Shown: in pieces, positions 1 through 50,972 of the stretch
Layout: each line of letters begins with the position of its first letter
Position numbering within the stretch: the stretch's first letter is position 1
The notes under the pieces: generated by a model
What the model was told of the DNA's origin: nothing
The model's database searches: none
Seen by the model: the letters and a program-made list of their open reading frames with translations, nothing else
Program-made: the position numbers and the translations under genes
NCBI GenBank assembly: GCA_027020785.1
Contig: JALUVI010000069.1
Span: 1-50,972 of the forward strand
Direction of reading: 5' to 3'
Length of the DNA: 50,972 nucleotides
Source of the DNA: Planctomycetota bacterium
GTDB taxonomy: Bacteria; Planctomycetota; UBA1135

Positions 1-711
1 GAGCGTGACCCAATCACGGGTCGCCGAGAAGAAGGCCGCCGCAGTCACGACGTCGAGGGCGCCGTCCTCGTCGAGGTCGCCGAGGGCGATGGAGCCTCCC
101 TGGGCGACGTCGCCGCCGACGAAGGGACGCGAGAAGTTGCCCTGACCGTCGTTGTACCAGGGGCGGCCGCCGTTCGGCACGACCAGGTCGAGGTCGCCGT
201 CGCCGTCGAGGTCGCCGAGCGCCAGGTCCCCGGCGCCGTCGCCGGTGGAGCCGTAGGACACGGCCGGCAGGAAACGCCCCGAACCGAGCCCGATGAAGAC
301 GTCGTTGACGTTGCCCGCATGGTCCAGCACGTTGGAGGTGACGAGGTCCATGATGCCGTCACCGTCGAGGTCGCCGGCGACGACGACCTGACCGCCGAGC
401 TCGGTGGCCACCGTGCGCGTCCGCAGAGTGGAGTAGGGCGGGACGTTGCCGACGACGTGGACGGCGCCGTGGGTGACGATCTGGCCGAAACCGTCGATGG
501 TCGGCGGCTCGGCGGAGGCGAGGTCGGCGTCGCCGTCGCCGTCGAGGTCCACGGCGACCAGCGCGAGGTCGTCGGTCGCGCGGTAGAACCGCGGCGCGCC
601 GAAGAGGTCGCGGGCGCCGTTCTGGGCCGGAGCCGGAGAGGCTGCCAGGACGGCCAGGGCGACGACCGCGGCTGCGCCGACGAGGGAGGGCGGGAAGGAG
701 GTGCGTTCCAT
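1..711 (-). CDS. FG-GAP/VCBS-repeat secreted protein, N-terminal part only (open to window edge)
   Basis: ATG at 711-709. My own translation gives MERTSFPPSLVGAAAVVALAVLAASPAPAQ (signal peptide), then repeated GDLDGDGxxDLV / DLDGDGDLDLVV motifs. No stop occurs before base 1, so it is absent from the ORF track. Confidence 0.75.
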   Translation of the reverse strand, partial: MERTSFPPSLVGAAAVVALAVLAASPAPAQNGARDLFGAPRFYRATDDLALVAVDLDGDGDADLASAEPPTIDGFGQIVTHGAVHVVGNVPPYSTLRTRTVATELGGQVVVAGDLDGDGIMDLVTSNVLDHAGNVNDVFIGLGSGRFLPAVSYGSTGDGAGDLALGDLDGDGDLDLVVPNGGRPWYNDGQGNFSRPFVGGDVAQGGSIALGDLDEDGALDVVTAAAFFSATRDWVTL

Positions 712-824
712 GACCGCAGCCTAACCCCAATTCCTCACGGAAGGGTCACGAAGGGGTGGCGATGCCGTGCCCCGACCGGCGGCCACGCCTCCTCCGGCCC
801 CTCGGGCCGCGCGCGGGCGAAGCC

Positions 825-830
825 TACAAT
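825..830 (+). promoter_or_regulatory. -10-like box TACAAT, 6 nt upstream of ATG 837
   Basis: GCCTACAATGGCCGCATG. Confidence 0.45.
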
Positions 831-836
831 GGCCGC

Positions 837-3179
837 ATGGCCCGTCACGCCCCCCGTCCCCACGAGCTCGAAGGCGACTTCCACCGCTGGGAGGTCGTCG
901 GCGACATGGTCGACCAACTCATCGACCTGATGCTGAACCTCCGCCAGAGCGGCCACCCCGGCGGCTCCCGTTCCAAGCGCCCGCTGATGGTCGCTCTGAC
1001 CCTCTCCGGGGTCATGCGCTGGGACATCCGCCACCCCGGAAAGGCCTTCGCCGACCGCTTCGTCCTCTCGGCCGGCCACTGCGTCCCCGTCGTCTACGCC
1101 ATGCTCGCGGTCTACAACGAGGCGCTGCGCCGGCGCTTCGCCGCCACCGGACACGACCGCTACGCCGTCCCCGACGCCGAGAAACGGCAGCTGGTCTGGG
1201 AGGACCTGCTCGACCTGCGCCACCGCGGCGGCCTGCCCGGCCACGCCGAGGAAGCAGGCAAGACCCTCGTCTTCAAGGCCAACACCGGGCCCAGCGGCCA
1301 CGGCGGCCCACCCTCGGTCGGCATCGCGATGGCGCTCAAGGCCGCCCGCGCCGACGGCGAGGTCAAGGTGTTCTCCCTGGAAGGCGAAGGCGGGCTCACC
1401 GCCGGCGCCCACCACGAGGCGCGCCTCACCGCCTGGGGCATGGGGCTCGGCAACCTCAACTACCTCGTCGATTGGAACGACTACGGCATCGACCCGCGTC
1501 CCTACTCGCAGGTCATGTACGGCGACCCGCAGCTGTGGTCGGACGCCTACGGCTGGCGCACCCGCGGCACCGGCAAGGGCCACCGCTACGACGAGATCGT
1601 GCGCATCCTCTGCGACAACGTCTTCGCCGAAGGCGACCAGCCGCGCTGCAGCTGGTTCAACACGGTCAAGGGCCGCGGCTACGGCGTCGAGGGCTACGCC
1701 TCGCACGGAGCGGCCCTGCCGCCGAACTCGGAGCTGTTCTGGAAGGTCAAGGCCGAGTTCGCGGAGAAGTACGGGCTCGAGTTCGAGGGCATGGGCCAAC
1801 CCCGCCCTGCGACCGACGAGGAGTTCCGCGCCCAGACCGCGCACAACATGCAGGTGGTCCTCTCGCTGCTCGACCGCGACGGCCTCGGCGAGTGGCTGGC
1901 CGACAAGCTGGTCGAGATCGGCGACTCGGTGCCCGAAGAGATTCCCGGGCTGCGGCTGTCCGCACAGGACTTCTCCTCCGACCCCGAGGTCGTGGACCCG
2001 GAGCGACTGCCGAAGTCGGTGTTCTTCGAGCCGGGTGAGAAACAGCCCAACCGCAAGGGCCTGGCCAAGGTCGGCGCCTATCTCAACGCGGTCGGGCGCC
2101 GCAAGTACGGCCGCCCGCTGGTCATCGCCTGCAGCGCCGACCTCGCCGAGTCCACCAACATCGTCGGCTTCGCCCAGGGTTTCGGCGACTCCGAGGGCTG
2201 GGGCTGGTACCAGCCCGTGGACAACCCCGACGGCGCCCTCCTGCCGACCGCCATCACCGAGTTCGGCAACGCGGGCCTGATGTGTGGGCTGGCGAGCACC
2301 AACCTCGCCGCCGACCCGGAAAAGGATTTCGTCGGATTCTGGGGCGCCTGCTCGACCTACGGCTCCTTCAGCTACCTCAAGTACGGTCCGATGCGGCTGT
2401 ACTCGCAGCTGGTCCAGGACTCGCCCTACCGCAAGGGCAAGGTGATCTGGATCGCCGGCCACAGCGGCCCCGAGACCGCCGAGGACTCGCGCACCCACTT
2501 CGGCGTCTTCTCCCCCGTCGTCACCCAGCTGTTCCCCCGCGGCCAGACCATCGACCTCCACCCGTGGGAGCCGAACGAGGTCGGGCCGGCGCTGCTGACC
2601 GCGCTCGGCACCGAGGCCCCCATCGTCGCCCTGCACCTGACGCGGCCGCCGATCGAGATCCCGGACCGCGAGGCGCTGGGGATGGACTCGCACATGATGG
2701 CGGCGCGCGGCGCCTACCTCATCCGCGACTACGACCCCGAACGCCCCAAGCAGGGCTGCATCTTCGTGCGCGGCACCAGCTCCACCGCATCGGTGGTGGA
2801 GCTGCTGAAGGCGGGCGCCTTCGAGGGCGACGGCCCGAACGTCAAACTGGTGGCCGCCATCAGCGAAGAGCTGTTCCGCCGTCAGCCCGAGGAGTGGCGC
2901 AATCGGGTGGTGACCCGGGAGGACTGGTTCGACAGCACCTTCATCACCAACGGCGCGCGCATCGGGATGACCGCATGGACTGCCCACTCGGTCGCTGCGG
3001 AATACGCGATGAGCTCCGACTGGGACGACCGCTGGCGCACCGGCGGTTCGCTCGCCGAGGTCATCCAGGAAGCGCGCCTCGACCCCGAGAGCCTGCTGGA
3101 AGGCATCCAGCGCTTCGCCGAGGACCGCGAGGAGCGCTTCGCCCGCGCCGGCGCACCGAAGGACCTGGCCCGCGCCTGA
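837..3179 (+). CDS. transketolase-family thiamine-diphosphate enzyme (divergent, about 780 aa)
   Basis: Part of ORF 756..3179. It has the SGHPGGS and DRFVLSAGH motifs, a TPP-binding region EGEGGLTAG...DWNDYGID, and the pyrimidine-binding and C-terminal domains. I prefer the start at 837 (MARHAPRP) because TACAAT lies 6 nt upstream. Confidence 0.8.
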   Translation: MARHAPRPHELEGDFHRWEVVGDMVDQLIDLMLNLRQSGHPGGSRSKRPLMVALTLSGVMRWDIRHPGKAFADRFVLSAGHCVPVVYAMLAVYNEALRRRFAATGHDRYAVPDAEKRQLVWEDLLDLRHRGGLPGHAEEAGKTLVFKANTGPSGHGGPPSVGIAMALKAARADGEVKVFSLEGEGGLTAGAHHEARLTAWGMGLGNLNYLVDWNDYGIDPRPYSQVMYGDPQLWSDAYGWRTRGTGKGHRYDEIVRILCDNVFAEGDQPRCSWFNTVKGRGYGVEGYASHGAALPPNSELFWKVKAEFAEKYGLEFEGMGQPRPATDEEFRAQTAHNMQVVLSLLDRDGLGEWLADKLVEIGDSVPEEIPGLRLSAQDFSSDPEVVDPERLPKSVFFEPGEKQPNRKGLAKVGAYLNAVGRRKYGRPLVIACSADLAESTNIVGFAQGFGDSEGWGWYQPVDNPDGALLPTAITEFGNAGLMCGLASTNLAADPEKDFVGFWGACSTYGSFSYLKYGPMRLYSQLVQDSPYRKGKVIWIAGHSGPETAEDSRTHFGVFSPVVTQLFPRGQTIDLHPWEPNEVGPALLTALGTEAPIVALHLTRPPIEIPDREALGMDSHMMAARGAYLIRDYDPERPKQGCIFVRGTSSTASVVELLKAGAFEGDGPNVKLVAAISEELFRRQPEEWRNRVVTREDWFDSTFITNGARIGMTAWTAHSVAAEYAMSSDWDDRWRTGGSLAEVIQEARLDPESLLEGIQRFAEDREERFARAGAPKDLARA

Positions 3180-3204
3180 TCCCGACCGCGGCCCACGGCC
3201 CCGA

Positions 3205-4143
3205 TCACCTCCCGCGGTGGTCGGGGCCGCTGCGTTCGGCGAAGCGACGGGCGAGGTGGCTGGCGACGTCGGCGAGGAGGACGAGGACCACACCGAGGAG
3301 GACCAGGAACACCATCTCGTCGTAGCGGAAGCGGGCGCGCGCCTCCATCACCCAATAGCCGAGGCTGACGATGCCGAGCATGCCGAGCACCGTGGCCTCG
3401 CGAACGCAGGTCTCGAGGCGGTAGAAGAAGAAGAGCAGGTGCCGCGGAAAGGTGGTCGGCAGCAGCGCGGCGAAGAGGAGCTGACGACGGTCGGCGCCGA
3501 GGCTGCGCAACGCGGCCGGGACCCCGCTCGGCACGTTCTCGAAGGTGTCGGCGCCGAGACGGCCGAGGATGCCGCCGTTGTGGACGGCGAGGGCGAGGAC
3601 CGCCGGCCAGGCCGTCGGCCCGAGCAGGCCGAGCAGGAGGAAGGCCCACACGTACTCCGGCACTGCCCGCATCAGCACCGCGCCCAGGCGCGCCAGGCTG
3701 CGCAGGACCACCCATCCGACGTGGCAGACGGTGCTGTGCCGGGTGTTCGGGACGAAGGGGTCGCAGGTCATCAGGGCGCCGCTCGCGAGCGGCGCCACGC
3801 ATGCGGCGAGCACACCGGCCAGGGCCATCGCCGCCAGGGCGATGGCGAGGGTCCGCCAGGCCGCTTCGTAGCCCATGGTGCGCCACGCCTCGGCGGCCCA
3901 GGCGGCCGCGGCCCCCCAGCCCTCTCCCTCGCGGAGCGGCGCCGGCGCCACCTGGTCGCGGAGGAAGGCGCCGATGCGAGCGAACCGACCGGAGGCGAAG
4001 AGCCGAACGAGGCCGAAGTCGCCCCACCACCAAGCGCCGAGGACGAACGCCGAGAGGGCCGTGAGACTGCCCCGAAGGAAGCGGTCGCGCGGACGACGAC
4101 GCCGCAAGGCCCGGACCTCGGCGAGACGGGCGGCGGCGTTCAT
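3205..4143 (-). CDS. phnE: phosphonate-type ABC transporter permease (PhnE family), copy 2
   Basis: Only the C-terminal 312 aa of ORF 3205..5076 are real (MNAAARLAEV...). The protein is multi-TM with the EAA-like loop LRSLGADRRQLLFAALLP. The start overlaps the upstream stop as ATGA. Confidence 0.85.
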   Translation of the reverse strand: MNAAARLAEVRALRRRRPRDRFLRGSLTALSAFVLGAWWWGDFGLVRLFASGRFARIGAFLRDQVAPAPLREGEGWGAAAAWAAEAWRTMGYEAAWRTLAIALAAMALAGVLAACVAPLASGALMTCDPFVPNTRHSTVCHVGWVVLRSLARLGAVLMRAVPEYVWAFLLLGLLGPTAWPAVLALAVHNGGILGRLGADTFENVPSGVPAALRSLGADRRQLLFAALLPTTFPRHLLFFFYRLETCVREATVLGMLGIVSLGYWVMEARARFRYDEMVFLVLLGVVLVLLADVASHLARRFAERSGPDHRGR

Positions 4144-4991
4144 GCGACGAACCTCCGGCGCAGACGAGCGCTCCATCCCTCCAGGACCAGGACGACGGCG
4201 ACCAACGCCCAGAGCTGGGCCCAGACCTCGCGGTAGTGGAGGTTCTCGAAGCTGCGGGCGATCAGGAAACCGATGGTGGGGATGCCGAAGAAGCCGAGGA
4301 CGGCGGCCGAACGCACGCAGCACTCGAGGCGGTAGAAGGCATAGGCCGAGACGTCCGGCAACGCCACCGGCAGGATCCCGAACAGGAAGCGGGTCAGCGG
4401 AGTCGCTCCCAGGGCCTCGAGCGCGGCCGCCGGCCGCGGGTCGGCCTCGTCGAGGATCTCGGACCAGACCTTGGCCAGGGTTCCGGCGTAGGGCAGGGCC
4501 AGGGCGAGCAGGCCGGTCGCCGGGGACAGGCCGAAGGCGGCGAGGAACAGGACGGCCCAGAGGAGTTCGTGGACCGACCGCAGGACGACCACGAGCCCGC
4601 GGACGGCCCAGCGCACGCCGCTCCCGAGCCGGCCGCGCCCCCGCCACCATGCTCCCGACGCCAGGAGCGCGAGCGGCGCGGCGGCCACCACCGCCAGGCT
4701 CATCGCCGCCAGGGCGTAGGCGACGGTGCGCAGCAGGGCCGCCCCCACCTGGAGCGGGAACGCGGGAGTCCCGGGAGGCACGGAGACGGCCTCGTGGTCC
4801 AGGGCGGGGCGCAGGGCGGCGGCGAGGAACTCGAGGGTGAGCTCCCAACCCCGCCCGTGCGGGACCAGGTCGGCGGGGCGCAATCCCACGGCCAGCCCGG
4901 AGACGGCGCCGAGCGCCAGGATCGCGGCGACCAGGACGGTGCGGCGGCCGAGGAGGGGCCGCGACGGCGGGACGGCGGGGCGAGTGCTCAC
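4140..4991 (-). CDS. phnE: phosphonate-type ABC transporter permease (PhnE family), copy 1
   Basis: ORF 4140..4991. It has hydrophobic TM segments and the loop LEALGATPLTRFLFGILP. The GTG start overlaps the phnC stop as GTGA. Confidence 0.85.
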   Translation of the reverse strand: MSTRPAVPPSRPLLGRRTVLVAAILALGAVSGLAVGLRPADLVPHGRGWELTLEFLAAALRPALDHEAVSVPPGTPAFPLQVGAALLRTVAYALAAMSLAVVAAAPLALLASGAWWRGRGRLGSGVRWAVRGLVVVLRSVHELLWAVLFLAAFGLSPATGLLALALPYAGTLAKVWSEILDEADPRPAAALEALGATPLTRFLFGILPVALPDVSAYAFYRLECCVRSAAVLGFFGIPTIGFLIARSFENLHYREVWAQLWALVAVVLVLEGWSARLRRRFVA

Positions 4992-5758
4992 GAGGCCGCG
5001 ACGCCGTCGGTGAAGGCGTAGAGGGCCTCGACGTCGGCGGGCGACACCCGGTCGGCAGGCCGGTCGAAGAGGACACGCCCGTTGCGAAGCCCGACCACCC
5101 GTGGGAGGAAGGCGCGGGCGAGCTCGAGGTCGTGCAGACTGACCACCAGGGTCAACCCGCGGTCGGTGGCGAGGTCGGTCAGCAGGCGGATCACCGAACG
5201 CGCCCGGGCCGGGTCCACCGAGGCGACCGGCTCGTCGGCGAGGAGGGCTTCAGGTTCCTGGAACAGGGCCCGCACGATGGCCACGCGCTGTTGCTGGCCG
5301 CCGGAGAGGCGGTCGGTGCGATGGAACAGGCGGTCGGCGATGCCGACCCGCTCCAGCAGTGCGTGGGCGCGCAACAGGTCGTCGCGGCCGGGCCACACCA
5401 GGGAACGGAGCGAAGCCAGGAAGCCGCGGCGACCGAGCTTGCCGCTGACGACGTTCTGGACCACTCGCAGGTTGGGAACCAGACCGTGGTCCTGCGGGAC
5501 GAAACCGACGCTGGCGCGAAACGCGCGCAGCTCGCGCCTCCCGAACCCGTGGACGTCCCGACCGTCCCAGAGCATCCGCCCCGAACAGGGTTGGACCACG
5601 CCGTCGAGCACGCGCAACAAGGTGGTCTTGCCGGCGCCGCTCGGCCCGACCAATGCGACCTGCTCACCGGGCGCGATCTCCAGGTCCACCTCGCGCAACA
5701 CCTCGACGCCGTCGAAATCGACGCCGACGTGGTCGAGGCGGAACGAGGCGGAAGCCAC
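4988..5758 (-). CDS. phnC: phosphonate-type ABC transporter ATP-binding protein
   Basis: Walker A GPSGAGKTT, signature LSGGQQQRV, Walker B LLADEP. The architecture is PhnC-like. Confidence 0.9.
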   Translation of the reverse strand: MASASFRLDHVGVDFDGVEVLREVDLEIAPGEQVALVGPSGAGKTTLLRVLDGVVQPCSGRMLWDGRDVHGFGRRELRAFRASVGFVPQDHGLVPNLRVVQNVVSGKLGRRGFLASLRSLVWPGRDDLLRAHALLERVGIADRLFHRTDRLSGGQQQRVAIVRALFQEPEALLADEPVASVDPARARSVIRLLTDLATDRGLTLVVSLHDLELARAFLPRVVGLRNGRVLFDRPADRVSPADVEALYAFTDGVAAS

Positions 5759-5761
5759 GCC

Positions 5762-6655
5762 CTACTCCAGGAAGCCGAGCTCGCGCGCCACCTCTTCGAT
5801 CGGCTGGTAGTCCTCGTTGCGGGCCGGGATCAGGCCCTCGGGGCGCTGCAACGCCTCCAACACGACCGGGTCCTCGATCGCGACCAGGGTCTGCTGGAGA
5901 CGGTCCACGAATCCGGCGCCGTAGCGCTGGTCGAGGACGGGGTGCGCGGTCCAGTTGTAGTCCGGATAGGGCGGGGTGGTCCAGACCCTGACGCAGCGCG
6001 CCGGGTCCAGCTTCCCCTCCGCCACCATCCGGTCGTAGACCAGGAAGTTGAGGGCGCCGGCGTCGTAGGTGCCGGCCTCCACCAGCTTGGCGGTCTTGTC
6101 GTGCGAGCCCGAGTAGTGGTTCTCGTGGCCGAAGAACTCCTCCGGACTCCGACCGGTCTCCTTGCGGATCCAGTACTCGGGCATCAGCCGCCCGCTGGTC
6201 GAGGACGGGGAGCCGAAGGTGAAGGAATGCCCCTCCAGGCCGATGGGGAAGGACTCGCTCGGCGCGATGCCGGCCTCGGCGTCGACCACGAAGTAGCTGC
6301 GGAACTCGGGGTCGCTCCGCCCCTGGGCGATGGCCCGCGCTCCCGGGACGGCGGCCCGGGCTTGCACCCCGGTCAGTCCGCCGAACCAGGCCAGTTGGAC
6401 GTCCCCGTTGCGGAACAGTTCGACCGAGGCCCCGTAGTCCGCGGTGGGCACGTATTCGAACGGGACTCCGAGGCGCTCGGACAGGTAGTCGGCGACGACG
6501 GCGTACTTCTCGGCCAGCTCCGTGGTGTTCTGGTCGGGGATCGCCGTGAAGCGGACCGGCTCGGCCCCGTCCTCGCCGCCGCTCCTGCCACAGGCCGCGG
6601 CGCAGAGGCTGGGAACGAAAAGGAGGAGCCAGGAGAGGGCGCTCGGGGACTTCAC
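5762..6655 (-). CDS. phnD: PhnD-family periplasmic substrate-binding lipoprotein (phosphonate, phosphite or other oxyanion)
   Basis: Lipoprotein signal LFVPSLCAAACG. PhnD-like motifs FTAIPDQN, LAWFGG, GSPSSTSG. GTG start with TATCAT 8 nt upstream. Confidence 0.8.
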   Translation of the reverse strand: MKSPSALSWLLLFVPSLCAAACGRSGGEDGAEPVRFTAIPDQNTTELAEKYAVVADYLSERLGVPFEYVPTADYGASVELFRNGDVQLAWFGGLTGVQARAAVPGARAIAQGRSDPEFRSYFVVDAEAGIAPSESFPIGLEGHSFTFGSPSSTSGRLMPEYWIRKETGRSPEEFFGHENHYSGSHDKTAKLVEAGTYDAGALNFLVYDRMVAEGKLDPARCVRVWTTPPYPDYNWTAHPVLDQRYGAGFVDRLQQTLVAIEDPVVLEALQRPEGLIPARNEDYQPIEEVARELGFLE

Positions 6656-6663
6656 GGGGCGTG

Positions 6664-6669
6664 ATGATA
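6664..6669 (-). promoter_or_regulatory. -10-like box TATCAT, 8 nt upstream of the phnD GTG (leaderless geometry)
   Basis: The reverse complement reads GGTATCATCACGCCCCGTG. Confidence 0.45.
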
Positions 6670-6702
6670 CCCTGGTGCCGACCTGCTAGCCTCTTCGCGG
6701 TC

Positions 6703-7188
6703 ATGCGTCGTTGGGCTCCCCTGACCGTCTCCCTCGCCCTCGCAACCGCCGCAGCCTGGTTCGGCATGCAGGCGTGCGGAAGCCTCGCCGGAGGCCCCGC
6801 CCCGCCCGTCACCGCCACGAGCTGGGCCCTGCCGGCCGACCTCGACCAGCCGCCGGACCCCAATCGGGGCTGGCGCGTCCTCGCCTTCTTCGCCCCCGAT
6901 TGAGGGACGTGCATCCACGAAGTCCCCGACCTCGTGCAGGTCCGGCGGCAATACCGGGATCGCGGCGTGGAAGTGATCGGGCTGACCCGCTCGAGCCGCG
7001 AAGAAGCCATGGCCTTCGCCCGGCGCCATGGCGCCGACTACCCCATCGTCGGCGCGGCCGACGAGGCCTTCCGCGACTACCACGTCTTCTTCGTTCCCGT
7101 GGTCTACCTGGTGAGCCCCTCCGGCATGGTCGAGGCCGACGGCCTGGAGGAGACCCGAACCGTGCTCGCGCGCGAGTTCGGTTCCTAG
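6703..7188 (+). CDS. TlpA/ResA-like periplasmic thiol-disulfide oxidoreductase with a UxxC active site (in-frame TGA 6901-6903 read as selenocysteine)
   Basis: Track ORFs 6661..6903 and 6934..7188 are in the same frame and separated only by TGA. The joined protein reads ...WRVLAFFAPD-U-GTC-IHEVPDLVQVRRQYRDRGVEVIGLT...YHVFFVPVVYLVSPSG. This aligns to the canonical FWATWCGPC...GV.V..V...VP.tflid redoxin pattern. An N-terminal signal peptide is present. Confidence 0.75.
6916..6942 (+). promoter_or_regulatory. candidate SECIS hairpin(s) downstream of UGA 6901
   Basis: Two mutually exclusive folds are possible. One is CACGA(6916-20)/UCGUG(6932-36) with an 11-nt loop carrying GU at +22/+23. The other is GACCU(6928-32)/AGGUC(6938-42) with loop CGUGC. 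Both are less canonical than the other two SECIS elements. Confidence 0.45.
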
Positions 7189-7829
7189 ACCTCCTCTTCG
7201 GGGACGAAGGGACCGGTCCAGGCGGGAACGCCGAAGCGGTCGCGCGACACGCACTCCTCCCAGTCGAGGAAACCGAGTCGCGGCCTCGGCGCGTCACTCG
7301 GATGGCCGAGCGTGACCATCAACAGCGGCGGATGGTCCTCGTCGAGCCCGAGCGACTCGGAGACGGCCTCGGGGTCGAATCCGATCATCGGGCAGCTGCC
7401 GAGCCCCTCCTCCTCGGCGGCGAGCATCAGGCTCATCCCGGCGAGGCCGACCGAACGGCAGGCCTCGTCGCGCAGGAGCCGATCCTTTCCTTCGTAGATG
7501 CCCTGGATCATGTCGTGCAGCTTGGCCCGGGCCGCCTCGGGGGCGTGGCGCAGGAAGCGGTCGGTGCGCCGGTGCGCCGTCAGGTCGCCGGCGAGGACCA
7601 CCACCGCGGCGGCCGTCCCGACCTGTTCCTGCCGCCACGACGCCTCCCACAGGGCGCGCCGCACCTCGGGGTCGGTGACGACCACCCAGTGGACGTTCTG
7701 CATGTTGAAGGACGTCGGCGCCAGGCGCGCCCGTGCGACGAGCCGGCGCAGCAGGCCGTCGTCGAGCGGTCGGTCCGGATCGAAGCGGTGGCGGGCGCGA
7801 CGGTGGAGCAGGGCCTGGCGGACGTCCAT
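7185..7829 (-). CDS. nitroreductase-family protein
   Basis: ORF 7185..7829. It shows RHRFDPDRPL...APTSFNMQNVHWVVV and a C-terminal GFDPEAV pattern typical of the NADH/FMN nitroreductase fold. TAGGAT lies 7 nt upstream of the ATG. Confidence 0.8.
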   Translation of the reverse strand: MDVRQALLHRRARHRFDPDRPLDDGLLRRLVARARLAPTSFNMQNVHWVVVTDPEVRRALWEASWRQEQVGTAAAVVVLAGDLTAHRRTDRFLRHAPEAARAKLHDMIQGIYEGKDRLLRDEACRSVGLAGMSLMLAAEEEGLGSCPMIGFDPEAVSESLGLDEDHPPLLMVTLGHPSDAPRPRLGFLDWEECVSRDRFGVPAWTGPFVPEEEV

Positions 7830-7836
7830 GCGTGGA

Positions 7837-7842
7837 ATCCTA
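7837..7842 (-). promoter_or_regulatory. -10-like box TAGGAT, 7 nt upstream of the nitroreductase ATG
   Basis: The reverse complement reads CCCTAGGATTCCACGCATG. Confidence 0.45.
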
Positions 7843-7855
7843 GGGCGGCCCTACC

Positions 7856-8431
7856 ATGGGGGCCATGAAGACGACCGCTCTCCTCTGCTCCCTCGCCCTC
7901 GCGCCGCTCCTCGGCGGATTCGGCTGCGCCATCGCCATCGGCAACGACGTCCAGGCCGACGGCGGCGGCCCCGACGTGGACCGCGCGGTGTGCGTCCTCC
8001 GCGGCACCGCGGGCAACGAGAGCGTCCACGGCGTCGTCACCTTCGAAGGACGCTCCGGCGGCGTGCTGGTGCGGGCCCGCGTCGAAGGGTTGACTCCGGG
8101 CGAACACGGCTTCCACGTCCACCAGTGGGGCGACGTGGACTGCCCCGACGGCAAGTGCACCGGCGGCCACTTCGACCCCTTCGGGGAACCGCACGGCGCC
8201 CCGGACGCGCCACTGCGCCACGTCGGCGACCTCGGCAACCTCGTCGCCGGGCCCGACGGCGTCGCCGACTACGAGCGCCTGGACTCCCGGCTCCGCCTGG
8301 AGGGCCCCAACTCCATCGTGGGACGCGCCGTGGTCGTCCACGCCGGCCCGGACGACTTCTCCAGCCAGCCTTCGGGTGCGGCGGGGCCGCGGGTCGCAGT
8401 CGGCGTCATCGGGATCGCGCCGCCCGAGTAG
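7856..8431 (+). CDS. sodC: Cu/Zn superoxide dismutase, lipoprotein form
   Basis: Motifs GFHVHQWGD, GGHFDP, HVGDLGN and VVVHAGPDD, plus lipobox LLGGFGC. An alternative start is at 7865 (MKTTALL). Confidence 0.9.
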   Translation: MGAMKTTALLCSLALAPLLGGFGCAIAIGNDVQADGGGPDVDRAVCVLRGTAGNESVHGVVTFEGRSGGVLVRARVEGLTPGEHGFHVHQWGDVDCPDGKCTGGHFDPFGEPHGAPDAPLRHVGDLGNLVAGPDGVADYERLDSRLRLEGPNSIVGRAVVVHAGPDDFSSQPSGAAGPRVAVGVIGIAPPE

Positions 8432-9512
8432 GGTCGAGGCGCAGCACGCGCCCGCCGGAGCCGGCCAGCCAGCCGGCTTCAGCGGTGTGGAAGCCGGACA
8501 CCGGACTCCCGTCCGAGTCGAGGAGCGGGCGCCACGTCCGCCCGCCGTCCTCGCTGACGTCGGTGCCGTTCGGGCCGGTGGCGAGGAAGACGCCGGCCTC
8601 GGCCCACCAGCACGCGCCGGAGCGGTAGCCGCCGGGCGGGACCTCGGCAGGGCTCCAGGTCCGCCCGCCGTCCTCGGTCCAGGCCGCGGTGGCGGCGCGG
8701 TCGTCGGGGCGACGCCAGTCGCCGCCCACCGCGACCCCGCGTCGCTCGTCGCGAAAGGCCAGGGCGAAGACGCCAGCCGAACCCTCTCCCCCGCCTCCGG
8801 ATCGGGTCAGCGGCGTCTCGGCGGCGGTCCAGGTGCGACCGCCGTCCTCGCTGCGCCAGACCCGGGCCACGGCGCCGCCGGTGCCGAGCCAGGCCAAGCC
8901 GCCGGGGGCGACGCGGAGCGACGAGCCGCTGGCGGCGAACACGTACTCGCCGGTCACCGGCGCAGGCAGCTCGTCGCCCGGGCCGACCCGGATCCAGGTC
9001 CGGCCGCCGTCCTCGGTCCGGGCCAGGAACAGCGCGCCGCCGACCGGGTCGCCGACCAGGAGGCCGTGCTGCCGGTCCCAGAAGGCGACGTCGTCCCAGA
9101 AGCCGTCGGGGTCTGCGTTGCGAGCCAGGGCGGTCCAGGTCCGGCCGGCGTCGGTGGTGCTCCACAGGCCGGAAGCGGCGCCAGGGCCGGCGGCGAGGGC
9201 GCAGGCGTTCCTCGCGTCCCAGGCCACGACGTCGCGGAAGTCGAGCTCGGCGCCGCCCGGAGGGGGCGGCAGCCGACGCCAGGTGCGCCCTCCGTCCTCC
9301 GTCAGGACGAGCGTACCGCCGCTGCCCGAGGCCCAGGCGACGACTGGACGGGGTACGGAGAGACCTCGAAAGGAGGCGCTGCCTCCCGGAGCGACGTCCG
9401 GCGTCGGCCGGGGGGCGCCATCCGGGAGGCGACAGGCGGCCACCGCGGCGCAGGAGAGGGCGAGGAGGCCGACCCCTCGCCGTCCCCGGCGCCGCCGGGC
9501 GGTGGGGATCAC
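8406..9512 (-). CDS. BNR/Ycf48-like beta-propeller lipoprotein
   Basis: Repeated (S/T)xDGGRTW motifs (at least 6 copies) in ORF 8406..9902. I prefer the GTG start at 9512 (VIPTARRRRGRRGVGLLALSCAAVAAC, signal plus lipobox), which overlaps the upstream stop as GTGA. Confidence 0.7.
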   Translation of the reverse strand: MIPTARRRRGRRGVGLLALSCAAVAACRLPDGAPRPTPDVAPGGSASFRGLSVPRPVVAWASGSGGTLVLTEDGGRTWRRLPPPPGGAELDFRDVVAWDARNACALAAGPGAASGLWSTTDAGRTWTALARNADPDGFWDDVAFWDRQHGLLVGDPVGGALFLARTEDGGRTWIRVGPGDELPAPVTGEYVFAASGSSLRVAPGGLAWLGTGGAVARVWRSEDGGRTWTAAETPLTRSGGGGEGSAGVFALAFRDERRGVAVGGDWRRPDDRAATAAWTEDGGRTWSPAEVPPGGYRSGACWWAEAGVFLATGPNGTDVSEDGGRTWRPLLDSDGSPVSGFHTAEAGWLAGSGGRVLRLDPTRAARSR

Positions 9513-9709
9513 TCGCCGAGCGAGGGGAAGTCCCGGTCCATGACGGTCTTGCGACCGTCCTTCTGGGCGTTCTGCATGGCCTGCTGGCACAGCTGCTTCA
9601 CGAGCTGCGAAAGGCGGGGGGCGACGTTGCCGGAGGTGTTCATGCCAGAGCTCTCCTTGATGTAGGTCTTCACCTTGCTCTGGACGACGAGGATGTCCTT
9701 GTCTGCCAT
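9509..9709 (-). CDS. bacterial histone-fold protein (singlet, 66 aa; DUF1931 / Bdellovibrio HBb-like)
   Basis: MADKDILVVQSKVKTYIKESSGMNTSGNVAPRLSQLVKQLCQQAMQNAQKDGRKTVMDRDFPSLGE. The helix-loop-long helix-loop layout and the DGRKTV(M/K)xxD motif are histone-fold hallmarks. An in-frame GTG at 9769 would add a 20-aa N-terminal tail. Confidence 0.7.
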   Translation of the reverse strand: MADKDILVVQSKVKTYIKESSGMNTSGNVAPRLSQLVKQLCQQAMQNAQKDGRKTVMDRDFPSLGE

Positions 9710-9790
9710 GGAATCGTGGTTCGGTGTGAACGCGCCGCTGGCGCGAGGGAGTGGAGGGAGGCGGCGCACCGCATCCCGAGAGACGGGCCG

Positions 9791-9796
9791 AGTCTA
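9791..9796 (-). promoter_or_regulatory. -10-like box TAGACT upstream of the histone-fold gene
   Basis: The reverse complement reads GCCGCTAGACTCGGCC. It implies a 5' UTR of about 75 nt to ATG 9709, or about 15 nt to GTG 9769. Confidence 0.35.
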
Positions 9797-9841
9797 GCGG
9801 CCCGAGGGGTCCGGAGAGGGCGGAACGGCCGGGAAACGGCC

Positions 9842-9871
9842 GGAGAGGCCCCGGAAGACCGGGACCTCTCC
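9842..9871 (-). terminator. GC-rich hairpin downstream of the DUF4382-like gene
   Basis: GGAGAGGCCCCGG-AAGA-CCGGGACCTCTCC forms 12 bp with one mismatch and a 4-nt loop. It lies 36 nt after the stop at 9907. The U-tract is weak. Confidence 0.5.
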
Positions 9872-9906
9872 TCGCATGCGTGCGCAAGCACTTGTGGACC
9901 AAGGAC

Positions 9907-11610
9907 TTACTTCACGCGAACCTCGAGCTCCCAGACGATCGGGTCGCCGCCGGAAGCGTCTCCGATGCCCTTGGCGCGCTCGACTTCGAGCTCCTCGCCC
10001 GGACCGAGGCCGGAAAGGGCGCTCTGCAGCCCGGAGAGCGTCGTGGTCGAACCCTCCAGCTCCAGGGCCGCGCCCGAGGCGACCGCGAAGGTCTCGGTCC
10101 CGGCGATGGCGACCCCCCAGGGATCGTCCACGTCGCTGACCTGGATCGTGATCGTTCCGGCTCCCGGGGACACGGCGACCAGGGTGCCCTGCACGCGTCC
10201 GGGCTTCACCTTGAACTTGGTGGCCTGGACGGCGGCCGCATTCGGCGGTCCGGAGAGCTGTCCGTGGGCCTCGGCCTTCATCCCGGCGAGGACGTCGTCC
10301 TTCGCCAGGGACGGACGCCCCTCCACGTCCAGGAAGACGTTGGAGGTCCCTGTCAGGTCCACCGTGACCGGAGCGGTGACCTGGCCCGAGGTGACCGCAG
10401 GCTCGTCCGAGTCCAGGGTCAGTTCGAGGGAAGCGGGCAGTCCGGAGTCGTCGGTGATGGTGCCTTCGAACTCGGCTCCCTCGTCGTCGAACTCGATCGT
10501 GGTGCAGAAGAAGGGCTCACTGCCGCTGAAGGCGGGGAATCCGCACTTGACCTTCGCCCCCGGGATCAACTGGGCCACGGTTGCCGAAGCACCGTCCTCG
10601 CCCTCGAACCGAGTGGAGCCGTCCCAGGCGACGGTGATCACGGCGGGGTTGCCGAGCGCGGCCATGGTCCCATGGACGGTCGAAGAGCCGCGGTCCACGC
10701 GGGTCCACAGCAGCTCGAAGGTCTCGGCGCCGGAATCCACCGACAGCACCTGACCGCGCAACCGGTAGGGCTCGCTGGAGACGTCCTCGATCTCGACCCG
10801 GTCGGCCTGGAAGTTGCCGGCCCGGCCGAGGTAGCCGTGGACCTCGACCTCGGCGCCGATCCGCAGCGCGGCGAAGAAGGCGGTGGTCCCGGCGAGGGCC
10901 CGACCATCGTCGAGCAGGACGTCGGAGTCGTCCACCACGACGTGCACCTCGCCGAAACCAGAGCCGGAGTCGTCCATCACCATGCACTCGAAGGTGTTGG
11001 AGGTCGGGTCCATCTCGGTGACCCGGCCATGGAACTCGTCGAAGCCCGAGTCGTCGGGGAACTCGTGCTCGCAACGGATCTTCAGGGCGAAGCGCTTGCC
11101 CCCGGGATTGGTGGTGTCGTCCGAGAGGGTCTGGTCGAGCGGGACGTCCACCAGGATGCGCTCGAAACCGGAACCGACGACCAGCGGCGATTCGCCGAGG
11201 TCGGAGAACAGGCAGTCGTCCTGACTGCGGTCCACGACCACGGGGACCACGCCGCCGGCCTTGGCGACGACCCGGACCGAAGCCGGATCGATGCGCAACC
11301 GGACCCCGGTGTAGGTGCCGTCGGGGACGTCCGCCATCCGCAACAGCGAGCGGGTGGACGCCAGCGAGATGAAGTCGAAGGTCCGCGGCACCTGCAGCAG
11401 GTTGCCGGTGGCCGAGCCGTCGGGGCGCAGCAGACGCAGGTCCACGACGTCGGCCATGACCGCGGCCAGGCCGTCGGTCGGGGCGTCCGAGATCAGGAAC
11501 CCGACGTCGTCGCCGGAGCCGGAACTGGAGTCGTCTCCGCCGCCGCCGCAGGAAGCCAGGAGGAAGGCGGCGCCGAGGGCGCCGAGGAGGAGGAAGGAGC
11601 GGATTCTCAT
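9907..11610 (-). CDS. lipoprotein with an N-terminal DUF4382-like domain
   Basis: The start at 11610 gives MRIRSFLLLGALGAAFLLASCGG (lipobox). FLISDAP...DLRLL resembles DUF4382 (from memory). The remainder is acidic and rich in beta strands. Confidence 0.65.
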   Translation of the reverse strand: MRIRSFLLLGALGAAFLLASCGGGGDDSSSGSGDDVGFLISDAPTDGLAAVMADVVDLRLLRPDGSATGNLLQVPRTFDFISLASTRSLLRMADVPDGTYTGVRLRIDPASVRVVAKAGGVVPVVVDRSQDDCLFSDLGESPLVVGSGFERILVDVPLDQTLSDDTTNPGGKRFALKIRCEHEFPDDSGFDEFHGRVTEMDPTSNTFECMVMDDSGSGFGEVHVVVDDSDVLLDDGRALAGTTAFFAALRIGAEVEVHGYLGRAGNFQADRVEIEDVSSEPYRLRGQVLSVDSGAETFELLWTRVDRGSSTVHGTMAALGNPAVITVAWDGSTRFEGEDGASATVAQLIPGAKVKCGFPAFSGSEPFFCTTIEFDDEGAEFEGTITDDSGLPASLELTLDSDEPAVTSGQVTAPVTVDLTGTSNVFLDVEGRPSLAKDDVLAGMKAEAHGQLSGPPNAAAVQATKFKVKPGRVQGTLVAVSPGAGTITIQVSDVDDPWGVAIAGTETFAVASGAALELEGSTTTLSGLQSALSGLGPGEELEVERAKGIGDASGGDPIVWELEVRVK

Positions 11611-11710
11611 GGGTGATCGGGGGGTCGGGGCCCATCGGGGGCCCATCCACCCTAGCGGAAATGCGGCCTGCCCATGCCTCACGGATTCGGCCGAGCCTCC
11701 GCCTCCTGGT

Positions 11711-12652
11711 ATGGTCGCACCCATGGACCGCCGCCGCTTCCTGGGTTCCGGCCTCGCCGCCCTCGCCGCTGCGCCGCTGGCGCGCGCCGCCCGCGGGGCC
11801 GCGGCGACCGCCGCCGCCGAAGTCGCCCCGCGGGAGGAGTTCCGCTTGGCCTACGCCCCCCACTTCGGCACGTTCCGCCACCACGCCGGGGACGACCCGG
11901 TGGCGCAGCTGGAATGGGCGCACGACCAGGGTTTCACCGCGTGGGAGGACAACCAGATGGCGCGGCGGCCGGTCGAGGAGCAGGAGCGCATCGCCGCGGC
12001 CATGGAGCGGCTGGGGATGCGGATGGGCGTCTTCGTCGCCAACTTCGGCACCGCCTTCGGCGACCGCAGCTTCGCCTCCGGGCGCGAGGACGCGCGCGAG
12101 GCCTTCCTCGCCGACCTGCGCCAGGCGGTCGAGGTCGCGAAGCGGGTGAACGCGACCTGGGCCACCATCGTGCTCGGCACCGCCGACCCGAGGCTGCCGC
12201 AGGGCCTGCAGGACGCCCACGCCGTCGAGACCCTGAAGCGCGGCGCCGGGCTGTGCGAGGAGGCCGGGCTGGTCCTGGTGATGGAGCCGCTGAACCCGCG
12301 CGACCATCCCGGCATGTTCCTGGTCCGCTCGGACCATGCCTATGCCCTGTGCAAGGCGGTGGCTTCGCCGTCGGTCAAGATCCTGTTCGACCTCTACCAT
12401 CAGCAGGTCAGCGAGGGCAACCTGATCCCGAACCTGCGCCGCTTCGGCGACGAGATCGCCTACTACCAGATCGGCGACAACCCCGGGCGCAACGAACCGG
12501 GCACCGGCGAAGTGAACTACCGCAACGTCTTCGCCGCCATCCACGAAACCGGATACGACGGCGTGCTCGGCATGGAGCACGGCAACTCGGCGGCCGGCCG
12601 CGAGGGCGAACTCGCCGTGGTCGAAGCCTACCGATGGGCCGATTCGTTCTGA
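11711..12652 (+). CDS. xylose-isomerase-like TIM-barrel protein (hydroxypyruvate isomerase family) with a Tat signal
   Basis: MDRRRFLGSGLAALAAAPLARA is a twin-arginine signal. Family-typical motifs are VMEPLN, FDLYHQQ and MEHG. The start is 11711 or 11723. Confidence 0.75.
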   Translation: MVAPMDRRRFLGSGLAALAAAPLARAARGAAATAAAEVAPREEFRLAYAPHFGTFRHHAGDDPVAQLEWAHDQGFTAWEDNQMARRPVEEQERIAAAMERLGMRMGVFVANFGTAFGDRSFASGREDAREAFLADLRQAVEVAKRVNATWATIVLGTADPRLPQGLQDAHAVETLKRGAGLCEEAGLVLVMEPLNPRDHPGMFLVRSDHAYALCKAVASPSVKILFDLYHQQVSEGNLIPNLRRFGDEIAYYQIGDNPGRNEPGTGEVNYRNVFAAIHETGYDGVLGMEHGNSAAGREGELAVVEAYRWADSF

Positions 12653-12704
12653 TTCCGTTCATGAACCCAGAGGGGAATCGTTTCCGCAGGCCGGGAGCTC
12701 GCGC

Positions 12705-12710
12705 TAGACT
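12705..12710 (+). promoter_or_regulatory. -10-like box TAGACT, 7 nt upstream of GTG 12718
   Basis: GCGCTAGACTGGTCGGCGTG. Confidence 0.4.
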
Positions 12711-12717
12711 GGTCGGC

Positions 12718-13389
12718 GTGACCCGACGCGCTCTCCTCGTCGCCCTGGCGCCGCTGCTGGCGGCCTGCGCCGCCCCCTCCATGGACGTGACCGTCGAGGC
12801 CTGGGGCGACGGCGATGCGGTCCGGGCCGCTGGGGCCTACGCACGCGACCCCCAGGTCATCGTGACGGACCCGAAACACCGCGCCGTCCTGGCCCTGGTC
12901 GAGGAATCGCTCCAGGAGGTCGGCCTCGAGCGGGCCGAAGCGGCGGCGCCCGACGTGCTGCTCCTGTCGGCCTCGGTGCGCACCGAGGAGAGCGACCTCT
13001 ACGTCCCGCCCAGCGTCGAGACCCATCCGGTGTGGTACCCCGGGCGCACCCGCCGCTACCGCATCGTCGAGGACGGCACGGTGCGCTGGGTCACGGTCCA
13101 CGAACCCGGCGACTGGGTCTCCCATACCTGGACCCGCCCCGGCTACGTGGTCCACCGCTACCGCCACGAGCTCGAGGTCGCCCTCGTGAAGAGCGACTCG
13201 ACCCCGTGGCGGGAGACGGTGTGGCGGGGACGCGCGGAAGGCCTGTCGCCGAACCCCGACCCGCTCCACTTCGCCCGGCTGGTCCTGCCGCTGCTGATGG
13301 AGGGCTTCCCCGACCGTCAGGGCGCGCGCCGCCTCACCCTGACCCTGGAAGCGCCGCCCGCGGCCGCCGCCACCGCGGCCGCCCCATGA
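12718..13389 (+). CDS. hypothetical lipoprotein
   Basis: VTRRALLVALAPLLAACAAP (lipobox) within ORF 11674..13389. An alternative ATG is at 12661. Its stop overlaps the next start as ATGA. Confidence 0.55.
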   Translation: MTRRALLVALAPLLAACAAPSMDVTVEAWGDGDAVRAAGAYARDPQVIVTDPKHRAVLALVEESLQEVGLERAEAAAPDVLLLSASVRTEESDLYVPPSVETHPVWYPGRTRRYRIVEDGTVRWVTVHEPGDWVSHTWTRPGYVVHRYRHELEVALVKSDSTPWRETVWRGRAEGLSPNPDPLHFARLVLPLLMEGFPDRQGARRLTLTLEAPPAAAATAAAP

Positions 13390-14783
13390 CCCGCCCGACC
13401 CGCGTCCTCCTGGTCGGCGACCTCCACCTCGGCCTGCGGCCGCGCCGCCTGCCCGAGCGCGCAGCCGACGCCGACCGACTCGGACCGCGCGAAGCCCTGG
13501 AGCGCATCGTCACGACCGCCCGCGCGCTCGACGTGGACGCCGTCGCCTTCGCCGGCGACCTGATCCATCACCTGGAGGACCGCTTCGAAGCCCTGGGGCC
13601 CCTGAAGGGGGCGTGCCAGCGACTGGCGGAGCGCGGCGTCGTGGCGCTCGCGGTCGCCGGCAACCACGACGCCGTCGCCCTGAATCGCGTCGCCGGACTG
13701 CTCGGCGGCGAGGCCCTCCACGTCCTCGGCGCCGACGGCGGCTGGGAGGCGCGTTCCCTGGAACCGGAGGGCGCGACGGCACTGGAGTTCGTCGGCCGCT
13801 CCTTCGTCCGCGAGCACGAGACCGCGGACCCGATGGCTGCGTTCCCCGAGGCCCTCCGTGGGCCGACCTCGCCCGAGGGCCGGGTCCGCATCGGTCTGCT
13901 CCACACCCAGTTGGACGCCGCCGACGCCCCCTATGCTCCGACCACCCGTGCCGCCCTGGAGGCCACCGGCATGCCCTGGTTCCTGGGGCACGTCCACGAC
14001 CCCTCTCCCCTGTCCGGGTCCCGTCCGGTCGGCTACCTCGGTTCGGCCACCGCGTTGGCCGCCGACGAGTGTGGAGCGCGCGGCCCCTGGCTGGCCACGG
14101 TCGGCCCCGAGGGGTTGCGCGACCTGGTCCAACTGCCCCTGGCGCCGTTGCGTCGGGAACGGCTGGAACTCGACGTCGGCGTGCTGGAGGAGGCCGCCGA
14201 CCCGGTAGCGGAACTGGAGGCCCTGGTGGAGGAAGGGGCGACCCGGATCCTCGAGGCCATCGGCGCGGAAGGGCGCGCGACGATGCAGCGCCTGCTCGAC
14301 GTCGCCCCCGAGGCGGGCTCACTCGAGGAGGCGACCCTCGGCCCCCGCGCGGTCGGCCTGCGCCTGCGCCTGGTCGGCCGGACCCGCCACGCCGTCCGGC
14401 TGCGCGATGCCCTGGAGGCCCAGGGGTCGCTCCGGGAGTACGCCACCCATGGAGGAGGGATCCAGGCCTGGATCCAGAAGGTCGAGGTCGCCTTCGCGCG
14501 GAGCCACGACCTCGAGGAGTTGGCGCGCGGGAACGACCCCATCGCTCTGCTGGCGCGCAAGCTCCTCGCCATCGAGAGCGGCGACGCCGAGGCCGGCGAG
14601 CTGGTCGCCGGCGTCCTGGCCACGCGCCGCGGCGGGTTCGCCCGAGCCTGGCTCGACGCGCTGCCCCGCGGCGAGGGCGACGAACCGGTGGACGTCGAGG
14701 AGGAACTCCGGTCCGCCCTGCTCGAGGCGGGGCAGGAAGCCCTCGACGCGCTGCTGGCCCAGCGCGAGGAGGCCGCGGCATGA
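13386..14783 (+). CDS. SbcD/Mre11-like metallophosphoesterase (YhaO-like)
   Basis: Calcineurin-like motifs VLLVGDLHLG, FAGDL, AGNHD and GHVH. The long C-terminal extension is typical of the YhaO type. Confidence 0.8.
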   Translation: MTRPTRVLLVGDLHLGLRPRRLPERAADADRLGPREALERIVTTARALDVDAVAFAGDLIHHLEDRFEALGPLKGACQRLAERGVVALAVAGNHDAVALNRVAGLLGGEALHVLGADGGWEARSLEPEGATALEFVGRSFVREHETADPMAAFPEALRGPTSPEGRVRIGLLHTQLDAADAPYAPTTRAALEATGMPWFLGHVHDPSPLSGSRPVGYLGSATALAADECGARGPWLATVGPEGLRDLVQLPLAPLRRERLELDVGVLEEAADPVAELEALVEEGATRILEAIGAEGRATMQRLLDVAPEAGSLEEATLGPRAVGLRLRLVGRTRHAVRLRDALEAQGSLREYATHGGGIQAWIQKVEVAFARSHDLEELARGNDPIALLARKLLAIESGDAEAGELVAGVLATRRGGFARAWLDALPRGEGDEPVDVEEELRSALLEAGQEALDALLAQREEAAA

Positions 14784-17443
14784 GGTTCCTCGGTGCCGAG
14801 GTCGCTTCGGCGCACGACCTGCCCCACCCGTTCGGGTTCGCCGACCTGCCGGAGGGAGCCGTCGTCGTCGTCCACGGACCCAACGCCGCCGGCAAGAGCA
14901 CCCTGCTCGCGACCCTGCGCGCCTGCCTGTGGCCGGAGCTCGAGCCGCCTACGGACAAGCGCAAGAAGGCTCCGCTCGCAGCCCGCGGCGTGCGTGCGCG
15001 CATCGTGCTGGAACTGGCGGGGAGGCCCTGGGAAGTGCGCATCGAGGACGGTCGGCGCCGGGTGCTCGACGGGTTCCCGGCCGACCGGTTGCCGCCGGCC
15101 TCCCTGGCGCCGTGCTACCACCTGTCGCTGCGCGACCTGTTCGGTTGGGAGTCGGATGCGCCGCTCGCGGACCGGCTGCGGCGGGCCTGGGCCGGCGGGC
15201 TCGACCTCGACCGCATCCGCAAGGAGCGCTTCGACCACAAGTGGCCCCGCGACGACGCACGGAGGGCCCGAGAGGCGCGCGCCGCCGTCGTCGCGGCGAA
15301 GGACCGCCTCGCGAAGCTGGCGCACGACCTCGAGGAGCTCGAGGACGGCAGCCTGCAGCGCGCTCTGGAGGAGGCCCGACGTCGGGAGCGGCTGCACGAC
15401 GCCCTGACGCGGCGGGCGCAGGAGGTGCGCTCAGCCGCCCGGAAGGCCGCCGCCCTGGGCGGAGAGGCGCGGCGGCTGCGCAGCGAGGCCGACGCCGCCG
15501 CTGCGGCGGTCGGCGCGCCCCCGGAGTGGAACGACGTCTGGCAGGAATGGCTCGGCTCGGCCCGGGCCCGCCGCGAGGGCCTCGACGAGCACGACAAGGC
15601 CGTCGCCGCGGCTCGAGCCCGGGTCGCCGAAGCGGTGGCGGCGCTGCGCGGCGAGGCGCCGGACGACGCCGAACTGCCCGCGCCCGAGGTCCTGGCGGCG
15701 CTGGATCGCGAACTCGAAGCCTTCGCCGAGGCGCGGGCGCGGGCGCAGGCCGCCGCCGCCGAGCGGGAGGCGCTGGAGGCCTCGGTTCCCGCGGCGCGAG
15801 CGGACGCCGATGGGGAAGGCGGCCCCGCCGAAGCGGACCGAGACGGGGTCGCGCGCCTGCTGGAGCTCGCGGTGCGGGAGCACGTGCGCGCCGAGCAGGA
15901 CGCTGGCCCCCCCTCCGGGGCCGCCCGGCGTCGGATCGCGGTGGGCGCCGTGCTCCTGGTGGCCGGCGCCGCCCTCCTGCTCCCGGCCCTCGGGGTCGGG
16001 GGGCCAACGTCGGTGGCCGGACTCGTCGTCGCCACCCTGGCCGCCGTTTGGCTCGTCCTGCGCGGAGGGCGCGCGGGCGACGCCGAGGCGGAGGCGAAGT
16101 CGTGCACGAACACGGCGATCCGCTTGCGTCGCGCCCTGGGAGTCGGCGCCGAGGGCGGCGAGGACGAACTCGCCGAGGCCGCCCATGCACTGTGGCGCCG
16201 GGCCGCCGACGCCACCCTGGCGGAGCGCCAGCAGCACGTGGTCAGCGACCGGCTCCGCAAGCTCCGCCAGGCGGAGGAGGCGGCGGAGCGCGAACTGGCC
16301 CGGGCCCGGGACCGGTGGCGCTCCTGGGCCGAGGAGCACGGCTTCGTCGCCGGCGATGCGCCACTCGCCGTGGCCGAGTGGTTGCGCCGACTCGACGCCC
16401 TGCGGCAGGCGAGGAGCGGACTCCGCGAGGCCGAGGCGCGGCGCGCCGCCGCCGCCGATGCCGCGGCGGACCTGTGGGGGAAGCTCCGCGAGGCGCTCGG
16501 AGGCGCGGAGGATGCCTCACCGGAGATGGTCGAGGCGGCGCTGGCCCGACGCAAGGTGGAACACGAGGCGTGGCGGCAGCGTTCCCGGCGCGCCGAGGAG
16601 GCGGAGGCCCGGGCGGCCCAGGCGGAGGCGAAGTGGGCGGATCTCGAAGCATCGGCCCGCGACCTTCCCGAGGAATTCGGTGATTTTGCCGAATTTTCAT
16701 CCCTGGAGGCGCTAGCCGAGGCCCTCGAGGCCCGTGCCGAGACCCTCGCGGAGGCCGGGAAGCGCTATGCGGAACTCCAGGAGAGGAAGGCCCGGCTGGA
16801 GCGGGATCGGAAGGAGGCGGAGGGGGGACGGGCCCTCGAGGCGGCCGAGGCGGAGGCCGCCCGGCTGGAGGGCGAGGTCACCGAGGAGGCGCGGCGCGTG
16901 CTCCGCGCCGAGGCAGGCGCCCTGCTCCTCGAGCGGGTCGCCACGGACTACGAGCGCGACAACCGGCCCCGGGTGATCGCGCTGGCCGACGAGTTCACCC
17001 GGCGCTTCACCCGGGACCGCTACGGGCTCACCTTCGAGACGCGCGACGGCGGTGTGCCCGTCGCCCTGGACCTGGCCCGCGGCGGCGTCGTGGTCCCCCT
17101 CGAAGCGCTCTCCGACGGGACGCGGGCCCAGGTCCTCTTCGCCCTGCGACTGGCCTTCGTCGCCGCCCAGGAGGAGGAGGTCGGGGTCGAGCCGGCGCCG
17201 CTGTTCCTGGACGAGGTGCTGTCCACCGCCGACCCGGAGCGGTTCCGCGCCGTGGCCGAGGCGGTGGCCACGGAGGCGCGGAGCGGGCGGCAGGTGTTCT
17301 ATGCCACCGCGAACCCGAGCGACCTGGCCGTCTGGCGTGACACGGCCGCGACGGTCGGCGCCGAGCTCGCCGAGGTCGAGATCCCCCACCCGACCCGCGC
17401 GCGGGAGCCGCGCGCGGGCGGTGAGGGAGCGGGCGCTTCCTGA
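14780..17443 (+). CDS. SbcC/Rad50-like AAA ATPase with long coiled coils (YhaN-like)
   Basis: Walker A GPNAAGKST at the N-terminus. Signature LSDGTRAQV and Walker B LFLDEV at the C-terminus. Between them lies an Ala/Arg/Glu-rich coiled coil, with two hydrophobic segments (about 15937-16068) near the middle. Confidence 0.8.
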   Translation: MRFLGAEVASAHDLPHPFGFADLPEGAVVVVHGPNAAGKSTLLATLRACLWPELEPPTDKRKKAPLAARGVRARIVLELAGRPWEVRIEDGRRRVLDGFPADRLPPASLAPCYHLSLRDLFGWESDAPLADRLRRAWAGGLDLDRIRKERFDHKWPRDDARRAREARAAVVAAKDRLAKLAHDLEELEDGSLQRALEEARRRERLHDALTRRAQEVRSAARKAAALGGEARRLRSEADAAAAAVGAPPEWNDVWQEWLGSARARREGLDEHDKAVAAARARVAEAVAALRGEAPDDAELPAPEVLAALDRELEAFAEARARAQAAAAEREALEASVPAARADADGEGGPAEADRDGVARLLELAVREHVRAEQDAGPPSGAARRRIAVGAVLLVAGAALLLPALGVGGPTSVAGLVVATLAAVWLVLRGGRAGDAEAEAKSCTNTAIRLRRALGVGAEGGEDELAEAAHALWRRAADATLAERQQHVVSDRLRKLRQAEEAAERELARARDRWRSWAEEHGFVAGDAPLAVAEWLRRLDALRQARSGLREAEARRAAAADAAADLWGKLREALGGAEDASPEMVEAALARRKVEHEAWRQRSRRAEEAEARAAQAEAKWADLEASARDLPEEFGDFAEFSSLEALAEALEARAETLAEAGKRYAELQERKARLERDRKEAEGGRALEAAEAEAARLEGEVTEEARRVLRAEAGALLLERVATDYERDNRPRVIALADEFTRRFTRDRYGLTFETRDGGVPVALDLARGGVVVPLEALSDGTRAQVLFALRLAFVAAQEEEVGVEPAPLFLDEVLSTADPERFRAVAEAVATEARSGRQVFYATANPSDLAVWRDTAATVGAELAEVEIPHPTRAREPRAGGEGAGAS

Positions 17444-17450
17444 CCCGGGG

Positions 17451-17660
17451 TCAGGCGTTCTGCTTCTTGCAGGTGTTCAGACCGAGCACCTTGTAGAGCG
17501 GTCAGAACCCCACCAAGGCCGTGATCAGGGCGATGGCCCCCACGACCCAGGCCGCCCAGAGCATCCAGCCCTCGGGCTCCTGGAACCAGGCGTAGCCGAC
17601 CAGGGCCAGCCCGACGACGAGACGAAGGGCGCGATCGGCGCCCCCGACGTTGCACTGCAT
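17451..17660 (-). CDS. DUF2892 (YgaP-like transmembrane) protein with selenocysteine replacing the conserved Cys (in-frame TGA at 17504-17502)
   Basis: MQCNVGGADRALRLVVGLALVGYAWFQEPEGWMLWAAWVVGAIALITALVGF-U-PLYKVLGLNTCKKQNA. DUF2892 proteins end with GFCPLY..LG..TC. The track ORF stops at the TGA, but the frame stays open for 16 more family-typical codons. GAGGAGG lies 6 nt upstream of the ATG. Confidence 0.8.
17471..17491 (-). promoter_or_regulatory. SECIS element (fdhF-like) for the DUF2892 gene
   Basis: The mRNA reads AGGUG-C-UC-[GGUCU]-GA-A-CACCU: a 5-bp stem, a C/A mismatch, a 2-bp stem, and apical GGUC at +22..+25 from the U of UGA. This is the same spacing as G23/U24 of E. coli fdhF. 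Confidence 0.7.
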
Positions 17661-17991
17661 CGGAAACCTCCTCGTGAGAAGGACCGGGAGGCCAGGAGGG
17701 ACTCCCCATGTCCATGAGCGTAACCGCCGACCTCGGAAACTGGCCACGCAGACTGTGCTGACCGGAAAAAGGCGTGACCGCAGCCGTCCCGACCCGTCTT
17801 CCTCGGTGTGGAGGCGCAGGATCGGCGCCCCCTCGGGGTGTGAAGCGGCCCCGGAGGGACGCCGCCCACCCCGAGCGAGGCCGGGAGGAGCTCGCGGCGG
17901 AAGGGGTGCGTGCGCGGCAGGCAGCGCCGCGAGGCGGTGGTCCGACGCCGGGGTCCAGAACACCCTGCGCAGCCAGTTTCCGTGCTTGCGG

Positions 17992-17997
17992 TATCCT
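17992..17997 (+). promoter_or_regulatory. -10-like box TATCCT, 6 nt upstream of ATG 18004
   Basis: GCGGTATCCTGCCCCCATG. Confidence 0.4.
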
Positions 17998-18003
17998 GCC
18001 CCC

Positions 18004-18537
18004 ATGGGACGCCTCCTCCGCCTCCTGGACGGCCACGAGGAGCTCCGGGCGGCGCTACGAGCACACCAGGAGGCCGTGGCGGCTGGGGACCTCGAGGCGG
18101 CGCGGACGGCGTGGGACCGGTTCCACGCTCGGCTCGACGCCCACTCCCGGGCCGAGGACGAGCTCCTGCTGCCCCGACTCGCGGCCGGCGGACCGACCTC
18201 GGTCGGCGGCGGAGTCGAGCTCTTCGACCGCGAGCACCGCAAGCTGCGCCGACTCGCCGCCGCCGCGCACCGGCGCATCCACGACGCCGCCGTCGGCGAG
18301 CTGCCGCCGGGGCTTCGGGTCGACTGGATCGAGGCGCTCCACGTCCTGAAGGAGCTGCTCGCCCACCACGACGAGCGCGAGCGCGCTGCCTTGCACCCGG
18401 TGCTCGAGGACCGGCTCGGCGCAGCCGAGGCCGACGAGCTGGCCCGCCGCTGCAGCGACCGCGAGGCCGAACTCGCCGCCGCCTGGACCGGCCCCCTCGG
18501 CGCGGACGTCGTGGAGGGGCCGCGGTCGGCATCCTAG
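18004..18537 (+). CDS. hemerythrin-like (HHE cation-binding) domain protein
   Basis: Repeated H...E/D helices: DAHSRAEDELLLP, FDREHRKL, LLAHHDERE. This is the internal real part of ORF 17650..18537. Confidence 0.55.
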   Translation: MGRLLRLLDGHEELRAALRAHQEAVAAGDLEAARTAWDRFHARLDAHSRAEDELLLPRLAAGGPTSVGGGVELFDREHRKLRRLAAAAHRRIHDAAVGELPPGLRVDWIEALHVLKELLAHHDERERAALHPVLEDRLGAAEADELARRCSDREAELAAAWTGPLGADVVEGPRSAS

Positions 18538-18546
18538 GAACCCGCC

Positions 18547-19206
18547 ATGTCCCTCCCCACCTCCCCCACGCCCCCCATCGTCCTGCGCCTCGGCCTGGCC
18601 CTCGGTCTCGCCGCCGCGGTCGCCCTCGCCGCTTCCTGCTGCGCCGAAGAGCCCGTGCCCGACGCCCGGCCCGCGGCCCGCGCCGCCTGGACCCCGGTCC
18701 CGGCGGAGGAACTCGCTCCGGCCGAGGCCGAGGCGGTGGCCGCGGCGCGGGCCGCCAAGAAGGAGCTGGCCGGACGCCTGGTCGGGCGGCTCACCGAGGT
18801 GCTGTCGCAGCAGGGGCCGGCGGCCGCCATCGAGGTCTGCCACCTGGACGCGCCGCGCATCACCGGGGCGGTCGCCGAGGAGCAGGGCCTGCGCCTCGGT
18901 CGCACCAGCCACCGCCTGCGCAACCCCATGAACGCCCCTCCCCCCTGGGCCGAGCCCTGGGTCGCCGAACGACACGACCAGCCGCTGGTACTGCGCGGCC
19001 CGGACGGTCGGCTCGGCATCCTCGATCCCATCCCCCTGCAGCCGCTGTGCGTCACCTGCCACGGCCCGCAGGAGTCCATCCCCACCGAGGTCGCCGAACG
19101 CCTCGCCGCCCTGTACCCGGAGGACCGCGCCACGGGGTTCCGCCCGGGCGACCTGCGGGGATGGTTCTGGATGGAGACGCGCGCAGAGGAAGGGACGGAG
19201 GGATGA
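18547..19206 (+). CDS. DUF3365-like lipoprotein with a c-type heme motif
   Basis: Lipobox LAASCC and a CVTCH (CxxCH) motif. The pattern ...AIEVCH...GRTSHRLRNP... resembles the DUF3365 / Tll0287 family (from memory). Confidence 0.6.
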   Translation: MSLPTSPTPPIVLRLGLALGLAAAVALAASCCAEEPVPDARPAARAAWTPVPAEELAPAEAEAVAAARAAKKELAGRLVGRLTEVLSQQGPAAAIEVCHLDAPRITGAVAEEQGLRLGRTSHRLRNPMNAPPPWAEPWVAERHDQPLVLRGPDGRLGILDPIPLQPLCVTCHGPQESIPTEVAERLAALYPEDRATGFRPGDLRGWFWMETRAEEGTEG

Positions 19207-20375
19207 GGCGCACCGCCCCCCAGGAACGGGAACCGGCCCCACGGACCGGGTCGTCCACCAGACCGGCATCCGCATGCCGCTGCGGGGCCAGGGTTCCTGG
19301 AGCTCCCTCTGCGCAGGGCTGCAACCGGGGCCCGTTGCGTGCACGAGCCCTCTTCGCCCTGGGACTCGCTCTGGCCCCGCCCCAGTCCGGGGGGCCGGTT
19401 CCCACGGTCGGCGCGCCGCCCGATCCCTACGACCACGTCCTCGTCGTCGGCGTGGACGGCCTGCGCAGCGATGCCCTGCTGCTCGACGGGGTGGACTTCC
19501 CCGCGCTCGACCGCCTCTGCGGGCAGGCCGTCACCTGGAACGCCCGCACCGACCCCGACTGGACCGTGACCCTGCCGAACTTCACTGGGGTCCTCACCGG
19601 GCGTCTGGTCGAAGGCCCGAAGGGGCACGGCTGGCGCGAGAACCGCACGCCCCACCCCGGACGACGCCTGGTCGGCCCCGACGGCGAACCGGTGCCCGGC
19701 CTGTTCCACGTCAGCGCGGCCGCCGGGGTCGCCGGCTACCTCGGCGCCGGCAAGGACAAGTTCGTCCTGTTCGACCGCTCGTGGAACGACGACGCCGAGC
19801 GCTTCACCTACGTGCGCCACCGCGACGCCGCGGATGGGGTGCGCCACCTGCTCGCCTGGTGGGACTCCGACCCCGCCCCCCGCACCGTCGCCTTTCTCCA
19901 CCTCGCCGAGTGCGACGCCGCCGGACACGCCGAGGGCTGGGACCTGACCCCGGGGTCGGCCTACCTCGAAGCGGTGGCGACCGTGGACGCGCAGCTCGAG
20001 CGCGTCCTCGCGTGGCTCGACGAACACCCCGAACGTCGGGCCCGCACCGCCGTCGTCCTCACCGCCGACCACGGCGGCGGCGTCCCGCTGGAGAACCACC
20101 ACGGCCTGGGACACCTGTGGACCAACTACGTGATCCCGTTCGCGCTGTGGACCGGCGACGCCCGCTGGACGGGCCCCCTCTACGACCTCGCCGGCGACGC
20201 CCGCCGCGACCCCGGGCTGTGGGATCCGCGGCCCGATGCGGAGGCGCCCCCGCCCATCCGCAACGCCGAGGCCGCCAACCTGGCGCTGGCCCTCCTCGGC
20301 CTGCCGCCCGTTCCGGGGTCCACCGTCGGCGCCCACCGGCCGCTGCTCGCCGTCCCGACCGCCGCTACGCGCTGA
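19203..20375 (+). CDS. alkaline-phosphatase superfamily enzyme (nucleotide pyrophosphatase/phosphodiesterase-like)
   Basis: Motifs VGVDGLRSD, TVTLPNFTGVLTG, CDAAGHAEG and LTADHGG. The ATG at 19203 overlaps the upstream stop (ATGA). An alternative TTG at 19335 gives a cleaner signal peptide. Confidence 0.75.
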   Translation: MRRTAPQEREPAPRTGSSTRPASACRCGARVPGAPSAQGCNRGPLRARALFALGLALAPPQSGGPVPTVGAPPDPYDHVLVVGVDGLRSDALLLDGVDFPALDRLCGQAVTWNARTDPDWTVTLPNFTGVLTGRLVEGPKGHGWRENRTPHPGRRLVGPDGEPVPGLFHVSAAAGVAGYLGAGKDKFVLFDRSWNDDAERFTYVRHRDAADGVRHLLAWWDSDPAPRTVAFLHLAECDAAGHAEGWDLTPGSAYLEAVATVDAQLERVLAWLDEHPERRARTAVVLTADHGGGVPLENHHGLGHLWTNYVIPFALWTGDARWTGPLYDLAGDARRDPGLWDPRPDAEAPPPIRNAEAANLALALLGLPPVPGSTVGAHRPLLAVPTAATR

Positions 20376-20382
20376 CCCGTCC

Positions 20383-21879
20383 GTGCCCGAACCCGCACCG
20401 CCCTTCCTCGCCCTCGACCAGGGCACGACCAGCACCCGCGCCATGCTGTTCTCTTCGGACGGCGAGGTCGTGGCCGTCGCCCAACGCGAGCTGCCGGCCG
20501 CCTTCCCGGCGCCGGGCTGGGTCGAACACGACCCGGAACGCATCCACGCCGACGCCGAGGCCGTGATCCGCGACTGCCTCGCGACAGCCGGCGTCGCCCC
20601 CGCCGCGATCGGCGGCCTCGGCATCACCAACCAACGTGAGACCGTGGTGGTGTGGGAACGCGCCACCGGCCGCCCCATCCACCCCGCCATCGTCTGGCAG
20701 GACCGGCGCACCGCCGAGACCTGCCGCCGCCTGCAGGACGAAGGGCACCAGGACTGGGTGCGCGAGCGCACCGGACTCCTGCTCGACCCCTACTTCTCCG
20801 CGACCAAGATCGCCTGGATCCTCGACCAGGTCCCCGGCGCGCGCGCCGCCGCCGAGCGCGGCGAGCTCGCCGCCGGCACCGTGGACTGCTGGCTCACCTG
20901 GCGCCTGACCGGCGGCCGGGTCCACGCCACCGACGCCAGCAACGCCTCGCGCACCCTGCTCTACGACCTGGTCCACGGCGCCTGGAACGAGGAACTGTGC
21001 CGCTTCTTCGACGTGCCCCCGGCCCTCCTCCCCGAGGTCCGCGACACCGTCGCCGACTACGGCGCCGCCGAAGTCGCCGGGTTGGACGGCGCGCTCGCCA
21101 TCCGCACCCTGGTCGGCGACCAGCAGTCTGCGGCCTTCGGCCAGGCCTGCTTCGCGCCCGGCGACGTCAAGGCGACCTACGGCACCGGCTGTTTCACCGT
21201 GCAGAACACCGGCGCCGAACCGGTGTGGTCGGAGCGCATGCTCCTCACCACCGTGCTGTGGCGCCTCGACGGCGCCACCACCTACGCCATCGAGGGCTCC
21301 AGCTTCAACGCCGGCACCGCGGTGCAGTGGCTGCGCGACGGGCTCGGCCTGTTCGACGACGCCGCCGAGACCGAGGAACTGGCGCGACACGCCGACCCGC
21401 GCCAGCGCGTCTACCTGGTGCCGGCCTTCACCGGACTCGGTGCGCCGTGGTGGGACCCCGACGCGCGCGCCGCAATCCATGGCCTGACCCGCGAGGTCGG
21501 ACGCCCCGAACTGGTCCGCGCCGCTCTCGAAGCGGTGTGCTTCCAGACCCGCGACCTGCTCGAGGCCGCGGCCGCCGACGGCGCGCCGGCGCCGCGCGAG
21601 CTGCGCGTGGACGGCGGCATGGTCCGCAACGACTGGCTGCTCCAGGCCCTCGCCGACCTGCTCGGACTGCCCGTCGCCCGCCCGGCGGTGGTCGAGACCA
21701 CCGCCCTCGGCGCCGCGCGGCTGGCCGCCCTCGGCGCCGGGTACCATGAAGGATTGGACGCCGTCGCCGCCGCATGGCGGGCCGAACGCCGCGCCGCCCC
21801 GGCGATGCCCGAGGACGAGCGCGAGGAGCGCTGGGCCGGGTGGCGCGAAGCGGTGCGCCGCACCCTGACCCGTCGCTGA
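20383..21879 (+). CDS. glpK: glycerol kinase
   Basis: ALDQGTTSTRAMLF, GWVEHDP, ITNQRETVVVW and a FGGY C-terminal domain. GTG start at 20383 within ORF 20236..21879. Confidence 0.92.
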   Translation: MPEPAPPFLALDQGTTSTRAMLFSSDGEVVAVAQRELPAAFPAPGWVEHDPERIHADAEAVIRDCLATAGVAPAAIGGLGITNQRETVVVWERATGRPIHPAIVWQDRRTAETCRRLQDEGHQDWVRERTGLLLDPYFSATKIAWILDQVPGARAAAERGELAAGTVDCWLTWRLTGGRVHATDASNASRTLLYDLVHGAWNEELCRFFDVPPALLPEVRDTVADYGAAEVAGLDGALAIRTLVGDQQSAAFGQACFAPGDVKATYGTGCFTVQNTGAEPVWSERMLLTTVLWRLDGATTYAIEGSSFNAGTAVQWLRDGLGLFDDAAETEELARHADPRQRVYLVPAFTGLGAPWWDPDARAAIHGLTREVGRPELVRAALEAVCFQTRDLLEAAAADGAPAPRELRVDGGMVRNDWLLQALADLLGLPVARPAVVETTALGAARLAALGAGYHEGLDAVAAAWRAERRAAPAMPEDEREERWAGWREAVRRTLTRR

Positions 21880-21886
21880 AGACTCG

Positions 21887-24028
21887 ATGAACCCGCTGGT
21901 CCGCAACCACGCCCTCTGGACCGGGATGCGCCGCATCCTGCTCCTGGGCGTCGGTGCGCTCCTCCTGATGTCGGGCTACCGACTCGCCTTCGTCCTGCGC
22001 TATGCGCACCCCGAGCTCTGGCGCGACTTCCTCGCCGACCTCCCCGCGGCCTTCCTGCGCGGCGCCCTGCACGACCTGCGCATCGTGATCGTGTTCCTGG
22101 CGCCCCTGGCCCTGTCGCTGGCGTGGCTGCGCGACCGCGGCGAGGCCTCGTGGCGGCGCTGGCTGCGTTTCGCCTTCTGGTGGAGCTTCGTCGGCATCGT
22201 CCTCCTGGTCACCGTCCTCACCGCGGACATGGTGTTCTACAGCTACTTCCAGAGCCACTTCACCGTGCTGGCCTGGGGCTTCCTCGAGGACGACCTGCGC
22301 GCCGTGACCCGCGGCGCCATGAAGATCTATCCGATTCCGCTCTACCTGCTGCTGATCGGCATCGCAGCGACGGCGCTGTTCCGCCTGCTCCAGCGCGCCT
22401 GGACCCCCGGCGACTTCCTCCAGCCCCACCACCGTACGCCGCCGCCCCACCTGGTCCAGCGCCAGCTCCTGCGCCTGCTCACGTCGTTCGGCGCCGGCAT
22501 CCTGCTGCTCGTGGTGTGGCCGGCGGCGGCGACGCCGCGCGAGGATCCGCGTCCGGCGGCCCCCTTCGTGCACGAGATCCCGATGAACGGCGTCGAGGCC
22601 TTCGCCGACGCCGTGTGGACCCGATTGCGCGAGGAACCGCTGTCGGTGGCGACCCGGATGGGCTTCGGGCGAGACCCCGACGAAGCCCTGGCCGTCTGGG
22701 CCGGCTCCGCCCCCGACGGCCGCCCGGAACCGGGCGGCCTCCTCACCGCCCTGCCGGAACCCGCGATGACACCGCGCCCGACCTGGGACGCGCCGCCCCA
22801 CGTCGTCGTCGTCGTGATGGAGAGCTTCTCGCTCCACCTGCTGCGCTGGCAGGGCCCCGAGTTCGACCTGCTCGGCCCGCTCGCGAAGTACTGGGACCGC
22901 GGCATCCTCTGGCGGCGCTTCCTCCCCAGCGACAACGGCTCGGCCGGCTCCATCCTGTCGCTGCTCTCGGGGCTGCCCTATCGCCCCGGCACCAAACAGC
23001 TGTCGCAGTCCGAGGACTTCCACGACCGCGCGCTGCCGACTGCACCCGCGCGCTGGTTCCGCACGTGGGGCTACCACACCCGCTTCGTCTACGGCGGTCC
23101 CCTGACCTGGCGCAATCTCGGCGAATTCGCCCCGTTGCAGGGCTTCGACGAGGTGGTGGGCCAGGAGGCGTTGCTCGCGGAACTCGGCCTGCGCCGCGAG
23201 GACGCCGCCGGCGAATGGGGCGTCTGGGACGAACACCTGTTCCGCGCCCTCGCCGACCGCCTGGAGTCGGCCGAAGGGCCGACGTTCCTGATGAGCTTCA
23301 CGACCAGCAACCACCCGCCGCACGAGTTGCCGGAAGGAACGGAGCTCCCCACGCTGACCCCGCCGCCGGGACTGCTGGAGCGGAACGGCGGACCACTGGA
23401 CGAGCTGCAGCACCTGCAGCTGCGCACCTATCAGTACGCCTGCCACCGCCTTGGACTGTTCCTCGACGAACTCGACCGCAAGGGCCTGCTCGACCACACC
23501 GTCGTCGCCGTGACCGGCGACCACACCATCGGCACGGGGATCCCCTTCAGCCACCGCGAGGCGCTGCTCGAGCGCGCCGTGCCGTTCCTGTTGTTGGTCC
23601 CCGACCGGGTGCGCCGCGAGCTCGTACCCGACGAAACGACGCCCGGCGGACATCCGGACGTCGTTCCCACCCTGATCCAGGCGGCGGGACTCGGTGGTCG
23701 CGGCTGGCGCGGGCTCGGGCACAGCCTGCTGGACCGCACAGCCAAACCGCTCGCGTCCAACCCCGCCGGCATCGTGATCGGCCGGGTCGGCGCGGTGCTG
23801 GAGTTCCCGGACGGCTACGGGACGATGACCTGGATGGACGACGGCCCGGGACTCGAGCCCTGTCCACCGTCGCCGGCGCACGAGCGCCTCCTCCTCCGCA
23901 GCAGGGCCTTCCTGGCGCTGGCCGACTGGTTGCTCTGGGAGGCGGCGCGCCCCGGGCCCGAGGCGTCACGGCAGGGTGTCCGGGCGATGGAAGCCGTCGA
24001 GGTCGGGAAGGCCGCGACTTCCGACTGA
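21887..24028 (+). CDS. LTA-synthase / phosphoglycerol-transferase family membrane sulfatase-fold protein
   Basis: N-terminal multi-TM region followed by an extracytoplasmic sulfatase-like domain (VVVVMESF, TSNHPP, VAVTGDH). Confidence 0.75.
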   Translation: MNPLVRNHALWTGMRRILLLGVGALLLMSGYRLAFVLRYAHPELWRDFLADLPAAFLRGALHDLRIVIVFLAPLALSLAWLRDRGEASWRRWLRFAFWWSFVGIVLLVTVLTADMVFYSYFQSHFTVLAWGFLEDDLRAVTRGAMKIYPIPLYLLLIGIAATALFRLLQRAWTPGDFLQPHHRTPPPHLVQRQLLRLLTSFGAGILLLVVWPAAATPREDPRPAAPFVHEIPMNGVEAFADAVWTRLREEPLSVATRMGFGRDPDEALAVWAGSAPDGRPEPGGLLTALPEPAMTPRPTWDAPPHVVVVVMESFSLHLLRWQGPEFDLLGPLAKYWDRGILWRRFLPSDNGSAGSILSLLSGLPYRPGTKQLSQSEDFHDRALPTAPARWFRTWGYHTRFVYGGPLTWRNLGEFAPLQGFDEVVGQEALLAELGLRREDAAGEWGVWDEHLFRALADRLESAEGPTFLMSFTTSNHPPHELPEGTELPTLTPPPGLLERNGGPLDELQHLQLRTYQYACHRLGLFLDELDRKGLLDHTVVAVTGDHTIGTGIPFSHREALLERAVPFLLLVPDRVRRELVPDETTPGGHPDVVPTLIQAAGLGGRGWRGLGHSLLDRTAKPLASNPAGIVIGRVGAVLEFPDGYGTMTWMDDGPGLEPCPPSPAHERLLLRSRAFLALADWLLWEAARPGPEASRQGVRAMEAVEVGKAATSD

Positions 24029-24057
24029 TCCTCCCCGTTGCCGCTCCTCTCCGATGG

Positions 24058-24063
24058 CATACT
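24058..24063 (+). promoter_or_regulatory. -10-like box CATACT, 6 nt upstream of ATG 24070 (cassette copy 1)
   Basis: GGCATACTAGGGGCATG. Copy 2 has a near-identical context. Confidence 0.4.
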
Positions 24064-24069
24064 AGGGGC

Positions 24070-25086
24070 ATGCCCGTATTCCTCCGTCTGCTCTTCGTCC
24101 TCCTCGCGCCCTTCGCCTGCGCCGGGGCCGCGCGCGCCTCCGCACTGCAGTGACGGCCCGCCCCCGGAGGCGGTCCGCCTCCGAGCTACGCCGGTCCCGG
24201 TGACGCCATGGGCCCCGGCGGCGCCTCTCCCGCCACCCCGGCCGCTCCCGCCGGCCCGGCGACCCCGGCCGCCCCCACCACACCCACCGGCCCCGCCGGC
24301 ACGACCGGCGCCGGCCCGACCACCGGCGGCGGCACCCTGCCGACCGAACACGGCAAGACCGCCAAGACCCTGCTCCGGATGCAGTGGAACTACCCGGTGT
24401 TCCGGCTCCCCGGCGAGGACGCCGTCCCCGAGGAGCGCAGCGGCACCGTGGCCCGGGCGGTGCGCTCGGCCCTGCCGAGGGAACGGGCCTTCCTCGAGCT
24501 CGCCGGCGACGACCGGCGCCCGCTGCTGGTGCTGCGCGAGTGCCTCTGGTGCAACGGCACCGACGACGCACTGTTGAGCCGCACCGAAGACAACGCCCGC
24601 ACCCTCCTCATGGCGCAGTGGTTCCACTGCGTGAAGCTGCCGCCCGACGTACTCGAGGAGGACCACCCGTTCCGCAACGTCTTCGCGGGCGACGACCCGC
24701 CGCACCTGATCCTCTGCGACTGGGACGGCTCCGGCGTCGTCACCCTGAAGGGCGACCAGTCGCGCACCGAACTGTGGGAGGCGATGGAGACCGTCCTCGA
24801 GCGCAACTACGTCGTCGACGTGAAGCGCAAACTGCGCGAGTGGGACCGCCTCATCGCCGACTACGACATGGCCGATGAGGAAGTGCTCCGGCTGGAGGCG
24901 CAGCTCGACCTCGCCATCGAGAAGTACGGGCCCAAGCACGCCAAGGTCCGGAAGTTGCGCAAGCAGCTCGAACGCGCACACGAGGACTTCGACAGGTTGA
25001 AGGCCCGTGAAGAGGAACTGCGCCGTCTCCCGCTGAAGGCCTCCGGCGAGGAGGACACCGCACGGTCCGACCGCGACGCCGGCTGA
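24070..25086 (+). CDS. cassette gene A1: secreted protein with signal peptide, Sec-28, Pro/Ala/Thr-rich linker, thioredoxin-fold CxxC domain and C-terminal coiled coil (TGA 24151-24153 read as selenocysteine)
   Basis: The short ORF MPVFLRLLFVLLAPFACAGAARASALQ* (24070-24153) is in frame with track ORF 24208..25086, and no other stop lies between them. The TGA aligns with Cys in paralog A2 (ASALQ-U-RPAPGGGPPP versus RAAAQ-C-PGPPPPP). Without read-through the protein would lack the signal peptide that A2 has. Confidence 0.7.
24165..24183 (+). promoter_or_regulatory. SECIS element (fdhF-like) for A1
   Basis: CGGAGGC-[GGUCC]-GCCUCCG forms a 7-8 bp perfect stem. Loop residues G24173 and U24174 are +23/+24 from the U of UGA, identical to the E. 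coli fdhF spacing. The Cys paralog has no equivalent hairpin. Confidence 0.75.
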
Positions 25087-25102
25087 CCCGAGGCGTCCCT
25101 CC

Positions 25103-26263
25103 GTGACGCACTCGTTCGCCGCCTTCGCCCTGCTCCTGGCCGTCGCTCCCAGCGCGGCGGCGCAGGAGGAGCCCCCCGGCGCCGACGACCCCTACACGCG
25201 GGGCGAACCCGAAGCCGTCGCCGCGGCCGGCTACCGTTCCCTCGGCCCCTTCACGCTGGGCGACGGCGTCACCACCACCAAGGTGGAAGAGGCGCTCGGC
25301 GGGGTCGAGGTGCGCTGGATCGAGACCGAGCACTTCCGCATCGGCTCCACGCTGGAGACCTGGAAGCTGGAGGACCGAGAGGAGAAGGCACTCCTCGCCA
25401 AGGAGCTCCGAGCGTTGCGGCAACTCCTTCCGGATGCGCCGAAGCGGGTGCGCAAGCTGGATCCGTGGCTGCGCGCCCACCTCTATGCGCTCCGGGCCGA
25501 ACGCGTCTACGACAGCGTCGCGGCCGTCCTCGGCGCCGACGGCGAGTCCCTCGAGCCCCTGCTCGGCGCCGGCGACCGGTTCGTCCTCCTGCTCTTCGCC
25601 AAGGAGAGCGAGTTCGGGCGCTTCGCCGAGCGATTCATCGGGCCGGAGGCTTCCCGTGGTTCCTTGCGCCACTACTTCCCCCGCTCACGCGTCCTGCTCT
25701 ACGCCGCCCATGCGGAGACCGACGCCTTCGCGCGCTCCGACCTCACCCTGCACTGCGCCGTCGCCTACAACCTCGCCATCTACCTGCTGGACGGCTATCG
25801 GGGCTACGGTTTCGCGCTGCCCGCCTGGCTGCCGGTCGGCTTCGGCCACCGGGTCGCGCGCAGCGTGAGCCCGAAGCAGAACTACTTCACGGACAGCCGA
25901 CTGTTCACCGCCGACGACGTCGCGGAGTGGCACTGGGCGCCTCGAGTCCGAGCGCGCGTCGCCAACGACTACTTCCCGAGCGCGCGGAAGCTCGGCGCAT
26001 GGGACGACCAGCTCGGCCTGAAGTTCGCGGACCACATGATGGCGTGGTCGCGGGTGGACCACCTGGCGCAGGCCGAACCGGAAGGCTTCGCACGTTTCCT
26101 TCGGGCCATGAAGGCGCCGTTCCCGCCCCGGGAATACCCGATCCCTCCGGAACGCCTGCTCGAGCGCCAATGGGAAGCCCTCCAGGCGGGCCTCGGCTGG
26201 ACGCCCGAGGAATGGGACGAAGCCTGGCGCGAGTGGGTGCTCGCGACCTATCCCAGGCGCTGA
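25103..26263 (+). CDS. cassette gene B1: secreted about 385-aa protein of unknown function
   Basis: GTG start and signal peptide VTHSFAAFALLLAVAPSAAAQ. Blocks conserved with B2: DPYTRGEP, AGYRSxGPF, WIETEHFRIG, DPWLRAHL, LLDGYRG, PAWLxVGxGH, WAPRVRARV, ADHMxAWSRVDHL, GWTPEEWDxAWRxWVLATYPRR. No HExxH motif. Confidence 0.7.
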   Translation: MTHSFAAFALLLAVAPSAAAQEEPPGADDPYTRGEPEAVAAAGYRSLGPFTLGDGVTTTKVEEALGGVEVRWIETEHFRIGSTLETWKLEDREEKALLAKELRALRQLLPDAPKRVRKLDPWLRAHLYALRAERVYDSVAAVLGADGESLEPLLGAGDRFVLLLFAKESEFGRFAERFIGPEASRGSLRHYFPRSRVLLYAAHAETDAFARSDLTLHCAVAYNLAIYLLDGYRGYGFALPAWLPVGFGHRVARSVSPKQNYFTDSRLFTADDVAEWHWAPRVRARVANDYFPSARKLGAWDDQLGLKFADHMMAWSRVDHLAQAEPEGFARFLRAMKAPFPPREYPIPPERLLERQWEALQAGLGWTPEEWDEAWREWVLATYPRR

Positions 26264-26354
26264 CGCAGCACCGAGCCCCCTACGGAACGGCGTTCCACGC
26301 GGGAAGCGCCCCAAGAAACCGAACGAAGCGGGGGTTTCCCGCCCATCCGAAGGG

Positions 26355-26360
26355 CATACT
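26355..26360 (+). promoter_or_regulatory. -10-like box CATACT, 7 nt upstream of ATG 26368 (cassette copy 2)
   Basis: GGGCATACTGGAGGGCATG. Confidence 0.4.
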
Positions 26361-26367
26361 GGAGGGC

Positions 26368-27387
26368 ATGACGCGCTCCCTGTTCTTCCTGGCCTTCCTC
26401 GCCGCGAGCCTGGTCGCGGACCGGGCCGCCGCCCAGTGCCCCGGCCCGCCACCTCCACCCGGCATCTCCACCGACACCCCGCAGTCCGGGATGAAGCCGG
26501 ACTTCGGCCCCGTGGACGATGCGCCGGCCACCACCGGCGCGCGGCCCACCCGACCGAGCACGCCGAGCACGCCGAACGCGCCGAGTGCGCCGGGCGCACC
26601 CAACCGCCCCGCGACTCCGGCCCTCCCCGCCACGCCTGCCGGCACCGCCGGTGCGCCGGCCATGACCGGCGGTGAACAGCTCCCGACCGCGCACGGCCCG
26701 AGCGCGCGCACCCTGCTGACCGTGGCCTGGACCTACCCGGTCCTCCTCGCGGACGCGGTGGACGGTCGCCGGACCTACGCCCGCCAGGCGCCTCGGGCCC
26801 TGCCCCGGGACGAGGCCTTCCGCCGCCTCGCCGGCGACGACCCCAGGCCGCTCCTGGTCCTCCGCGAGTGCGCGTACTGCCTCGGCAGCGAACGCGCCCT
26901 CCTGCGCGGCGGCGAGGACGACACCAAGACCTTCCTGCTGTCGCAGTGGTTCCATTGCGTGCGTTTGCCCAAGGAGGTCCTACGTTCCGACCACCCGTTC
27001 CACGAAGTGTTCGGTACGCCGGCACCCCACCTGCTCCTGGCGTCGCCCGATGGAACCGAGGTCGTCGCCATGCCGGGCGACCTCTCACGGGTCCAGCTCT
27101 GGAAGGCGATGGAGACCATGCTGGCCCAACACTACGACGGCCCGCTCCAGCAGCGGCTGCGCGGCCTGAACCGTCTGGTCGGCAAGTACGACGCGGTGGA
27201 CGAGGAGATCCGGGCGCTGCTCCATCAGCAGGAGCTCGCCGCCGAGAAGTACGGACCGCGGTCGGCCAAGGCGAAGAGGCTGGCGCGCCGTCTGGCCAAG
27301 GCCCGGGCCGAACGCGAGGAGCTGGACCGCCAGCGGGACGAGCTCCTCGACCTGCCGCTCCGGACGCCCGCCGCCCGGAACCCCTAG
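26368..27387 (+). CDS. cassette gene A2: Cys paralog of A1 (signal peptide, Cys-24, Pro-rich linker, thioredoxin-fold CAYC domain, coiled coil)
   Basis: MTRSLFFLAFLAASLVADRAAAQCPGPPPPP... Shared blocks with A1: LPTxHG, PLLVLREC..C, QWFHCV.LP, DHPF, LW.AMET.L, EKYGP. This is the real part of ORF 25465..27387. Confidence 0.75.
   Translation: MTRSLFFLAFLAASLVADRAAAQCPGPPPPPGISTDTPQSGMKPDFGPVDDAPATTGARPTRPSTPSTPNAPSAPGAPNRPATPALPATPAGTAGAPAMTGGEQLPTAHGPSARTLLTVAWTYPVLLADAVDGRRTYARQAPRALPRDEAFRRLAGDDPRPLLVLRECAYCLGSERALLRGGEDDTKTFLLSQWFHCVRLPKEVLRSDHPFHEVFGTPAPHLLLASPDGTEVVAMPGDLSRVQLWKAMETMLAQHYDGPLQQRLRGLNRLVGKYDAVDEEIRALLHQQELAAEKYGPRSAKAKRLARRLAKARAEREELDRQRDELLDLPLRTPAARNP
26554..26598 (+). 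repeat. five tandem degenerate 9-bp repeats inside the A2 linker
   Basis: ccgagcacg ccgagcacg ccgaacgcg ccgagtgcg ccgggcgca, encoding PST-PST-PNA-PSA-PGA. Confidence 0.7.
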
Positions 27388-27399
27388 ACCGGGCTCTGC

Positions 27400-28554
27400 G
27401 TGCTCGCCCTCACCGGCCTGCTCCTGGCCGCCATGAGCGCCCTCCCGCCGCAGACGGCGGGGGGCGCCGGGGAACGAGACCCCTACACCAGGGGCGAGCC
27501 GCAGGCGATGCAAAGGGCCGGCTATCGCTCCTTCGGCCCGTTCCGACTGTTCCGCGACGTCACCAGCGCCAAGGTGGACGAGGCCCTGGGCGACGTCGGC
27601 CTGCACTGGATCGAGACCGAGCACTTCCGAATCGGGTGCTCCCTGGGAGCGATGCGGCCGAGCGGCAGCCGGGAGCGCAAGGCCCTGGCCGCGGAACTCG
27701 AGACCCTGCGCGAACGCCTGCCGGGCGTCCCGCGACGGCCTTCCCGCGTGGATCCGTGGCTACGCGCCCACCTCTGGGCGGCCCGCGCCGAGCGGACCTA
27801 CGAACGCTTCGCCGCGCTGGCCTGCCCCGACCCCGAGCGTGACGCCCGACGGATCGATTCCCAGCGGTCCTACGTCCTCCTCCTGTTCGGCGACGCGGCG
27901 CAGGTCGGGCGGTTCCGCGACGCCTTCCTCGGCGAAGGGTTGTCCGGCGAGGCCTTCCGCTGGTCCATTCCGGTCGGCCGCGTCGAGCTCTACGCCACGC
28001 ACGGGGCGGCCCCGGCCTACCTGGACTCGGAGCTCGCCCTGCGCTGCAACGTCACCTATGCCCTGACCCGCAATCTACTCGACGGCTATCGGGGGCACAC
28101 CTTCCCGGTCCCGGCCTGGCTGTCGGTCGGACTCGGACACCTCCTGGCGCGCGAGATCAGCCCGCGCTACGACTACTTCGCCGAGGACCGCGACTACGGA
28201 CCGGATGACGTACGGGTCTGGGACTGGGCTCCACGCGTGCGGGCCCGCGTGTCCCACGGCATGGCGAGGAGCGGACGCGCGCTGGCCGCCCCCTTCGACG
28301 ACGCGGACTTCTCATACGCCGATCACATGACGGCCTGGTCGCGAGTGGACCACCTGGTGAGCACCGACCCGGCGGGCTTCGCCCGATTCGTGCACGCGCT
28401 GAAGGCGCCGTTCGGACCGGACGAGGAACCGATCACCGTGGAGGCTCTGCATCAGCGCCACTGGCAGGCGCTCCGCGAAGCCTTCGGCTGGACGCCGGAG
28501 GAATGGGACCGGGCTTGGCGGGCGTGGGTGCTCGCGACCTACCCCAGGCGCTAG
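27400..28554 (+). CDS. cassette gene B2: paralog of B1
   Basis: ORF 27400..28554 with a GTG start and signal-like N-terminus VLALTGLLLAAMSALPP. It shares the conserved blocks listed for B1. Confidence 0.7.
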   Translation: MLALTGLLLAAMSALPPQTAGGAGERDPYTRGEPQAMQRAGYRSFGPFRLFRDVTSAKVDEALGDVGLHWIETEHFRIGCSLGAMRPSGSRERKALAAELETLRERLPGVPRRPSRVDPWLRAHLWAARAERTYERFAALACPDPERDARRIDSQRSYVLLLFGDAAQVGRFRDAFLGEGLSGEAFRWSIPVGRVELYATHGAAPAYLDSELALRCNVTYALTRNLLDGYRGHTFPVPAWLSVGLGHLLAREISPRYDYFAEDRDYGPDDVRVWDWAPRVRARVSHGMARSGRALAAPFDDADFSYADHMTAWSRVDHLVSTDPAGFARFVHALKAPFGPDEEPITVEALHQRHWQALREAFGWTPEEWDRAWRAWVLATYPRR

Positions 28555-28583
28555 CGGTCGGGCGGCCAAGGGGGCGGCGAGGG

Positions 28584-28589
28584 TAGAAC
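28584..28589 (+). promoter_or_regulatory. -10-like box TAGAAC, 6 nt upstream of GTG 28596
   Basis: GAGGGTAGAACGGGGCCGTG. Confidence 0.35.
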
Positions 28590-28595
28590 GGGGCC

Positions 28596-29801
28596 GTGCC
28601 CGTCACCCTCCTCCCCTCGCTCGTCCTCCTCCTGACCTGCGCCCCGCCGGCCCAGGAACCCGCCGCCGCAGTCGAAACCGTCGCCGGCGACTTCGGCCTC
28701 GGCCTGCGTCCCGTGGGCCTGCGCTTCGACCAACCGTTGTGGGTGGTCTCGGCGCCCGACGACGCCGAGGTCCTCTTCGTGGTGGAGAAGCCGGGGCGGG
28801 TACGTGCCGTGGTCCGCGGCGAGCTCCAGCGGGAGCCGGTGCTCGACCTGCGCGATCGCATCTCGGACCGTTCCGAGCGCGGGCTCCTGTGCCTGGTGTT
28901 CCATCCGAACTGGGGACGGGACGGCGAGGACTCGGTCTTCCTGCACTGGAACGACCGCAGCGGGCACACCCACGTCACCCGAAACCACCTGCCGCGCCCC
29001 GAACCGGGTGCCCCCTGGCGCGCGACCGACGAGGAGGAACTCCTGCTGTTCGTGGAGCAGCCCTTCCCCAACCACGATGGAGGCCAGCTCGCCTTCGGCC
29101 CGGACGGCCATCTCTACATCGGCCTCGGCGACGGTGGCGCAGCCAACGACCCGCTCGCCGCCGGCCAGGACCTCACCACCCACCTGGCGAAGATCCTACG
29201 CATCGACGTGGACGGCGGCAGCCCCTACGCCATCCCTGCCGACAACCCCTTCGTGGACGTGGAAGGCGCCCGACCGGAGATCTGGGCCTACGGCCTGCGC
29301 AATCCCTGGCGCTTCTCGTTCGACCCGGAGACGGGCGACCTCTGGATCGGCGACGTCGGCCAGAACCTGTGGGAGGAAGTGGACTTCCTGCCCGCCGACC
29401 ACGGGGGCGGCGCCAATTTCGGCTGGCGGCGCTGGGAGGGCAGCCACCCCTTCGACCCCGACCTGGAACTCGGGCCGACCCCACACGTGCCGCCGATCTT
29501 CGAGTACCCCCACGGGGCTCCGCACTACGACTGCTCGGTGACGGGAGGGTTCGTCTACCGCGGTGACGCCATCCCGGAGCTGCGCGGCTGGTACCTGTGG
29601 GCCGACTACTGCAGCGGACGGGTCGGGGCCCTGAAACAGGAGGGCGGGCAGCTGGTCGCTTCGCTGGACCTGACCCGCGACCTGGCGCCGAACACGAAGC
29701 TGCCAGCGCTGTGCTCCTTTGGACGCGACGCCGACGGCGAGCTCTACCTGGTCAGCCTCCAGGGGCCGGTCTGGAAGATCGTCCCGGAGGAGGCGGACTG
29801 A
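28596..29801 (+). CDS. PQQ-dependent sugar dehydrogenase (soluble aldose/sorbosone dehydrogenase, YliI-like)
   Basis: ERGLLCLVFHP, NHDGGQLAFGPDGHLYIGLGDGG, YGLRNPWRFSFD, WIGDVGQNLWEEV and GGFVYRG are characteristic beta-propeller motifs. Confidence 0.88.
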   Translation: MPVTLLPSLVLLLTCAPPAQEPAAAVETVAGDFGLGLRPVGLRFDQPLWVVSAPDDAEVLFVVEKPGRVRAVVRGELQREPVLDLRDRISDRSERGLLCLVFHPNWGRDGEDSVFLHWNDRSGHTHVTRNHLPRPEPGAPWRATDEEELLLFVEQPFPNHDGGQLAFGPDGHLYIGLGDGGAANDPLAAGQDLTTHLAKILRIDVDGGSPYAIPADNPFVDVEGARPEIWAYGLRNPWRFSFDPETGDLWIGDVGQNLWEEVDFLPADHGGGANFGWRRWEGSHPFDPDLELGPTPHVPPIFEYPHGAPHYDCSVTGGFVYRGDAIPELRGWYLWADYCSGRVGALKQEGGQLVASLDLTRDLAPNTKLPALCSFGRDADGELYLVSLQGPVWKIVPEEAD

Positions 29802-29881
29802 CCCCGCTGCGGCGGAACTCCACGCGGACGTCTCGGGGCGCTGGGAGGGAGGCTGGGCGCCCCCCCCCGGCGGGCGGGGAA

Positions 29882-29959
29882 TGGTCGGGGCGAGAAGATT
29901 CGAACTTCCGACCTCTGCAACCCCATTGCAGCGCGCTATCCAGACTGCGCCACGCCCCG
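29882..29959 (-). tRNA. tRNA-Pro (anticodon GGG), CCA encoded
   Basis: The reverse complement is CGGGGCGTGGCGCAGTCTGGATAGCGCGCTGCAATGGGGTTGCAGAGGTCGGAAGTTCGAATCTTCTCGCCCCGACCA. I folded the cloverleaf by hand: 7-bp acceptor stem, anticodon loop A-U-GGG-G-U, T loop TTCGAAT. Confidence 0.9.
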
Positions 29960-29970
29960 ACCGGTGGGGA

Positions 29971-29976
29971 ATTGTA
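29971..29976 (-). promoter_or_regulatory. -10-like box TACAAT upstream of tRNA-Pro
   Basis: The reverse complement reads GCGTACAATTCCCCACCGG, followed by the tRNA 5' end 11 nt downstream. Confidence 0.45.
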
Positions 29977-30114
29977 CGCGCCGGAGGGCCTGGCTGGCAA
30001 GAGGGGCCAGGCGACGCGAGGCGCGGGGGAAAGCGGCTCAAGCCGGACCGCGGTGATCCGCAAAGGGGGTGGCAGCGTCGTTGGAAGAAGGAGCGCTGAC
30101 TGCCATGATGGGTG

Positions 30115-30148
30115 CCGGCGGCCGCAAGGCCGCCGGTTTTCTTCTTCT
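30115..30148 (+). terminator. intrinsic terminator with no annotated gene upstream (orphan)
   Basis: CCGGCGGCC-GCAA-GGCCGCCGG (9 bp perfect, GNRA loop) followed by TTTTCTTCTTCT. A T-run like this is rare in this GC-rich window. Confidence 0.6.
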
Positions 30149-30271
30149 GGGCCGCGGAGCGCGTCTCCCACCCCGCCGGCCCCGATGGTTCGCCGTTCGA
30201 AAGCTCAAGGAGGCCGAGGCACGGCCGTGAAGGAAGGGCGGTCGAGCCCCCGGCTCGATCCGAACTCCGAC

Positions 30272-32599
30272 ATGAAGACCCTCCTCCTCACGACGACCTT
30301 GACACTGGTGAGTCTGGCCGCAGCGCCCCCCGTGGCCGCGGCATCCCCTTCCGCCCTCGCCCCGCAGCAGGAGCTCCGCCAGGTCTCCGGCGAGCGCGTG
30401 ACCAGGACCCGGCGCGCCGTGCCCAAGGGCGGGGCCGTCGGCGCCACGCACGGCGACACTGCGGCGCGCAAGAGCAAGAAGAAGGGCGCGAAGTCCTCGA
30501 GCCTGGCCGTCCTGGCCAGGCGCATGGGCATCGATACCAAGCGCCTGCGCTCCGAAGTCGTCCGGCTCCGGCGGACGGCGAACCCGCGGATCGCCGTGAG
30601 TCGCTTCATGGCCCGGATGGGCGACCTCCTACCCGAAACGACGGCAGCCCGCAACGCCGTCTTCCGCCGTCTTGCGACGATGGCGGGCAAGGGCAAGCGA
30701 CGGGCGCAGCTGATGCAGGCGTTCCAACGCACCGACCGTTCTGCGTCGGCCTCCGGAGGGGGCGCCTCCGCAGGCAACCGACGCGGCGCCGGCGGCGGAA
30801 CCTCCGAGGTCAACGTCGGCCCCGGTGAGTTCGCCTCGAACCCGGCCGGCGGCACCGCCCAACCGATGACCACGCGCGGCTTCGGCATCGTCGGCTGGAC
30901 GGCCACCGACGGGTTGGCCGACCAACTCCAGGAGATCGGGTTCCAGGACTCGCTCTACCGACGGACGTTCTTCCTCCCCGACCCGCAGCGCGGCAGCCTC
31001 ATCGGGCGTGACTTCGCGCTCGCCTCGAGCCGCGGCTATCGCACCTGGCTGACCTGCGTCGGTACGCCGATGGACCTGTCGCCCCACCCGGAGGAGACCG
31101 GGACCGAGTACGGGACCGGGCTCGAGGCCTACGCCCGCTACGTCCCCACCGACGGCGTGGCCTGGGCCGACCGGGTCCTCGACTTCATCGACACCATCGA
31201 GGCCACGCCCGGCGCGCGGGTGGACCACGTCGAGATCTGGAACGAGGTCGAGCGGGTCGAATGGTTCTCGTCCTCGCTCGAGGAGTTCCTCGCCTTCTAC
31301 GACGCGGCGGCGACCCGCATCAAGACGGTGCGCCCCGACATCGAGGTCGGCGGTCCCGGCCTGGCCGGCTGGAGCAGTACCATGGGTGGCGACGAATCGG
31401 TGCTCTTCGCCTTGGTGCGCCACGTCGCCGAGAGCGGTGCGCCGCTGGACTTCGTGTCGTGGCACCACTACACCGAGGCCAACGAGCTGCTGGCCAGTCG
31501 GGTGGTGGAGAAGCTGCGCAAGCTGCAGGTCTCGCTGGGCCTGCCGCGCTTCGAGACCGTGGTCAGCGAATGGAACCTGTACCCCAGCGCACAGGGCGAA
31601 CACGGCTACCAGTTCGACGGCCCCTGGGCGGCGGCGGCCTACGCCGGCTTCTCCACCACCGCAGGGGAAATGGGGCTGGACGCCAACCTGTTCTTCCTCG
31701 ACGTGGACGAAGCGGACGACGGCGGTCTGACCGACCTCGCGGGGGTCGGCCTCGGCGCCATCACTCACCACGGCATCCGCAAGCCGGTGGCCCGGTTGAT
31801 GGAGATCCTCCTCGGCATGGCGCGGGAGAGCGTGGTGCCGGTCGAGGCGCCCCTCCAGGAGTACTCGGTGCGCATCGCCGCCACGCGGCTCGGCACCAGG
31901 GTCCGCTACGTCATCAGCAACGCGCCGGTCAGCGGCCACTGGATGTTCGTGACGAAGTCCAGGGAGGCCGGCATGGACCCGGGCTGGTTGTACCCGATCT
32001 GGCTCGCCGCAGGCGGTCCCCAGGCGACGGTGACCACGCTCATGGCCCAGGGGCTGACCGAGCAGCAGGCCGAGGACACGCTGGCCTTCATCCCGGCGGT
32101 GCTCGAGGCCGACGTGGAGACGGCCCAGCCCACCGAGGTCGTCCTCACCCTGACCGGCACCGCCCCCGTCCAGGTCACCGAGGTGCGGCGCTTCACCCAG
32201 ACCGTCAACGCACCGGCGAACCACCTGGACACGCTGACTCCGCAGCTCCAGCTCGCCGAGGACATGGCCCGCGAGGCGACGGCCATCGAGGTCGCGGACT
32301 TCCTGACCACGGAAGGCTACCCGACCACCTCGGACGAGCTGCTCGGCATCGATCAGGAATTCAAGGACTGGGCCGACGGTCGGGGCATCCCCTTCGGCAT
32401 CCAGGTCCGGGCCATCGCGATGATGAACCAGGGGCTGTTCGACAACCGCATCGTCCAGGGCGCCTGGCTGAACACCCTCCCCGAGACGACCGTCCTGGTC
32501 GAGGACGCCCAGAGCGCCGGCGTGGTGCTCGACGGCCGCAAGCTCCGCCTGACCATGGAGCCCGACAGCGTGGTCGTCGTGGACGTCGAGATCTACTGA
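30272..32599 (+). CDS. secreted clan GH-A glycoside hydrolase (GH39-like) with a basic low-complexity N-terminal region
   Basis: Signal peptide MKTLLLTTTLTLVSLAAAPPVAAA. Candidate acid/base motif VEIWNEVE and nucleophile motif VVSEWN. This is the real part of ORF 29597..32599. Confidence 0.6.
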   Translation: MKTLLLTTTLTLVSLAAAPPVAAASPSALAPQQELRQVSGERVTRTRRAVPKGGAVGATHGDTAARKSKKKGAKSSSLAVLARRMGIDTKRLRSEVVRLRRTANPRIAVSRFMARMGDLLPETTAARNAVFRRLATMAGKGKRRAQLMQAFQRTDRSASASGGGASAGNRRGAGGGTSEVNVGPGEFASNPAGGTAQPMTTRGFGIVGWTATDGLADQLQEIGFQDSLYRRTFFLPDPQRGSLIGRDFALASSRGYRTWLTCVGTPMDLSPHPEETGTEYGTGLEAYARYVPTDGVAWADRVLDFIDTIEATPGARVDHVEIWNEVERVEWFSSSLEEFLAFYDAAATRIKTVRPDIEVGGPGLAGWSSTMGGDESVLFALVRHVAESGAPLDFVSWHHYTEANELLASRVVEKLRKLQVSLGLPRFETVVSEWNLYPSAQGEHGYQFDGPWAAAAYAGFSTTAGEMGLDANLFFLDVDEADDGGLTDLAGVGLGAITHHGIRKPVARLMEILLGMARESVVPVEAPLQEYSVRIAATRLGTRVRYVISNAPVSGHWMFVTKSREAGMDPGWLYPIWLAAGGPQATVTTLMAQGLTEQQAEDTLAFIPAVLEADVETAQPTEVVLTLTGTAPVQVTEVRRFTQTVNAPANHLDTLTPQLQLAEDMAREATAIEVADFLTTEGYPTTSDELLGIDQEFKDWADGRGIPFGIQVRAIAMMNQGLFDNRIVQGAWLNTLPETTVLVEDAQSAGVVLDGRKLRLTMEPDSVVVVDVEIY

Positions 32600-33135
32600 C
32601 CCGAAGGAAGCGCGGGGTCGGCGCACCAACGCCAGACCCCGCGCTGGCCCGGGGTCTCCTCGACCTTCAGTTCGAGGGCCCGCAGCCGCAGGCTCGGGAA
32701 ACGCTCTTGCAGGCGGCGCCCCAACTCTCGGCCGAGCCAACCCGCGAGGTTCTCGGCCGAGGTGTTGTTGATGGGAAGGACCAGGACGTCCTCCACCGGG
32801 GCGACGTAGCGACGTTCGCGATAGCGGACCTCGACCTCGTCGCCGCGGCGCTCCCAGGTCAGGACCGGGTGTTCCCCCGGCACCAGCCAACGCTCGTCCA
32901 GCTCGTCCACCAGCTCGCGCACCACCGGTTTGACCCGCTTGAAGTCGAGCACCAGACCGTGGTCGTCCAATCGGCCCTCCAGGGCGACGTAGACCCGGTA
33001 GTTGTGACCGTGCAAACGCTCCGCGCTGCCGTCCGGAAAGATCAGGAAGTGGGCCGACGAGAACTGCAGGTACTGCTTGTCGATCTCGATGCTCCAGCGC
33101 TCGCTCCCGGGAGGCAGGCCGGGCGAACCGCTCAC
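32593..33135 (-). CDS. 6-pyruvoyl-tetrahydropterin synthase / QueD-family protein
   Basis: FSSAHFLIF...ERLHGHNYRV is the PTPS zinc-binding pattern. The GTG start overlaps the upstream stop (GTGA). Confidence 0.7.
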   Translation of the reverse strand: MSGSPGLPPGSERWSIEIDKQYLQFSSAHFLIFPDGSAERLHGHNYRVYVALEGRLDDHGLVLDFKRVKPVVRELVDELDERWLVPGEHPVLTWERRGDEVEVRYRERRYVAPVEDVLVLPINNTSAENLAGWLGRELGRRLQERFPSLRLRALELKVEETPGQRGVWRWCADPALPSGQ

Positions 33136-33977
33136 GGCGCCAGCGCCTCCAACGCGAACACCGGACCGTCCACGCAGGTCTTGGCCCAGGGCCAGGCGCC
33201 GAGAGGTCCGTCGGGATCGGTGGCGACGGCGCAGGCGTTGCACACGCCGAAACCGCATCCCATGTAGGTCTCCAGGCTGACCTCGGCGTCGAGCCCGCGG
33301 ACACGGCAGAACCGGGCGAAGGCATGGAGGAGCCCCTCGGGCCCGCAGGCTGCGAAGCGGGCGTCGGCGGGCAGACGGCCGGCGTCGAGCTCGGTCGCGA
33401 GCAGGTCCAGCACGCTGCCGTGGAACCCGGCGTCGCCCTCGTCGGTGGCGGTGAGGAGCGGCGTCCCCAAGGCGGCGAAGGCGGCGAGGTCGTAGAGCCT
33501 CGGCGCCGAACGGGCGCCGTAGAGGAGCCAGGTGCGCTCACCGGCGCCCGCGGCCCGGCGCTCCTCGAGGTAGGCGAAGAAGGGGGCGCTGCCGACGCCG
33601 CCGGCCACCAGCACCACCGGCCGCTCGGGCGGGGGCAGGACGAAGCCGTTGCCGAGCGGCAGCGTGAGCGCGACGTGGTCGCCGAGGGAGAGGGCGTCGA
33701 GGGCTCGGGTGCCGGGCCCGAGGACCTGGACCAGGAAGGTGAAACGTTCCGGAGCGGGACGCTGGTAGATGCTGAAGGGACGCGGGATCACCGGGCCGGG
33801 ACCGAGGTCGTGCTCGCTCCACGGCGAGAGCATGGCGAAGCGCCCCGGCGGCTGCGGAGGCGGCGGGTCGTCCACCTCGACCTCGAGGACGAAGGCGTCG
33901 GGGCCACAGTCGCGCCGCGCGGTGATCCAGGCGCGCCGACAACCGACCCCGGTCGCGTCCGGCGCGGCGGTGTCCAT
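33132..33977 (-). CDS. PyrK-like FAD/NAD(P)-binding oxidoreductase with a C-terminal 2Fe-2S motif
   Basis: RPFSIY (FAD), VLVAGGVGSAPF (NAD) and C-terminal CGFGVCNAC. ATG at 33977 with TACAAT 6 nt upstream. Confidence 0.7.
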   Translation of the reverse strand: MDTAAPDATGVGCRRAWITARRDCGPDAFVLEVEVDDPPPPQPPGRFAMLSPWSEHDLGPGPVIPRPFSIYQRPAPERFTFLVQVLGPGTRALDALSLGDHVALTLPLGNGFVLPPPERPVVLVAGGVGSAPFFAYLEERRAAGAGERTWLLYGARSAPRLYDLAAFAALGTPLLTATDEGDAGFHGSVLDLLATELDAGRLPADARFAACGPEGLLHAFARFCRVRGLDAEVSLETYMGCGFGVCNACAVATDPDGPLGAWPWAKTCVDGPVFALEALAP

Positions 33978-33983
33978 GGCCGG

Positions 33984-33989
33984 ATTGTA
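33984..33989 (-). promoter_or_regulatory. -10-like box TACAAT, 6 nt upstream of ATG 33977
   Basis: The reverse complement reads GGGCTACAATCCGGCCATG. Confidence 0.5.
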
Positions 33990-33997
33990 GCCCGGCC

Positions 33998-34003
33998 TAG
34001 AAT
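33998..34003 (+). promoter_or_regulatory. -10-like box TAGAAT, 6 nt upstream of ATG 34010
   Basis: GGCCTAGAATGCGACCATG. Confidence 0.5.
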
Positions 34004-34009
34004 GCGACC

Positions 34010-34492
34010 ATGACCGCGTGCGACCCTCCCCAGGTCCACCCCGAAGCGCGGGGCGTCCGACCGGAAAGGCCGGTGCGGGCCGCCGGCGTGCTGGTCTGGA
34101 CCGGCGACGCCGACGACCCGCGGTTCCTGCTGCTGCAGAACGCCCGCCACGGCACCTGGGGCTTCGCCAAGGGCCACCTCGAGGGGGGCGAGGCCGAGCT
34201 GGAAGGTGCGCTGCGCGAACTCGCCGAGGAGACCGGTCTGCGCCTGGATGCGGAGGACCTGGTCCCGGACTGGAACGACGCCGCGCTCTACCGCACGCCG
34301 AACGGTGCGTGGAAGCGGGTCGTACTCTTCCTCGCGGCGCGGCCGACCCCGACCGAGGCCCTGCAGCGCTCGGACGAGCACGCCCGTCACGCCTGGGCGA
34401 CCGTCGGCGAGGCCCTGGAACGCCTGGAACACGAGGACCTGCGTCGGGCCCTGGTCCGCGCCGCGACCCGGCTGCGCCCTCCGAGGCCATGA
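34010..34492 (+). CDS. NUDIX hydrolase
   Basis: Nudix box GHLEGGEAELEGALRELAEETGL. Confidence 0.88.
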   Translation: MTACDPPQVHPEARGVRPERPVRAAGVLVWTGDADDPRFLLLQNARHGTWGFAKGHLEGGEAELEGALRELAEETGLRLDAEDLVPDWNDAALYRTPNGAWKRVVLFLAARPTPTEALQRSDEHARHAWATVGEALERLEHEDLRRALVRAATRLRPPRP

Positions 34493-35115
34493 CCCCCGTC
34501 CCCCGCCGTCCGCTGCCGCCGGAGGAGGCGCGCCGCCTGCTGAGACGACTGGCCCCGCCGGACGAGCGGTGGCCGCGCCACTGCCTCCAGGTGGCGCGGG
34601 TGGCGCGCCGGCTCGGCGAAGCGCTCCGCGCGGCCGGCGTGGAGCTCGACCTCGACCTGCTCGAGTCGCAGGCGCTGCTCCACGACGTCGGCCGCGCCCG
34701 CACCCACGGCCCGCTGCACGGCTGGACCGGCTGGGTGTTGCTGCGCTCCATGGGGCACGCCCCGGAGGGCCGCGGCTGCCTGACCCATTGGCTCAAGGGC
34801 CGCTCCCCCGAGGAGGTCGTCGCCGCCGGCTTCCGCCCCCACGTGGTCGCCCAGGCCTTCGCGGCCCTGGAGCCGGTACCCTGGGACCTCGCCGACAGCG
34901 CGCTGTCGGTCGCCGATTCGTCGGTGCGGCACGACGTCGTCGTGCCGATGGCCGAACGCCACGCCGACCTCCTCGAACGCTACGGCGATTCGGACTGGCT
35001 CCGCCGCCACGCCGAACTCGGTGCGGCCCACGCCGCCGCGATCGAAGAGGTGGTCGGCGTTCCCCTGGACGAACTGCTCGCCCCGCTGCATGGCCCCCTC
35101 CCCGAAACCGACTGA
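34489..35115 (+). CDS. HD-domain protein
   Basis: LLHDVGR (HD motif). ATGA overlap with the NUDIX gene. This is the real part of ORF 34018..35115. Confidence 0.7.
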   Translation: MTPVPRRPLPPEEARRLLRRLAPPDERWPRHCLQVARVARRLGEALRAAGVELDLDLLESQALLHDVGRARTHGPLHGWTGWVLLRSMGHAPEGRGCLTHWLKGRSPEEVVAAGFRPHVVAQAFAALEPVPWDLADSALSVADSSVRHDVVVPMAERHADLLERYGDSDWLRRHAELGAAHAAAIEEVVGVPLDELLAPLHGPLPETD

Positions 35116-36832
35116 CTCCACCGCCCCGCCCGAAGCGGGTTGGGGGCTGGACCCCTTTGCGGCGCGCATCCGCGAAGCCCTCGCCGAAGCCCTCGGCGCC
35201 GACACCGCCACCCTGCAGTTGGAGCGGCCACGCCGCGAAGGGCTCGGCGAGTTCTCGCTGCCGACCTTCCGCCACGCCAAGGAGGCGGGGCGGAACCCGG
35301 CCGAGCTCGCCGCCGAGCTCGCGGCCTCGCTGACCATCCCCGAGGTCACGGCCGCGGCGGCAGGACCGTTCCTGAACTTCACGGTGGAACCCGCCGCGCT
35401 GGCCCGCGTCGTCCTGGAGCAGGCCAGGCGCCGCGACTACGGGCGCGCCGCCGAGGGTCGGGTCACCCTGGTCGAGTTCAGCTCGCCGAACATCGCCAAG
35501 CCGATGCACATCGGGCACCTGCGCTCCACCGTGATCGGGGCCGCGCTGGCCCGCCTGCACGAGTGGCTCGGCCACGAGGTCGTCCGCATCAACCACGTCG
35601 GCGACTGGGGCTCGCAGTTCGGCAAACTGGTCGCGGCGTGGCGGCGCTGGGGCTCGGAGCAGGCGCTGGAGGCCGACCCCATCGGGCACCTGCTGGAGCT
35701 CTACGTGCGCTACCACGAGGAGGAGGAAGGCGATCCGACCCTGGCCGAGGAGGCGAAACGAGCCTTCCGCGAGCTCGAGAGCGGCGAGGAGGCCGAGACG
35801 CGACTCGTCTGGAAGCGCTTCACCGAGCTCTCCATGCGCGAGTTCCAGAAGGTGTACGACCGACTCGGGGTCGAGTTCGACCACGTGCGCGGCGAGAGCT
35901 GGTACGAGGACCAGCTCGAGGCCGTGATCCGGTTGCTCGAGGAACGTGGCGTGATCGAGGAGTCCGAAGGCGCGCGCATCGTGCGCCTGGACGAGTTCGG
36001 CATCGAGACGCCGTGTCTGGTGCAGACCGCCCACGGCACCACGCTGTACGCGACCCGCGACCTGGCTGCGGCGCTGTCGCGCTGGAACGAGTTCCACTTC
36101 GACCAGGCGCTCTACGTGGTCGGCGCCGAGCAGACCCTGCACTTCCGCCAGTTCCGCGCCGTGCTGCTGCGCTGCGGCGAGGTATGGGCCGAGCGGCTGG
36201 AGCACGTCCCCTTCGGCCTGATCCGGCTTGCCGAGGGCAAGTTGTCCACGCGGAAGGGTCGGGTTCTGAAGCTCGAGGAGGTCCTGGATCGCGCCGTGGA
36301 GCTGGCGCGCGAGGCGGTCGAGGCGAAGAACCCGGACCTGGAGGACAAGGCGCTCGCCGCCGAGCGGGTCGGCGTCGGCGCGGTGGTCTTCCACGACCTC
36401 AAGCACCAGCGCGTCAAGGACGTGGTCTTCGACTGGAACGAGGTGCTGTCGTTCGAGGGCGACACCGGCCCCTACCTGCAGTACACGCACGCACGCTGCG
36501 CCAGCATCCTGCGCAAGGCCGGCCGCTCGGCGCCGCCCGCCGCCGAGGTGGACGCCGCGCTGGTCGCCGAAGAGGCCCATGAACTACTCGTCGAGCTCGG
36601 TCGCATGCCGCAGGCCATCCGCGAAGCGGCGCGGGAGCGCGAGCCGATGCTGTTGGCGCGCTCGCTGTTGCGCATCGCCGCCGCGGGAAACGCGTGGTAC
36701 AAGGACCACCGCGTCCTCGGGGCCGAGACCCCGGCGCTCGAGGACGCCCGGCTCGCCGTCGTCGAAGCACTCGTGAACGGACTCGCGCTCGGCCTCGGCC
36801 TGCTCGGCGTCCCCGCCCCCGAAGAGATGTGA
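35090..36832 (+). CDS. argS: arginine--tRNA ligase
   Basis: SSPNIAKPMHIGHLRST (HIGH motif), DWGSQFG, and a C-terminal anticodon-binding DALR domain. The only in-frame ATG/GTG/TTG start near the conserved N-terminus is at 35090. Confidence 0.9.
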   Translation: MAPSPKPTDSTAPPEAGWGLDPFAARIREALAEALGADTATLQLERPRREGLGEFSLPTFRHAKEAGRNPAELAAELAASLTIPEVTAAAAGPFLNFTVEPAALARVVLEQARRRDYGRAAEGRVTLVEFSSPNIAKPMHIGHLRSTVIGAALARLHEWLGHEVVRINHVGDWGSQFGKLVAAWRRWGSEQALEADPIGHLLELYVRYHEEEEGDPTLAEEAKRAFRELESGEEAETRLVWKRFTELSMREFQKVYDRLGVEFDHVRGESWYEDQLEAVIRLLEERGVIEESEGARIVRLDEFGIETPCLVQTAHGTTLYATRDLAAALSRWNEFHFDQALYVVGAEQTLHFRQFRAVLLRCGEVWAERLEHVPFGLIRLAEGKLSTRKGRVLKLEEVLDRAVELAREAVEAKNPDLEDKALAAERVGVGAVVFHDLKHQRVKDVVFDWNEVLSFEGDTGPYLQYTHARCASILRKAGRSAPPAAEVDAALVAEEAHELLVELGRMPQAIREAAREREPMLLARSLLRIAAAGNAWYKDHRVLGAETPALEDARLAVVEALVNGLALGLGLLGVPAPEEM

Positions 36833-37365
36833 GCACCAGCCTCCAGGACGAACTCACGGCCCACCTGCGGGTGGTGCCCGACTTCCCTCGCCCCGGCATC
36901 CGCTTCCAGGACGTCTCGCCGCTGCTCCAGGACGGCACGGCCTTCCGCCGGACGGTGGACGGCCTCGCCGCGTGGGCGGAGCGGCTGCATCCGACCGTGG
37001 TGGCCGGGATCGAATCGCGCGGATTCCTGTTCGGAGCGCCGCTCGCCGAGCGCCTCGGTGTGGGCTTCGTACCGATTCGCAAATCCGGCAAGCTGCCGTG
37101 GAAGACCTACCGCGAGAGCTATCGGCTCGAGTACGGCGAGGGCGAGCTGGAAGTCCACCAGGACGCCGCCGGCCCCGGCGACCGCGTGGTGCTGGTGGAC
37201 GACCTGCTGGCCACCGGAGGCACCGCAGCGGCCTCGCTGGTGCTCCTGCGCCGCCTCGGCGCCGAGACCGTGGGCTGCGGCTTCGTGGTCGAGCTCGACG
37301 GACTCGACGGGCGCTCGCGCCTCCACGGCGTCGAGGTCCACGCACTGGTCCGCGTACCGGCGTGA
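36829..37365 (+). CDS. apt: adenine phosphoribosyltransferase
   Basis: VPDFPRPGIRFQDVSPLL and PRPP loop VVLVDDLLATGGTA. The GTG start overlaps the argS stop (GTGA). Confidence 0.9.
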   Translation: MSTSLQDELTAHLRVVPDFPRPGIRFQDVSPLLQDGTAFRRTVDGLAAWAERLHPTVVAGIESRGFLFGAPLAERLGVGFVPIRKSGKLPWKTYRESYRLEYGEGELEVHQDAAGPGDRVVLVDDLLATGGTAAASLVLLRRLGAETVGCGFVVELDGLDGRSRLHGVEVHALVRVPA

Positions 37366-37397
37366 TTCGGTGCTGGAAGCGCCCCCCCCGCCCGGCC

Positions 37398-37403
37398 TAG
37401 AAT
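37398..37403 (+). promoter_or_regulatory. -10-like box TAGAAT in the loop of a 7-bp inverted repeat, 7 nt upstream of ATG 37411
   Basis: CGCCCGG-CCTAGAAT-CCGGGCG-ATG (37389-37413). Confidence 0.5.
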
Positions 37404-37410
37404 CCGGGCG

Positions 37411-38202
37411 ATGGCCGGTCCGCGCTCCGAGTCCTCCCCGCATCCGCCGACGGCGGACTGGACCCTCGACGAGCTCTGGCAGCGCTACCGCGAAACGCGC
37501 AGCAAGGAGTTGCACGAGGAGTTGCTGTGCCGCTACCAGCCGGTGGTGCGCCACATCGCCGAACACATGCTGCGGCGCCTACCGCGCAGCGTGGACCTCG
37601 ACGACCTGGTGCAGGAGGGGCTGTTCGGCCTCATGGATGCGATCGAACGCTACGACCCCGACCGCGGCTACAAGTTCAAGACCTATGCCGGCCGACGCGT
37701 CCAAGGGGCGATGATCGACGCGCTGCGGCGCCTGGACTGGGCGCCGCGGCTGCAACGACAGCGCTCGGTCAAGATGGCCGCGGCGCGGGCCGAGTTCGTC
37801 GAGGTCCACGGTCGCGAGCCGAGCGACGAGGAACTTGCAGAGATCCTGGGCATCCCGCTGGCGGCGGTGCGGCGCGGGATGCCCAAGCAGATGATGTCGG
37901 TCAGCGACCGTCCGCAACAGCTCTCGGAGACCCACGAGAACCCGCTGGATGGGCTCGCCGAGTCGCGGGAGACCGACCCGCTCGACGAGGCCCACCGCGC
38001 CGACGTGATCGAGATCCTGATGCGGGACCTCTCGGAGAAGGAGCGCACCATCCTCAACCTGTACTACGTGGAGGGGCTCACCCTGCGCCAGATCGGGCAG
38101 CGGCTGACGGTCACCGAATCGCGGGTCTGCCAGATCCACGCCAGCATCCTGAAGCGGTTGCGCGAGAACCTCGCCTCCGTGAAGGACCAGTTGGAACTCT
38201 GA
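37411..38202 (+). CDS. fliA: RNA polymerase sigma factor, sigma-28 (FliA/WhiG) family
   Basis: Region 2 LVQEGLFGLMDAIERYDP...FKTYAGRRVQGAMIDALR. Region 4 LTLRQIGQRLTVTESRVCQIHASILKRLR. Confidence 0.8.
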   Translation: MAGPRSESSPHPPTADWTLDELWQRYRETRSKELHEELLCRYQPVVRHIAEHMLRRLPRSVDLDDLVQEGLFGLMDAIERYDPDRGYKFKTYAGRRVQGAMIDALRRLDWAPRLQRQRSVKMAAARAEFVEVHGREPSDEELAEILGIPLAAVRRGMPKQMMSVSDRPQQLSETHENPLDGLAESRETDPLDEAHRADVIEILMRDLSEKERTILNLYYVEGLTLRQIGQRLTVTESRVCQIHASILKRLRENLASVKDQLEL

Positions 38203-38225
38203 CCCCGACGGGGCCCCGACCGGCG

Positions 38226-39032
38226 TTGGATGCCGCCCCCCGCGACGACCGCTTCACCGCCGCGGAGCTGGAGCGGCGGCTGCCGGCCCGGCGGCGCCTG
38301 GCGCGGCGGATCCTGGTGCTGGAGCGTTGCGACAGCACCCAGGAAGAGGCGCGGCGGCGCACCGACGAGGAAGCCGAGGCGCTGCTCGTGGTGGCCGACG
38401 AGCAGACCGCAGGACGCGGCCGACGCGGACGTGCGTGGTGGTCGGGGCCGCCGGCGGCCAACCTGGCCCTGACCCTGGCCGTCCCCGAGCCCCCCGATCC
38501 GGCCCCGGCGCTGACCGCGGCCGCAGCCTGCGCGTTGGCCGCGACCCTCGACCGGCTCGGCCTGGGGCCGACCGGACTCAAGTGGCCGAACGACGTCCTG
38601 CTCGGCGGACGCAAGGCGGCGGGCGTCCTCGGCGAGGTACGCGGCGGCGGTGCGGCCCCGATCGCCCTGCTCGGCATGGGGGTGGACGTCCACGCGGCGC
38701 CGCCCGACCTACCCGAGGCGACCTCGCTGGATGCGCGCGCCCACGAGGTCGGCGCGCCGCCGCCCCGTCGTCTGGACGTCCTCGCCGGCTGGCTGTGGGA
38801 GCTCGAGGCGCGCCTCGCCGTGCTCGAGCGCGGCGGCCCCGGCGCCCTGGAGGACGAGTTCCTGGCGCGGCTCCGTATCGGCGCGCCCCACGGCGTGTGG
38901 GCGCCGTCCGGCGGGGCGGCCCGGTTGCTAGAATTCCGCTTCGACGACGGCCTCCTGCTGGACGAGGAGGACGGCCGGAAGCGCCACCCCCTGGCCCGCC
39001 TGGAACGCCTCGTCCCCCGCCCTGCGCCATGA
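38226..39032 (+). CDS. birA: biotin--[acetyl-CoA-carboxylase] ligase
   Basis: DSTQEEA, QTAGRGRRGRAW, KWPNDVLLGGRKAAGVL. The start is uncertain; TTG 38226 is the first plausible start after the fliA stop. Confidence 0.75.
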   Translation: MDAAPRDDRFTAAELERRLPARRRLARRILVLERCDSTQEEARRRTDEEAEALLVVADEQTAGRGRRGRAWWSGPPAANLALTLAVPEPPDPAPALTAAAACALAATLDRLGLGPTGLKWPNDVLLGGRKAAGVLGEVRGGGAAPIALLGMGVDVHAAPPDLPEATSLDARAHEVGAPPPRRLDVLAGWLWELEARLAVLERGGPGALEDEFLARLRIGAPHGVWAPSGGAARLLEFRFDDGLLLDEEDGRKRHPLARLERLVPRPAP

Positions 39033-39760
39033 CCCGACACGACGGCCGCGCCCCGGACCAACTGCGACCCATCCGCTTCCGGCGCGGCTTCGCGCCCAAC
39101 GCCGAGGGCTCGGTGCTGGTCGAGGTCGGCGACACCCGCGTCCTTTGCACCGTGAGCGCGAGCTCCGGCGTGCCGTCGTGGCGACAGGGCAGCGGCGCCG
39201 GCTGGCTGACCGCGGAGTACGCGATGCTGCCGGGGTCGGTCCGCGGCCGCAAGCGCCGCGAGACCGAACGCCGCGATGCGCGCAGCATCGAGATCCAACG
39301 CTTGATCGCGCGCAGCCTGCGGGCCGCGCTCGACCTCACCGCGATCCCCAACCTCACCCTGACGGTGGACTGCGACGTCGTCCAGGCCGACGGCGGGACC
39401 CGCTGCGCCAGCATCACCGGCGGCATGGTGGCGCTGCACGATGCGCTGAAGCGGCTCGCCGCCGAGGACCGCCTGGCCGCCTGGCCGCTGCGCCGTTTCG
39501 TCGCCGCGGTCTCGGTCGGGTTGGTCGGCGGGACGCCGTTGCTGGACCTGGACTACCGCGAGGACTTCGCCGCGTCGGTGGACATGAACGTGGTCGGGGT
39601 CGATGGCGGCCTGCTGGTCGAGGTCCAGGGCACCGCCGAGGGCGACCCCTTCCGGCGCGAGGAACACGACGCCCTGCTCGACCTGGCGCAGCGCGGGGTC
39701 CGGGAGCTGATCGAACGGCAACGCGCCGCCGTCGCCGAACCCGAGCCTTCGGCGCCATGA
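39029..39760 (+). CDS. rph: ribonuclease PH
   Basis: RPDGR-like N-terminus, GSVLVEVGDTRVLC, DCDVVQADGGTR. ATGA overlap with birA. Confidence 0.92.
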   Translation: MTRHDGRAPDQLRPIRFRRGFAPNAEGSVLVEVGDTRVLCTVSASSGVPSWRQGSGAGWLTAEYAMLPGSVRGRKRRETERRDARSIEIQRLIARSLRAALDLTAIPNLTLTVDCDVVQADGGTRCASITGGMVALHDALKRLAAEDRLAAWPLRRFVAAVSVGLVGGTPLLDLDYREDFAASVDMNVVGVDGGLLVEVQGTAEGDPFRREEHDALLDLAQRGVRELIERQRAAVAEPEPSAP

Positions 39761-40881
39761 GGACGGGGCGGCGCGTAGCCGTGGTCCTGTTCCTGGGAGT
39801 GGGCCTCGCCGCTGCGCCCGGCTTCGTGCGGGGGTGGCGGCTGCCGCCCCTGCAGTGGGACCCCGCCCCGGAGCCCACGCGGCTCGACGGGGGCTCGACG
39901 GCGCCGAGCGTGCGCGCGGAGGGCGCCTATCTGGTCGCTCACGACGGGCCGCGGCTGCGCTGGCGGGCCTTCACGCCGGAGCCCGTCCTCCACGTCTCCA
40001 ATCCGACGGACGTCCCGGTCGAGGTGGTGGTCGAGAACGTGCACCCGGAAGCCACCGACGCCGAGTTCGCGGCGGCGGCGCAGCACGGACTGGAACGGCG
40101 TTGGCTGGTGCCCGCCGGCGCCGCCGACCTGGTCCTGGCGCCCACCTTCCCCGTGCGGGACCGCTACCGCGTCGCGGCGCTCGGCGACACCGGCGGTGGC
40201 GGCGAACTCGACGCCTTCCTCGAAGCCGCGGCCGCAGCCGGCGCCGACTTCGTGCTCCACCTCGGCGACTTCGCCTACGGCCCGGGGGAGCTCGCAGCGG
40301 CGGCCGAGGCGGTGCGACGCTCCGCGGTCCCGGTGTACGCCGCCATCGGCAACCACGACTTCCATCGCGGACTCGAGCTGCTCCACCGCGGCTTCACCCG
40401 CAACGTCGGCCCCCGCAACTGGGCCTTCCGCCTCGGCGGCGTCGAGTTCGTGAACCTCGACACCGCGGCGGACACCTGGCCCCCGGACTCGGGAGAACGC
40501 GGGCGGCTGGTCGCCGCACTGCTGGCGGCTCCCCGCGGGCGGACCGCGGCCACGGTCCTCCTCACCCACCGCCCCATCGTGGACCCGCGCGGACGCGGGC
40601 ACGACCTCGGCCGCGCCGGCGAGCGCGCCTGGATGCGCGAGGTGGTGGCCGCCCTCGGCGCCGACCTCCTGCTCCACGGCCACGTCCACGCCTCGCTCGA
40701 GTCCGTGCTCGACGGCGTCCCCGTCTTCGTCGCCGGCGGCGGCCTCGGCCGCGGCGCGGACGAGGTGCCCGAAGAGGGCCCCGTGTTCCTGATGCTGTCC
40801 TGGCGACCGGACCCGGCGCCGCACCTGGCTGCGCGCTGGCTGCCGCTTCCGGAGCCGTCCCGAACCGGATCACCACGATGA
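39757..40881 (+). CDS. calcineurin-like metallophosphoesterase with an N-terminal signal/anchor
   Basis: ALGDTGGG, HLGDFAY, GNHDF, LTHRP, GHVH. It has ATGA overlaps on both sides. Confidence 0.75.
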   Translation: MRTGRRVAVVLFLGVGLAAAPGFVRGWRLPPLQWDPAPEPTRLDGGSTAPSVRAEGAYLVAHDGPRLRWRAFTPEPVLHVSNPTDVPVEVVVENVHPEATDAEFAAAAQHGLERRWLVPAGAADLVLAPTFPVRDRYRVAALGDTGGGGELDAFLEAAAAAGADFVLHLGDFAYGPGELAAAAEAVRRSAVPVYAAIGNHDFHRGLELLHRGFTRNVGPRNWAFRLGGVEFVNLDTAADTWPPDSGERGRLVAALLAAPRGRTAATVLLTHRPIVDPRGRGHDLGRAGERAWMREVVAALGADLLLHGHVHASLESVLDGVPVFVAGGGLGRGADEVPEEGPVFLMLSWRPDPAPHLAARWLPLPEPSRTGSPR

Positions 40882-41528
40882 CCACGACCACCACCCTGCT
40901 CCTGGCGTCCGGCAACGCCGACAAACTGCGCGAGCTGCGCGAGCTCTGCGCCGACCTTCCGCTGACGGTCCGCGGCCCGGAGGACCTGCCCGGCGGCCTG
41001 CCCGCGGTCGAGGAGACCGGCAGCACCTTCGCCGCGAACGCCATCCTCAAGGCCCGCGCCGCCGCCGCGGCCGCCGCCTCCGTCTGGCCCGGAGCCTGGG
41101 CGCTGGCCGACGACTCGGGGCTGTGCGTGGACGCCCTCGACGGGGCACCCGGCGTGCGCTCGGCCCGGTTCGCGGGAGTGGAGGGCCCCGGGCGCGACGC
41201 CGCCAACAACGCGCTGCTGCTGGAGCGCCTCGCCGGCGTGCCGCCGGAGCGACGCGGCGCCGTGTTCCGCTGCGCCCTGGTCGTCGCCGATGCCGAGCGC
41301 ATCGTGGCCGCGGTCGGTCACGGAGTGCGTGGCCGCATCCTGGAGGCCCCCGAGGGCGAGGGCGGCTTCGGCTACGACCCTCTCTTCTATCATGAAGAGC
41401 TCGGCGCCACCTTCGCCGCCCTCACGCCGGAGGAGAAGGCCGCCGTCAGTCACCGCGGCATCGCCATGCGCAGCCTCCGCGAAGTGCTGGCGGACCTGCT
41501 CGGCGTCGAGGAACGACCCGTCCCATGA
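40878..41528 (+). CDS. rdgB: dITP/XTP pyrophosphatase (non-canonical purine NTP pyrophosphatase)
   Basis: LLASGNADKLREL, ETGSTFAANA, DDSGLCVDAL, GFGYDPLF, SHRG. Confidence 0.9.
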   Translation: MTTTTTLLLASGNADKLRELRELCADLPLTVRGPEDLPGGLPAVEETGSTFAANAILKARAAAAAAASVWPGAWALADDSGLCVDALDGAPGVRSARFAGVEGPGRDAANNALLLERLAGVPPERRGAVFRCALVVADAERIVAAVGHGVRGRILEAPEGEGGFGYDPLFYHEELGATFAALTPEEKAAVSHRGIAMRSLREVLADLLGVEERPVP

Positions 41529-43333
41529 CCAAGACCTTCCCGCCCGAGCGCATCCGCAACTTCTGCATCATCGCGCACATCGACCACGGGAAGTCCACGC
41601 TGGCGGACCGTTTCCTGGAGCTGACCGGCGCGGTCGAGCCGCGGCGGGCGCAGGAGCAGATGCTGGACTCGATGGACCTGGAGCGCGAGCGCGGCATCAC
41701 CATCAAGGCGGCCGGGGTCTCGCTGACCGCCGAGGTGGACGGCGAGGAATACCTGCTCAACCTGATCGACACGCCGGGCCACGTGGACTTCGCCTACGAG
41801 GTGGAGAAGTCGCTCCAGGCCTGTGAGGGGGCGCTGCTCCTCATCGATGCGGCCCAGGGGATCCAGGCCCAGACCGTGGCCAACGCCCACCTCGCCCTGG
41901 ACCACGACCTGACCGTGATCCCGGTGTTCAACAAGGTGGACCTCCCCCACGCGCGGCCCGAGGAGATCGCCGAAGAACTCGAGAACACGCTGCTCCTGGA
42001 GCGCGAGCGGGCGCTGCGCTGCTCGGCCAAGACCGGCGAAGGGGTGCGCGAGGTCCTGGAGGCCGTGGTCCGCGAGATCCCTCCGCCCCAGGGCGACCCC
42101 GACGCTCCGCTGCGAGCGCTGGTGTTCGACGCCCGCTACGACGAGTTCCGCGGGGTCATCCTCTATCTGCGCGTCGTGGAAGGCACCCTGCGCAAGGGCG
42201 ACCAGGTGCGGCTGCTCGGGGTCGGCGCCACCTACGAGACCCTGGAGCTCGGCAAGTCCACGCCCGAACCGACCCCGGTGGAACGGCTGTCGGCGGGCGA
42301 AGTCGGCTACTTCGTCTCCAACATCAAGACGCTGGAGGACGTCCGCGTCGGCGACACCCTGGCCCTGGCCAAGGGAGCCGAGGTCGAGCCGTTGCCCGGC
42401 TACCGCGACCCCCAGCCGATGGTGTGGTGCGGGTTGTACCCGGTCAACCCCGGCGACTTCGAGGACCTTCGGGCGGCGCTCAATGCGCTCAAGCTGAACG
42501 ATTCGTCGCTGGTCTTCGAACCCGAGACCTCCGACGCGCTCGGCTTCGGCTTCCGCTGCGGATTCCTCGGACTGCTCCACATGGAAATCGTCCAGGAACG
42601 CCTGGAGCGGGAGAGCGACCTGGACATCGTCCAGACCGCCCCCAGCGTGCCCTACGAGATCTTGTTCTCGGACGGCACCACCCGAATCATCCATCGGCCC
42701 GGCGACCTCCCCGACCCCAACTTCTTCGAGGAGATCCGCGAACCGGTGGTGCGGGCCCACGTGCTGGTGCCGACCGAGAGCATCGGCGCCATCATGAAGC
42801 TGTGCAGCGAGCGGCGGGGGCGCTTCCTCCGCCAGGAGCACCTCTCGTCGCATCGGGTGATGCTGACCTGGGACCTGCCGCTGGCCGAGGTCATCTACGA
42901 CTTCTACGACAAGCTCAAGTCGGCCACCCGCGGCTACGGAACGATGAACTTCGAGGAACCGCGCTTCGAGGCGGCCGACCTGGTCAAGCTGCGCATCCTG
43001 GTCGGCGGCAAGGAGGCCGACGCGCTGTCCTGCATCTGCCACCGCGACGCGGCGCAGCGCCGCGGCCGCGCCGTGCTGAAGAAGCTGAAGAAGGAGATCC
43101 CGCGGCACCAGTTCGAGGTGGCGCTGCAGGCTGCGGTCGGCGGCAAGATCGTGGCGCGGGAGAACATCCGCGCCCTCGGCAAGAACGTCACCGCCAAGTG
43201 CTACGGCGGCGACATCACGCGCAAGCGCAAACTGCTGGCCAAGCAGAAGGAGGGCAAGAAGCGGATGAAGTCCATCGGCAACGTCGAGGTTCCGCAGAAG
43301 GCCTTCCTGGCGGTGCTCTCGACCGAGGAATGA
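41525..43333 (+). CDS. lepA: translation elongation factor 4
   Basis: IRNFCIIAHIDHGKSTLADR, DTPGHVDF, NKVDL, and the LepA-specific C-terminus ...KCYGGDITRKRKLL.KQKEGKKRMK. Confidence 0.95.
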   Translation: MTKTFPPERIRNFCIIAHIDHGKSTLADRFLELTGAVEPRRAQEQMLDSMDLERERGITIKAAGVSLTAEVDGEEYLLNLIDTPGHVDFAYEVEKSLQACEGALLLIDAAQGIQAQTVANAHLALDHDLTVIPVFNKVDLPHARPEEIAEELENTLLLERERALRCSAKTGEGVREVLEAVVREIPPPQGDPDAPLRALVFDARYDEFRGVILYLRVVEGTLRKGDQVRLLGVGATYETLELGKSTPEPTPVERLSAGEVGYFVSNIKTLEDVRVGDTLALAKGAEVEPLPGYRDPQPMVWCGLYPVNPGDFEDLRAALNALKLNDSSLVFEPETSDALGFGFRCGFLGLLHMEIVQERLERESDLDIVQTAPSVPYEILFSDGTTRIIHRPGDLPDPNFFEEIREPVVRAHVLVPTESIGAIMKLCSERRGRFLRQEHLSSHRVMLTWDLPLAEVIYDFYDKLKSATRGYGTMNFEEPRFEAADLVKLRILVGGKEADALSCICHRDAAQRRGRAVLKKLKKEIPRHQFEVALQAAVGGKIVARENIRALGKNVTAKCYGGDITRKRKLLAKQKEGKKRMKSIGNVEVPQKAFLAVLSTEE

Positions 43334-43986
43334 GCGCCGCCGCGAGCCGCCTCGTCCTGCCGGCGGACGCCCTGCCCCGCGGCCGCGCCTACGGCCTGCT
43401 CCTGGCCCTGGTCGCACCGCGGCCGATCGGATGGATCACGAGCCGCTCCGCCGACGGGGTGCTCAACCTGGCGCCCTTCAGTTTCTTCAACGGCGTCTGC
43501 GGCGACCCGCCGACGATCTCGGTGGCGGTGGCCCGACGCGAGGACGGCTCGCGCAAGGACACCGCGCGCAATGCGCTCGCGAGCGGCGAGTTCGTGGTGC
43601 ACCTGGTCGAGCGCGGCCACCTGGACGACGTCGTGGCCAGCTCGTGGTCCTTCCCGCCGAGCGTCGGGGAGGTCGAACGCCTGGGCCTGGAGACCGCCCC
43701 CGGAGCGTGCCTGGCCACGCCGGGCCTGGCCGCGCCGCGGGCGCGCATGGAGTGCCGCCTGGTCGGCCACCACGAGGTCGGCAACGGCCCGGTGGACCTC
43801 CTGCTCGGCGAGGTCGTCGCCTTCCACGTGGCGCCGGAGCTGCTCGACGAACGGGGGCGGGTCCGGGCGACCGAACTGGAGCAGGTCGGCCGACTCGGCG
43901 GATGGTGGTACGCTCCGGTGGTCGAGCGCTGGGAGCTCCCGCCGCCCCGGGAAGCCCCCGGCCCCGCACCGGATCGCGCACCATGA
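43330..43986 (+). CDS. flavin reductase-like (FMN-binding split-barrel) protein
   Basis: PRPIGWITSRSADGVLNLAPFSFFN is typical of the flavin reductase domain. ATGA overlap with lepA. Confidence 0.75.
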   Translation: MSAAASRLVLPADALPRGRAYGLLLALVAPRPIGWITSRSADGVLNLAPFSFFNGVCGDPPTISVAVARREDGSRKDTARNALASGEFVVHLVERGHLDDVVASSWSFPPSVGEVERLGLETAPGACLATPGLAAPRARMECRLVGHHEVGNGPVDLLLGEVVAFHVAPELLDERGRVRATELEQVGRLGGWWYAPVVERWELPPPREAPGPAPDRAP

Positions 43987-44405
43987 ACCGACTCCGCACC
44001 CTCTTCCTCTTCTCCCTGATCACCGGTCTCGCCAGCCTCGGTTCCTGCGGGATGACCCCCGAGGAACGCGAGGCCTACCTGGCCGCCGAGCTCACCGTGA
44101 CGACCAGCCCGCCGAGCGCCCGGGGCGACCAACGGATGCTGGCCTGGGTGCGGGCGGAGTCGAGCGGCGACCCTCGCCTGACCCGGTTGCGGGTCACCGT
44201 CTTCGACGACCGCGACGGCGACGGCCGCCTGGGCCCCGGCGAGAGCACCGGCATCCGCAAGGTGGCGCTGCCGACGTCCGGCAGCGAGGCCCGGGTCCTC
44301 ACCGTCCACCAGGTGCTCTTCCCCGCCGACCTGGCCGCTCCCCGGCTCTGGTGCGAGCTGGACACCGACGAAGGGACCCTGACCGAGAGCCTGGACCTGG
44401 GGTAG
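43983..44405 (+). CDS. small lipoprotein with a DDxDGDGxLxPGE motif
   Basis: MNRLRTLFLFSLITGLASLGSCG (lipobox) and FDDRDGDGRLGPGE. Paralogous to the next gene. Confidence 0.6.
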   Translation: MNRLRTLFLFSLITGLASLGSCGMTPEEREAYLAAELTVTTSPPSARGDQRMLAWVRAESSGDPRLTRLRVTVFDDRDGDGRLGPGESTGIRKVALPTSGSEARVLTVHQVLFPADLAAPRLWCELDTDEGTLTESLDLG

Positions 44406-44408
44406 GAT
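44403..44408 (+). promoter_or_regulatory. -10-like box TAGGAT (its TAG is the upstream stop codon) in the loop of an inverted repeat, 7 nt upstream of ATG 44416
   Basis: CCTGGG-GTAGGATT-CCCGGG-ATG. Confidence 0.45.
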
Positions 44409-44415
44409 TCCCGGG

Positions 44416-44862
44416 ATGGAACTCCGTCTCCCCCTCCTCATCGGGCTTCTCGGCCTGCTCGGCGCGTCCTGCGCCGTCGAGCCCCTGCCCCCGCCCGGCG
44501 GCGTCGCCGAGGCCGGCGGATTGCGCCTCGTGGCCGCCCCGTGGACGGCCGGCAGCGGTGACGGACACCTCGCGTTCCTCGACCTCCAGGTCCTCCCGGG
44601 CGAGCGGACCCTGTGGTTCGACGCGTTGGAAGTCGAACCCTTCGACGACCTGGACGGGGACGGCCTCCTCGATCCCGGCGAAGAAGCGGAGGGCTGGGAG
44701 ATGAACGTGGACGCCGGCGGGCCGCGCAAGGCATGGCGGGTCCACCACCTGCGGTGGCCCGAGGGGTTCCGCAACCCCGGCCTGCGGGTGCGGGCCGAGA
44801 CCACCGCCGGCGTCGTCGAGGCCACCCTGCTGCTGCCGCCGTCCGATCCTGCCCGGGGCTAG
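44416..44862 (+). CDS. small lipoprotein with a DDxDGDGxLxPGE motif (paralog)
   Basis: MELRLPLLIGLLGLLGASCA (lipobox) and FDDLDGDGLLDPGE. Confidence 0.6.
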   Translation: MELRLPLLIGLLGLLGASCAVEPLPPPGGVAEAGGLRLVAAPWTAGSGDGHLAFLDLQVLPGERTLWFDALEVEPFDDLDGDGLLDPGEEAEGWEMNVDAGGPRKAWRVHHLRWPEGFRNPGLRVRAETTAGVVEATLLLPPSDPARG

Positions 44863-44865
44863 AAT
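44860..44865 (+). promoter_or_regulatory. -10-like box TAGAAT (its TAG is the upstream stop codon) in the loop of a 7-bp inverted repeat, 8 nt upstream of ATG 44874
   Basis: CCCGGGG-CTAGAAT-CCCCGGG-C-ATG (44852-44876). Confidence 0.5.
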
Positions 44866-44873
44866 CCCCGGGC

Positions 44874-46301
44874 ATGGGGCGCGCCCGCAAGACCGCTTCG
44901 CGGCATCCGTTCCGCGAGAACCTCGAGATCGGCGTCTTCGCGGTGGTCGCGGCGATGGCCCTGAAGGTGTTCGCGGTCGAGGCCTACCAGATCCCGACCG
45001 GTTCCATGCAACCGACCCTGATGGGCACTCCCCTGCTGGACCCGGTCACCCGCCAGACCTCGGGGGCGATCCACGACCGCGTCCTGGTCGACAAGGTCAG
45101 CTACTGGTTCCGGGACCCGGAGCGCTGGGAGGTGGTGGTCTTCCGCTATCCGCTCCTGACCCACGTCAACTACGTGAAGCGGCTGGTCGGGCTCGGGGGC
45201 GAGCAGCTGCTGATCGACGACGGTGACTTGTGGGCGCGTCCGCTCGGCAGCGACGAGGACTTCGCCATCCTGCGCAAGCCGTGGAAGGTACAGGCCCACG
45301 TCTGGAAGCGGGTGTGGCCGCCTCCCCACACCGCGGCGGCGACCTGGCTGGGCTGGAGCGAAGCCGGCGACGTCAGTCGGGGCGAGGACGGCTCGCTCCG
45401 CTTCTCCGGGACGGGACGCACGCTCTACGACCACCGCATCAAGGACCAACCGAACCACGGCTACCCGGACGCCATCGCCGACCGGGTGCCGACCCGCAAT
45501 GCGCGCGCCCAGTACGTGGTAGGCGACCTGCGCGCCCGTTTCAGGGTGACTCCCGAGGCGGCGGACGGCGAGTTCCGCGCCCTCCTGGCCTTCGGCGGCC
45601 TCGACTTCACGCTGACGCTGCGCCCCGACGGCTCGCTGACCCTGACCCAGCCGGAGCTCGGGCTGGAGCGTGAGGGACGGTTGTCCGGCGACGGCGCCTT
45701 CGACCTGGACTTCTCGTGGTGGGACCACCGGCTGCGGCTCGCCGCGAATCGAAGTGGCGACGGCCTGCTCTGGCAGGAGGACTTCGTGCTCGCCTCGCGC
45801 CAGCCGACGCGGACGGCGCTCGACTTCCGCAGCCGCGGCGGCCGTTGGACCCTGGAACCGCCGACCGTCTGGCGCGACGTCTACTACCTGCCGCCGCGCC
45901 AGAGCGGCGCCCCGCCCGTGTTCGACGTCCCGGAGGGGCACTACTTCATGATGGGAGACAACACCCAGGGTTCGCTCGACAGCCGCGACTGGCAGGCCGA
46001 GACGCTGACCTTCGAGCCGGCGGCGGCAGACGGCACCGAACGCGTGCGCGGCGACCACATGGCCCACGGCGCCGATCCGACCTTCGACAACCCGCGCTGG
46101 AACCGCGAGGGGACGGTGATGACCTTCCGCGACGAGCACGGCGGCATCCATCAGTACTCCATCACCGAGATGCAGCGCTCGACCGACCGCCTGGAGCCGG
46201 CGCCGTTCGTGCCGCGCGAGTACGTCATCGGCCGCGCCATCGCCGTGTTCCTGCCGATCCCGCCCTTCAGCCCGGTCTGGCGCTTCGGGCTGGTCCACTG
46301 A
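44874..46301 (+). CDS. lepB: signal peptidase I (long form)
   Basis: IPTGSMQPTL (catalytic Ser), YVKRLVGLGGE (catalytic Lys), MMGDNTQGSLDSRDW. A large insertion lies between boxes D and E. Confidence 0.88.
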   Translation: MGRARKTASRHPFRENLEIGVFAVVAAMALKVFAVEAYQIPTGSMQPTLMGTPLLDPVTRQTSGAIHDRVLVDKVSYWFRDPERWEVVVFRYPLLTHVNYVKRLVGLGGEQLLIDDGDLWARPLGSDEDFAILRKPWKVQAHVWKRVWPPPHTAAATWLGWSEAGDVSRGEDGSLRFSGTGRTLYDHRIKDQPNHGYPDAIADRVPTRNARAQYVVGDLRARFRVTPEAADGEFRALLAFGGLDFTLTLRPDGSLTLTQPELGLEREGRLSGDGAFDLDFSWWDHRLRLAANRSGDGLLWQEDFVLASRQPTRTALDFRSRGGRWTLEPPTVWRDVYYLPPRQSGAPPVFDVPEGHYFMMGDNTQGSLDSRDWQAETLTFEPAAADGTERVRGDHMAHGADPTFDNPRWNREGTVMTFRDEHGGIHQYSITEMQRSTDRLEPAPFVPREYVIGRAIAVFLPIPPFSPVWRFGLVH

Positions 46302-46303
46302 CC

Positions 46304-47038
46304 ATGGCCGAGGAACCGCTGCTCCGAACCGAAGGGCTGTGGAAGTCCTACCGGGGGCGCGCCGTGGTCCGCGACGTGGACCTGGAAGTCGCCCCCGGCA
46401 CCTTCGTCGGACTGCTCGGCCCGAACGGAGCCGGCAAGACCACCACCTTCCGGATGTGCATGGGCATGGTCTCGCCCGACCGCGGTCGGGTCTGGTTCCA
46501 GGGCCGCGACGTCACCCGCGAGCCGATCTACAAACGGGCCCGCCTCGGCATGGGCTACCTGTCGCAGGAACCGTCGGTGTTCCGCAAGCTGTCGGTCGAG
46601 GACAACCTCCGCGCCGTCCTCGAGATCCGCAAGATCCGCGGCGAACGCGCCGAGCGACGATGCGAGGAGCTGCTGGAGGAGTTCGGCCTCCTGGTGGTGC
46701 GCGGCAGCCGCGCCGAGGTCCTCTCCGGCGGCGAGCGCCGACGCCTCGAGATCGCCCGGGTGCTCATCGGTCAACCCCGTCTCATCCTCCTCGACGAGCC
46801 CTTCTCGGGCGTGGACCCGATCGCGGTCGAGGAGATCCAGGAGATCCTGGCCCGACTCAAGGACAAGGGCATCGCCATCCTCCTGACCGATCACAACGTG
46901 CGCGAGACGTTGCAGATCACCGACCGGGCCTACATCCTGGGTCAGGGCGAAGTGATCGCGGTGGGCCCCCCCGAGGAACTGGTCGAGGACCCCGAGGTCC
47001 GGCGGGTCTACCTGGGCCGTCGCTTCAAGCTGGCCTGA
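46304..47038 (+). CDS. lptB: LPS export ABC transporter ATP-binding protein
   Basis: GPNGAGKTT, GMGYLSQEPSVFRKLSV, LSGGERRRLEIAR, LLDEPFSGVDP, and the LptB-like C-terminus VRRVYLG..F. Confidence 0.85.
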   Translation: MAEEPLLRTEGLWKSYRGRAVVRDVDLEVAPGTFVGLLGPNGAGKTTTFRMCMGMVSPDRGRVWFQGRDVTREPIYKRARLGMGYLSQEPSVFRKLSVEDNLRAVLEIRKIRGERAERRCEELLEEFGLLVVRGSRAEVLSGGERRRLEIARVLIGQPRLILLDEPFSGVDPIAVEEIQEILARLKDKGIAILLTDHNVRETLQITDRAYILGQGEVIAVGPPEELVEDPEVRRVYLGRRFKLA

Positions 47039-47085
47039 ACGCCCGAGGGCATCATCCTGCCCGGCCGAAGCCGACCGGACGCGGC

Positions 47086-47091
47086 TATCAT
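47086..47091 (+). promoter_or_regulatory. -10-like box TATCAT upstream of etfB (leadered; GGAG 6 nt before the ATG)
   Basis: GGCTATCATGTGCC...CCGGAGCCACCCATG. Confidence 0.4.
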
Positions 47092-47118
47092 GTGCCGCCC
47101 TTTGCCCCGGAGCCACCC

Positions 47119-47877
47119 ATGAAGATCCTCGTGTTCGTCAAGCGCGTTCCCGCCACGACCGCCCGCATCCGGGTGGCCGACGGCCTCCGCATGGACCCCG
47201 AGGGGGTCGAGTTCGTCCTCAACCCCTACGACGAGTTCGCCGTGGAGGAAGCCCTGCGCCGCAAGGAGGCGGCCGGCGGCGACGCCACCGTCACCGCCAT
47301 CACCCTCGGACCGCCGGAAGCGCAGAAGGAACTGCGCACCGTGCTCGCCATGGGCGCGGACGAGGCGATCCTGCTGACGCACTCCGACGCCGCCTTCCTC
47401 GATGCCGAAGCCACGGCCCAGGTGCTGGCGGAGCAAGCCGAGCAGCGCGGCCCCTGGGACCTGGTGTTCTTCGGCAAGCAGGCGGTGGACCGCGACCAGC
47501 ACGGGGTCGGTCCCTCGGTCGCGACCCGACTCGGGATGCCGTGCCTCTCGGAGATCGTCGAGCTCGAGATCGCCGACGGGAAGGCGACCGCGCGCCGCGA
47601 GGTGGAGGGCGCCAGCGAGACCCTCGAAGCCCCCCTGCCGTGCGCCTTCACCTGCCAGAAGGGGCTCAACGAGCCTCGCTACGCCAGCTTGAAGGGCATC
47701 ATGGCGGCGAAGCGCAAGCCGCTCGAGACGGTCCAGGTGGACCTGCCGCCGGCCAAGGTCGAGGTCGTCGAACTCGCGCCGCCGCCGCCGCGCCCGCCCG
47801 GCCGCATCGTCGGCGAAGGCGCGGCCGCCGTGCCCGAACTCGTCCGCGCTCTGCGCGAAGAAGCCAAGGTCCTCTGA
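47119..47877 (+). CDS. etfB: electron transfer flavoprotein beta subunit
   Basis: MKILVFVKRV, NPYDEFAVEEALR, PRYASLKGIMAAKRKP. Confidence 0.92.
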   Translation: MKILVFVKRVPATTARIRVADGLRMDPEGVEFVLNPYDEFAVEEALRRKEAAGGDATVTAITLGPPEAQKELRTVLAMGADEAILLTHSDAAFLDAEATAQVLAEQAEQRGPWDLVFFGKQAVDRDQHGVGPSVATRLGMPCLSEIVELEIADGKATARREVEGASETLEAPLPCAFTCQKGLNEPRYASLKGIMAAKRKPLETVQVDLPPAKVEVVELAPPPPRPPGRIVGEGAAAVPELVRALREEAKVL

Positions 47878-47890
47878 CGTCTCCCGCCCC

Positions 47891-48841
47891 ATGAGCACCA
47901 TCCTCGCCCTCCTCGAAACCCGCGACGGGAAGCTCCGGCCCGCGAGCCAGGAGGTCCTGGGCGCGGCCCGCACCCTGGCCGACGCCCGTTCCGGGCGCGT
48001 CGTCGCCCTGGTCACGGAATCGGCCGGCGACGCCGACGCCTCGCTCGGCGGTTTCGGCGCCGACGAAGTCCTGGTCGCATCCGGCGAACGCCACAGCCCC
48101 GACGGGGCTGCCGCCACCGCAGCGCGCGTCGCCCGGGAGACTTCGGCCGAAGTCGTCCTGCTCGCGGCCACCGTGCGCGGGCGCGACCTGCAGGGCCGCA
48201 TCGCCGCCCTGCTCGACACCGGCTTCGCCTCGGACTGCACCGCGGTGGACCCCGAGTCGCTGGTCTGGACGCGGCCGGTGTACGGCGGACGCGCCGTCGC
48301 CAAGGTCCGCGTCGTCGGCCCGGTCGCGGTCGCCAGCCTGCGCGGCAACCACTTCCCCGTGGTCCGTCGCGAGGCCGAGGCCGAGGTGAAGGAGATCGCT
48401 CCGGAACCCGGCCAGGCCCACGTCGTCACCGTGGAGGCCAAGCAGAGCGCTCGTCCCGACGTCGCCGAAGCCGCCCGCGTCATCGCCGGCGGCCGCGGCA
48501 TGGGCGGCCCCGAGAACTGGCACCTCCTCGAGCGCATCGCCGACGCCGTGCCCGGCATGGCCCTCGGTGCGTCCCGCGCCGTGGTGGACGCCGGCTGGCG
48601 GCCGCACAGCGAGCAGGTGGGCCAGACCGGCAAGACGGTGTCGCCCGAGCTCTACGTCGCCGCCGGCATCAGCGGCGCCATCCAGCACCTGGCGGGCATG
48701 AACTCCTCCAAGGTCATCGTGGCCATCAACCGCGACCCGGAGGCCCCGATCTTCCAGCACGCCACCTACGGCATCGTCGGCGACGTCAACGAGGTGCTGC
48801 CGGCCCTGGCCGAGGAGCTCGAGAAGCAGGACCTGCAGTAG
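47891..48841 (+). CDS. etfA: electron transfer flavoprotein alpha subunit
   Basis: C-terminal FAD-binding pattern VIAGGRG..., [36 protein letters not shown]. Confidence 0.92.
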
Positions 48842-49628
48842 CGGCGGCGCGAGCCCGTTCGCGCACCAACCAGCGCGGCGGCCGGGCCTCCAGCCGCGAG
48901 CGGGCGGCCGTGAAGGCCGCCCGCTCCGACCGCGACAGGCCGGCGCCGATGCGGTCGAGGACGGCGGCGGCGAAGGCGACCCGGTCCGGTCCGCAGGCCG
49001 CGGCGAAACGGACCGCTTCGGCGGCGCGCAGGGGCGGCGGCACCGGCCCCTGGAAGAAGCGGACCTTGGCGGGGTCCAGCCAGACGCAGCGGGGCGCGCG
49101 CTCGTCGTCGCGCCGGACGACGAGCAGGTTCCGCGGCGCCAGGCCGCCGTGGAAGACCCCGGCTTCGTGGAGGGAGAGGATGGAACGCGCCACTGCGACC
49201 TCGGTGAGCGGCGGGGGCCCGGCCCCGGCGAGGAGGGCGCCGAGGTCGGGCGCGTCCTCGGCCTCGGTGAGGAGCCACGAGTCGCGGACCAGCCCGAGGC
49301 GGTCACGTTCCACGGCCCAGGCGACCGGGCGTACCGCGGGCAGCCCGCGGCGCGCGAACTCCCGTAGGGCCCGCGCTTCCGCGGCGACCCGGGCCGGCGG
49401 CAGGCCGGTGTGGCGCAATGCGGGGCGCAGCCTGCGCGCCAGCGTCGGGAAGCGGTAGCGCTTGCGCACGTAGAGACGCCCGTCCGGGGCGGCGAGCAAC
49501 AGGGTCTCGGTGCTCGCGGACCGGGACAGTTCGGCCACCAGCGTCCAATCGGGCCAGCCGGCCCGGTCCGGCGCCTGCGGCGCTCCGTGGGCGCCGGGAG
49601 GCGGAGCGCCGCCGTGGCGCCAGGTCAC
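48786..49628 (-). CDS. Kdo/WaaP-like lipopolysaccharide kinase family protein (possible pseudokinase)
   Basis: LYVRKRY (Lys), the catalytic-loop-like FHGGLAPRNLLV with Gly where HxDLxxxN has Asp, and WLDPAK. The GTG start overlaps the upstream stop (GTGA). The 3' end overlaps etfA by 56 nt in convergent orientation. Confidence 0.55.
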   Translation of the reverse strand: MTWRHGGAPPPGAHGAPQAPDRAGWPDWTLVAELSRSASTETLLLAAPDGRLYVRKRYRFPTLARRLRPALRHTGLPPARVAAEARALREFARRGLPAVRPVAWAVERDRLGLVRDSWLLTEAEDAPDLGALLAGAGPPPLTEVAVARSILSLHEAGVFHGGLAPRNLLVVRRDDERAPRCVWLDPAKVRFFQGPVPPPLRAAEAVRFAAACGPDRVAFAAAVLDRIGAGLSRSERAAFTAARSRLEARPPRWLVRERARAAATAGPASRAPRPGPAAPR

Positions 49629-50293
49629 GCCCGGCCTCCCGTCCGCCGCTCCCCCACCGGCTCGAGCAGGACCCAGGTCTGTTGACTCCAACCGCGCGCC
49701 ACGTAGCGGCGGTCGCGCTCGCGCCAGCCTGCGGCCAGGGCCTCGGCGCGGAAGGAGGCCGGAGTCTGGGCGAAGCGGGCCCGGTCACGCCGGCGGATCC
49801 CGGCGCGCCACGCCTGGTAGCTGCGCGAGTCGAAGTGGCTCGCGATCAGGGGGCCGCGGCAGACCCGGGCGAACTCGGCGAGGACCGCGGTCCGCAACTC
49901 GGGCTCGAGCAGGTGGTGGAGCAGCCGCGAGCAGAGCACGACGTCGAAGGAGGCCTCGGCGAAGGGCAGCGCCCCGGCCGAGGCCTGGAGGCGACTCCTC
50001 CCCGGATGTCGGAGCAGCATGGCGTGGGCTGCGTCCACGGCGACGACCTCGTGGGCGTGGCGGGCCAGCAACGGCGCGAACCGCCCGGTGCCGCAGGGCA
50101 GGTCCAGGGCGCGGCGGAACGGGCCGAGTTCCTCCAGCCAGGCGCCGACGAAGCCCTGTTCCCGCCGGTCGGTGCGCCGCGCCCGGCGGGTGCGCGTCCA
50201 GCGCTCCTCGGCGTAGTGCCGGGCACGAGCTGCGGACTCGTACTCGCTGCGCAGCGCACGCAGGCCGTCGCCGCCTCGGTCAGAGGAAGGCAT
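49625..50293 (-). CDS. class I SAM-dependent methyltransferase
   Basis: SAM motif I ALDLPCGTGRF. Post-I VVAVD. Motif II-like FDVVLCSRLLHHL. Confidence 0.8.
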   Translation of the reverse strand: MPSSDRGGDGLRALRSEYESAARARHYAEERWTRTRRARRTDRREQGFVGAWLEELGPFRRALDLPCGTGRFAPLLARHAHEVVAVDAAHAMLLRHPGRSRLQASAGALPFAEASFDVVLCSRLLHHLLEPELRTAVLAEFARVCRGPLIASHFDSRSYQAWRAGIRRRDRARFAQTPASFRAEALAAGWRERDRRYVARGWSQQTWVLLEPVGERRTGGRA

Positions 50294-50972
50294 CGCCGAG
50301 TTCCTCGCCCTCCGGGAAGAGGTCGGCGACGTCGCCGTCGCCCGACACCACCCGCTCCAGGAGGTGGTTGACCGGGTTGTAGAGGCAGGTCACGTTCGAG
50401 CACTCGTGACTCGCGTCGAAGGCGTCCAGCAACCGCGCGGTGCCCTCGGCGCCCTCGCCGCCGTCGCCGGACCAAGCAGCGGTGCCGCCGATGCGGGCCT
50501 TGGCCACGCCGCGGTGCGCGGGGCAGTTGAAGGTGCCGAGAGGGCTCATCACCTGCCGCAGCGCCTGGAGGTGGCACTCGCGGGGCTGCACCGTGTAGTC
50601 CCGCCAGCTCCCGTCGAGGAAGACGCGGAGGTTGGTGCTCTCGACGACCCGGAATCCGGCATCCTCGTGCCGTGCGGCGGCGAGCAGGCCCTCACGCAGC
50701 AGGCAGCGGATCTCCTCGGGCGACCGCCCCCCTCCCGTGGGGTCGAAGACCTCGGCGCCCTCGTCCTCGCGCTGGAGGAAGGGTTTGAAGGAGATGTAGT
50801 CGAAACCGTGCTCCTTGGCACGGACCGCCGCCTCTTCCATCTCGCCGAGGTTCTCGACCACCGTCCGGTCCTCGGCCCGGGCGCCGCGCCAGGTGACGAC
50901 GAAGGAATAGCCGAGCTGGACGTCCGGATTGGCCTCCTTGAGCGCGGCGGCGCTGCGGCAGATGGCGTCCAG
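50280..50972 (-). CDS. hypothetical protein, C-terminal part only (possibly a radical-SAM/SPASM-like enzyme); open to window end
   Basis: The frame of ORF 50280..50861 stays open to base 50972 (LDAICRSAAALKEANPDVQLGYSFVVTW...). The tail is Cys-rich (FNCPAHRG, HECSNVTCLYNP). The N-terminal CxxxCxxC, if present, is off-window, so the family call is weak. Confidence 0.35.
   Translation of the reverse strand: MDAICRSAAALKEANPDVQLGYSFVVTWRGARAEDRTVVENLGEMEEAAVRAKEHGFDYISFKPFLQREDEGAEVFDPTGGGRSPEEIRCLLREGLLAAARHEDAGFRVVESTNLRVFLDGSWRDYTVQPRECHLQALRQVMSPLGTFNCPAHRGVAKARIGGTAAWSGDGGEGAEGTARLLDAFDASHECSNVTCLYNPVNHLLERVVSGDGDVADLFPEGEELGDAFL

What the first reader, a model, noticed from the sequence alone, without database searches (positions are those of the whole stretch)
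9509..9769. Bacterial histone-fold protein resembling the Bdellovibrio-type singlet histone
The 66-aa product is MADKDILVVQSKVKTYIKESSGMNTSGNVAPRLSQLVKQLCQQAMQNAQKDGRKTVMDRDF... Its spacing fits a short helix, loop, long central helix, then the DGRKTV.xxD loop typical of histone folds. From memory it is very similar to the Bdellovibrio bacteriovorus histone Bd0055/HBb (...VLVVTSKVKKLIKE...MNTS...QLC...AKADGRKTVMARD). That protein is a major nucleoid protein with an unusual DNA-binding mode.

The gene is visibly less GC-rich than its surroundings. An in-frame GTG at 9769 would add a 20-residue Pro/Arg-containing N-terminal tail, which would be unusual for prokaryotic histones.
Basis: partly seen in the sequence, partly recalled or inferred. 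Interest (0 to 1): 0.7.

Follow-up and report, generated by a model that had tools for sequence, protein, structure and literature searches.

The report
HBb-type bacterial histone in a planctomycete
This is a real 66-residue histone-fold gene of the recently described Bdellovibrio HBb ("bacterial dimer") family, sitting as a native chromosomal gene in an uncultured high-GC planctomycete; it adds one member to a family already found in hundreds of bacterial species.

Summary
Window 9509-9709 (-) encodes a 66-aa protein whose best solved-structure matches are Bdellovibrio HBb/Bd0055 (E 1.7e-12, about 50% identity). Its AlphaFold model superposes on HBb at TM 0.75-0.85.

It keeps 9 of 10 HBb DNA-contact residues, the RD clamp, the short alpha2 and the one-turn alpha3. 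It lacks the residues that make archaeal or Leptospira histones tetramerise. The most likely function is an abundant, sequence-nonspecific, dimeric nucleoid protein that bends DNA.

- The GC dip (61.7%) equals what the amino-acid composition predicts under host codon usage, and GC3 is 0.925, so the gene is native.
- The 20-codon GTG extension is not conserved and does not look coding, so there is no N-terminal tail.

The host is a Planctomycetota MAG (LepA about 80% identical to Planctomycetota MAGs). Gene order around the histone is conserved in divergent relatives. The family occurs in at least 556 GTDB species and was already reported in Planctomycetota, so this is a new member of a known kind.

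Side findings:
- a conserved TAGACT -10-like box upstream of the gene
- a stop/start overlap with a downstream lipoprotein gene
- an invariant alpha2 cysteine
- tandem HBb-like doublets in metagenomes

The parts
9509..9709 (-). Histone CDS: 66 aa, ATG start, TGA stop. HBb-type ('bacterial dimer', alpha3-truncated) histone fold with alpha1 about residues 3-21, alpha2 about 29-50, L2 DGRKTV, and a one-turn alpha3 at 58-60.
9710..9769 (-). In-frame stretch between GTG 9769 and ATG 9709. It is most likely part of the 5' leader, not a coding N-terminal tail.
   Evidence: GC1/2/3 = 0.75/0.65/0.75 against GC3 0.925 in the CDS. Homologs start at M-S/A-D-x-E/D directly before (V/I)LVV, and the rare extensions are unrelated to each other. 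Independent gene calls on two other assemblies give 66 aa. The leader fold is not significant, z=-0.99.
9791..9796 (-). TAGACT, a -10-like promoter hexamer. Its 3' end lies 82 nt upstream of the ATG and 22 nt upstream of the GTG.
   Evidence: It is the only TAGACT on this strand in the 51-kb window. The same hexamer lies 43-81 nt upstream of the histone ATG in 8 further distinct high-GC loci whose flanks do not align. TAGACT is the -10 element of M. tuberculosis rrnAP3 (PMC4176334). Promoter function here is inferred.
9842..9871 (-). 13-bp GC-rich hairpin (GGAGAGGTCCCGG-TCTT-CCGGGGCCTCTCC) 36 nt after the stop of the upstream gene. It looks like a terminator but has no U-tract, and it separates the histone from the upstream transcription unit.
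   Evidence: 86-nt region -51.4 kcal/mol, z=-5.9; coordinates checked. The consensus terminator scan did not report it because it lacks a T-run.
8406..9512 (-). Downstream gene for a 368-aa BNR/Asp-box beta-propeller (Ycf48-like) with a lipoprotein-type signal (RRRRGRRGVGLLALSCAAVAAC). Its GTG start overlaps the histone stop (GTGA), so it is probably co-transcribed and translationally coupled.
   Evidence: The same gene follows the histone in L008 (TTG start 4 nt after the stop) and in L023.
9907..11610 (-). Upstream gene for a 567-aa DUF4382/DUF5666 lipoprotein. It is a conserved synteny partner, not functionally linked by any evidence here.

Best explanation
Window 9509-9709 (-) encodes a 7.3-kDa, pI 9.3 member of the HBb (Bd0055) 'bacterial dimer' group of alpha3-truncated histones, resident in the chromosome of an uncultured Planctomycetota bacterium. 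By homology, two chains pair head-to-tail through their antiparallel alpha2 helices (core L33, V37, L40, V13, F61). Each paired L1-L2 loop (N24, S26 / K54, T55, R59, held by the D51-R53-D60 clamp) and the alpha1 N-terminus (S11, K12, K14, K18) contact the DNA backbone at minor grooves without sequence specificity, bending DNA as HBb does (about 84 degrees over 36 bp). Because the dimer-dimer interface residues are absent, the protein should stop at the dimer and act like HU/IHF-type benders, not wrap DNA in nucleosome-like particles. It is probably transcribed from its own promoter (-10-like TAGACT) as the first cistron of a short operon and is probably highly expressed. Shown here: homology, fold, residue conservation, native codon usage, synteny, start codon. 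Inferred: dimer state, bending, abundance, promoter, operon.
For: - Sequence: HBb structures 8FVX/8CMP are the best PDB hits at E=1.7e-12 over 57 ungapped residues. The tetrameric HLp scores only 1e-6 and archaeal histones 0.6 or worse.
- Structure: AlphaFold2 mean pLDDT is 86.8, with helices 3-21 and 29-50 and a single turn at 58-60. The Foldseek top 5 are all HBb (TM 0.75-0.85, rmsd 1.5-2.2 A), followed by HLp and HTkC.
- Residues: 9 of 10 HBb DNA-contact residues from Hu et al. 2024 are kept. So are the RD clamp with D49, and the dimer core is kept (three positions identical, two conservatively replaced). The S-K motif and short alpha2 named by Hocher et al. are present.
- No tetramer determinants: K50 sits at the HBb A48 / HMfB His49 site, and N47/D51 sit at HLp R49/N53.
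- Native gene: observed GC 0.617 equals the 0.617 expected from its amino acids under window codon usage. GC3 is 0.925. The preferred-codon fraction of 0.77 is the highest of 13 genes compared.
- Vertical inheritance: the order AP-endonuclease, DUF4382, histone, BNR, SOD is kept in two Planctomycetota MAGs whose neighbour proteins are only 47-68% identical.
- Chromosomal setting: ArgRS, LepA, signal peptidase and ETF lie in the same window. There are no phage or plasmid relatives.
- Family invariants L7, V9, S11, K12, K14, N24, T25, C41, G52-R53-K54-T55, M57-D58-R59-D60 are all present.
Against: - No experiment on this protein or any planctomycete ortholog exists in the literature searched.
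- The oligomeric state was not modelled, because the tool predicts monomers only.
- The in-vivo binding mode of HBb itself is disputed: end-on filaments in Hocher 2023 against bending in Hu 2024.
- One HBb DNA-contact residue differs (T8 becomes Q10).
- Expression level is inferred only from codon bias and a conserved promoter-like box.
- The consensus promoter scan found nothing, and no -35 element is conserved.
Confidence: 0.8

Rival explanations
1. Same family, different mechanism: the dimers bind DNA end-on through only one L1-L2 face and coat straight DNA as a dense nucleohistone filament (the Hocher et al. 2023 model for Bd0055), with no bending.
For: The Bd0055-DNA co-crystal and in-vitro data in PMC10627809 support this mode for the closest characterised homolog. 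The residues involved are the same conserved L2 and alpha1 residues kept here.
Against: Later crystal forms, TPM, circularisation assays and MD for HBb favour bending (PMC11317129). Sequence alone cannot discriminate between the two.
Confidence: 0.12
2. It is a face-to-face (HLp/HTkC-like) tetrameric histone that wraps about 60 bp of DNA.
For: HLp (9QT0) and HTkC (9F2C) are the next-best sequence and fold matches. FtF histones also occur in Planctomycetota.
Against: The conserved tetramer residues R49 and N53 of HLp are N47 and D51 here. The match to HBb is six orders of magnitude better than to HLp. The invariant Cys41 of the dimer group is present, where HLp has Ile.
Confidence: 0.03
3. The protein is made from GTG 9769 as an 86-aa histone with a Pro/Arg-containing N-terminal tail, like a eukaryotic histone tail.
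For: The GTG is in frame and lies about 15 nt downstream of the predicted transcription start, so it would be present on the mRNA. A few database homologs are annotated with N-terminal extensions.
Against: The extension has GC3 0.75 and GC2 0.65, unlike coding sequence in this genome. The extensions in other homologs share no similarity and look like over-called starts. Nearly all relatives start M-S/A-D-x-E. Gene calls on two independent assemblies give 66 aa.
Confidence: 0.03
4. The gene is a recent horizontal acquisition or assembly contaminant, as the local GC drop might suggest.
For: GC is 0.62-0.63 against 0.73 for the window. The family's distribution across phyla is patchy, and HGT has been proposed for it.
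Against: Observed GC equals the composition-expected GC (0.617 in both cases). GC3 and codon preference match or exceed the neighbours. The same gene is found in the same context on two further assemblies. Synteny is conserved in divergent relatives. There are no phage or plasmid homologs and no mobile-element genes adjacent.
Confidence: 0.03
5. The histone fold is used for something other than chromosome organisation, for example as a protein-protein module or a specific regulator of the downstream lipoprotein gene.
For: Schwab et al. caution that not all prokaryotic histone-fold proteins need be global organisers. Tight coupling to a BNR lipoprotein gene is conserved in three genomes.
Against: All DNA-backbone-contacting residues but one are conserved and invariant across the family. 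The downstream partner differs in other lineages, for example a sulfatase-like gene in L007 and none in L011, L042 and L067. So the coupling is not a family trait.
Confidence: 0.05

Closest known systems
HBb / Bd0055 of Bdellovibrio bacteriovorus HD100 (PDB 8FVX, 8CMP, 9EZZ, 9F0E); 'bacterial dimer' histones of Schwab et al. 2024
   Same: Single histone fold of 64-66 aa, aligned without gaps over 57 residues at about 50% identity. It has the same short alpha2, one-turn alpha3, DGRKTVMxRD loop with RD clamp, S-K motif, alpha1 lysines, N-T-S L1 loop and mid-alpha2 Cys. It has no tetramerisation residues.
   Different: The host is a 73% GC planctomycete, not a predatory Bdellovibrio. HBb T8 (a DNA contact) is Gln here, and HBb K13 is Thr. 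The C-terminal tail is PSLGE, not VIDHL. Here the gene overlaps a downstream lipoprotein gene and has an SD-less C/A-rich leader.
HLp of Leptospira perolatii (PDB 9QT0-2) and archaeal HTkC (9F2C); face-to-face (FtF) histones
   Same: Same alpha3-truncated histone superfamily, with similar length, RD clamp and short alpha2.
   Different: FtF histones form tori of two dimers through R49/S52/N53 and wrap about 60 bp. Those residues are N47/K50/D51 here, and identity is only 36-39%.
Archaeal nucleosomal histones HMfA/HMfB/HTkA (Pfam PF00808, NCBIfam NF043032)
   Same: Histone fold, L2 RKT motif and RD clamp; DNA is contacted at minor grooves by L1-L2 and alpha1.
   Different: Profile scores are below the curated cut-offs (17 against 21.4 bits; 18.6 against 50). 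Fold matches reach only TM about 0.5. Here alpha3 is a single helical turn (residues 58-60 in the model), against about 10 residues in nucleosomal histones, and alpha2 is shorter by about a turn; there is no His49-type four-helix-bundle interface, so no hypernucleosome is expected.
HU/IHF family
   Same: Expected role: a small, basic, abundant dimer that bends DNA without (HU) sequence specificity. Hu et al. make this functional comparison for HBb.
   Different: Unrelated fold. No HU/IHF homolog is present in this window. Whether the genome has one is unknown.

Membership tests
Bacterial dimer histones (HBb/Bd0055 group, alpha3-truncated family) | Sequence clusters with HBb. This category was defined by sequence clustering (Schwab 2024). 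| tested here: met
   phmmer E=1.7e-12 to 8FVX/8CMP, against 1e-6 to HLp and 0.6 or worse to nucleosomal histones; 48-53% identity in structural alignment
Bacterial dimer histones (HBb/Bd0055 group, alpha3-truncated family) | Histone fold (alpha1-L1-alpha2-L2-alpha3) with no other domain | tested here: met
   66 aa in total. AF2 pLDDT 86.8, helices 3-21 and 29-50, turn 58-60. All 50 listed PDB fold matches are histone-fold proteins (histones, NF-Y/CBF, MHF, CENP), headed by HBb.
Bacterial dimer histones (HBb/Bd0055 group, alpha3-truncated family) | alpha3 truncated to about 3-4 residues | tested here: met
   The model has a 3-residue helical turn at 58-60, followed by Pro62.
Bacterial dimer histones (HBb/Bd0055 group, alpha3-truncated family) | alpha2 about one turn (4-5 residues) shorter than in nucleosomal histones | tested here: met
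   alpha2 is 22 residues in the model. Alignment to HBb through alpha2 has no gaps. The feature is defined.
Bacterial dimer histones (HBb/Bd0055 group, alpha3-truncated family) | RKTxxxD motif / RD clamp, augmented by D49 in HBb | tested here: met
   D51-G-R53-K54-T55-V-M-D-R59-D60, invariant in 74 relatives
Bacterial dimer histones (HBb/Bd0055 group, alpha3-truncated family) | S-K motif and conserved lysines on alpha1; HBb DNA-contact set N22, R57, S9, T53, T8, S24, K10, K12, K52, K16 | tested here: met
   9 of 10 identical (N24, R59, S11, T55, S26, K12, K14, K54, K18); T8 is replaced by Q10
Bacterial dimer histones (HBb/Bd0055 group, alpha3-truncated family) | Absence of dimer-dimer interface residues (FtF R48/N52; archaeal His49) | tested here: met
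   N47 and D51 sit at HLp R49/N53. K50 sits at the HBb A48 / HMfB H49 site. N47 and S63 sit at the other two sites whose mutation made Bd0055 tetramerise.
Bacterial dimer histones (HBb/Bd0055 group, alpha3-truncated family) | Dimer in solution; binds DNA nonspecifically and bends it; abundant nucleoid protein | not testable with these tools
   Needs SEC-MALS, TPM or circularisation assays, proteomics and imaging. Only codon bias hints at high expression.
Face-to-face (FtF) histones (HLp, HTkC) | Conserved R49, N53 and R55 hydrogen-bond network forming the tetramer | tested here: not met
   Only R55 (the clamp arginine, R53 here) is present. R49 is replaced by N47 and N53 by D51.
Archaeal/eukaryotic nucleosomal histone fold (Pfam PF00808 CBFD_NFYB_HMF; NCBIfam NF043032) | Score at or above the curated cut-off | tested here: not met
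   17.0 bits against 21.4, matching only the alpha2-C/L2 region 33-60; 18.6 bits against 50
DUF1931 pseudodimeric histones (PF09123) | Score at or above the cut-off; two fused folds | tested here: not met
   12.9 bits against 21.8; single fold of 66 aa

The most novel reading that the evidence does not exclude
In this deep-branching, high-GC Planctomycetota lineage (relatives of Engelhardtia), the HBb-type histone is a vertically inherited, highly expressed principal chromatin protein. It would be driven by a conserved TAGACT promoter and co-expressed with an exported beta-propeller lipoprotein. It could underlie the condensed nucleoids for which planctomycetes are known, possibly with the invariant alpha2 cysteine giving redox-sensitive behaviour.
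Probability: 0.2. Interest if true: 0.55.

Novelty: new member of a known kind. Interest (0 to 1): 0.3.

Why it matters
Bacterial histones were recognised as real chromatin proteins only in 2023-2024, and only Bdellovibrio HBb and Leptospira HLp have been studied experimentally. This locus shows three things about the family in Planctomycetota.

- **Native gene:** the HBb type is a stable chromosomal gene with host codon usage and conserved synteny, not a transient import.
- **Start codon:** the locus gives a clean start-codon assignment for this lineage.
- **Promoter:** it provides a candidate conserved promoter element.

It also illustrates that curated profile libraries (Pfam, NCBIfam) miss this family at their thresholds, so such genes are usually annotated "hypothetical". 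It does not change the current picture of bacterial histones. The phylum and the family were already linked in the literature.

Tried and rejected
- **Promoter/terminator scan:** the consensus scan of 9200-10100 found nothing. The TAGACT box and the GC hairpin emerged only from comparing loci and from folding.
- **Rfam:** the scan of the window found only tRNA-Pro, so no known RNA element lies near the gene.
- **5' leader fold:** folding 9700-9785 gave z=-0.99, so there is no evidence of a structured leader.
- **-35 element:** none is conserved when nine loci are anchored on TAGACT.
- **Mobile elements:** phage and plasmid collections have no relatives at E<=1e-3.
- **TAGACT across the family:** I asked whether the box travels with the gene across phyla. 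It does not. It is confined to high-GC Planctomycetota-type loci, and most other lineages have ordinary GGAGG Shine-Dalgarno leaders.
- **SD-less leader:** I considered whether it was special to the histone. Only 3 of 14 called genes nearby have an SD, so it is a property of the genome.
- **Cultured carriers:** I did not determine whether a cultured planctomycete carries an ortholog.
Full report
**1. Observation.** On the minus strand an ORF runs from GTG 9769 to the TGA at 9511-9509, with an ATG at 9709. The coding frame has GC1/GC2/GC3 = 0.57/0.36/0.925, the signature of genuine genes in this 72.9% GC window. The protein is in the public protein collection as a 66-aa call. It is found on two further assemblies, ENA ERZ27262676 and Logan SRR8439019, in the same gene context.

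**2. What it is.** phmmer against all PDB chains gives the Bdellovibrio bacteriovorus histone HBb/Bd0055 (8FVX, 8CMP) as best hit, at E=1.7e-12 over 57 residues without a gap. The tetrameric Leptospira histone HLp (9QT0, 1e-6) comes next, then archaeal HTkC (9F2C, 8e-4) and HmvA (8BDK). Classical archaeal histones score only 0.6-0.9.

An AlphaFold2 model built on 74 relatives is confident (mean pLDDT 86.8). It shows helices 3-21 and 29-50 and a single helical turn at 58-60. Foldseek against the PDB returns five HBb structures first (TM 0.75-0.85, rmsd 1.5-2.2 A, 48-53% identity), then HLp and HTkC. Nucleosomal histones follow at TM about 0.5.

Curated profiles miss the protein. Pfam CBFD_NFYB_HMF scores 17.0 bits against a cut-off of 21.4, and DUF1931 scores 12.9 against 21.8. 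NCBIfam archaea_histone scores 18.6 against 50. Nearly all of the 120 listed relatives carry no precomputed Pfam domain. Where named, they are called "hypothetical protein", JGI "histone H3/H4" or NCBI "histone-like protein".

**3. Family hallmarks.** The literature defines the "bacterial dimer" group of alpha3-truncated histones by these features (PMC10627809, PMC11390915, PMC11317129):
- sequence clustering with HBb
- an alpha3 of 3-4 residues
- an alpha2 about one turn shorter than in nucleosomal histones
- the RKTxxxD motif / RD clamp
- an S-K motif and lysines on alpha1
- absence of dimer-dimer interface residues

With a constant offset of +2, the HBb DNA-contact set maps as follows. N22, R57, S9, T53, T8, S24, K10, K12, K52 and K16 become N24, R59, S11, T55, Q10, S26, K12, K14, K54 and K18, so 9 of 10 are identical. 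The clamp D49-R51-D58 maps to D51-R53-D60. The dimer core L31, I35, L38, V11, I59 maps to L33, V37, L40, V13, F61.

The three sites whose mutation (S45F, A48H, I61L) made Bd0055 tetramerise and wrap DNA are N47, K50 and S63 here. The HLp tetramer residues R49 and N53 correspond to N47 and D51. Every sequence-testable defining feature of the bacterial-dimer group is met, and the FtF-defining feature is not. The protein is basic: net charge +3, pI 9.3, 7.3 kDa, against +2 and pI 8.85 for HBb.

**4. Start codon.** In an alignment of 26 relatives, nearly all begin M-(S/A)-(D/E)-x-(E/D) immediately before the (V/I)L(V/I)V motif. This matches the ATG at 9709. The few longer database entries have unrelated extensions. 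The 20 codons between GTG 9769 and the ATG have GC1/2/3 = 0.75/0.65/0.75, unlike coding sequence in this genome. I conclude that the 66-aa form is the product and that there is no N-terminal tail.

No Shine-Dalgarno precedes either candidate start. That is normal here, because only 3 of 14 nearby called genes have one.

**5. The GC dip.** The CDS is 61.7% GC, against 73% for the window and 75-80% for its flanks. Given its amino acids (rich in K, Q, N, M, S, D) and the codon usage of 12 other window genes, the expected GC is 61.7%, identical to the observed value. GC3 (0.925) matches the neighbours (0.89-0.93). The fraction of window-preferred codons (0.77) is the highest of the 13 genes compared, which fits high expression. 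So the dip reflects protein composition, not foreign origin.

**6. Host and context.** The window is ordinary chromosome. It carries ArgRS, LepA, signal peptidase, ETF-alpha, sulfatase, glycoside hydrolase and one tRNA-Pro. LepA is 99% identical to a protein on an unnamed 11.8-kb contig and about 80% identical to many proteins labelled "MAG: Planctomycetota bacterium". It is 66% identical to the cultured planctomycete Engelhardtia mirabilis.

The histone lies between a DUF4382/DUF5666 lipoprotein gene upstream and a BNR/Asp-box beta-propeller lipoprotein gene downstream. Cu/Zn-SOD and a nitroreductase lie beyond, and an AP-endonuclease-2-family gene lies on the other side. The order AP-endonuclease, DUF4382, histone, BNR, SOD recurs in two Planctomycetota MAG contigs (L008, L023). 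Their neighbour proteins are only 47-68% identical to the window's. This indicates long vertical residence. A marine planctomycete ortholog (L003/L004) also keeps an AP-endonuclease fragment next to the histone. No second histone and no HU homolog is present in the window. No relatives occur in the phage or plasmid collections.

**7. Expression signals (inferred).** A 13-bp GC-rich hairpin (9842-9871) follows the upstream gene's stop. The 86-nt region folds at -51.4 kcal/mol, z=-5.9. Between it and the histone lies TAGACT (9791-9796), the only copy of that hexamer on this strand in 51 kb.

The same hexamer lies 43-81 nt upstream of the histone ATG in eight further distinct high-GC loci: L007, L008, L011, L018, L023, L042, L067 and L039. 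Their flanking sequence is otherwise unalignable. The hexamer is absent upstream of the histone in Bdellovibrionota, anammox and other lineages. From base composition I estimate about 0.015 chance occurrences per 250-nt upstream region. TAGACT is the -10 element of the M. tuberculosis rrnAP3 promoter (PMC4176334). I therefore read it as a housekeeping-type -10 box. No conserved -35 was found, and the generic scan reported nothing.

The histone stop overlaps the GTG start of the BNR lipoprotein gene (GTGA, 9509-9512). That gene's signal peptide is encoded immediately after the overlap. In L008 the ortholog starts at a TTG 4 nt after the stop. In L023 the signal-peptide frame begins at a CTG overlapping the stop. 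In L007 a different, sulfatase-like lipoprotein gene has the same GTGA overlap. The histone is therefore probably the first cistron of a short operon in this lineage. The varying partner argues against a specific functional link.

**8. How common it is.** The word-indexed search returned 910 clusters at 90% identity, the best at 72% identity. The exhaustive search of 1.84 billion 50%-identity representatives found 541 at E<=1e-3 and 145 at E<=1e-10. The labels include Planctomycetota (with the anammox genera Brocadia, Kuenenia and Scalindua), Bdellovibrionota, Latescibacterota, Krumholzibacteriia, Eisenbacteria, Gemmatimonadota, Nitrospirota and Cloacimonadota. Published surveys already list Planctomycetota among the phyla with bacterial-dimer histones and note their phylogenetic persistence there. 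I found no experimental paper on a planctomycete member.

**9. Mechanism and confidence.** Membership in the HBb group is secure, at about 0.95. The mechanism is inferred by homology at about 0.8. That mechanism is a head-to-tail dimer contacting the DNA backbone at minor grooves through paired L1-L2 loops and alpha1, bending DNA without sequence specificity and not forming tetramers. The main uncertainty is inherited from HBb itself, for which an end-on filament mode has also been proposed. The other rivals are each disfavoured by direct tests above: FtF tetramer, tailed 86-aa isoform, recent HGT and a non-DNA role.

**10. Verdict.** It is one more member of a family described in 2023-2024 and now visible in hundreds of species, including this phylum. 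Novelty: new member of a known kind. Interest is about 0.3. The value added here is fourfold: a firm start codon, proof that the gene is native despite the GC dip, conserved synteny, and a candidate lineage-specific promoter box.

Noticed in passing
window 9791-9796 (-); also L007, L008, L011, L018, L023, L042, L067, L039 upstream of their histone genes: An identical TAGACT hexamer, usually within C-TAGACT-C, lies 43-81 nt upstream of the histone ATG in nine distinct high-GC (mostly Planctomycetota) loci whose surrounding sequence does not align. It is absent from other phyla's histone loci. It matches the -10 of M. tuberculosis rrnAP3. This is a candidate strong housekeeping -10 element for this lineage.
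   Followed up: yes
window 9509-9512 (-); L008, L023, L007 junctions: The histone stop codon overlaps (GTGA) the start of a downstream exported lipoprotein gene (BNR/Ycf48-like). The juxtaposition is kept in the syntenic loci: a TTG 4 nt after the stop in L008 and a CTGA overlap in L023. It recurs with an unrelated sulfatase-like lipoprotein in L007. This suggests that downstream genes ride on the histone transcript.
   Followed up: partly
window 9587-9589 (-), residue C41 of the histone: A cysteine in the middle of alpha2 (HBb C39) is invariant in 74 of 74 relatives, while the tetrameric HLp has Ile there. A term search for 'cysteine', 'C39' and 'disulfide' in the two HBb papers found no discussion of it. 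It could serve packing or redox sensing at the alpha2-alpha2 crossing. I could not measure the C-C' distance.
   Followed up: partly
proteins P0241, P0242, P0244, P0246, P0248 (126-149 aa) and P0243 (274 aa): Metagenomic proteins carry two complete HBb-like histone folds in tandem, each 45-60% identical to the window protein and joined by a short linker. P0243 has a ZZ-type zinc-finger N-terminus followed by two folds. A term search of the main text of the Schwab 2024 survey did not turn up such HBb-type doublets.
   Followed up: partly
window 9509-9709 (-) and the family as a whole: Pfam and NCBIfam profiles score this family below their curated cut-offs, and almost all relatives have no precomputed Pfam domain. 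Automatic annotation therefore labels them hypothetical, so a refutation test based on profile hits alone would give a false negative.
   Followed up: yes
window 6934-7188 (+) and 6703-6903 (+): The 84-aa ORF matches only the C-terminal half of the AhpC/TSA profile (positions 53-122 of 124), so it looks like a truncated or disrupted redoxin gene. The adjacent 66-aa called ORF has no family match and is not a histone paralog.
   Followed up: partly
window 5.6-15 kb (14 called genes on L001): Shine-Dalgarno motifs are rare in this genome, present in 3 of 14 genes. The window clade (window, L008, L023) has C/A-rich leaders before the histone ATG, whereas most other lineages have GGAGG.
   Followed up: partly
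L072 (JABDBI010000003.1, 101-kb contig): A contig labelled 'Methanobacteriota archaeon' MAG encodes a 62%-identical bacterial-dimer-type histone, although this group is described as exclusive to bacteria. The cause could be mis-binning or inter-domain transfer. Sister MAGs from the same study are labelled Gammaproteobacteria (L056, L078).
   Followed up: no
window 12704-12710 (+): The only other CTAGACT in the window lies just inside the called 5' end of the DUF4136 gene (12661-13389). It may mark a promoter and a shorter true CDS.
   Followed up: no
window 29882-29959 (-): tRNA-Pro(GGG) lies on the opposite strand within the stop-to-stop ORF 29567-32599 that contains a GH39 domain. The real start of that gene must therefore be downstream of the tRNA.
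   Followed up: no

What the first reader, a model, noticed from the sequence alone, without database searches (positions are those of the whole stretch)
17451..17660. DUF2892 (YgaP-like TM) protein with Sec replacing the family Cys, plus a near-textbook SECIS
The track ORF ends at TGA 17504-17502 with ...ALITALVGF. The same frame continues PLYKVLGLNTCKKQNA to a second TGA at 17453-17451. DUF2892 proteins characteristically end GFCPLY..LG..TC, so the internal TGA occupies the conserved Cys column (UP...TC).

Downstream the mRNA folds as AGGUG-C-UC-[GGUCU]-GA-A-CACCU, with GGUC at +22..+25. In both spacing and loop sequence this is almost superimposable on fdhF GGUUGCA-GGUC-UGCACC. A strong GAGGAGG Shine-Dalgarno sequence precedes the ATG. 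The gene is only 69 codons long and would be truncated or missed by standard callers.
Basis: partly seen in the sequence, partly recalled or inferred. Interest (0 to 1): 0.75.

Follow-up and report, generated by a model that had tools for sequence, protein, structure and literature searches.

The report
Probable selenocysteine form of DUF2892 protein
A tiny membrane-protein gene in an uncultured marine Planctomycetota bacterium has a UGA codon where its family's one invariant cysteine should be and is most likely read through as selenocysteine, which would add a selenoprotein family absent from the 2026 catalogue I checked, although the organism's selenocysteine machinery could not be checked.

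Summary
On the minus strand, 17660..17451 reads MQCNVGG…ALVGF-TGA-PLYKVLGLNTCKKQNA-TGA. The first TGA (17504-17502) falls on a column that is Cys in 122 of 122 full-length homologs. Reading through it raises the Pfam PF11127 score from 51 to 85 bits and completes the profile.

Six independent assemblies keep the TGA. One comes from a relative whose neighbouring gene is only 48% identical. The TGA and the next 24 nt are invariant in all six, and the frame and final stop are preserved.

A hairpin with a GGUCU loop at +22 fits the bacterial SECIS model and resembles E. coli fdhF. It is weak evidence alone: similar hairpins follow 1-4% of random TGAs here and occur in two Cys-form homologs, and covariation is not significant.

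Independent support comes from the same contig. A TlpA-like thioredoxin-fold gene (6703-7188) has TGA at the first Cys of CxxC, a known selenoprotein type, with purifying selection on both sides.

UGA is otherwise a normal stop. selA, selB, selD and tRNA-Sec are not in the window, and the rest of the genome was unreachable. No other Sec-form lineage was confirmed.

Verdict: probably a real, lineage-restricted selenoprotein that I found in no published catalogue (confidence about 0.7).

The parts
17667..17673 (-). Shine-Dalgarno GAGGAGG, 6 nt upstream of the ATG
   Evidence: Read directly. An AGGAGG core is kept in the diverged relative L013.
17505..17660 (-). First 52 codons of the DUF2892 gene: N-terminal N-x-G-x-x-D-R-x-x-R motif and two transmembrane helices. 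This is the part gene callers annotate.
   Evidence: Translation. Pfam PF11127 gives 51.3 bits for this part alone. It is 47/52 identical between the window and L013, although the neighbouring gene is only 48% identical. An AF2 model of a Cys homolog shows helices 9-28 and 33-52.
17502..17504 (-). In-frame TGA, proposed selenocysteine codon (residue 53)
   Evidence: It aligns with Cys in 122/122 full-length homologs. It is conserved in all six independent assemblies of the lineage.
17454..17501 (-). 16-codon extension PLYKVLGLNTCKKQNA, translated only if the TGA is recoded
   Evidence: It adds 34 bits and completes the Pfam profile. GC at codon positions is 0.50/0.31/0.94. The first 24 nt are invariant in all six sequences. 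L013 keeps the frame through a 3-nt deletion and ends at the same stop.
17451..17453 (-). True stop codon (TGA) of the 69-residue protein
   Evidence: It is conserved in all six sequences.
17471..17491 (-). Candidate bacterial SECIS hairpin AGGUG-C-UC-[GGUCU]-GA-A-CACCU. The loop is at 17479-17483, which is +22..+26 from the U of UGA.
   Evidence: Hairpin energy is -6.2 kcal/mol. In L013 it is a perfect 7-bp stem at -10.4 kcal/mol, because A28->G and A29->G restore or create pairs. It meets the loop, G-position and spacing rules of the bSECIS model. The loop U comes from GGT, a rare Gly codon (7.3%), invariant in all six. It is not specific.
17439..17455 (.). Palindrome CCTGACCC-N-GGGTCAGG containing the stop codons of both convergent genes; a likely bidirectional terminator-like hairpin
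   Evidence: Read directly. It was picked up by the terminator scan.
6703..7188 (+). Supporting feature: a second in-frame-TGA gene, a TlpA/ResA-like thioredoxin-fold lipoprotein with U-G-T-C in place of CxxC. The TGA is at 6901-6903.
   Evidence: Databases split it into 66-aa and 73-aa calls. A related strain keeps the TGA, with pN/pS of 0.06 upstream and 0.16 downstream in one frame.

Best explanation
The locus is a 69-residue selenoprotein gene of the DUF2892 / YgaP-like transmembrane family (Pfam PF11127). The UGA at 17504-17502 is decoded as selenocysteine in place of the family's invariant Cys.

Proposed mechanism (inferred, not shown). A SelB-type elongation factor carrying Sec-tRNA(Sec) binds the hairpin that starts 11 nt after the UGA. 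Its GGUCU loop lies at +22 and is encoded by the Val-Leu-Gly-Leu-Asn-Thr codons. SelB delivers Sec to the ribosome, so translation continues for 16 more codons to the TGA at 17453-17451.

The product is a two-helix membrane hairpin. Both termini lie on the same, probably cytoplasmic, side. The Sec sits immediately after helix 2, next to the conserved N-terminal N..D..R motif.

In E. coli YgaP the equivalent Cys159 lies at the dimer interface, near the thiocyanate-binding site. Cys-form relatives sit in sulfide/persulfide-stress contexts. I therefore infer that the residue is a nucleophilic, redox-active chalcogen centre handling sulfane sulfur or a related species, and that Sec makes it more reactive.

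The gene belongs to an uncultured, 73% GC Planctomycetota lineage.
For: Shown:
1. The TGA lies on a column that is Cys in 122/122 full-length homologs.
2. Readthrough restores the complete family profile: 85.1 vs 51.3 bits, 66/66 vs 51/66 positions. The extension has coding-type composition.
3. The TGA is not an error or a recent lesion. It is present in six independent assemblies from JGI, ENA, Logan and two NCBI MAGs.
4. In the most distant of these (L013) the convergent neighbour is 48% identical, and 57/117 conserved four-fold sites differ. The DUF2892 N-terminus is nevertheless 47/52 identical. The TGA and the next 24 nt are unchanged. All 7 substitutions fall in the last 24 nt. A 3-nt deletion keeps the frame and the stop.
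5. A gene this constrained is not a pseudogene, yet without readthrough it would lack the family's only invariant Cys.
6. A hairpin meets three of the four bSECIS rules (5-nt loop on a 7-bp stem, GG at the first loop positions, 18-nt spacing); the fourth, the -7.5 kcal/mol energy cut-off, is borderline. In L013 two 3'-arm substitutions improve pairing at the cost of an Asn->Gly change. The loop U depends on a rare GGT codon.
7. The same contig carries a TlpA-like gene with TGA at the first Cys of CxxC. UxxC is a catalogued selenoprotein type. A related strain conserves it, with pN/pS 0.06 and 0.16 on the two sides of the TGA. One NCBI MAG, GCA_027000705.1, carries both TGA genes.
8. UGA is an ordinary stop here. 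Most genes end in TGA, and LepA ends at TGA with the same length as its homologs.

Context:
- Some Planctomycetes have complete Sec machinery (PMC4807772).
- DUF2892 genes are H2S-induced in Azospira and sit in an operon with TrxC in Bradyrhizobium.
- The closest Cys form lies next to an ArsR-type regulator, TauE and a metallo-beta-lactamase-fold gene.
- YgaP Cys159 is at the dimer interface near the SCN- site (PMC4730233).
Against: - No selA, selB, selD or tRNA-Sec is present in the 51-kb window or in about 60 kb of related loci. The rest of the genome could not be searched.
- The Sec form was confirmed in only one lineage (all members at least 90% identical in the N-terminal part). A TGA-pattern scan found none in 185,579 GTDB species genomes and only three chance matches in JGI metagenomes. 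Only 1 of the best 120 N-terminal homologs is truncated.
- The hairpin is not discriminating. Its z-score is -0.5. Comparable hairpins follow 1-4% of random TGAs. Cys-form homologs P0013 and P0012 carry essentially the same hairpin. Covariation over 8 sequences is not significant, with 77/500 shuffles as high. No Rfam SECIS family matches.
- The hairpin alone (-6.2 kcal/mol) is above the -7.5 cut-off of the bSECIS model.
- Within the lineage the N-terminal pN/pS is only moderately low (0.24-0.5, few sites).
- There is no experimental evidence.
Confidence: 0.7

Rival explanations
1. Genuine termination. In this lineage the TGA is a real stop and the cell makes a 52-residue protein that lacks the family Cys and C-terminal helix. 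This could be a decaying pseudogene or a neofunctionalised truncated form. The downstream conservation would then reflect an RNA hairpin with some other role.
For: - Every gene caller stops there.
- No Sec machinery was found in the reachable sequence.
- The Sec form is confined to one lineage.
- The hairpin also exists in Cys-form genes, so it could have a Sec-independent function.
- Within-lineage pN/pS of the N-terminal part is up to 0.5.
- The last 24 nt of the extension diverge about as fast as the flanking non-coding DNA.
- Degenerate family members exist in databases, for example P0261 and P0262.
Against: - The 10 nt between the TGA and the hairpin (CCGCUCUACA, encoding Pro-Leu-Tyr) are also invariant and match the family consensus exactly, in lineages whose neutral sites are saturated.
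- The frame and the stop position survive an indel.
- All 7 substitutions avoid the first half of the extension, which has probability about 0.008 if placement were random.
- The N-terminal part is far more conserved than the neighbouring gene (90% vs 48%), so the gene is functional. Yet it would lack the one residue that is invariant in 122/122 relatives.
- A second recoded-looking TGA gene lies on the same contig.
Confidence: 0.14
2. The UGA is read through, but not as selenocysteine. Candidates are near-cognate or suppressor-tRNA insertion of Trp, Cys or Gly, or SelB-dependent insertion of Cys by a tRNA-Cys(UCA)-type system. The second mechanism is recalled from the literature and was not checked here.
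For: - All the comparative evidence shows only that the extension is translated, not which residue is inserted.
- selD and selA were not seen.
Against: - The position is an invariant Cys, which is the classical Cys/Sec pair.
- A hairpin with SECIS geometry is present.
- The companion TlpA-like gene has UxxC, a catalogued Sec motif.
- UGA terminates other genes normally, so general suppression is unlikely.
Confidence: 0.08
3. Artefact: a sequencing or assembly error, or a genome-wide reassignment of UGA.
For: None found.
Against: - The same TGA appears in six assemblies from different samples and pipelines.
- Most genes in the window end in TGA at the expected length.
Confidence: 0.01

Closest known systems
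Cys-containing DUF2892 / YgaP-like TM proteins (Pfam PF11127), including the transmembrane domain of E. coli YgaP
   Same: Full-length profile match. It has the same N-x-G-x-x-D-R-x-x-R motif, a two-helix hairpin and the G-F-[C]-P-L-Y motif after helix 2. In YgaP the equivalent Cys159 sits at the dimer interface near the SCN- site.
   Different: The invariant Cys codon is TGA. It is a stand-alone 69-aa protein with no rhodanese domain. The PDB sequence search with the subfamily profile did not retrieve YgaP.
Bacterial selenoprotein genes with an intragenic SECIS, with E. coli fdhF as archetype
   Same: UGA at a Cys/Sec column. The hairpin starts 11 nt after the UGA. The GGUC loop is at +22..+25.
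   Different: There is no bulged U; a C x A mismatch takes its place. The protein family is unrelated. The hairpin also occurs in Cys-form homologs. SelB binding is untested.
Catalogued membrane or sulfur-handling selenoproteins: YeeE/YedE thiosulfate transporter family, rhodanese-like forms 1-5, MerT-like, SO_0444 transporter (Table 1 of PMC13188914)
   Same: They are small or membrane proteins in which a chalcogen-handling Cys is replaced by Sec. The functional neighbourhood is sulfur or persulfide metabolism.
   Different: There is no sequence relationship. PF11127 is not among the 119 listed families, and no NCBIfam selenoprotein model matches.
Prx-like / TlpA-like thiol:disulfide oxidoreductase selenoproteins (UxxC)
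   Same: This is the family of the second TGA gene in the window (6703-7188). It has UGTC at the CxxC position, a thioredoxin fold and a signal/lipoprotein leader.
   Different: It is not related to the DUF2892 gene. It is relevant only as evidence that the organism decodes UGA as Sec.

Membership tests
Pfam PF11127 YgaP-like_TM (DUF2892) | Profile HMM score above the gathering threshold over the whole domain | tested here: met
   85.1 bits against a 25.3-bit cut-off, profile 1-66/66, with U->C. The truncated form scores 51.3 bits.
Pfam PF11127 YgaP-like_TM (DUF2892) | Invariant N, D and R of the N-terminal motif, and T47/P54/Y56/T63 | tested here: met
   N4, D9 and R13 are invariant in 122 homologs and present here. 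T47, P54, L55, Y56 and T63 are also present.
Pfam PF11127 YgaP-like_TM (DUF2892) | Invariant Cys immediately after the second transmembrane helix | tested here: not met
   The codon is TGA, while 122/122 homologs have Cys. The feature is met only if the TGA is read as Sec, the chemical analogue of Cys.
Pfam PF11127 YgaP-like_TM (DUF2892) | Two-helix membrane hairpin | tested here: inconclusive
   An AF2 model of the Cys homolog P0002 (57% identical) has pLDDT 89 with helices 9-28, 33-52 and 56-61. The window protein itself could not be submitted. Foldseek found no significant PDB match.
Bacterial selenoprotein gene (Sec-UGA plus bSECIS) | In-frame UGA aligned with Cys of homologs, with a conserved ORF continuing downstream | tested here: met
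Bacterial selenoprotein gene (Sec-UGA plus bSECIS) | bSECIS model: 3-9 nt apical loop, 4-16 bp upper stem, G in the first two loop positions, 16-37 nt between UGA and loop (PMC13188914, Fig. 2) | tested here: met
   The loop is GGUCU (5 nt). The stem has 7 bp with one mismatch. The spacing is 18 nt.
Bacterial selenoprotein gene (Sec-UGA plus bSECIS) | bSECIS minimum free energy of -7.5 kcal/mol or lower | tested here: inconclusive
   The hairpin alone gives -6.2 (window) and -10.4 (L013). The +12..+37 segment gives -7.3 and -11.8. The 66-nt context gives -19.1. It is unclear which span the model's cut-off refers to.
Bacterial selenoprotein gene (Sec-UGA plus bSECIS) | [quoted passage not shown] | tested here: inconclusive
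   Six assemblies all belong to one lineage, although L013 is a distinct organism whose neighbouring gene is 48% identical. None was found elsewhere. One unresolved lead is P0286, which ends at the same column.
Bacterial selenoprotein gene (Sec-UGA plus bSECIS) | Covariation supporting the SECIS helix | tested here: inconclusive
   65.6% of cells are paired against 62.6% in shuffles, and 77/500 shuffles reach the observed covariation score. L013 has two pairing-compatible changes.
Bacterial selenoprotein gene (Sec-UGA plus bSECIS) | selA, selB, selD and tRNA-Sec in the same genome | not testable with these tools
   They are absent from the window and from the fetched loci. The rest of the genome was unreachable. 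Indirect support is a second TGA gene of a known Sec family on the contig.
Bacterial selenoprotein gene (Sec-UGA plus bSECIS) | Selenium incorporated at the UGA position | not testable with these tools
   This requires 75Se labelling or mass spectrometry.
E. coli fdhF-type SECIS | GGUC apical loop with G23/U24 at fixed distance from the UGA | tested here: met
   GGUC lies at +22..+25.
E. coli fdhF-type SECIS | Bulged U in the upper stem | tested here: not met
   The window has a C x A mismatch at the corresponding level, and L013 has a continuous stem.

The most novel reading that the evidence does not exclude
The SECIS-like hairpin may predate the selenocysteine. Val-Leu codons (GUG CUN) are complementary to Ser/Asn-Thr codons (AGC/AAC ACN). 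Because of this, the 'CPLYKVLG.xT' subfamily of DUF2892 genes carries a hairpin at the right distance from the Cys codon even in Cys forms (P0013, with the same GGUCU loop; P0012, with a GGGUU loop).

A single TGC->TGA transversion in a Sec-competent Planctomycetota lineage would then have created a working selenoprotein gene at once. That would be a concrete, testable example of how new selenoprotein families are born.

The alternative is that the Cys forms are revertants with fossil SECIS elements, which would imply recurrent Cys<->Sec switching in this family.

Either way, the Sec form marks the invariant Cys of this widespread uncharacterised membrane family as a catalytic redox or chalcogen-transfer centre.
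Probability: 0.25. Interest if true: 0.7.

Novelty: new member of a known kind. Interest (0 to 1): 0.52.

Why it matters
If real, this adds a selenoprotein family that is not among the 119 listed in the 2026 compilation, and one of the smallest: a 69-residue integral membrane protein.

Cys-to-Sec replacement is almost always confined to catalytic, redox-active cysteines. The Sec form therefore gives a functional clue for DUF2892. This is a very widespread family of unknown function, whose members are induced by sulfide and sit next to persulfide-responsive regulators. The clue is that the invariant Cys at the end of helix 2 is the working nucleophile.

The finding also shows that standard gene callers and NCBI annotation truncate this gene to 52 aa in every database copy.

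Finally, the hairpin in Cys-form relatives offers a way to test how SECIS elements arise.

Tried and rejected
- Rfam: gathering and permissive E-value scans of the locus found no SECIS family.
- NCBIfam: no model matches, so none of the curated selenoprotein families applies.
- TGA-pattern scan of GTDB species genomes: 0 hits. The same pattern in JGI metagenomes gave 3 chance hits with no DUF2892 context. In hindsight the pattern required Thr-Cys at +10/+11. Only 39% of family members have that, and L013 itself lacks it, so these negatives are weaker than they look.
- Walking along the 86-kb ENA contig to look for sel genes: two look-ups returned only a short Logan contig. I abandoned this.
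The model of a homolog gave no significant PDB match by fold or by sequence.
- Covariation test: not significant.
- Supplements of deep-Sep and BSepDB: no mention, or not held.
- A strong GGUCC hairpin after the TGA at 24151: I considered it and rejected it as a recoding site. It lies in the spacer after the sulfatase gene.
- An apparent TGA candidate on the minus strand at 14321: rejected because it is antisense to the large AAA/SMC-like gene.
- Genetic-code reassignment: rejected.

Full report
**What is in the sequence**

On the minus strand a GAGGAGG Shine-Dalgarno (17673-17667) precedes an ATG at 17660. The frame reads MQCNVGGADRALRLVVGLALVGYAWFQEPEGWMLWAAWVVGAIALITALVGF, then TGA (17504-17502), then PLYKVLGLNTCKKQNA, then TGA (17453-17451).

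With the first TGA read as Cys, the 69-residue product matches Pfam PF11127 (YgaP-like_TM, DUF2892) over the entire profile at 85.1 bits. The 52-residue call covers only 51 of 66 profile positions at 51.3 bits.

The 16 extra codons have GC of 0.50/0.31/0.94 at codon positions 1/2/3 in a 72.9% GC contig. That is the signature of coding sequence.

**The Cys column**

Fourteen close full-length homologs all read G-F-C-P-L-[YN] at this point. In a wider set of 122 full-length homologs, gathered with an N-terminal-only profile, the column under the TGA is Cys in 122/122. It is one of only four invariant positions, with N4, D9 and R13.

Cys3 is rarer still (12/122).

**Not an error, not recent decay**

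The 52-aa truncated product occurs in four variants within one 90% cluster. They come from JGI (this contig), ENA, Logan and two NCBI MAGs. All six DNA copies keep the TGA and the second TGA.

The most distant copy is L013 (GCA_966195375.1), which comes from a clearly different organism. Its convergent neighbour gene is 48% identical in protein, and 57 of 117 conserved four-fold codons differ, which is saturation for a G/C-restricted third position.

Against that background:
- The DUF2892 N-terminal part is 47/52 identical.
- The TGA and the following 24 nt are unchanged.
- All seven substitutions fall in the last 24 nt.
- A 3-nt deletion preserves the frame and the stop (UPLYKVLGLGTVKEKA*).

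The flanking 5' and 3' non-coding DNA is roughly 25-30% diverged, with indels (my count).

The gene is therefore under selection, and the segment after the TGA, including the ten bases encoding Pro-Leu-Tyr that precede the hairpin, is constrained. A functional family member that lacked the only invariant Cys would be hard to explain. Translation through the TGA explains all of it.

**The hairpin**

The hairpin AGGUG-C-UC-[GGUCU]-GA-A-CACCU (17491-17471) begins 11 nt after the UGA.

It satisfies the published bacterial SECIS constraints on loop size, stem length, G position and the 16-37 nt spacing (PMC13188914). On the -7.5 kcal/mol energy cut-off it is borderline: -6.2 for the hairpin and -7.3 for +12..+37.

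In L013 the 3'-arm changes A28->G and A29->G turn U-A into U.G and the C x A mismatch into C-G. This gives a perfect 7-bp stem (-10.4 kcal/mol) at the cost of an Asn-to-Gly change.

The loop U comes from GGT. That is the only non-G/C-ending codon of the extension and a rare Gly codon here (7.3%). It is invariant in all six copies.

**Why the hairpin is only weak evidence**

- Its folding z-score is -0.5.
- Of 591 TGA triplets in the window, 67% have some hairpin meeting loose bSECIS rules, 3.7% have a GGUC loop, and 1.4% have a GGU loop at spacing 16-20.
- Rfam has no match.
- Cys-form homologs also carry it. P0013 (74% GC) has GUGCUC[GGUCU]GAGCAC (-9.6 kcal/mol) after its TGC, with the same rare GGU codon. 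P0012 (52% GC) has an 8-bp version.
- Four other Cys forms lack it.
- Part of the stem is automatic, because GUG-CUN (Val-Leu) is the reverse complement of AGC-ACN (Ser-Thr).
- A formal pair count over two Sec forms and six Cys forms is not significant.

The hairpin is therefore compatible with a SECIS and necessary for the model, but it does not discriminate. It may be a pre-existing feature that made a TGC->TGA change viable, or a fossil in revertants.

**Does the organism decode Sec?**

The window has one tRNA (Pro) and no selA, selB or selD. The fetched related loci have no tRNA-Sec. The remaining genome could not be reached.

While annotating the contig I found a second in-frame TGA on the plus strand, 6703-7188. 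It encodes a lipoprotein-leader TlpA/ResA-like thioredoxin-fold protein reading …WRVLAFFAPD-U-GTC-IHEVPDL…. The TGA replaces the first Cys of CxxC. UxxC thiol:disulfide oxidoreductases are catalogued selenoproteins.

Databases hold it as separate 66-aa and 73-aa calls. A related strain keeps the TGA. Substitutions on both sides are overwhelmingly synonymous in one frame: pS 0.28 and pN 0.017 upstream, pS 0.18 and pN 0.029 downstream. MAG GCA_027000705.1 carries both TGA genes.

UGA is otherwise a normal stop. Most genes end in TGA, and LepA ends at TGA with the length of its homologs.

LepA places the contig in Planctomycetota: 79% identity to Planctomycetota MAGs and 66% to Engelhardtia mirabilis. 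In that phylum some members have full Sec machinery (PMC4807772).

**How widespread is the Sec form?**

- A DNA pattern for G-[FW..]-TGA-P-L-[YN]…T-C found nothing in 185,579 GTDB species genomes and only three chance matches in JGI metagenomes.
- Of the best 120 hits to an N-terminal profile, only the window's own cluster is truncated.
- A full phmmer pass over 1.84 billion representatives found 42 hits. Two of them end exactly at the G-F column: the window's cluster and P0286, a low-GC Logan singleton whose DNA I could not fetch.

The pattern's Thr-Cys requirement would miss most conceivable Sec forms, so the negative result is soft. As it stands, the Sec form is confirmed in one lineage only.

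**Function (inferred)**

An AF2 model of the nearest Cys form (pLDDT 89) is a two-helix hairpin. The Cys sits immediately after helix 2 and is followed by a short helix. Both termini carry the basic residues, so they probably face the cytoplasm.

In E. coli YgaP, a dimer, the equivalent Cys159 at the C-terminal end of TMH2 lies near the SCN- site, and the two Cys159 approach each other on ligand binding (PMC4730233).

A DUF2892 gene is about 10-fold induced by H2S in Azospira (PMC5358917). Another sits in an operon with TrxC and an FAD oxidoreductase in Bradyrhizobium (PMC6710368).

The closest Cys form to this gene is divergent from an ArsR-type HTH_5 regulator, next to TauE, a metallo-beta-lactamase-fold gene and a BLH-phosphatase-domain gene. 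From my own knowledge, that layout resembles persulfide-responsive BigR/SqrR operons.

Here the gene is divergent from a hemerythrin-like and Tll0287-like pair.

I therefore propose a membrane-anchored nucleophilic chalcogen centre that handles sulfane sulfur or a related species, possibly across a dimer interface. L013 has lost both accessory cysteines (C3S, C64V) while keeping the TGA, so Sec53 does not need an intramolecular Cys partner.

**Novelty**

PF11127, DUF2892 and YgaP do not appear among the 119 prokaryotic selenoprotein families compiled in 2026, nor in the deep-Sep supplements. No paper in the library combines DUF2892 or YgaP with selenoproteins in a relevant way. No NCBIfam model matches.

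The mechanism is the ordinary bacterial one, so this is a new member of a known kind.

**Verdict**

This is probably a genuine, lineage-restricted selenoprotein (confidence about 0.7).
- Shown: the TGA/Cys alignment, the constrained in-frame extension, a compatible hairpin, and a second Sec-type gene on the contig.
- Inferred: SelB-dependent Sec insertion, and the biochemical role.
- Not testable here: the Sec machinery and selenium incorporation.

Noticed in passing
window 6703-7188 (+), TGA at 6901-6903: A second candidate selenoprotein: a TlpA/ResA-like thioredoxin-fold lipoprotein with U-G-T-C in place of CxxC. Databases split it into 66-aa and 73-aa calls. The TGA is kept in a related strain, with purifying selection on both sides. 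Candidate hairpins are GGGAC…GUCCC right after the UGA and GACCU[CGUGC]AGGUC at +28. It lies beside nitroreductase and Cu/Zn superoxide dismutase genes.
   Followed up: partly
L024:3001-3216 (P0013) and L027:1501-1698 (P0012): Cys-form DUF2892 homologs carry a hairpin in the same position after their Cys codon. P0013's is essentially identical: GUGCUC[GGUCU]GAGCAC, including the rare GGU codon. P0012's has a GGGUU loop and differs by a C-G to A-U double change. This could be a proto-SECIS, a fossil SECIS, or another mRNA function.
   Followed up: partly
protein P0286 (Logan singleton, 1105-bp contig; DNA not fetched): An 88-aa call from a low-GC organism ends exactly at the same column (…AAIALITAFSGF). 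It is either a second, independent TGA/Sec form or a contig-end truncation.
   Followed up: no
window 17439-17455: A 17-nt palindrome CCTGACCC-N-GGGTCAGG contains the stop codons of both convergent genes (TGA 17453-17451 on the minus strand, TGA 17441-17443 on the plus strand), only 7 nt apart. It is a terminator-like hairpin shared by the two transcripts.
   Followed up: partly
L013 (GCA_966195375.1) vs window 17451-17660: The DUF2892 gene is far more similar between these two organisms at synonymous sites (5/30 four-fold sites differ) than the adjacent gene (57/117). This suggests nucleotide-level selection on the small gene, or a recent transfer limited to the gene.
   Followed up: partly
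L013:44-250: The diverged TGA form has lost both accessory cysteines at once (Cys3->Ser, Cys64->Val) while keeping the TGA. This hints that Cys3 and Cys64 are linked to each other rather than to residue 53.
   Followed up: no
L021:810-1456 and L022:72-2964: The nearest Cys-form homolog (P0002) is divergently transcribed from an ArsR-type HTH_5 regulator. It lies next to TauE, a metallo-beta-lactamase-fold gene and a BLH-phosphatase-domain gene, a sulfide/persulfide-detoxification-like neighbourhood.
   Followed up: no
L011:1-1816 (GCA_027000705.1 contig 457) vs L010 and L012: The same 52-aa protein and identical 40-nt leader appear with different upstream genes: a same-strand 397-aa gene in L011, but a divergent hemerythrin in L010 and L012. 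This points to a rearrangement or a chimeric MAG contig.
   Followed up: no
window 24151-24190 (+): A very stable hairpin CGGAGGC[GGUCC]GCCUCCG (-12.7 kcal/mol) lies 18 nt after a TGA triplet, in the spacer between the sulfatase gene (ends 24028) and the next gene (starts about 24208). It is probably a terminator, not a recoding site.
   Followed up: partly
window 13613-17443 (+): A very long ORF with only a weak AAA/SMC-like P-loop match is the convergent neighbour. It evolves fast (48% identity to the L013 ortholog). Its function was not examined.
   Followed up: no

What the first reader, a model, noticed from the sequence alone, without database searches (positions are those of the whole stretch)
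24058..28554. Tandemly duplicated two-gene cassette of unknown function forming a Sec/Cys pair
Two consecutive A-B modules are present: A1 24070-25086 with B1 25103-26263, and A2 26368-27387 with B2 27400-28554.

The A proteins have a signal peptide, a lone Sec or Cys, a Pro/Ala/Thr-rich linker, a thioredoxin-like domain (PLLVLREC-xx-C ... QWFHCV.LP ... PHL.L ... LW.AMET.L) and a charged coiled coil. The B proteins are secreted, about 385 aa, with strongly conserved blocks (WIETEHFRIG, LLDGYRG, PAWLxVGxGH, ADHMxAWSRVDHL, GWTPEEWDxAWRxWVLATYPRR). They have no HExxH or other catalytic motif that I can name.

The copies are diverged, by eye roughly half the residues are identical, so this is an old and maintained duplication. 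Both copies share the promoter context GGCATACT-N6/7-ATG. One copy uses Sec and the other Cys, which suggests a periplasmic redox relay with selenium-dependent and selenium-independent isoforms, as seen for other Sec/Cys isoenzyme pairs. The function and the role of B are open.
Basis: inference. Interest (0 to 1): 0.8.

Follow-up and report, generated by a model that had tools for sequence, protein, structure and literature searches.

The report
Unrecognised exported selenoprotein with pseudo-peptidase partner
The window carries two copies of a two-gene module from Planctomycetota, in which an exported thioredoxin-fold protein has selenocysteine (or cysteine) right after its signal peptide and is paired with a catalytically dead peptidase-like protein; I found this selenoprotein family in no catalogue, and many relatives use two adjacent UGA codons.

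Summary
A1-B1 and A2-B2 lie at the stated coordinates and are 49% (A) and 52% (B) identical. All four genes are under purifying selection. A1 has an in-frame TGA where A2 has Cys.

The TGA very likely encodes selenocysteine (Sec).
- In 46 related loci the signal peptide, a TGA and the thioredoxin-like domain share one reading frame.
- A GC-rich hairpin with a GU apical loop sits about 23-26 nt after the UGA in 36 of 46 sites. Background is 2.7%, and 0 of 7 Cys forms have it.
- TGA is an ordinary stop elsewhere in the same loci.

Relatives carry Q-U-C, Q-U-G, G-C-U or Q-U-U, the last being two consecutive UGA codons. One Q-U-U example is the cultured Engelhardtia mirabilis, where the gene is annotated as a 29-aa ORF plus a truncated hypothetical protein.

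A folds as a thioredoxin domain with an invariant CxxC, followed by a helical hairpin. B has a degenerate MA-clan metallopeptidase fold (collagenase/DUF1570-like) and no HExxH. A and B are adjacent and their trees agree. Cys plus Sec module pairs probably arose more than once.

Neither protein matches Pfam, NCBIfam or PDB sequences, and a 2026 catalogue of 119 prokaryotic selenoprotein families lists nothing like A.

The function is inferred: an envelope redox or soft-metal module with a tethered N-terminal selenol.

The parts
24056..24063 (+). GGCATACT motif 6 nt upstream of the A1 ATG. It is shared with A2 and with the A1 orthologue in L082. Its role (-10-like element or 5' leader) is unknown.
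   Evidence: no sigma-70 consensus hit
24070..24150 (+). A1 signal peptide (MPVFLRLLFVLLAPFACAGAARASALQ), in frame with the rest of A1 across the UGA
   Evidence: The orthologue in L082 has a diverged but intact signal peptide in the same frame.
24151..24153 (+). In-frame UGA, predicted selenocysteine codon (Sec28). It aligns with Cys24 of A2.
24165..24183 (+). SECIS-like hairpin CGGAGGCG-GUC-CGCCUCCG. It starts 11 nt after the UGA, and the loop G lies at +23 from the U of UGA.
24154..24390 (+). A1 Pro/Ala/Thr/Gly-rich tether, including the Y-A-G-P-G-D motif. It also encodes the SECIS hairpin.
   Evidence: low pLDDT for the equivalent part of A2
24391..25086 (+). A1 thioredoxin-fold domain (CxxC = Cys158/Cys161, nt 24541-24552), C-terminal helical hairpin and stop codon
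25103..26263 (+). B1: secreted 386-aa protein with a degenerate MA-clan (collagenase/DUF1570-like) fold and no HExxH
26353..26360 (+). GGCATACT motif 7 nt upstream of the A2 ATG
26368..27387 (+). A2: the Cys-type paralogue. It has a signal peptide, Cys24 (26437-26439), a linker, a thioredoxin-fold domain (CxxC Cys168/Cys171, nt 26869-26880) and a helical hairpin. It has no SECIS-like hairpin after the TGC.
27400..28554 (+). B2: secreted 384-aa paralogue of B1
21887..24028 (+). Upstream neighbour, conserved in this clade: a sulfatase-family protein (PF00884). From the translation I read the N-terminal part as hydrophobic, that is membrane-embedded.
   Evidence: Pfam hit and synteny. The hydrophobic N-terminus is my reading of the translation; no topology prediction was run.
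28596..29801 (+). Downstream neighbour, conserved in this clade: a PQQ-type glucose/sorbosone dehydrogenase (PF07995)

Best explanation
A1-B1 and A2-B2 are two copies of a two-gene envelope module that is widespread in Planctomycetota.

A is exported by an N-terminal signal peptide. The conserved residue right after that peptide (usually preceded by Gln) is selenocysteine in A1 and cysteine in A2. In A1 the Sec is encoded by UGA and recoded by a bacterial-type SECIS hairpin that lies inside the coding sequence of the following low-complexity tether. The tether links this reactive residue to a thioredoxin-fold domain with an invariant R-E-C-x-x-C site. A helical hairpin follows.

B is a co-transcribed, secreted protein with a metallopeptidase (MA-clan) fold. 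It has lost the HExxH zinc and catalytic motif, so it is more likely a binding partner than a protease.

Shown:
- the gene structure;
- the comparative support for Sec recoding;
- the two folds;
- A-B adjacency with congruent trees;
- purifying selection on all four genes.

Inferred:
- The N-terminal selenol or thiol on its flexible tether is the working centre of an extracytoplasmic redox reaction (reduction of peroxides or of oxidised envelope proteins, or thiol-disulfide exchange). In relatives it forms a vicinal U-C, C-U or U-U pair capable of a selenenylsulfide or diselenide.
- It is recycled by the CxxC of its own thioredoxin domain, much as the Gly-Cys-Sec-Gly arm of mammalian thioredoxin reductase shuttles electrons.
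- B holds either the substrate or the Pro/Gly-rich tether.
- The Sec and Cys copies give a high-activity, selenium-requiring form and a selenium-independent form.

My confidence differs by part: about 0.9 that the UGA is decoded as Sec, about 0.7 that B is non-proteolytic, and about 0.4 for the redox-arm mechanism itself. The overall figure of 0.5 is for the statement as a whole.
For: Sec recoding:
- In 46 related loci a canonical signal peptide, one or two TGA codons and the thioredoxin-like domain are in one frame.
- Cys occupies the same position in 7 genomic paralogues or orthologues, and in 31 of the top 120 database members.
- 36 of 46 UGA sites have a hairpin with a stem of at least 6 bp and a GU loop whose G lies at +20 to +29. 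Background positions in the same loci give 2.7%. The binomial P is about 1e-47, but the sites are related, so this overstates the evidence. None of the 7 Cys forms has it.
- In single-UGA genes the loop G sits mainly at +23 or +26.
- 7 of 8 stem pairs show changes on both sides. The covariation score is 0.35 against 0.15 in shuffles, reached by 0 of 500 shuffles.
- A covariance model finds only A-gene UGA sites at E < 0.065 in 844 kb.
- TGA is the normal stop of 20 of 36 A and B genes in the same loci.
- The sister genome keeps the UGA and the hairpin while its signal peptide has diverged.

Folds:
- The A model has pLDDT above 90 over the domain. Its Foldseek hits are thioredoxins, the DsbD C-terminal domain and PDI domains (prob 0.9-0.99).
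- C168, C171 and H221 are invariant in 121 sequences.
- The B model has pLDDT 88.8. Its top hits are M9 collagenases and then M1 aminopeptidases.
- B members give weak Pfam hits to DUF1570, Peptidase_MA_2 and Peptidase_M9.
- The HExxH position reads F/Y-N-x-x-x-N in all B proteins sampled.

Coupling of A and B:
- A is adjacent to B in 50 of 79 loci found through B, and in 4 of 4 further loci found through A.
- The gaps are 16 and 12 nt in the window.
- The A and B trees agree (distance correlation r = 0.84).
- Modules with Cys first and Sec second occur in L001, L003, L005 and L085, while the window has Sec first and Cys second. The window's two B copies are sisters in the tree, which suggests independent duplications.
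Against: - No experiment shows selenium in the protein.
- The Sec machinery (selA, selB, selC, selD) could not be looked for in these genomes with the tools. None lies in the window or in 1.09 Mb of fetched loci.
- RNAalifold on the plain MAFFT alignment predicted no helix because of register shifts. The covariation test used a model-fitted alignment, and the control slid by -1 is nearly as good (0.31 against 0.35).
- The window's A1 has a lone Sec (Q-U-R) and the Cys forms have a lone Cys. A vicinal redox pair is therefore not required for function.
- The invariant C-x-x-C plus His221 would equally suit a metal site.
- Nothing directly shows that A and B bind each other.
- B relatives also pair with an unrelated HEAT-like protein.
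- The redox partner and the substrate are unknown.
Confidence: 0.5

Rival explanations
1. A is an extracytoplasmic soft-metal binding protein or metallochaperone (Cu(I), Hg, Cd, Zn or Ni), not an oxidoreductase. The tethered N-terminal Sec/Cys dyad captures the metal and hands it to a Cys-Cys-His site on the thioredoxin-fold domain, as Sco-type proteins use a thioredoxin fold to bind copper. B, a metallopeptidase fold without its zinc site, is a partner or acceptor.
For: - C168, C171 and H221 are invariant, and H209 is nearly so.
- Vicinal CU/UC motifs occur in several predicted metal-binding bacterial selenoproteins: MbdU, the CopZ-like GxUC and CU forms, and a UxxU putative mercuric reductase (Table 1 of PMC13188914).
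- The dipeptide inside CxxC is highly variable, which is unusual for a tuned redox site.
- Lone Sec and lone Cys forms exist.
Against: - There is no similarity to Sco, CopZ or other metallochaperone families in Pfam or NCBIfam.
- Foldseek hits are thioredoxins and the DsbD C-terminal domain, not Sco.
- No metal-resistance genes are conserved nearby.
Confidence: 0.2
2. B is still an enzyme (a peptidase or amidase using a non-canonical site) that processes A, for instance by trimming its N-terminus or tether to expose or release a Sec-containing peptide.
For: - B has an MA-clan fold.
- Glu74, His77, His126, Arg131 and Glu133 are invariant, and His311 is nearly so. These could form another site.
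- Many relatives keep the Glu of P-x-W-x-x-E-G-x-x-H.
- A and B are tightly linked.
Against: - HExxH is replaced by F/Y-N-x-x-x-N in every family member sampled.
- The window's B1 and B2 have also lost the third-ligand Glu.
- No Pfam peptidase family is matched above its threshold.
Confidence: 0.08
3. The TGA in A1 is an ordinary stop. The 27-codon ORF is a separate small peptide or leader, and A1 starts at an internal codon (for example ATG 24208) as a cytoplasmic protein, or A1 is a decaying copy.
For: Gene callers annotate it this way. 87 of the top 120 family members in the protein database start downstream and lack a signal peptide, and E. mirabilis has a 29-aa ORF plus a 261-aa ORF.
Against: - The called starts fall at different, non-homologous positions.
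- The frame is conserved across the UGA in 46 loci, each with a bona fide signal peptide.
- A SECIS-like hairpin follows the UGA, and Cys occupies the site in homologues.
- Ka/Ks of A1 is 0.24.
- The Cys paralogue and the B partner are both exported.
Confidence: 0.03
4. A is a selenium carrier or store. The N-terminal Sec or Sec-Sec tail serves selenium delivery or sequestration in the envelope, loosely like the Sec-rich tail of selenoprotein P, and not catalysis.
For: The Sec lies on a disordered tail outside the folded domain. U-U forms are common.
Against: - There are only one or two Sec per protein.
- Cys-only forms are frequent and conserved, so the chemistry of the position matters, not its selenium content.
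- The thioredoxin CxxC is invariant.
Confidence: 0.04

Closest known systems
Extracytoplasmic thioredoxin-fold oxidoreductases (thioredoxin, DsbD C-terminal domain, TlpA/ResA type)
   Same: The A model has a thioredoxin fold and an invariant CxxC, and A is exported. Foldseek hits to thioredoxins and cDsbD have prob 0.9-0.99.
   Different: There is no sequence-level match to any thioredoxin-like Pfam or NCBIfam model or to PDB sequences. The motif is R-E-C-x-x-C, not W-C-x-x-C. A adds an N-terminal Sec/Cys on a tether of about 16-90 residues and a C-terminal helical hairpin.
Mammalian thioredoxin reductase C-terminal Gly-Cys-Sec-Gly arm (my knowledge)
   Same: Both have a vicinal Cys/Sec pair on a flexible terminal extension next to a dithiol centre. 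Some relatives (L044, L054) even read G-C-U-G.
   Different: The arm here is N-terminal, directly after a signal peptide. The order is mostly U-C or U-U. The partner domain is a thioredoxin fold, not a flavoprotein. The window's A1 has a lone Sec. This is an analogy only, with no homology.
Catalogued bacterial selenoproteins with CU/UC motifs (MbdU, CopZ-like GxUC/CU forms, SaoC) and thioredoxin-like selenoproteins (UxxC/CxxU)
   Same: A is a bacterial UGA/SECIS-encoded selenoprotein with Cys homologues and a thioredoxin-like fold or a vicinal chalcogen motif (PMC13188914 Table 1).
   Different: In A the Sec is not in the CxxC but at the mature N-terminus. No listed family has a U-U motif or this architecture. 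A matches none of the NCBIfam models that define those families.
DUF1570 / Peptidase_MA_2 / M9 collagenase (MA-clan gluzincins), for B
   Same: The overall fold matches (Foldseek prob 1.0, TM 0.41-0.46 to the collagenases 7wss, 8jt1, 7esi and 9l5o). A few members give weak Pfam hits. Many relatives keep the P-x-W-x-x-E-G motif.
   Different: HExxH is absent throughout the family, and the third ligand Glu is absent in B1 and B2. No Pfam threshold is met. There is no PDB sequence match.

Membership tests
Bacterial selenoprotein (UGA recoded through a bacterial SECIS) | An in-frame UGA conserved among orthologues, with coding sequence in the same frame on both sides | tested here: met
   46 loci have a signal peptide, UGA (or UGA-UGA) and the thioredoxin-like domain in one frame.
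Bacterial selenoprotein (UGA recoded through a bacterial SECIS) | Homologues with Cys at the position of the UGA | tested here: met
   A2 and 6 other genomic Cys forms, plus 31 of the top 120 database members, have Q-C at that position.
Bacterial selenoprotein (UGA recoded through a bacterial SECIS) | A stem-loop just downstream of the UGA with G/U in the apical loop at a constrained distance | tested here: met
   36 of 46 sites against 2.7% background and 0 of 7 Cys forms. The loop G lies mostly at +23 or +26. Stem changes are compensatory. There was no Rfam hit at gathering score.
Bacterial selenoprotein (UGA recoded through a bacterial SECIS) | The genome encodes selA, selB, selC (tRNA-Sec) and selD | not testable with these tools
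   None lies in the window or the fetched loci, and whole genomes could not be scanned. Other Planctomycetes are reported to have full Sec machinery (PMC4807772).
Bacterial selenoprotein (UGA recoded through a bacterial SECIS) | Selenium demonstrated in the protein | not testable with these tools
   This needs 75Se labelling or mass spectrometry.
Thioredoxin-fold oxidoreductase | Thioredoxin fold with CxxC at the start of helix 1 | tested here: met
   The AF2 model places strand 162-166, then C168-x-x-C171, then a helix. Foldseek hits are thioredoxins and cDsbD. The CxxC is invariant in 121 sequences.
Thioredoxin-fold oxidoreductase | Match to a curated thioredoxin-like sequence family | tested here: not met
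   There are no Pfam or NCBIfam hits at E <= 1 other than coiled-coil noise and no PDB sequence hit.
Thioredoxin-fold oxidoreductase | cis-Pro loop opposite the active site | tested here: inconclusive
   A Pro lies 1-2 residues before the invariant His221 at the start of strand 222-225.
MA-clan zinc metallopeptidase (DUF1570 / Peptidase_MA / M9) for B | Gluzincin-type fold | tested here: met
   Foldseek prob 1.0 and TM 0.41-0.46 to M9 collagenases, followed by M1 aminopeptidases.
MA-clan zinc metallopeptidase (DUF1570 / Peptidase_MA / M9) for B | HExxH zinc-binding and catalytic motif | tested here: not met
   It is replaced by F/Y-N-x-x-x-N in all 86 B sequences aligned.
MA-clan zinc metallopeptidase (DUF1570 / Peptidase_MA / M9) for B | Third zinc ligand Glu on the following helix | tested here: not met
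   B1 reads P-A-W-L-P-V-G-F-G-H and B2 reads P-A-W-L-S-V-G-L-G-H. Many relatives keep the Glu.
MA-clan zinc metallopeptidase (DUF1570 / Peptidase_MA / M9) for B | Pfam family score above the gathering threshold | tested here: not met
   B1 and B2 have no hit. Only 2 of 27 relatives touch DUF1570 (best E 2.9e-5) and 4 of 27 touch Peptidase_MA_2 (best E 0.14).
Bacterial lipoprotein (considered for the N-terminal Cys) | Lipobox [LVI][ASTVI][GAS]-C, with a small residue at -1 | tested here: not met
   Position -1 is Gln in nearly all members (A-A-Q-C, x-P-Q-U).

The most novel reading that the evidence does not exclude
This would be a phylum-wide, previously unrecognised class of exported selenoprotein. 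Its catalytic or ligand residue is the first conserved residue after the signal peptide, carried on a disordered tether. In about a third of members a single in-ORF SECIS hairpin recodes two consecutive UGA codons to give a vicinal Sec-Sec (diselenide-capable) N-terminus. The protein would work as an obligate pair with a pseudo-collagenase-like partner that grips its Pro/Gly-rich tether or its substrate. That would be a new kind of envelope redox or metal-handling machine, and a natural test case for how SelB decodes adjacent UGAs.
Probability: 0.3. Interest if true: 0.9.

Novelty: new variant of a known kind. Interest (0 to 1): 0.8.

Why it matters
- It adds a selenoprotein family that I could not find in Pfam, NCBIfam or the 2026 list of 119 prokaryotic selenoprotein families. 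The family sits in a phylum that the 2026 review of prokaryotic selenoproteomes does not mention.
- Public annotations split or truncate most members, so selenium use in Planctomycetota is under-counted.
- The Sec sits outside the thioredoxin active site, at the mature N-terminus of an exported protein.
- Many members have two adjacent UGA codons upstream of one hairpin. That offers a natural system for asking how far SECIS spacing can flex. Single-UGA members already use +23 or +26.
- Sec-type genes carry about 6-7 extra residues between the Sec and a conserved aromatic motif, compared with the matching Cys-to-Tyr distance in Cys-type genes. The extra residues lie where the hairpin is encoded, which shows how an RNA signal shapes a protein linker.
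- A cultured carrier, Engelhardtia mirabilis, makes all of this testable.
- The Cys plus Sec module pairs, which appear to have arisen more than once, offer a clean model for Sec/Cys isoform evolution.

Tried and rejected
- Rfam at gathering thresholds found only a tRNA.
- RNAalifold on the MAFFT alignment of the UGA-downstream regions gave no pairs, because the hairpins are shifted by one or more columns. I replaced it with an explicit hairpin scan with background and Cys-form controls and a covariance model.
- Pfam and NCBIfam searches of A1, A2, B1 and B2 gave nothing meaningful.
- Profile searches of both families against PDB sequences gave only coiled-coil noise or nothing.
- ARAGORN found no tRNA-Sec in the window or in 1.09 Mb of loci.
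- A scan of the window for further in-frame-TGA genes found no convincing second selenoprotein.
- A search for a third conserved gene found none beyond the clade-specific sulfatase, GSDH and GH39 neighbours.
- A lipoprotein reading of the N-terminal Cys was rejected because Gln is at -1.
- I considered reading TGGCAT-N5-GGGCA upstream of A1 as a sigma-54 promoter. I rejected it because the ATG overlaps the would-be -12 element and the spacing differs in A2.
- Weak covariance-model hits elsewhere (E 0.07-1) were inspected and are false.
- Three literature searches found no description of this family. Subscription journals are not covered.

Full report
**1. What is in the window**

- A1 is 24070-25086 and B1 is 25103-26263.
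- A2 is 26368-27387 and B2 is 27400-28554.
- A1 and A2 are 49% identical over 272 residues. B1 and B2 are 52% identical over 361 residues.
- A1 begins with a typical signal peptide (27 codons) followed by an in-frame TGA at 24151-24153. The frame then runs on into a Pro/Ala/Thr/Gly-rich stretch and the conserved domain.
- A2 has Cys24 at the matching place (…AAAQ-C-PGPP… against …SALQ-U-RPAP…).
- The A-to-B gaps are 16 and 12 nt. GGCATACT lies 6 or 7 nt before each A start.
- Against a sister genome (L081/L082) with the same A1-B1-A2-B2-GSDH order, Ka/Ks is 0.17-0.30 for all four genes. The A1 orthologue keeps the TGA and an identical hairpin, although its signal peptide is only 52% identical. 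Neither copy is decaying.

**2. Is the TGA a selenocysteine codon?**

The B family was used to fetch 79 genomic loci, all from Planctomycetota MAGs, out of 440 hits among GTDB species genomes. An A homologue lies next to B in 50 of them.

Walking upstream in frame from the conserved A domain gave the key result. In 45 genes, and in Engelhardtia mirabilis, a canonical signal peptide ends in …A-x-P-Q. One or two TGA codons follow, in the same frame as the domain.

The forms seen are:

| Form | Loci |
|---|---|
| Q-U-C | 21 |
| Q/G-U-U (two consecutive TGA) | 17 |
| Q-U-G…C | 4 |
| G-C-U | 3 |
| Q-U-R (the window's A1) | 1 |
| Q-C (Cys forms) | 7 |

Further evidence:
- Directly downstream of the UGA there is a GC-rich hairpin whose apical loop nearly always contains GU (GUG, AGUU, GGU, GGUC, GUC).
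- In the window it is CGGAGGCG-GUC-CGCCUCCG at 24165-24183, 11 nt after the UGA, with the loop G at +23. From my knowledge, this is the geometry of the E. coli fdhF SECIS (G23/U24).
- With a fixed rule (stem of at least 6 bp, loop of 3-6 nt with GU, G at +20 to +29), 36 of 46 UGA sites qualify, against 2.7% of 220,682 background positions in the same loci. None of the 7 Cys-form TGC/TGT sites qualifies. The nominal P of 1e-47 overstates the case because the sites are related.
- The stems differ in sequence between lineages. On a model-fitted alignment of 25 sites, 7 of 8 pairs change on both sides, and the covariation score is 0.35 against 0.15 in shuffles (0 of 500). The control slid by -1 is close, at 0.31.
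- A covariance model built from these sites finds only A-gene UGA sites at E < 0.065 in 844 kb. The weaker hits are spurious.
- TGA also serves as the ordinary stop of 20 of 36 A and B genes in the U-U loci, so there is no genome-wide reassignment.

I could not test for selA, selB, selC or selD. Full Sec machinery has been reported in other Planctomycetes (PMC4807772).

**3. Two adjacent UGA codons**

- In single-UGA genes the loop G sits at +23 (12 genes) or +26 (12 genes).
- In tandem genes it is most often at +26 from the first UGA and +23 from the second, or at +29 and +26.
- Both UGAs therefore fall inside the spacing range the family already tolerates, which makes decoding of both by one hairpin plausible.
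- The U-U form is present in the complete genome of the cultured E. mirabilis (CP036287.1). There the gene is annotated as a 29-aa ORF, then TGATGA, then a 261-aa hypothetical protein, followed by a 417-aa B gene.

**4. How annotation treats the family**

- A profile search found 158 A-family proteins. Every member that carries a source name is called a hypothetical or uncharacterized protein, apart from one evidently spurious 'vacuolar-type H+-ATPase subunit I/STV1' label.
- Of the best 120, 87 lack a signal peptide and start at assorted internal codons, as expected if gene callers restart after a UGA.
- 31 are full-length Cys forms with …A-Q-C-P-P-P-G-G-Y….
- An aromatic motif (Y-x-G-P-G/S-D) follows the Sec at about +12 or +13 in 21 of 46 Sec-type genes.
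- In the Cys forms a Tyr is typically at +6. The extra residues in the Sec forms coincide with the hairpin.

**5. What A is**

- AlphaFold2 with 121 sequences gives a disordered N-terminal 100 or so residues. After that comes a confident domain (pLDDT mostly above 90) and a long helical hairpin at residues 260-327.
- Foldseek places the domain among thioredoxins, the C-terminal domain of DsbD, and PDI and AGR2 domains (prob 0.9-0.99).
- D158, R160-P-L-L-V, R166, C168, C171, T188, H221, Y256, D275 and D278 are invariant.
- There are no Pfam, NCBIfam or PDB sequence matches.

**6. What B is**

- The model is confident (pLDDT 88.8, pTM 0.88).
- Its best structural matches are Vibrio and Grimontia M9 collagenases (prob 1.0, TM 0.41-0.46), then M1 aminopeptidases.
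- A few relatives touch DUF1570, Peptidase_MA_2 or Peptidase_M9 weakly.
- Where these enzymes have HExxH, every B sequence has F/Y-N-x-x-x-N. B1 and B2 have also lost the Glu of P-x-W-x-x-E-G-x-x-H.
- B is therefore a degenerate MA-clan fold and most simply a binding protein.
- An exhaustive profile search finds 1,050 cluster representatives at E <= 0.001 and 310 at E <= 1e-30.

**7. Linkage of A and B**

- A-B adjacency holds from the B side (50 of 79 loci) and from the A side (4 of 4 extra loci). The order is usually A-B and sometimes B-A.
- The A and B distance matrices correlate (r = 0.84) and the trees agree.
- Tandem modules with Cys first and Sec second occur in L001, L003, L005 and L085. 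In the trees, the Cys-type A's and their B's of L001, L003 and L005 (L085 was not included) each form a clade.
- The window has Sec first and Cys second, and its two B copies are sisters. The simple NJ trees therefore point to more than one origin of a Cys plus Sec pair.
- The only other conserved neighbours are clade-specific: an upstream sulfatase-family gene, and downstream GSDH and GH39 genes.
- 29 of the 79 B loci have no A. In 15 of those, a secreted HEAT-like protein sits upstream instead.

**8. Mechanism**

Shown: an exported thioredoxin-fold protein with a reactive Sec/Cys at its mature N-terminus on a flexible tether, paired with a non-canonical peptidase-fold protein.

Inferred, at about 0.4: the tethered selenol or thiol is the working centre of an envelope redox reaction and is recycled by the CxxC. 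This is analogous to the Gly-Cys-Sec-Gly arm of thioredoxin reductase, and two relatives even read G-C-U-G.

The main rival, at about 0.2, is capture of a soft metal that is then passed to a Cys-Cys-His site. Lone Sec or Cys forms and the variable CxxC dipeptide favour neither model clearly.

Smaller rivals are an active B that processes A, a selenium carrier, and the TGA being an ordinary stop (about 0.03).

**9. Novelty**

- The 2026 review of prokaryotic selenoproteomes lists 119 families (PMC13188914). None has this architecture or a U-U motif, and the review does not mention Planctomycetes.
- A hits none of the NCBIfam models that define those families.
- Literature searches found no description. 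Subscription journals are not covered.
- I class this as a new variant of a known kind: a bacterial SECIS-dependent selenoprotein with a thioredoxin fold, but with the Sec at the exported N-terminus, frequent tandem UGAs and an obligate pseudo-peptidase partner.

Noticed in passing
L034, L038, L040, L041, L043, L048-L050, L052, L053, L055, L056, L075, L076, L079 (about 6800-7950 in each): In B-family loci without A, the gene just upstream of B is a different conserved secreted protein of about 300 aa that looks all-alpha and HEAT-like. The B family therefore has at least two alternative partners.
   Followed up: partly
L071:5602-9098: A Cys-type A and a U-U-type A lie in tandem ahead of a single B gene. 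The Sec and Cys forms appear to share one partner there.
   Followed up: no
L044:2415 and L054:8810: These relatives read G-G-C-U-G-P after the signal peptide, which contains the G-C-U-G tetrapeptide of mammalian thioredoxin reductase. Their tether to the folded domain is only about 16 residues long.
   Followed up: no
L080:9773-12165 (Engelhardtia mirabilis CP036287.1): In this cultured strain the gene is annotated as a 29-aa ORF plus a 261-aa hypothetical protein, separated by TGATGA. A B gene follows. It is a ready experimental system.
   Followed up: yes
window:29882-29959 (-): A tRNA-Pro(GGG) gene lies between the GSDH gene and the GH39-like gene. The long + strand ORF 29597-32599 runs across it, so the real start of the GH39-like gene must lie further downstream.
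   Followed up: no
L022, L028, L031 (about 30-45 nt upstream of the A start): These loci share the upstream motif TGGCATGATAGGCTAG. The window's A1 and A2 and the A1 of L082 share GGCATACT instead. The 5' signals are lineage-specific and their role is unknown.
   Followed up: no
window:37363 (+): A TGA separates two coding-looking ORFs in the same frame. It is most simply a normal stop followed by the next gene, and no selenoprotein signature was seen.
   Followed up: partly
window:21887-24028 and L001-L007, L035, L085: A sulfatase-family gene sits immediately upstream of the A-B modules in this clade, and a GSDH gene (sometimes with GH39 genes) sits downstream. All appear to be envelope proteins. 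A functional link is untested.
   Followed up: partly

What the first reader, a model, noticed from the sequence alone, without database searches (positions are those of the whole stretch)
24070..25086. In-frame UGA at codon 28 aligned to a Cys in the adjacent paralog, with an fdhF-like SECIS: an unannotated secreted selenoprotein
A 27-codon signal-peptide ORF (24070-24150) ends in TGA (24151-24153). It continues in the same frame, with no other stop, into track ORF 24208..25086. The TGA sits exactly where paralog A2 (26368..27387) has Cys: ASALQ-U-RPAPGGGPPP versus RAAAQ-C-PGPPPPP.

Immediately downstream, CGGAGGC-GGUCC-GCCUCCG (24165-24183) forms a perfect 7-8 bp stem. Its loop G and U are at +23/+24 from the U of UGA. 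This is the geometry required by SelB at the E. coli fdhF SECIS. The Cys paralog has no such hairpin at the equivalent place.

Read-through restores the signal peptide that the 24208 start would lack. Sec would lie within a few residues of the mature N-terminus, ahead of a Pro-rich linker and a CxxC thioredoxin-fold domain. I do not recognise this arrangement from any described selenoprotein family.
Basis: partly seen in the sequence, partly recalled or inferred. Interest (0 to 1): 0.85.

Follow-up and report, generated by a model that had tools for sequence, protein, structure and literature searches.

The report
Unannotated exported selenoprotein of Planctomycetota
The stop-like TGA at 24151 almost certainly encodes selenocysteine near the front of an exported thioredoxin-like protein, in a family found in dozens of Planctomycetota genomes and absent from the selenoprotein lists I checked; most members carry two adjacent selenocysteine codons.

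Summary
ATG 24070 opens a 27-codon signal peptide. TGA 24151-24153 lies in frame with the called ORF 24208-25086. An 8-bp hairpin (24165-24183) puts a loop G-U at +23/+24 from the UGA.

In 79 related genome loci I found 76 homologous genes with the same layout: signal peptide, in-frame TGA, Gly/Pro-rich linker, CxxC domain. The motifs are UU in 44 genes, UC in 23, CU in 4 and a single U in 5, including the window. Cys-only paralogs carry TGC/TGT at that column.

A hairpin with an (A/G)GU loop at a fixed distance is present in 55 of 75 TGA genes. It appears in 6% of synonymous-codon shuffles and in 0 of 7 Cys forms. Its stems covary.

A close relative keeps the TGA and an identical hairpin, although its signal peptide has diverged. 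Other loci carry in-frame-TGA genes of known selenoprotein families on the same contigs.

The family has no match in Pfam or NCBIfam and is not in a 2026 list of 119 prokaryotic selenoprotein families.

The Sec machinery of this genome could not be checked. The proposed function is inferred, not shown: a tethered N-terminal selenol working with a thioredoxin-fold domain and a collagenase-fold partner.

The parts
24070..24150 (+). True start codon and 27-codon signal peptide of A1 (MPVFLRLLFVLLAPFACAGAARASALQ)
   Evidence: GC3 is 0.89 in this frame. An equivalent in-frame signal peptide precedes the TGA in 76 homologs. The ortholog in L082 has a diverged signal peptide that stays in frame.
24151..24153 (+). 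In-frame UGA read as selenocysteine (residue 28 of the precursor)
   Evidence: It aligns with TGC at 26437 in A2 and with the U/C dyad of the whole family. Position 1 is U in 72 of 76 genes and C in the other 4, and C in the Cys-only forms.
24165..24183 (+). SECIS hairpin: 5' arm 24165-24172, loop GUC 24173-24175, 3' arm 24176-24183; loop G at +23 and U at +24
   Evidence: It is the MFE and centroid fold and the window's best match to covariance model R1 (24148-24195, 25.2 bits). It is 100% identical in L081 and L082 while the flanks differ. The family-wide counterpart covaries.
24154..24336 (+). Gly/Pro/Ala/Thr-rich linker, including the conserved SYAGPGD motif; the annotated ATG 24208 lies inside it
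   Evidence: Across the family the linker is 31-81 residues and about 70% G/P/A/S/T. The motif [YW]xGPxD occurs in 27 of 76 genes. There is no conserved alternative start: 23 of 76 genes have no in-frame ATG here. The AF2 model has low confidence in this stretch.
24337..24807 (+). Conserved globular region with a thioredoxin-like fold; CxxC at 24541-24543 and 24550-24552, third conserved Cys (WFHC) at 24628-24630
   Evidence: Invariant columns R-E-C-x-x-C-x-G and W-F-x-C. The AF2 model has pLDDT 85 with strand-helix-strand...strand-strand-helix order. Foldseek finds only thioredoxin-fold proteins: ERp19, Trx, the C-terminal domain of DsbD, PDI.
24820..25023 (+). C-terminal long helical hairpin (coiled-coil-like)
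   Evidence: AF2 helices 205-240 and 245-272 of P0001, pLDDT about 97. Weak keratin-type coiled-coil matches only in the PDB sequence search.
25084..25086 (+). Real stop codon of A1
   Evidence: The reading frame ends here in all homologs.
25103..26263 (+). B1: exported partner protein with a gluzincin (collagenase-like) fold and no conserved HExxH
   Evidence: It lies directly downstream of the A gene in 72 of 75 loci. AF2 pLDDT is 88. Foldseek top hits are M9 collagenase peptidase domains (E = 4e-4). Invariant motifs are DPYT, WxETxHF, DPWLRAHLxAxRxE and PxWxxG.
26368..27387 (+). A2: Cys paralog of A1 (TGC at 26437-26439, no SECIS)
   Evidence: Its ortholog is P0016, found in L081-L084.
27400..28554 (+). 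B2: paralog of B1, partner of A2
   Evidence: 52% identical to B1.

Best explanation
A1 (24070-25086) is one gene for an exported selenoprotein, not a 292-residue protein starting at 24208.

How the gene is read:
- Translation starts at ATG 24070 (inferred).
- At UGA 24151, SelB carrying Sec-tRNA(Sec) binds the hairpin at 24165-24183. Its apical G-U lies 23/24 nt from the UGA. Selenocysteine is inserted (inferred from comparative evidence).
- The signal peptide directs export and is cut near ARA/ASA, which leaves Sec about 3-5 residues from the mature N-terminus (inferred).

The mature protein has four parts:
- an N-terminal selenol;
- a flexible Gly/Pro-rich tether of about 60 residues;
- a thioredoxin-fold domain with an invariant RECxxC motif and a third conserved Cys;
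- a C-terminal helical hairpin.

Most likely mechanism (inferred, not shown): the tethered Sec is the reactive end of an extracytoplasmic redox relay, and it exchanges with the protein's own CxxC centre. The protein probably works with the always-adjacent protein B. B has a collagenase-like fold and may dock on, or process, the proline-rich tether.

The tandem A2-B2 copy is the Cys version. It probably serves as a selenium-independent backup.

A1 belongs to a compact family restricted to Planctomycetota, in which the N-terminal position is U or C. In most members a second UGA follows directly (UU).
For: - TGA is kept in frame between a signal peptide and the conserved domain in 76 genes from 75 genomes, including the cultured Saltatorellus ferox Poly30. 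The counts are 44 UU, 23 UC, 4 CU and 5 single U.
- Cys-only homologs have C at the same column after an A-x-A|Q signal-peptide end.
- Peptide motifs downstream of the TGA are conserved, such as SYAGPGD, so that stretch is translated.
- A hairpin with an (A/G)GU(U/C) loop starts at +22 or +25 from the last UGA. The strict test is passed by 55 of 75 genes, against 6.3% of synonymous-codon shuffles and 0 of 7 Cys forms.
- The rare Ser codon AGT supplies the loop in 29 of 75 genes, although it makes up 4.5% of Ser codons elsewhere in these genes. The next residue varies (W/S/L/F) while its first base T is kept.
- The stems covary: score 0.457 against 0.171, 0 of 500 shuffles as high, and higher than all slid registers.
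- The ortholog in L081/L082 keeps the TGA and an identical 33-nt hairpin region while its signal peptide has diverged.
- Other in-frame-TGA genes of known selenoprotein families lie on the same contigs as family members: Prx in L021, deiodinase-like and HMA in L040, Thioredoxin_7 in L046.
- There is no conserved alternative start downstream of the TGA.
- Fold models support the domain assignments, and the A-B gene pairing is conserved.
Against: - No selA, selB, selD or tRNA-Sec was seen in the 51-kb window or in the 1.2 Mb of flanks. The rest of this genome could not be searched.
- No Rfam family matches the hairpin.
- Folding energy of the region does not differ from shuffles, whether dinucleotide or codon shuffles.
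- The window's hairpin scores only 25 bits (E about 0.06) against the family model.
- A Gly-Gly-Gly-Pro-Pro-Pro coding stretch is partly self-complementary by nature.
- There are no expression or selenium-labelling data.
- The function and the role of B rest on fold resemblance only. The Foldseek E-value for the thioredoxin fold is weak (0.011). B lacks the catalytic HExxH motif.
Confidence: 0.85

Rival explanations
1. The TGA is a real stop. Either it ends a nonsense-mutated pseudogene, or the 27-codon ORF is spurious and the protein starts at ATG 24208 and stays in the cytoplasm.
For: This is how gene callers read it. The database protein P0001 starts at 24208, and most homologs in the databases are N-terminally truncated 'hypothetical proteins'. 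A stop-free 18-codon stretch is expected by chance at 72% GC.
Against: - The TGA and the in-frame signal peptide are kept in 76 genes across deep divergence.
- Cys homologs read straight through the same column.
- The downstream linker motifs are conserved.
- The ATG at 24208 is not conserved: 23 of 76 genes have no in-frame ATG before the domain.
- The ortholog keeps the TGA while its neighbouring codons changed.
Confidence: 0.04
2. The UGA is read through, but not as selenocysteine. A near-cognate tRNA inserts Trp, Cys, Arg or Gly, and the hairpin merely slows the ribosome or hinders release-factor access.
For: The Sec machinery was not demonstrated for this genome. Two adjacent UGAs served by one hairpin is not in the 2026 inventory of bacterial selenoproteins.
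Against: - The column alternates specifically with Cys, including UC and CU dyads.
- The hairpin has the conserved apical G-U and the spacing expected of a SelB-type SECIS, not merely stability.
- Canonical selenoprotein genes (Prx TxxU, deiodinase-like T-U-PPF) with similar hairpins lie on the same contigs as family members.
Confidence: 0.05
3. The 27-codon ORF is a regulatory leader peptide. It ends at the TGA (a TGATGA double stop in most relatives), and its translation controls re-initiation on the main ORF.
For: TGATGA resembles a tandem terminator, and a structured element follows it.
Against: - The leader has the shape of a signal peptide and is always in the same frame as the domain, despite variable linker lengths.
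- Cys forms fuse the two parts into one ORF.
- The main ORF would lack both a start codon and a signal peptide in many genomes, although partner B has a signal peptide.
Confidence: 0.03

Closest known systems
E. coli fdhF-type bacterial SECIS (SelB-dependent UGA recoding)
   Same: A hairpin lies inside the coding region immediately 3' of the UGA. Its apical loop carries G-U, at +23/+24 in the window. The element is present with TGA and absent from Cys forms. The fdhF numbering (G23/U24) is from my own knowledge.
   Different: - No bulged U was identified.
- The family uses three spacings, with the loop G at +23, +26 or +29 from the first dyad codon.
- In 44 genes one hairpin follows two adjacent UGAs.
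- No Rfam model matches.
Exported thioredoxin-fold selenoproteins (DsbA-like, DsbG-like, thiol:disulfide interchange protein, Thioredoxin_7/DsbH-like with UxxC)
   Same: They combine a signal peptide, a thioredoxin fold and a redox motif, and they have Sec/Cys alternation among homologs (inventory in PMC13188914). A UxxC Thioredoxin_7 gene sits next to the A-B pair in L046.
   Different: - In those families Sec replaces the first Cys of the CxxC motif. Here the CxxC stays Cys-Cys, and Sec sits about 130 residues upstream, at the mature N-terminus on a disordered tether.
- No Pfam or NCBIfam thioredoxin model matches.
C-terminal Gly-Cys-Sec-Gly redox tail of mammalian thioredoxin reductase
   Same: In both, a vicinal chalcogen dyad sits on a flexible terminal extension next to a dithiol centre. 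Three family members read literally G-C-U-G (L049, L055, L072).
   Different: - The dyad is N-terminal here, not C-terminal.
- The protein is an exported thioredoxin-fold protein, not a cytosolic flavoenzyme.
- The window's own gene has a single U followed by Arg.
- The resemblance is an analogy from memory, not a tested relationship.
Bacterial selenoproteins with terminal CU dyads (SaoC Cys-Cys-COOH selenoprotein, KCU-star family, MbdU)
   Same: They have adjacent Cys-Sec at a protein terminus and are found mostly by noticing truncated gene calls (PMC13188914).
   Different: - Those dyads are C-terminal and linked to organometallic or metal chemistry.
- None is listed with UU.
- None has this domain architecture or taxonomic range.
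M9 collagenase / gluzincin peptidase domain (for partner B)
   Same: The overall fold matches: Foldseek probability 1.00, E = 4e-4 to 5e-3 against Grimontia, Vibrio and Clostridium collagenases. Collagenases act on Gly/Pro-rich chains, and protein A has such a tether.
   Different: - The HExxH zinc motif is not conserved (H-C-A-V-A in the window).
- There is no sequence-level match to any PDB chain or Pfam family.

Membership tests
Bacterial selenoprotein (SECIS/SelB-dependent UGA recoding) | In-frame UGA conserved among orthologs, with intact coding sequence on both sides | tested here: met
   76 genes in 75 genomes. The close ortholog in L082 keeps the TGA.
Bacterial selenoprotein (SECIS/SelB-dependent UGA recoding) | Homologs with Cys at the UGA column | tested here: met
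   Window A2 (TGC at 26437), L003, L009, L011, L063, L073, L081 and about 17 further Cys-only representatives.
Bacterial selenoprotein (SECIS/SelB-dependent UGA recoding) | Hairpin just 3' of the UGA, with G(U) in the apical loop at the required spacing, under selection as RNA | tested here: met
   Window loop G/U at +23/+24. Family: 55 of 75 against 6.3% of codon shuffles; covariation 0.457 against 0.171.
Bacterial selenoprotein (SECIS/SelB-dependent UGA recoding) | Genome encodes selA, selB, selD and tRNA-Sec | not testable with these tools
Indirect support: other known-family selenoprotein genes lie on three sister contigs, and some Planctomycetes have full Sec gene sets (PMC4807772).
Bacterial selenoprotein (SECIS/SelB-dependent UGA recoding) | Selenium shown in the protein | not testable with these tools
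   Needs 75Se labelling or mass spectrometry.
Thioredoxin-fold CxxC oxidoreductase | Thioredoxin fold, with CxxC at the start of the helix that follows the first core strand | tested here: met
   In the AF2 model, strand 106-110 is followed by C112xxC115 and then a helix. The order is strand/helix/strand...strand/strand/helix. All Foldseek hits are thioredoxin-fold proteins, though the best E-value is only 0.011.
Thioredoxin-fold CxxC oxidoreductase | Match to a curated thioredoxin-superfamily sequence model | tested here: not met
   No hit in Pfam, NCBIfam or the PDB sequence search.
Thioredoxin-reductase-type GCUG tail | Vicinal Cys-Sec dyad at the C-terminal end of a pyridine-nucleotide disulfide oxidoreductase | tested here: not met
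   The window has a single U followed by R. The dyad is N-terminal and there is no flavoprotein domain. This is an analogy only.
Bacterial lipoprotein (lipobox Cys) | [LVI][ASTVI][GAS]-C lipobox, with the Cys as first mature residue | tested here: not met
   The residues before U/C are P-Q (54 genes), P-G (15) or A-Q. Q at position -1 does not fit a lipobox. Cys forms end A-x-A|Q-C, which fits signal peptidase I.
M9/M1 gluzincin metallopeptidase (partner B) | Gluzincin fold | tested here: met
   Foldseek against collagenases 8jt1_A, 7wss_A, 7zbv and 4ar9_A: probability 1.00.
M9/M1 gluzincin metallopeptidase (partner B) | HExxH plus a downstream Glu as zinc ligands | tested here: not met
   No invariant HExxH in 27 homologs. 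The invariant residues lie elsewhere: E74, H77, H126, R131, E133.

The most novel reading that the evidence does not exclude
In 44 of the 76 family members, one SECIS hairpin serves two directly adjacent UGA codons. That would give a vicinal Sec-Sec pair, able to form a diselenide, at the mature N-terminus of an exported protein. It would be a natural UU dyad in bacteria, and the 2026 inventory of 119 families lists no such motif. It would also show that SelB in these organisms accepts at least two or three UGA-to-loop spacings (G at +23, +26 or +29). The window's gene would be the single-Sec derivative, with the canonical +23 spacing. The collagenase-fold partner B might bind or cut the proline-rich tether.
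Probability: 0.55. Interest if true: 0.9.

Novelty: new variant of a known kind. Interest (0 to 1): 0.8.

Why it matters
- **A new family.** This would add a phylum-wide selenoprotein family to the known set. I found 368 clusters at 50% identity among 1.84 billion representative proteins. Current annotation truncates essentially all TGA-bearing members to signal-less 'hypothetical proteins'.
- **An unusual position for Sec.** Sec sits outside the CxxC motif, on a disordered N-terminal tether of an exported thioredoxin-fold protein. This arrangement is not among the listed bacterial families.
- **A natural test of SECIS spacing.** The UU, UC and CU series sharing one SECIS tests how strictly bacterial SelB reads the UGA-to-SECIS distance, and whether two consecutive Sec insertions are possible. 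That question bears on engineering multi-Sec proteins.
- **It is testable.** One carrier, Saltatorellus ferox Poly30, is in culture and has a complete genome.
- **A Sec/Cys isoform pair.** The tandem Sec (A1-B1) and Cys (A2-B2) copies in the window look like a selenium-dependent and selenium-independent pair.

Tried and rejected
- **Folding energy as a test.** Dinucleotide shuffles gave z = 0.11 and -1.48. Codon shuffles across 75 genes gave a mean z of -0.23. This is uninformative in Gly/Pro-rich, G+C-rich coding sequence. I replaced it with a test based on hairpin position and loop sequence.
- **Rfam.** There was no SECIS match at the gathering threshold or at E <= 10. I do not know whether Rfam holds a model for this type of bacterial SECIS, so the negative says little.
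- **Covariance model R1.** It recovered the family sites. It did not realign the GGU-loop class, so pairing stayed at 69%. Its 16 extra weak hits were inspected and are noise in non-coding frames.
- **Sec machinery.** ARAGORN and motif scans for SelA, SelB and SelD over the window and all flanks found nothing. Pfam on ten further window genes found only housekeeping genes; the only translational GTPase is LepA, not SelB.
- **Extending the contig.** Look-ups of the genes at the window's ends failed because the products are not on record.
- **Lipoprotein idea.** I considered that U/C is a lipobox Cys and rejected it on the -1 residue.
- **Other in-frame TGAs in the window.** One candidate at 14321 on the minus strand looks like antisense sequence and was not pursued.
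- **PDB sequence searches.** Profiles of A and B returned nothing useful.
- **Literature.** Searches for Planctomycetes selenoproteins, tandem UGA and Saltatorellus found no description of this family. One relevant paper (PMC12013261) is not held.
Full report
**1. Observation**

The window has 72% G+C. ATG 24070 opens MPVFLRLLFVLLAPFACAGAARASALQ. TGA follows at 24151-24153. The same frame continues without a stop through ATG 24208 to the stop at 25084-25086.

The paralog at 26368-27387 reads ...ADRAAAQ-C-PGPPPPP, with TGC at 26437. CGGAGGCG-GUC-CGCCUCCG (24165-24183) is the minimum-energy and centroid fold. Its loop G and U lie at +23 and +24 from the U of UGA. The A2 stretch after its Cys codon has no structure (-4.2 kcal/mol).

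So the description is accurate. Taken alone it is not statistically compelling. Shuffles fold about as well, and Gly (GGN) followed by Pro (CCN) codons are self-complementary by nature.

**2. Comparative evidence**

A protein search found 549 homologs, nearly all unnamed proteins from Planctomycetota assemblies. The full-length ones have a signal peptide followed by Q-C-GGYGGPPPPPP or similar. Most of the others start abruptly inside a Gly/Pro-rich stretch and have no signal peptide. That is the usual signature of gene calls cut short by an unrecognised Sec codon.

A scan of one genome per species returned 79 loci, among them the complete genome of the cultured Saltatorellus ferox Poly30. I walked upstream in frame from the conserved domain in each locus.

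- 76 genes in 75 genomes have a signal peptide, then an in-frame TGA, then the linker (raw S. ferox sequence).
- The motif is a two-residue dyad: UU in 44 genes, UC in 23, CU in 4.
- A single U occurs in 5 genes: the window (Q-U-R), L005, L010, L021 and L038.
- The preceding residues are P-Q in 54 genes and P-G in 15.
- Cys-only forms, both in the loci and among 50%-identity representatives, carry C at dyad position 1 after an A-x-A|Q signal-peptide end.
- Motifs downstream of the TGA are conserved, such as [YW]xGPxD (SYAGPGD in the window).
- 23 of 76 genes have no in-frame ATG between the TGA and the domain. A downstream start is therefore not a conserved feature.

**3. The RNA element**

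In most genes the best local hairpin has a 6-11 bp stem and a loop of AGUU, AGUUC, GGU, GGUC, GUU or GUC. The loop starts at +22 or +25 from the last UGA.

Measured from dyad position 1, the loop G lies at +26 in 43 genes, +29 in 10 and +23 in 5, including the window. It always moves in steps of three. For UU genes this puts G-U at +23/+24 from the second UGA and +26/+27 from the first.

The stem sequences differ widely between genomes: GGCGCCC/GGGCGCC, GGUGGUA/UACCGCC, GUAGCUCG/CGAGCUAC, UUACCAG/CUGGUGA, GGAAGC/GCUUCC.

- On a plain MAFFT alignment the covariation score is 0.457, against 0.171 in shuffles. None of 500 shuffles reached it, and every slid register scored lower. A model-based alignment gave a similar result.
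- The strict criterion was at least 6 consecutive base pairs and a 3-5-nt loop containing GU that starts at +20 to +27. It is met by 55 of 75 genes. Shuffles that keep the protein sequence and codon usage meet it 6.3% of the time, with at most 12 of 75 genes in any of 200 replicates.
- None of 7 Cys-only forms meets it.
- The loop is often supplied by the Ser codon AGU, in 29 of 75 genes at codon 8. Elsewhere in these genes AGU makes up 4.5% of Ser codons. The residue after it varies (W, S, L, F) while its first base U is kept. The constraint therefore acts on the RNA, not the peptide.
- Overall folding energy does not discriminate real from shuffled sequences.
- Rfam has no match.

**4. The window's own lineage**

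Contigs from two related assemblies carry the same order of genes, A1-B1-A2-B2 followed by a GSDH-family dehydrogenase gene. Their A1 ortholog reads MLVSYRLLSVLLAACAVPDVARAAVPQ-U-RPGPGGGPPPSYAGPGDAMGP.

The signal peptide has diverged at many positions but stays in frame. The TGA is kept, and the stretch from CCCCGGAGGCGGTCCGCCTCCGAGCTACGCCGG onward is identical. This rules out a sequencing error or a recent nonsense mutation.

**5. Is selenocysteine used in these organisms?**

No tRNA-Sec, SelA, SelB or SelD was found in the window or the flanks. The rest of the genome could not be searched.

There is indirect support. I scanned the flanks for in-frame TGA with coding signal on both sides and a SECIS-like hairpin. 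It found genes that Pfam assigns to known selenoprotein families, with U at the catalytic Cys position:

- an AhpC/Prx gene with T-x-x-U (L021);
- a deiodinase-like gene with T-U-PPF (L040);
- an HMA-domain gene (L040);
- a Thioredoxin_7 gene with UxxC, immediately downstream of the A-B pair (L046).

Full Sec gene sets are documented in some other Planctomycetes (PMC4807772).

**6. What the protein is**

- No Pfam or NCBIfam model matches.
- Invariant residues include R-E-C-x-x-C-x-G and W-F-x-C.
- The AlphaFold model built on 90 sequences has pLDDT 85 and pTM 0.76. It shows a disordered N-terminus, a thioredoxin-type core with the CxxC after the first core strand, and a long C-terminal helical hairpin.
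- Foldseek returns only thioredoxin-fold proteins (ERp19, thioredoxins, the C-terminal domain of DsbD, PDI domains). The E-values are weak, 0.011 at best.

The gene directly downstream, B, is present in 72 of 75 loci. B has its own signal peptide. Its invariant motifs are DPYT, WxETxHF, DPWLRAHLxAxRxE and PxWxxG. Its model has pLDDT 88. Its fold matches M9 collagenase peptidase domains, and M1 aminopeptidases more weakly. The HExxH motif is not conserved.

The upstream LtaS-like gene and the downstream GSDH-family dehydrogenase gene are shared only with the closest clade.

**7. Mechanism**

Shown or strongly supported: the UGA is a sense codon, a SECIS-type hairpin is under selection, Sec and Cys alternate at the column, and the A-B module is conserved.

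Inferred:
- the start at 24070;
- export, and cleavage near ARA/ASA that leaves Sec close to the mature N-terminus;
- redox exchange between the tethered selenol and the CxxC centre;
- B docking on, or processing, the proline-rich tether;
- A2-B2 as a selenium-independent backup.

**8. Comparison with what is known, and novelty**

The decoding works like fdhF-type recoding, and the protein is a thioredoxin-fold redox protein. Neither is new in kind. The following appears undescribed.

- **The family itself.** It is absent from Pfam, from NCBIfam (June 2026) and from the 119-family inventory in PMC13188914. It is not mentioned in the GOS, deep-Sep or BSepDB papers I could read.
- **The placement of Sec.** It lies outside the CxxC motif, at the N-terminal end of a disordered tether.
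- **The UU dyad.** In most members two adjacent UGA codons are followed by a single hairpin. No UU motif is listed in that inventory.

The family is compact: 368 clusters at 50% identity, of which 235 score E <= 1e-10. I rate it a new variant of a known kind.

**9. Verdict**

My confidence that A1 is a genuine selenoprotein gene starting at 24070 is about 0.85. The main gaps are the unchecked Sec machinery and the lack of any experimental data. The functional model is tentative.

Noticed in passing
L001-L079 (e.g. L077:9947-9952, L031:4561-4566): 44 of 76 family genes have two directly adjacent in-frame TGA codons (TGATGA) followed by a single hairpin. The loop G is at +23 from the second UGA and +26 from the first. 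UC genes keep the +26 spacing for their only UGA.
   Followed up: partly
L046:10747-11142: A Thioredoxin_7 gene with an in-frame TGA giving a UxxC motif, and an 8-bp hairpin (loop GUG at +22). It lies immediately downstream of the A-B pair and is a second selenoprotein gene in the same neighbourhood.
   Followed up: partly
L040:1420-1863 and L040:1929-3146: Two neighbouring in-frame-TGA genes about 7 kb upstream of the family gene. One is an HMA-domain protein with GLG-U-QGT. The other is an EF-hand plus deiodinase-like protein with FGSYT-U-PPF.
   Followed up: partly
L021:~15275-16039: A peroxiredoxin-glutaredoxin fusion with U at the peroxidatic Cys position (FYPLDFTPT-U-SRE).
   Followed up: partly
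L048, L049, L051, L055, L072 (e.g. L049:2300-2370): This subgroup (APG-UU or APG-CU-G, the latter reading literally GCUG) lacks the usual hairpin at about +26. It has instead a conserved CCGGACC-GGUC-GGUCCGG hairpin about 50 nt downstream, and a GGGCC/GGCCC hairpin at +32. The spacing is unusual if this is their SECIS.
   Followed up: no
window 25103-26263 and 27400-28554: Partner proteins B1 and B2 have a collagenase-like (M9 gluzincin) fold and no conserved HExxH. They have no Pfam, NCBIfam or PDB sequence match and are always adjacent to the selenoprotein gene.
   Followed up: partly
window 24070-28554 compared with L003, L009, L011: The tandem A-B/A-B duplication is ordered Sec form then Cys form in the window. 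It is ordered Cys form then UU form in L003, L009 and L011. In both cases it lies between an LtaS-like gene and a GSDH-family gene.
   Followed up: no
L027:~9200-9900: A second family paralog with neither Cys nor Sec after its signal peptide, and a run of about 20 Gly codons in the linker.
   Followed up: no
window 14321 (- strand): The only other in-frame TGA in the window with high GC3 on both sides. The translation looks like antisense sequence.
   Followed up: no
window 21887-24028: The upstream gene is a membrane LtaS/phosphoglycerol-transferase-like protein of the sulfatase superfamily. It ends 41 nt before the A1 start. The intergenic sequence CCGATGGCATACT.GGG.CATG is conserved in L082.
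   Followed up: no
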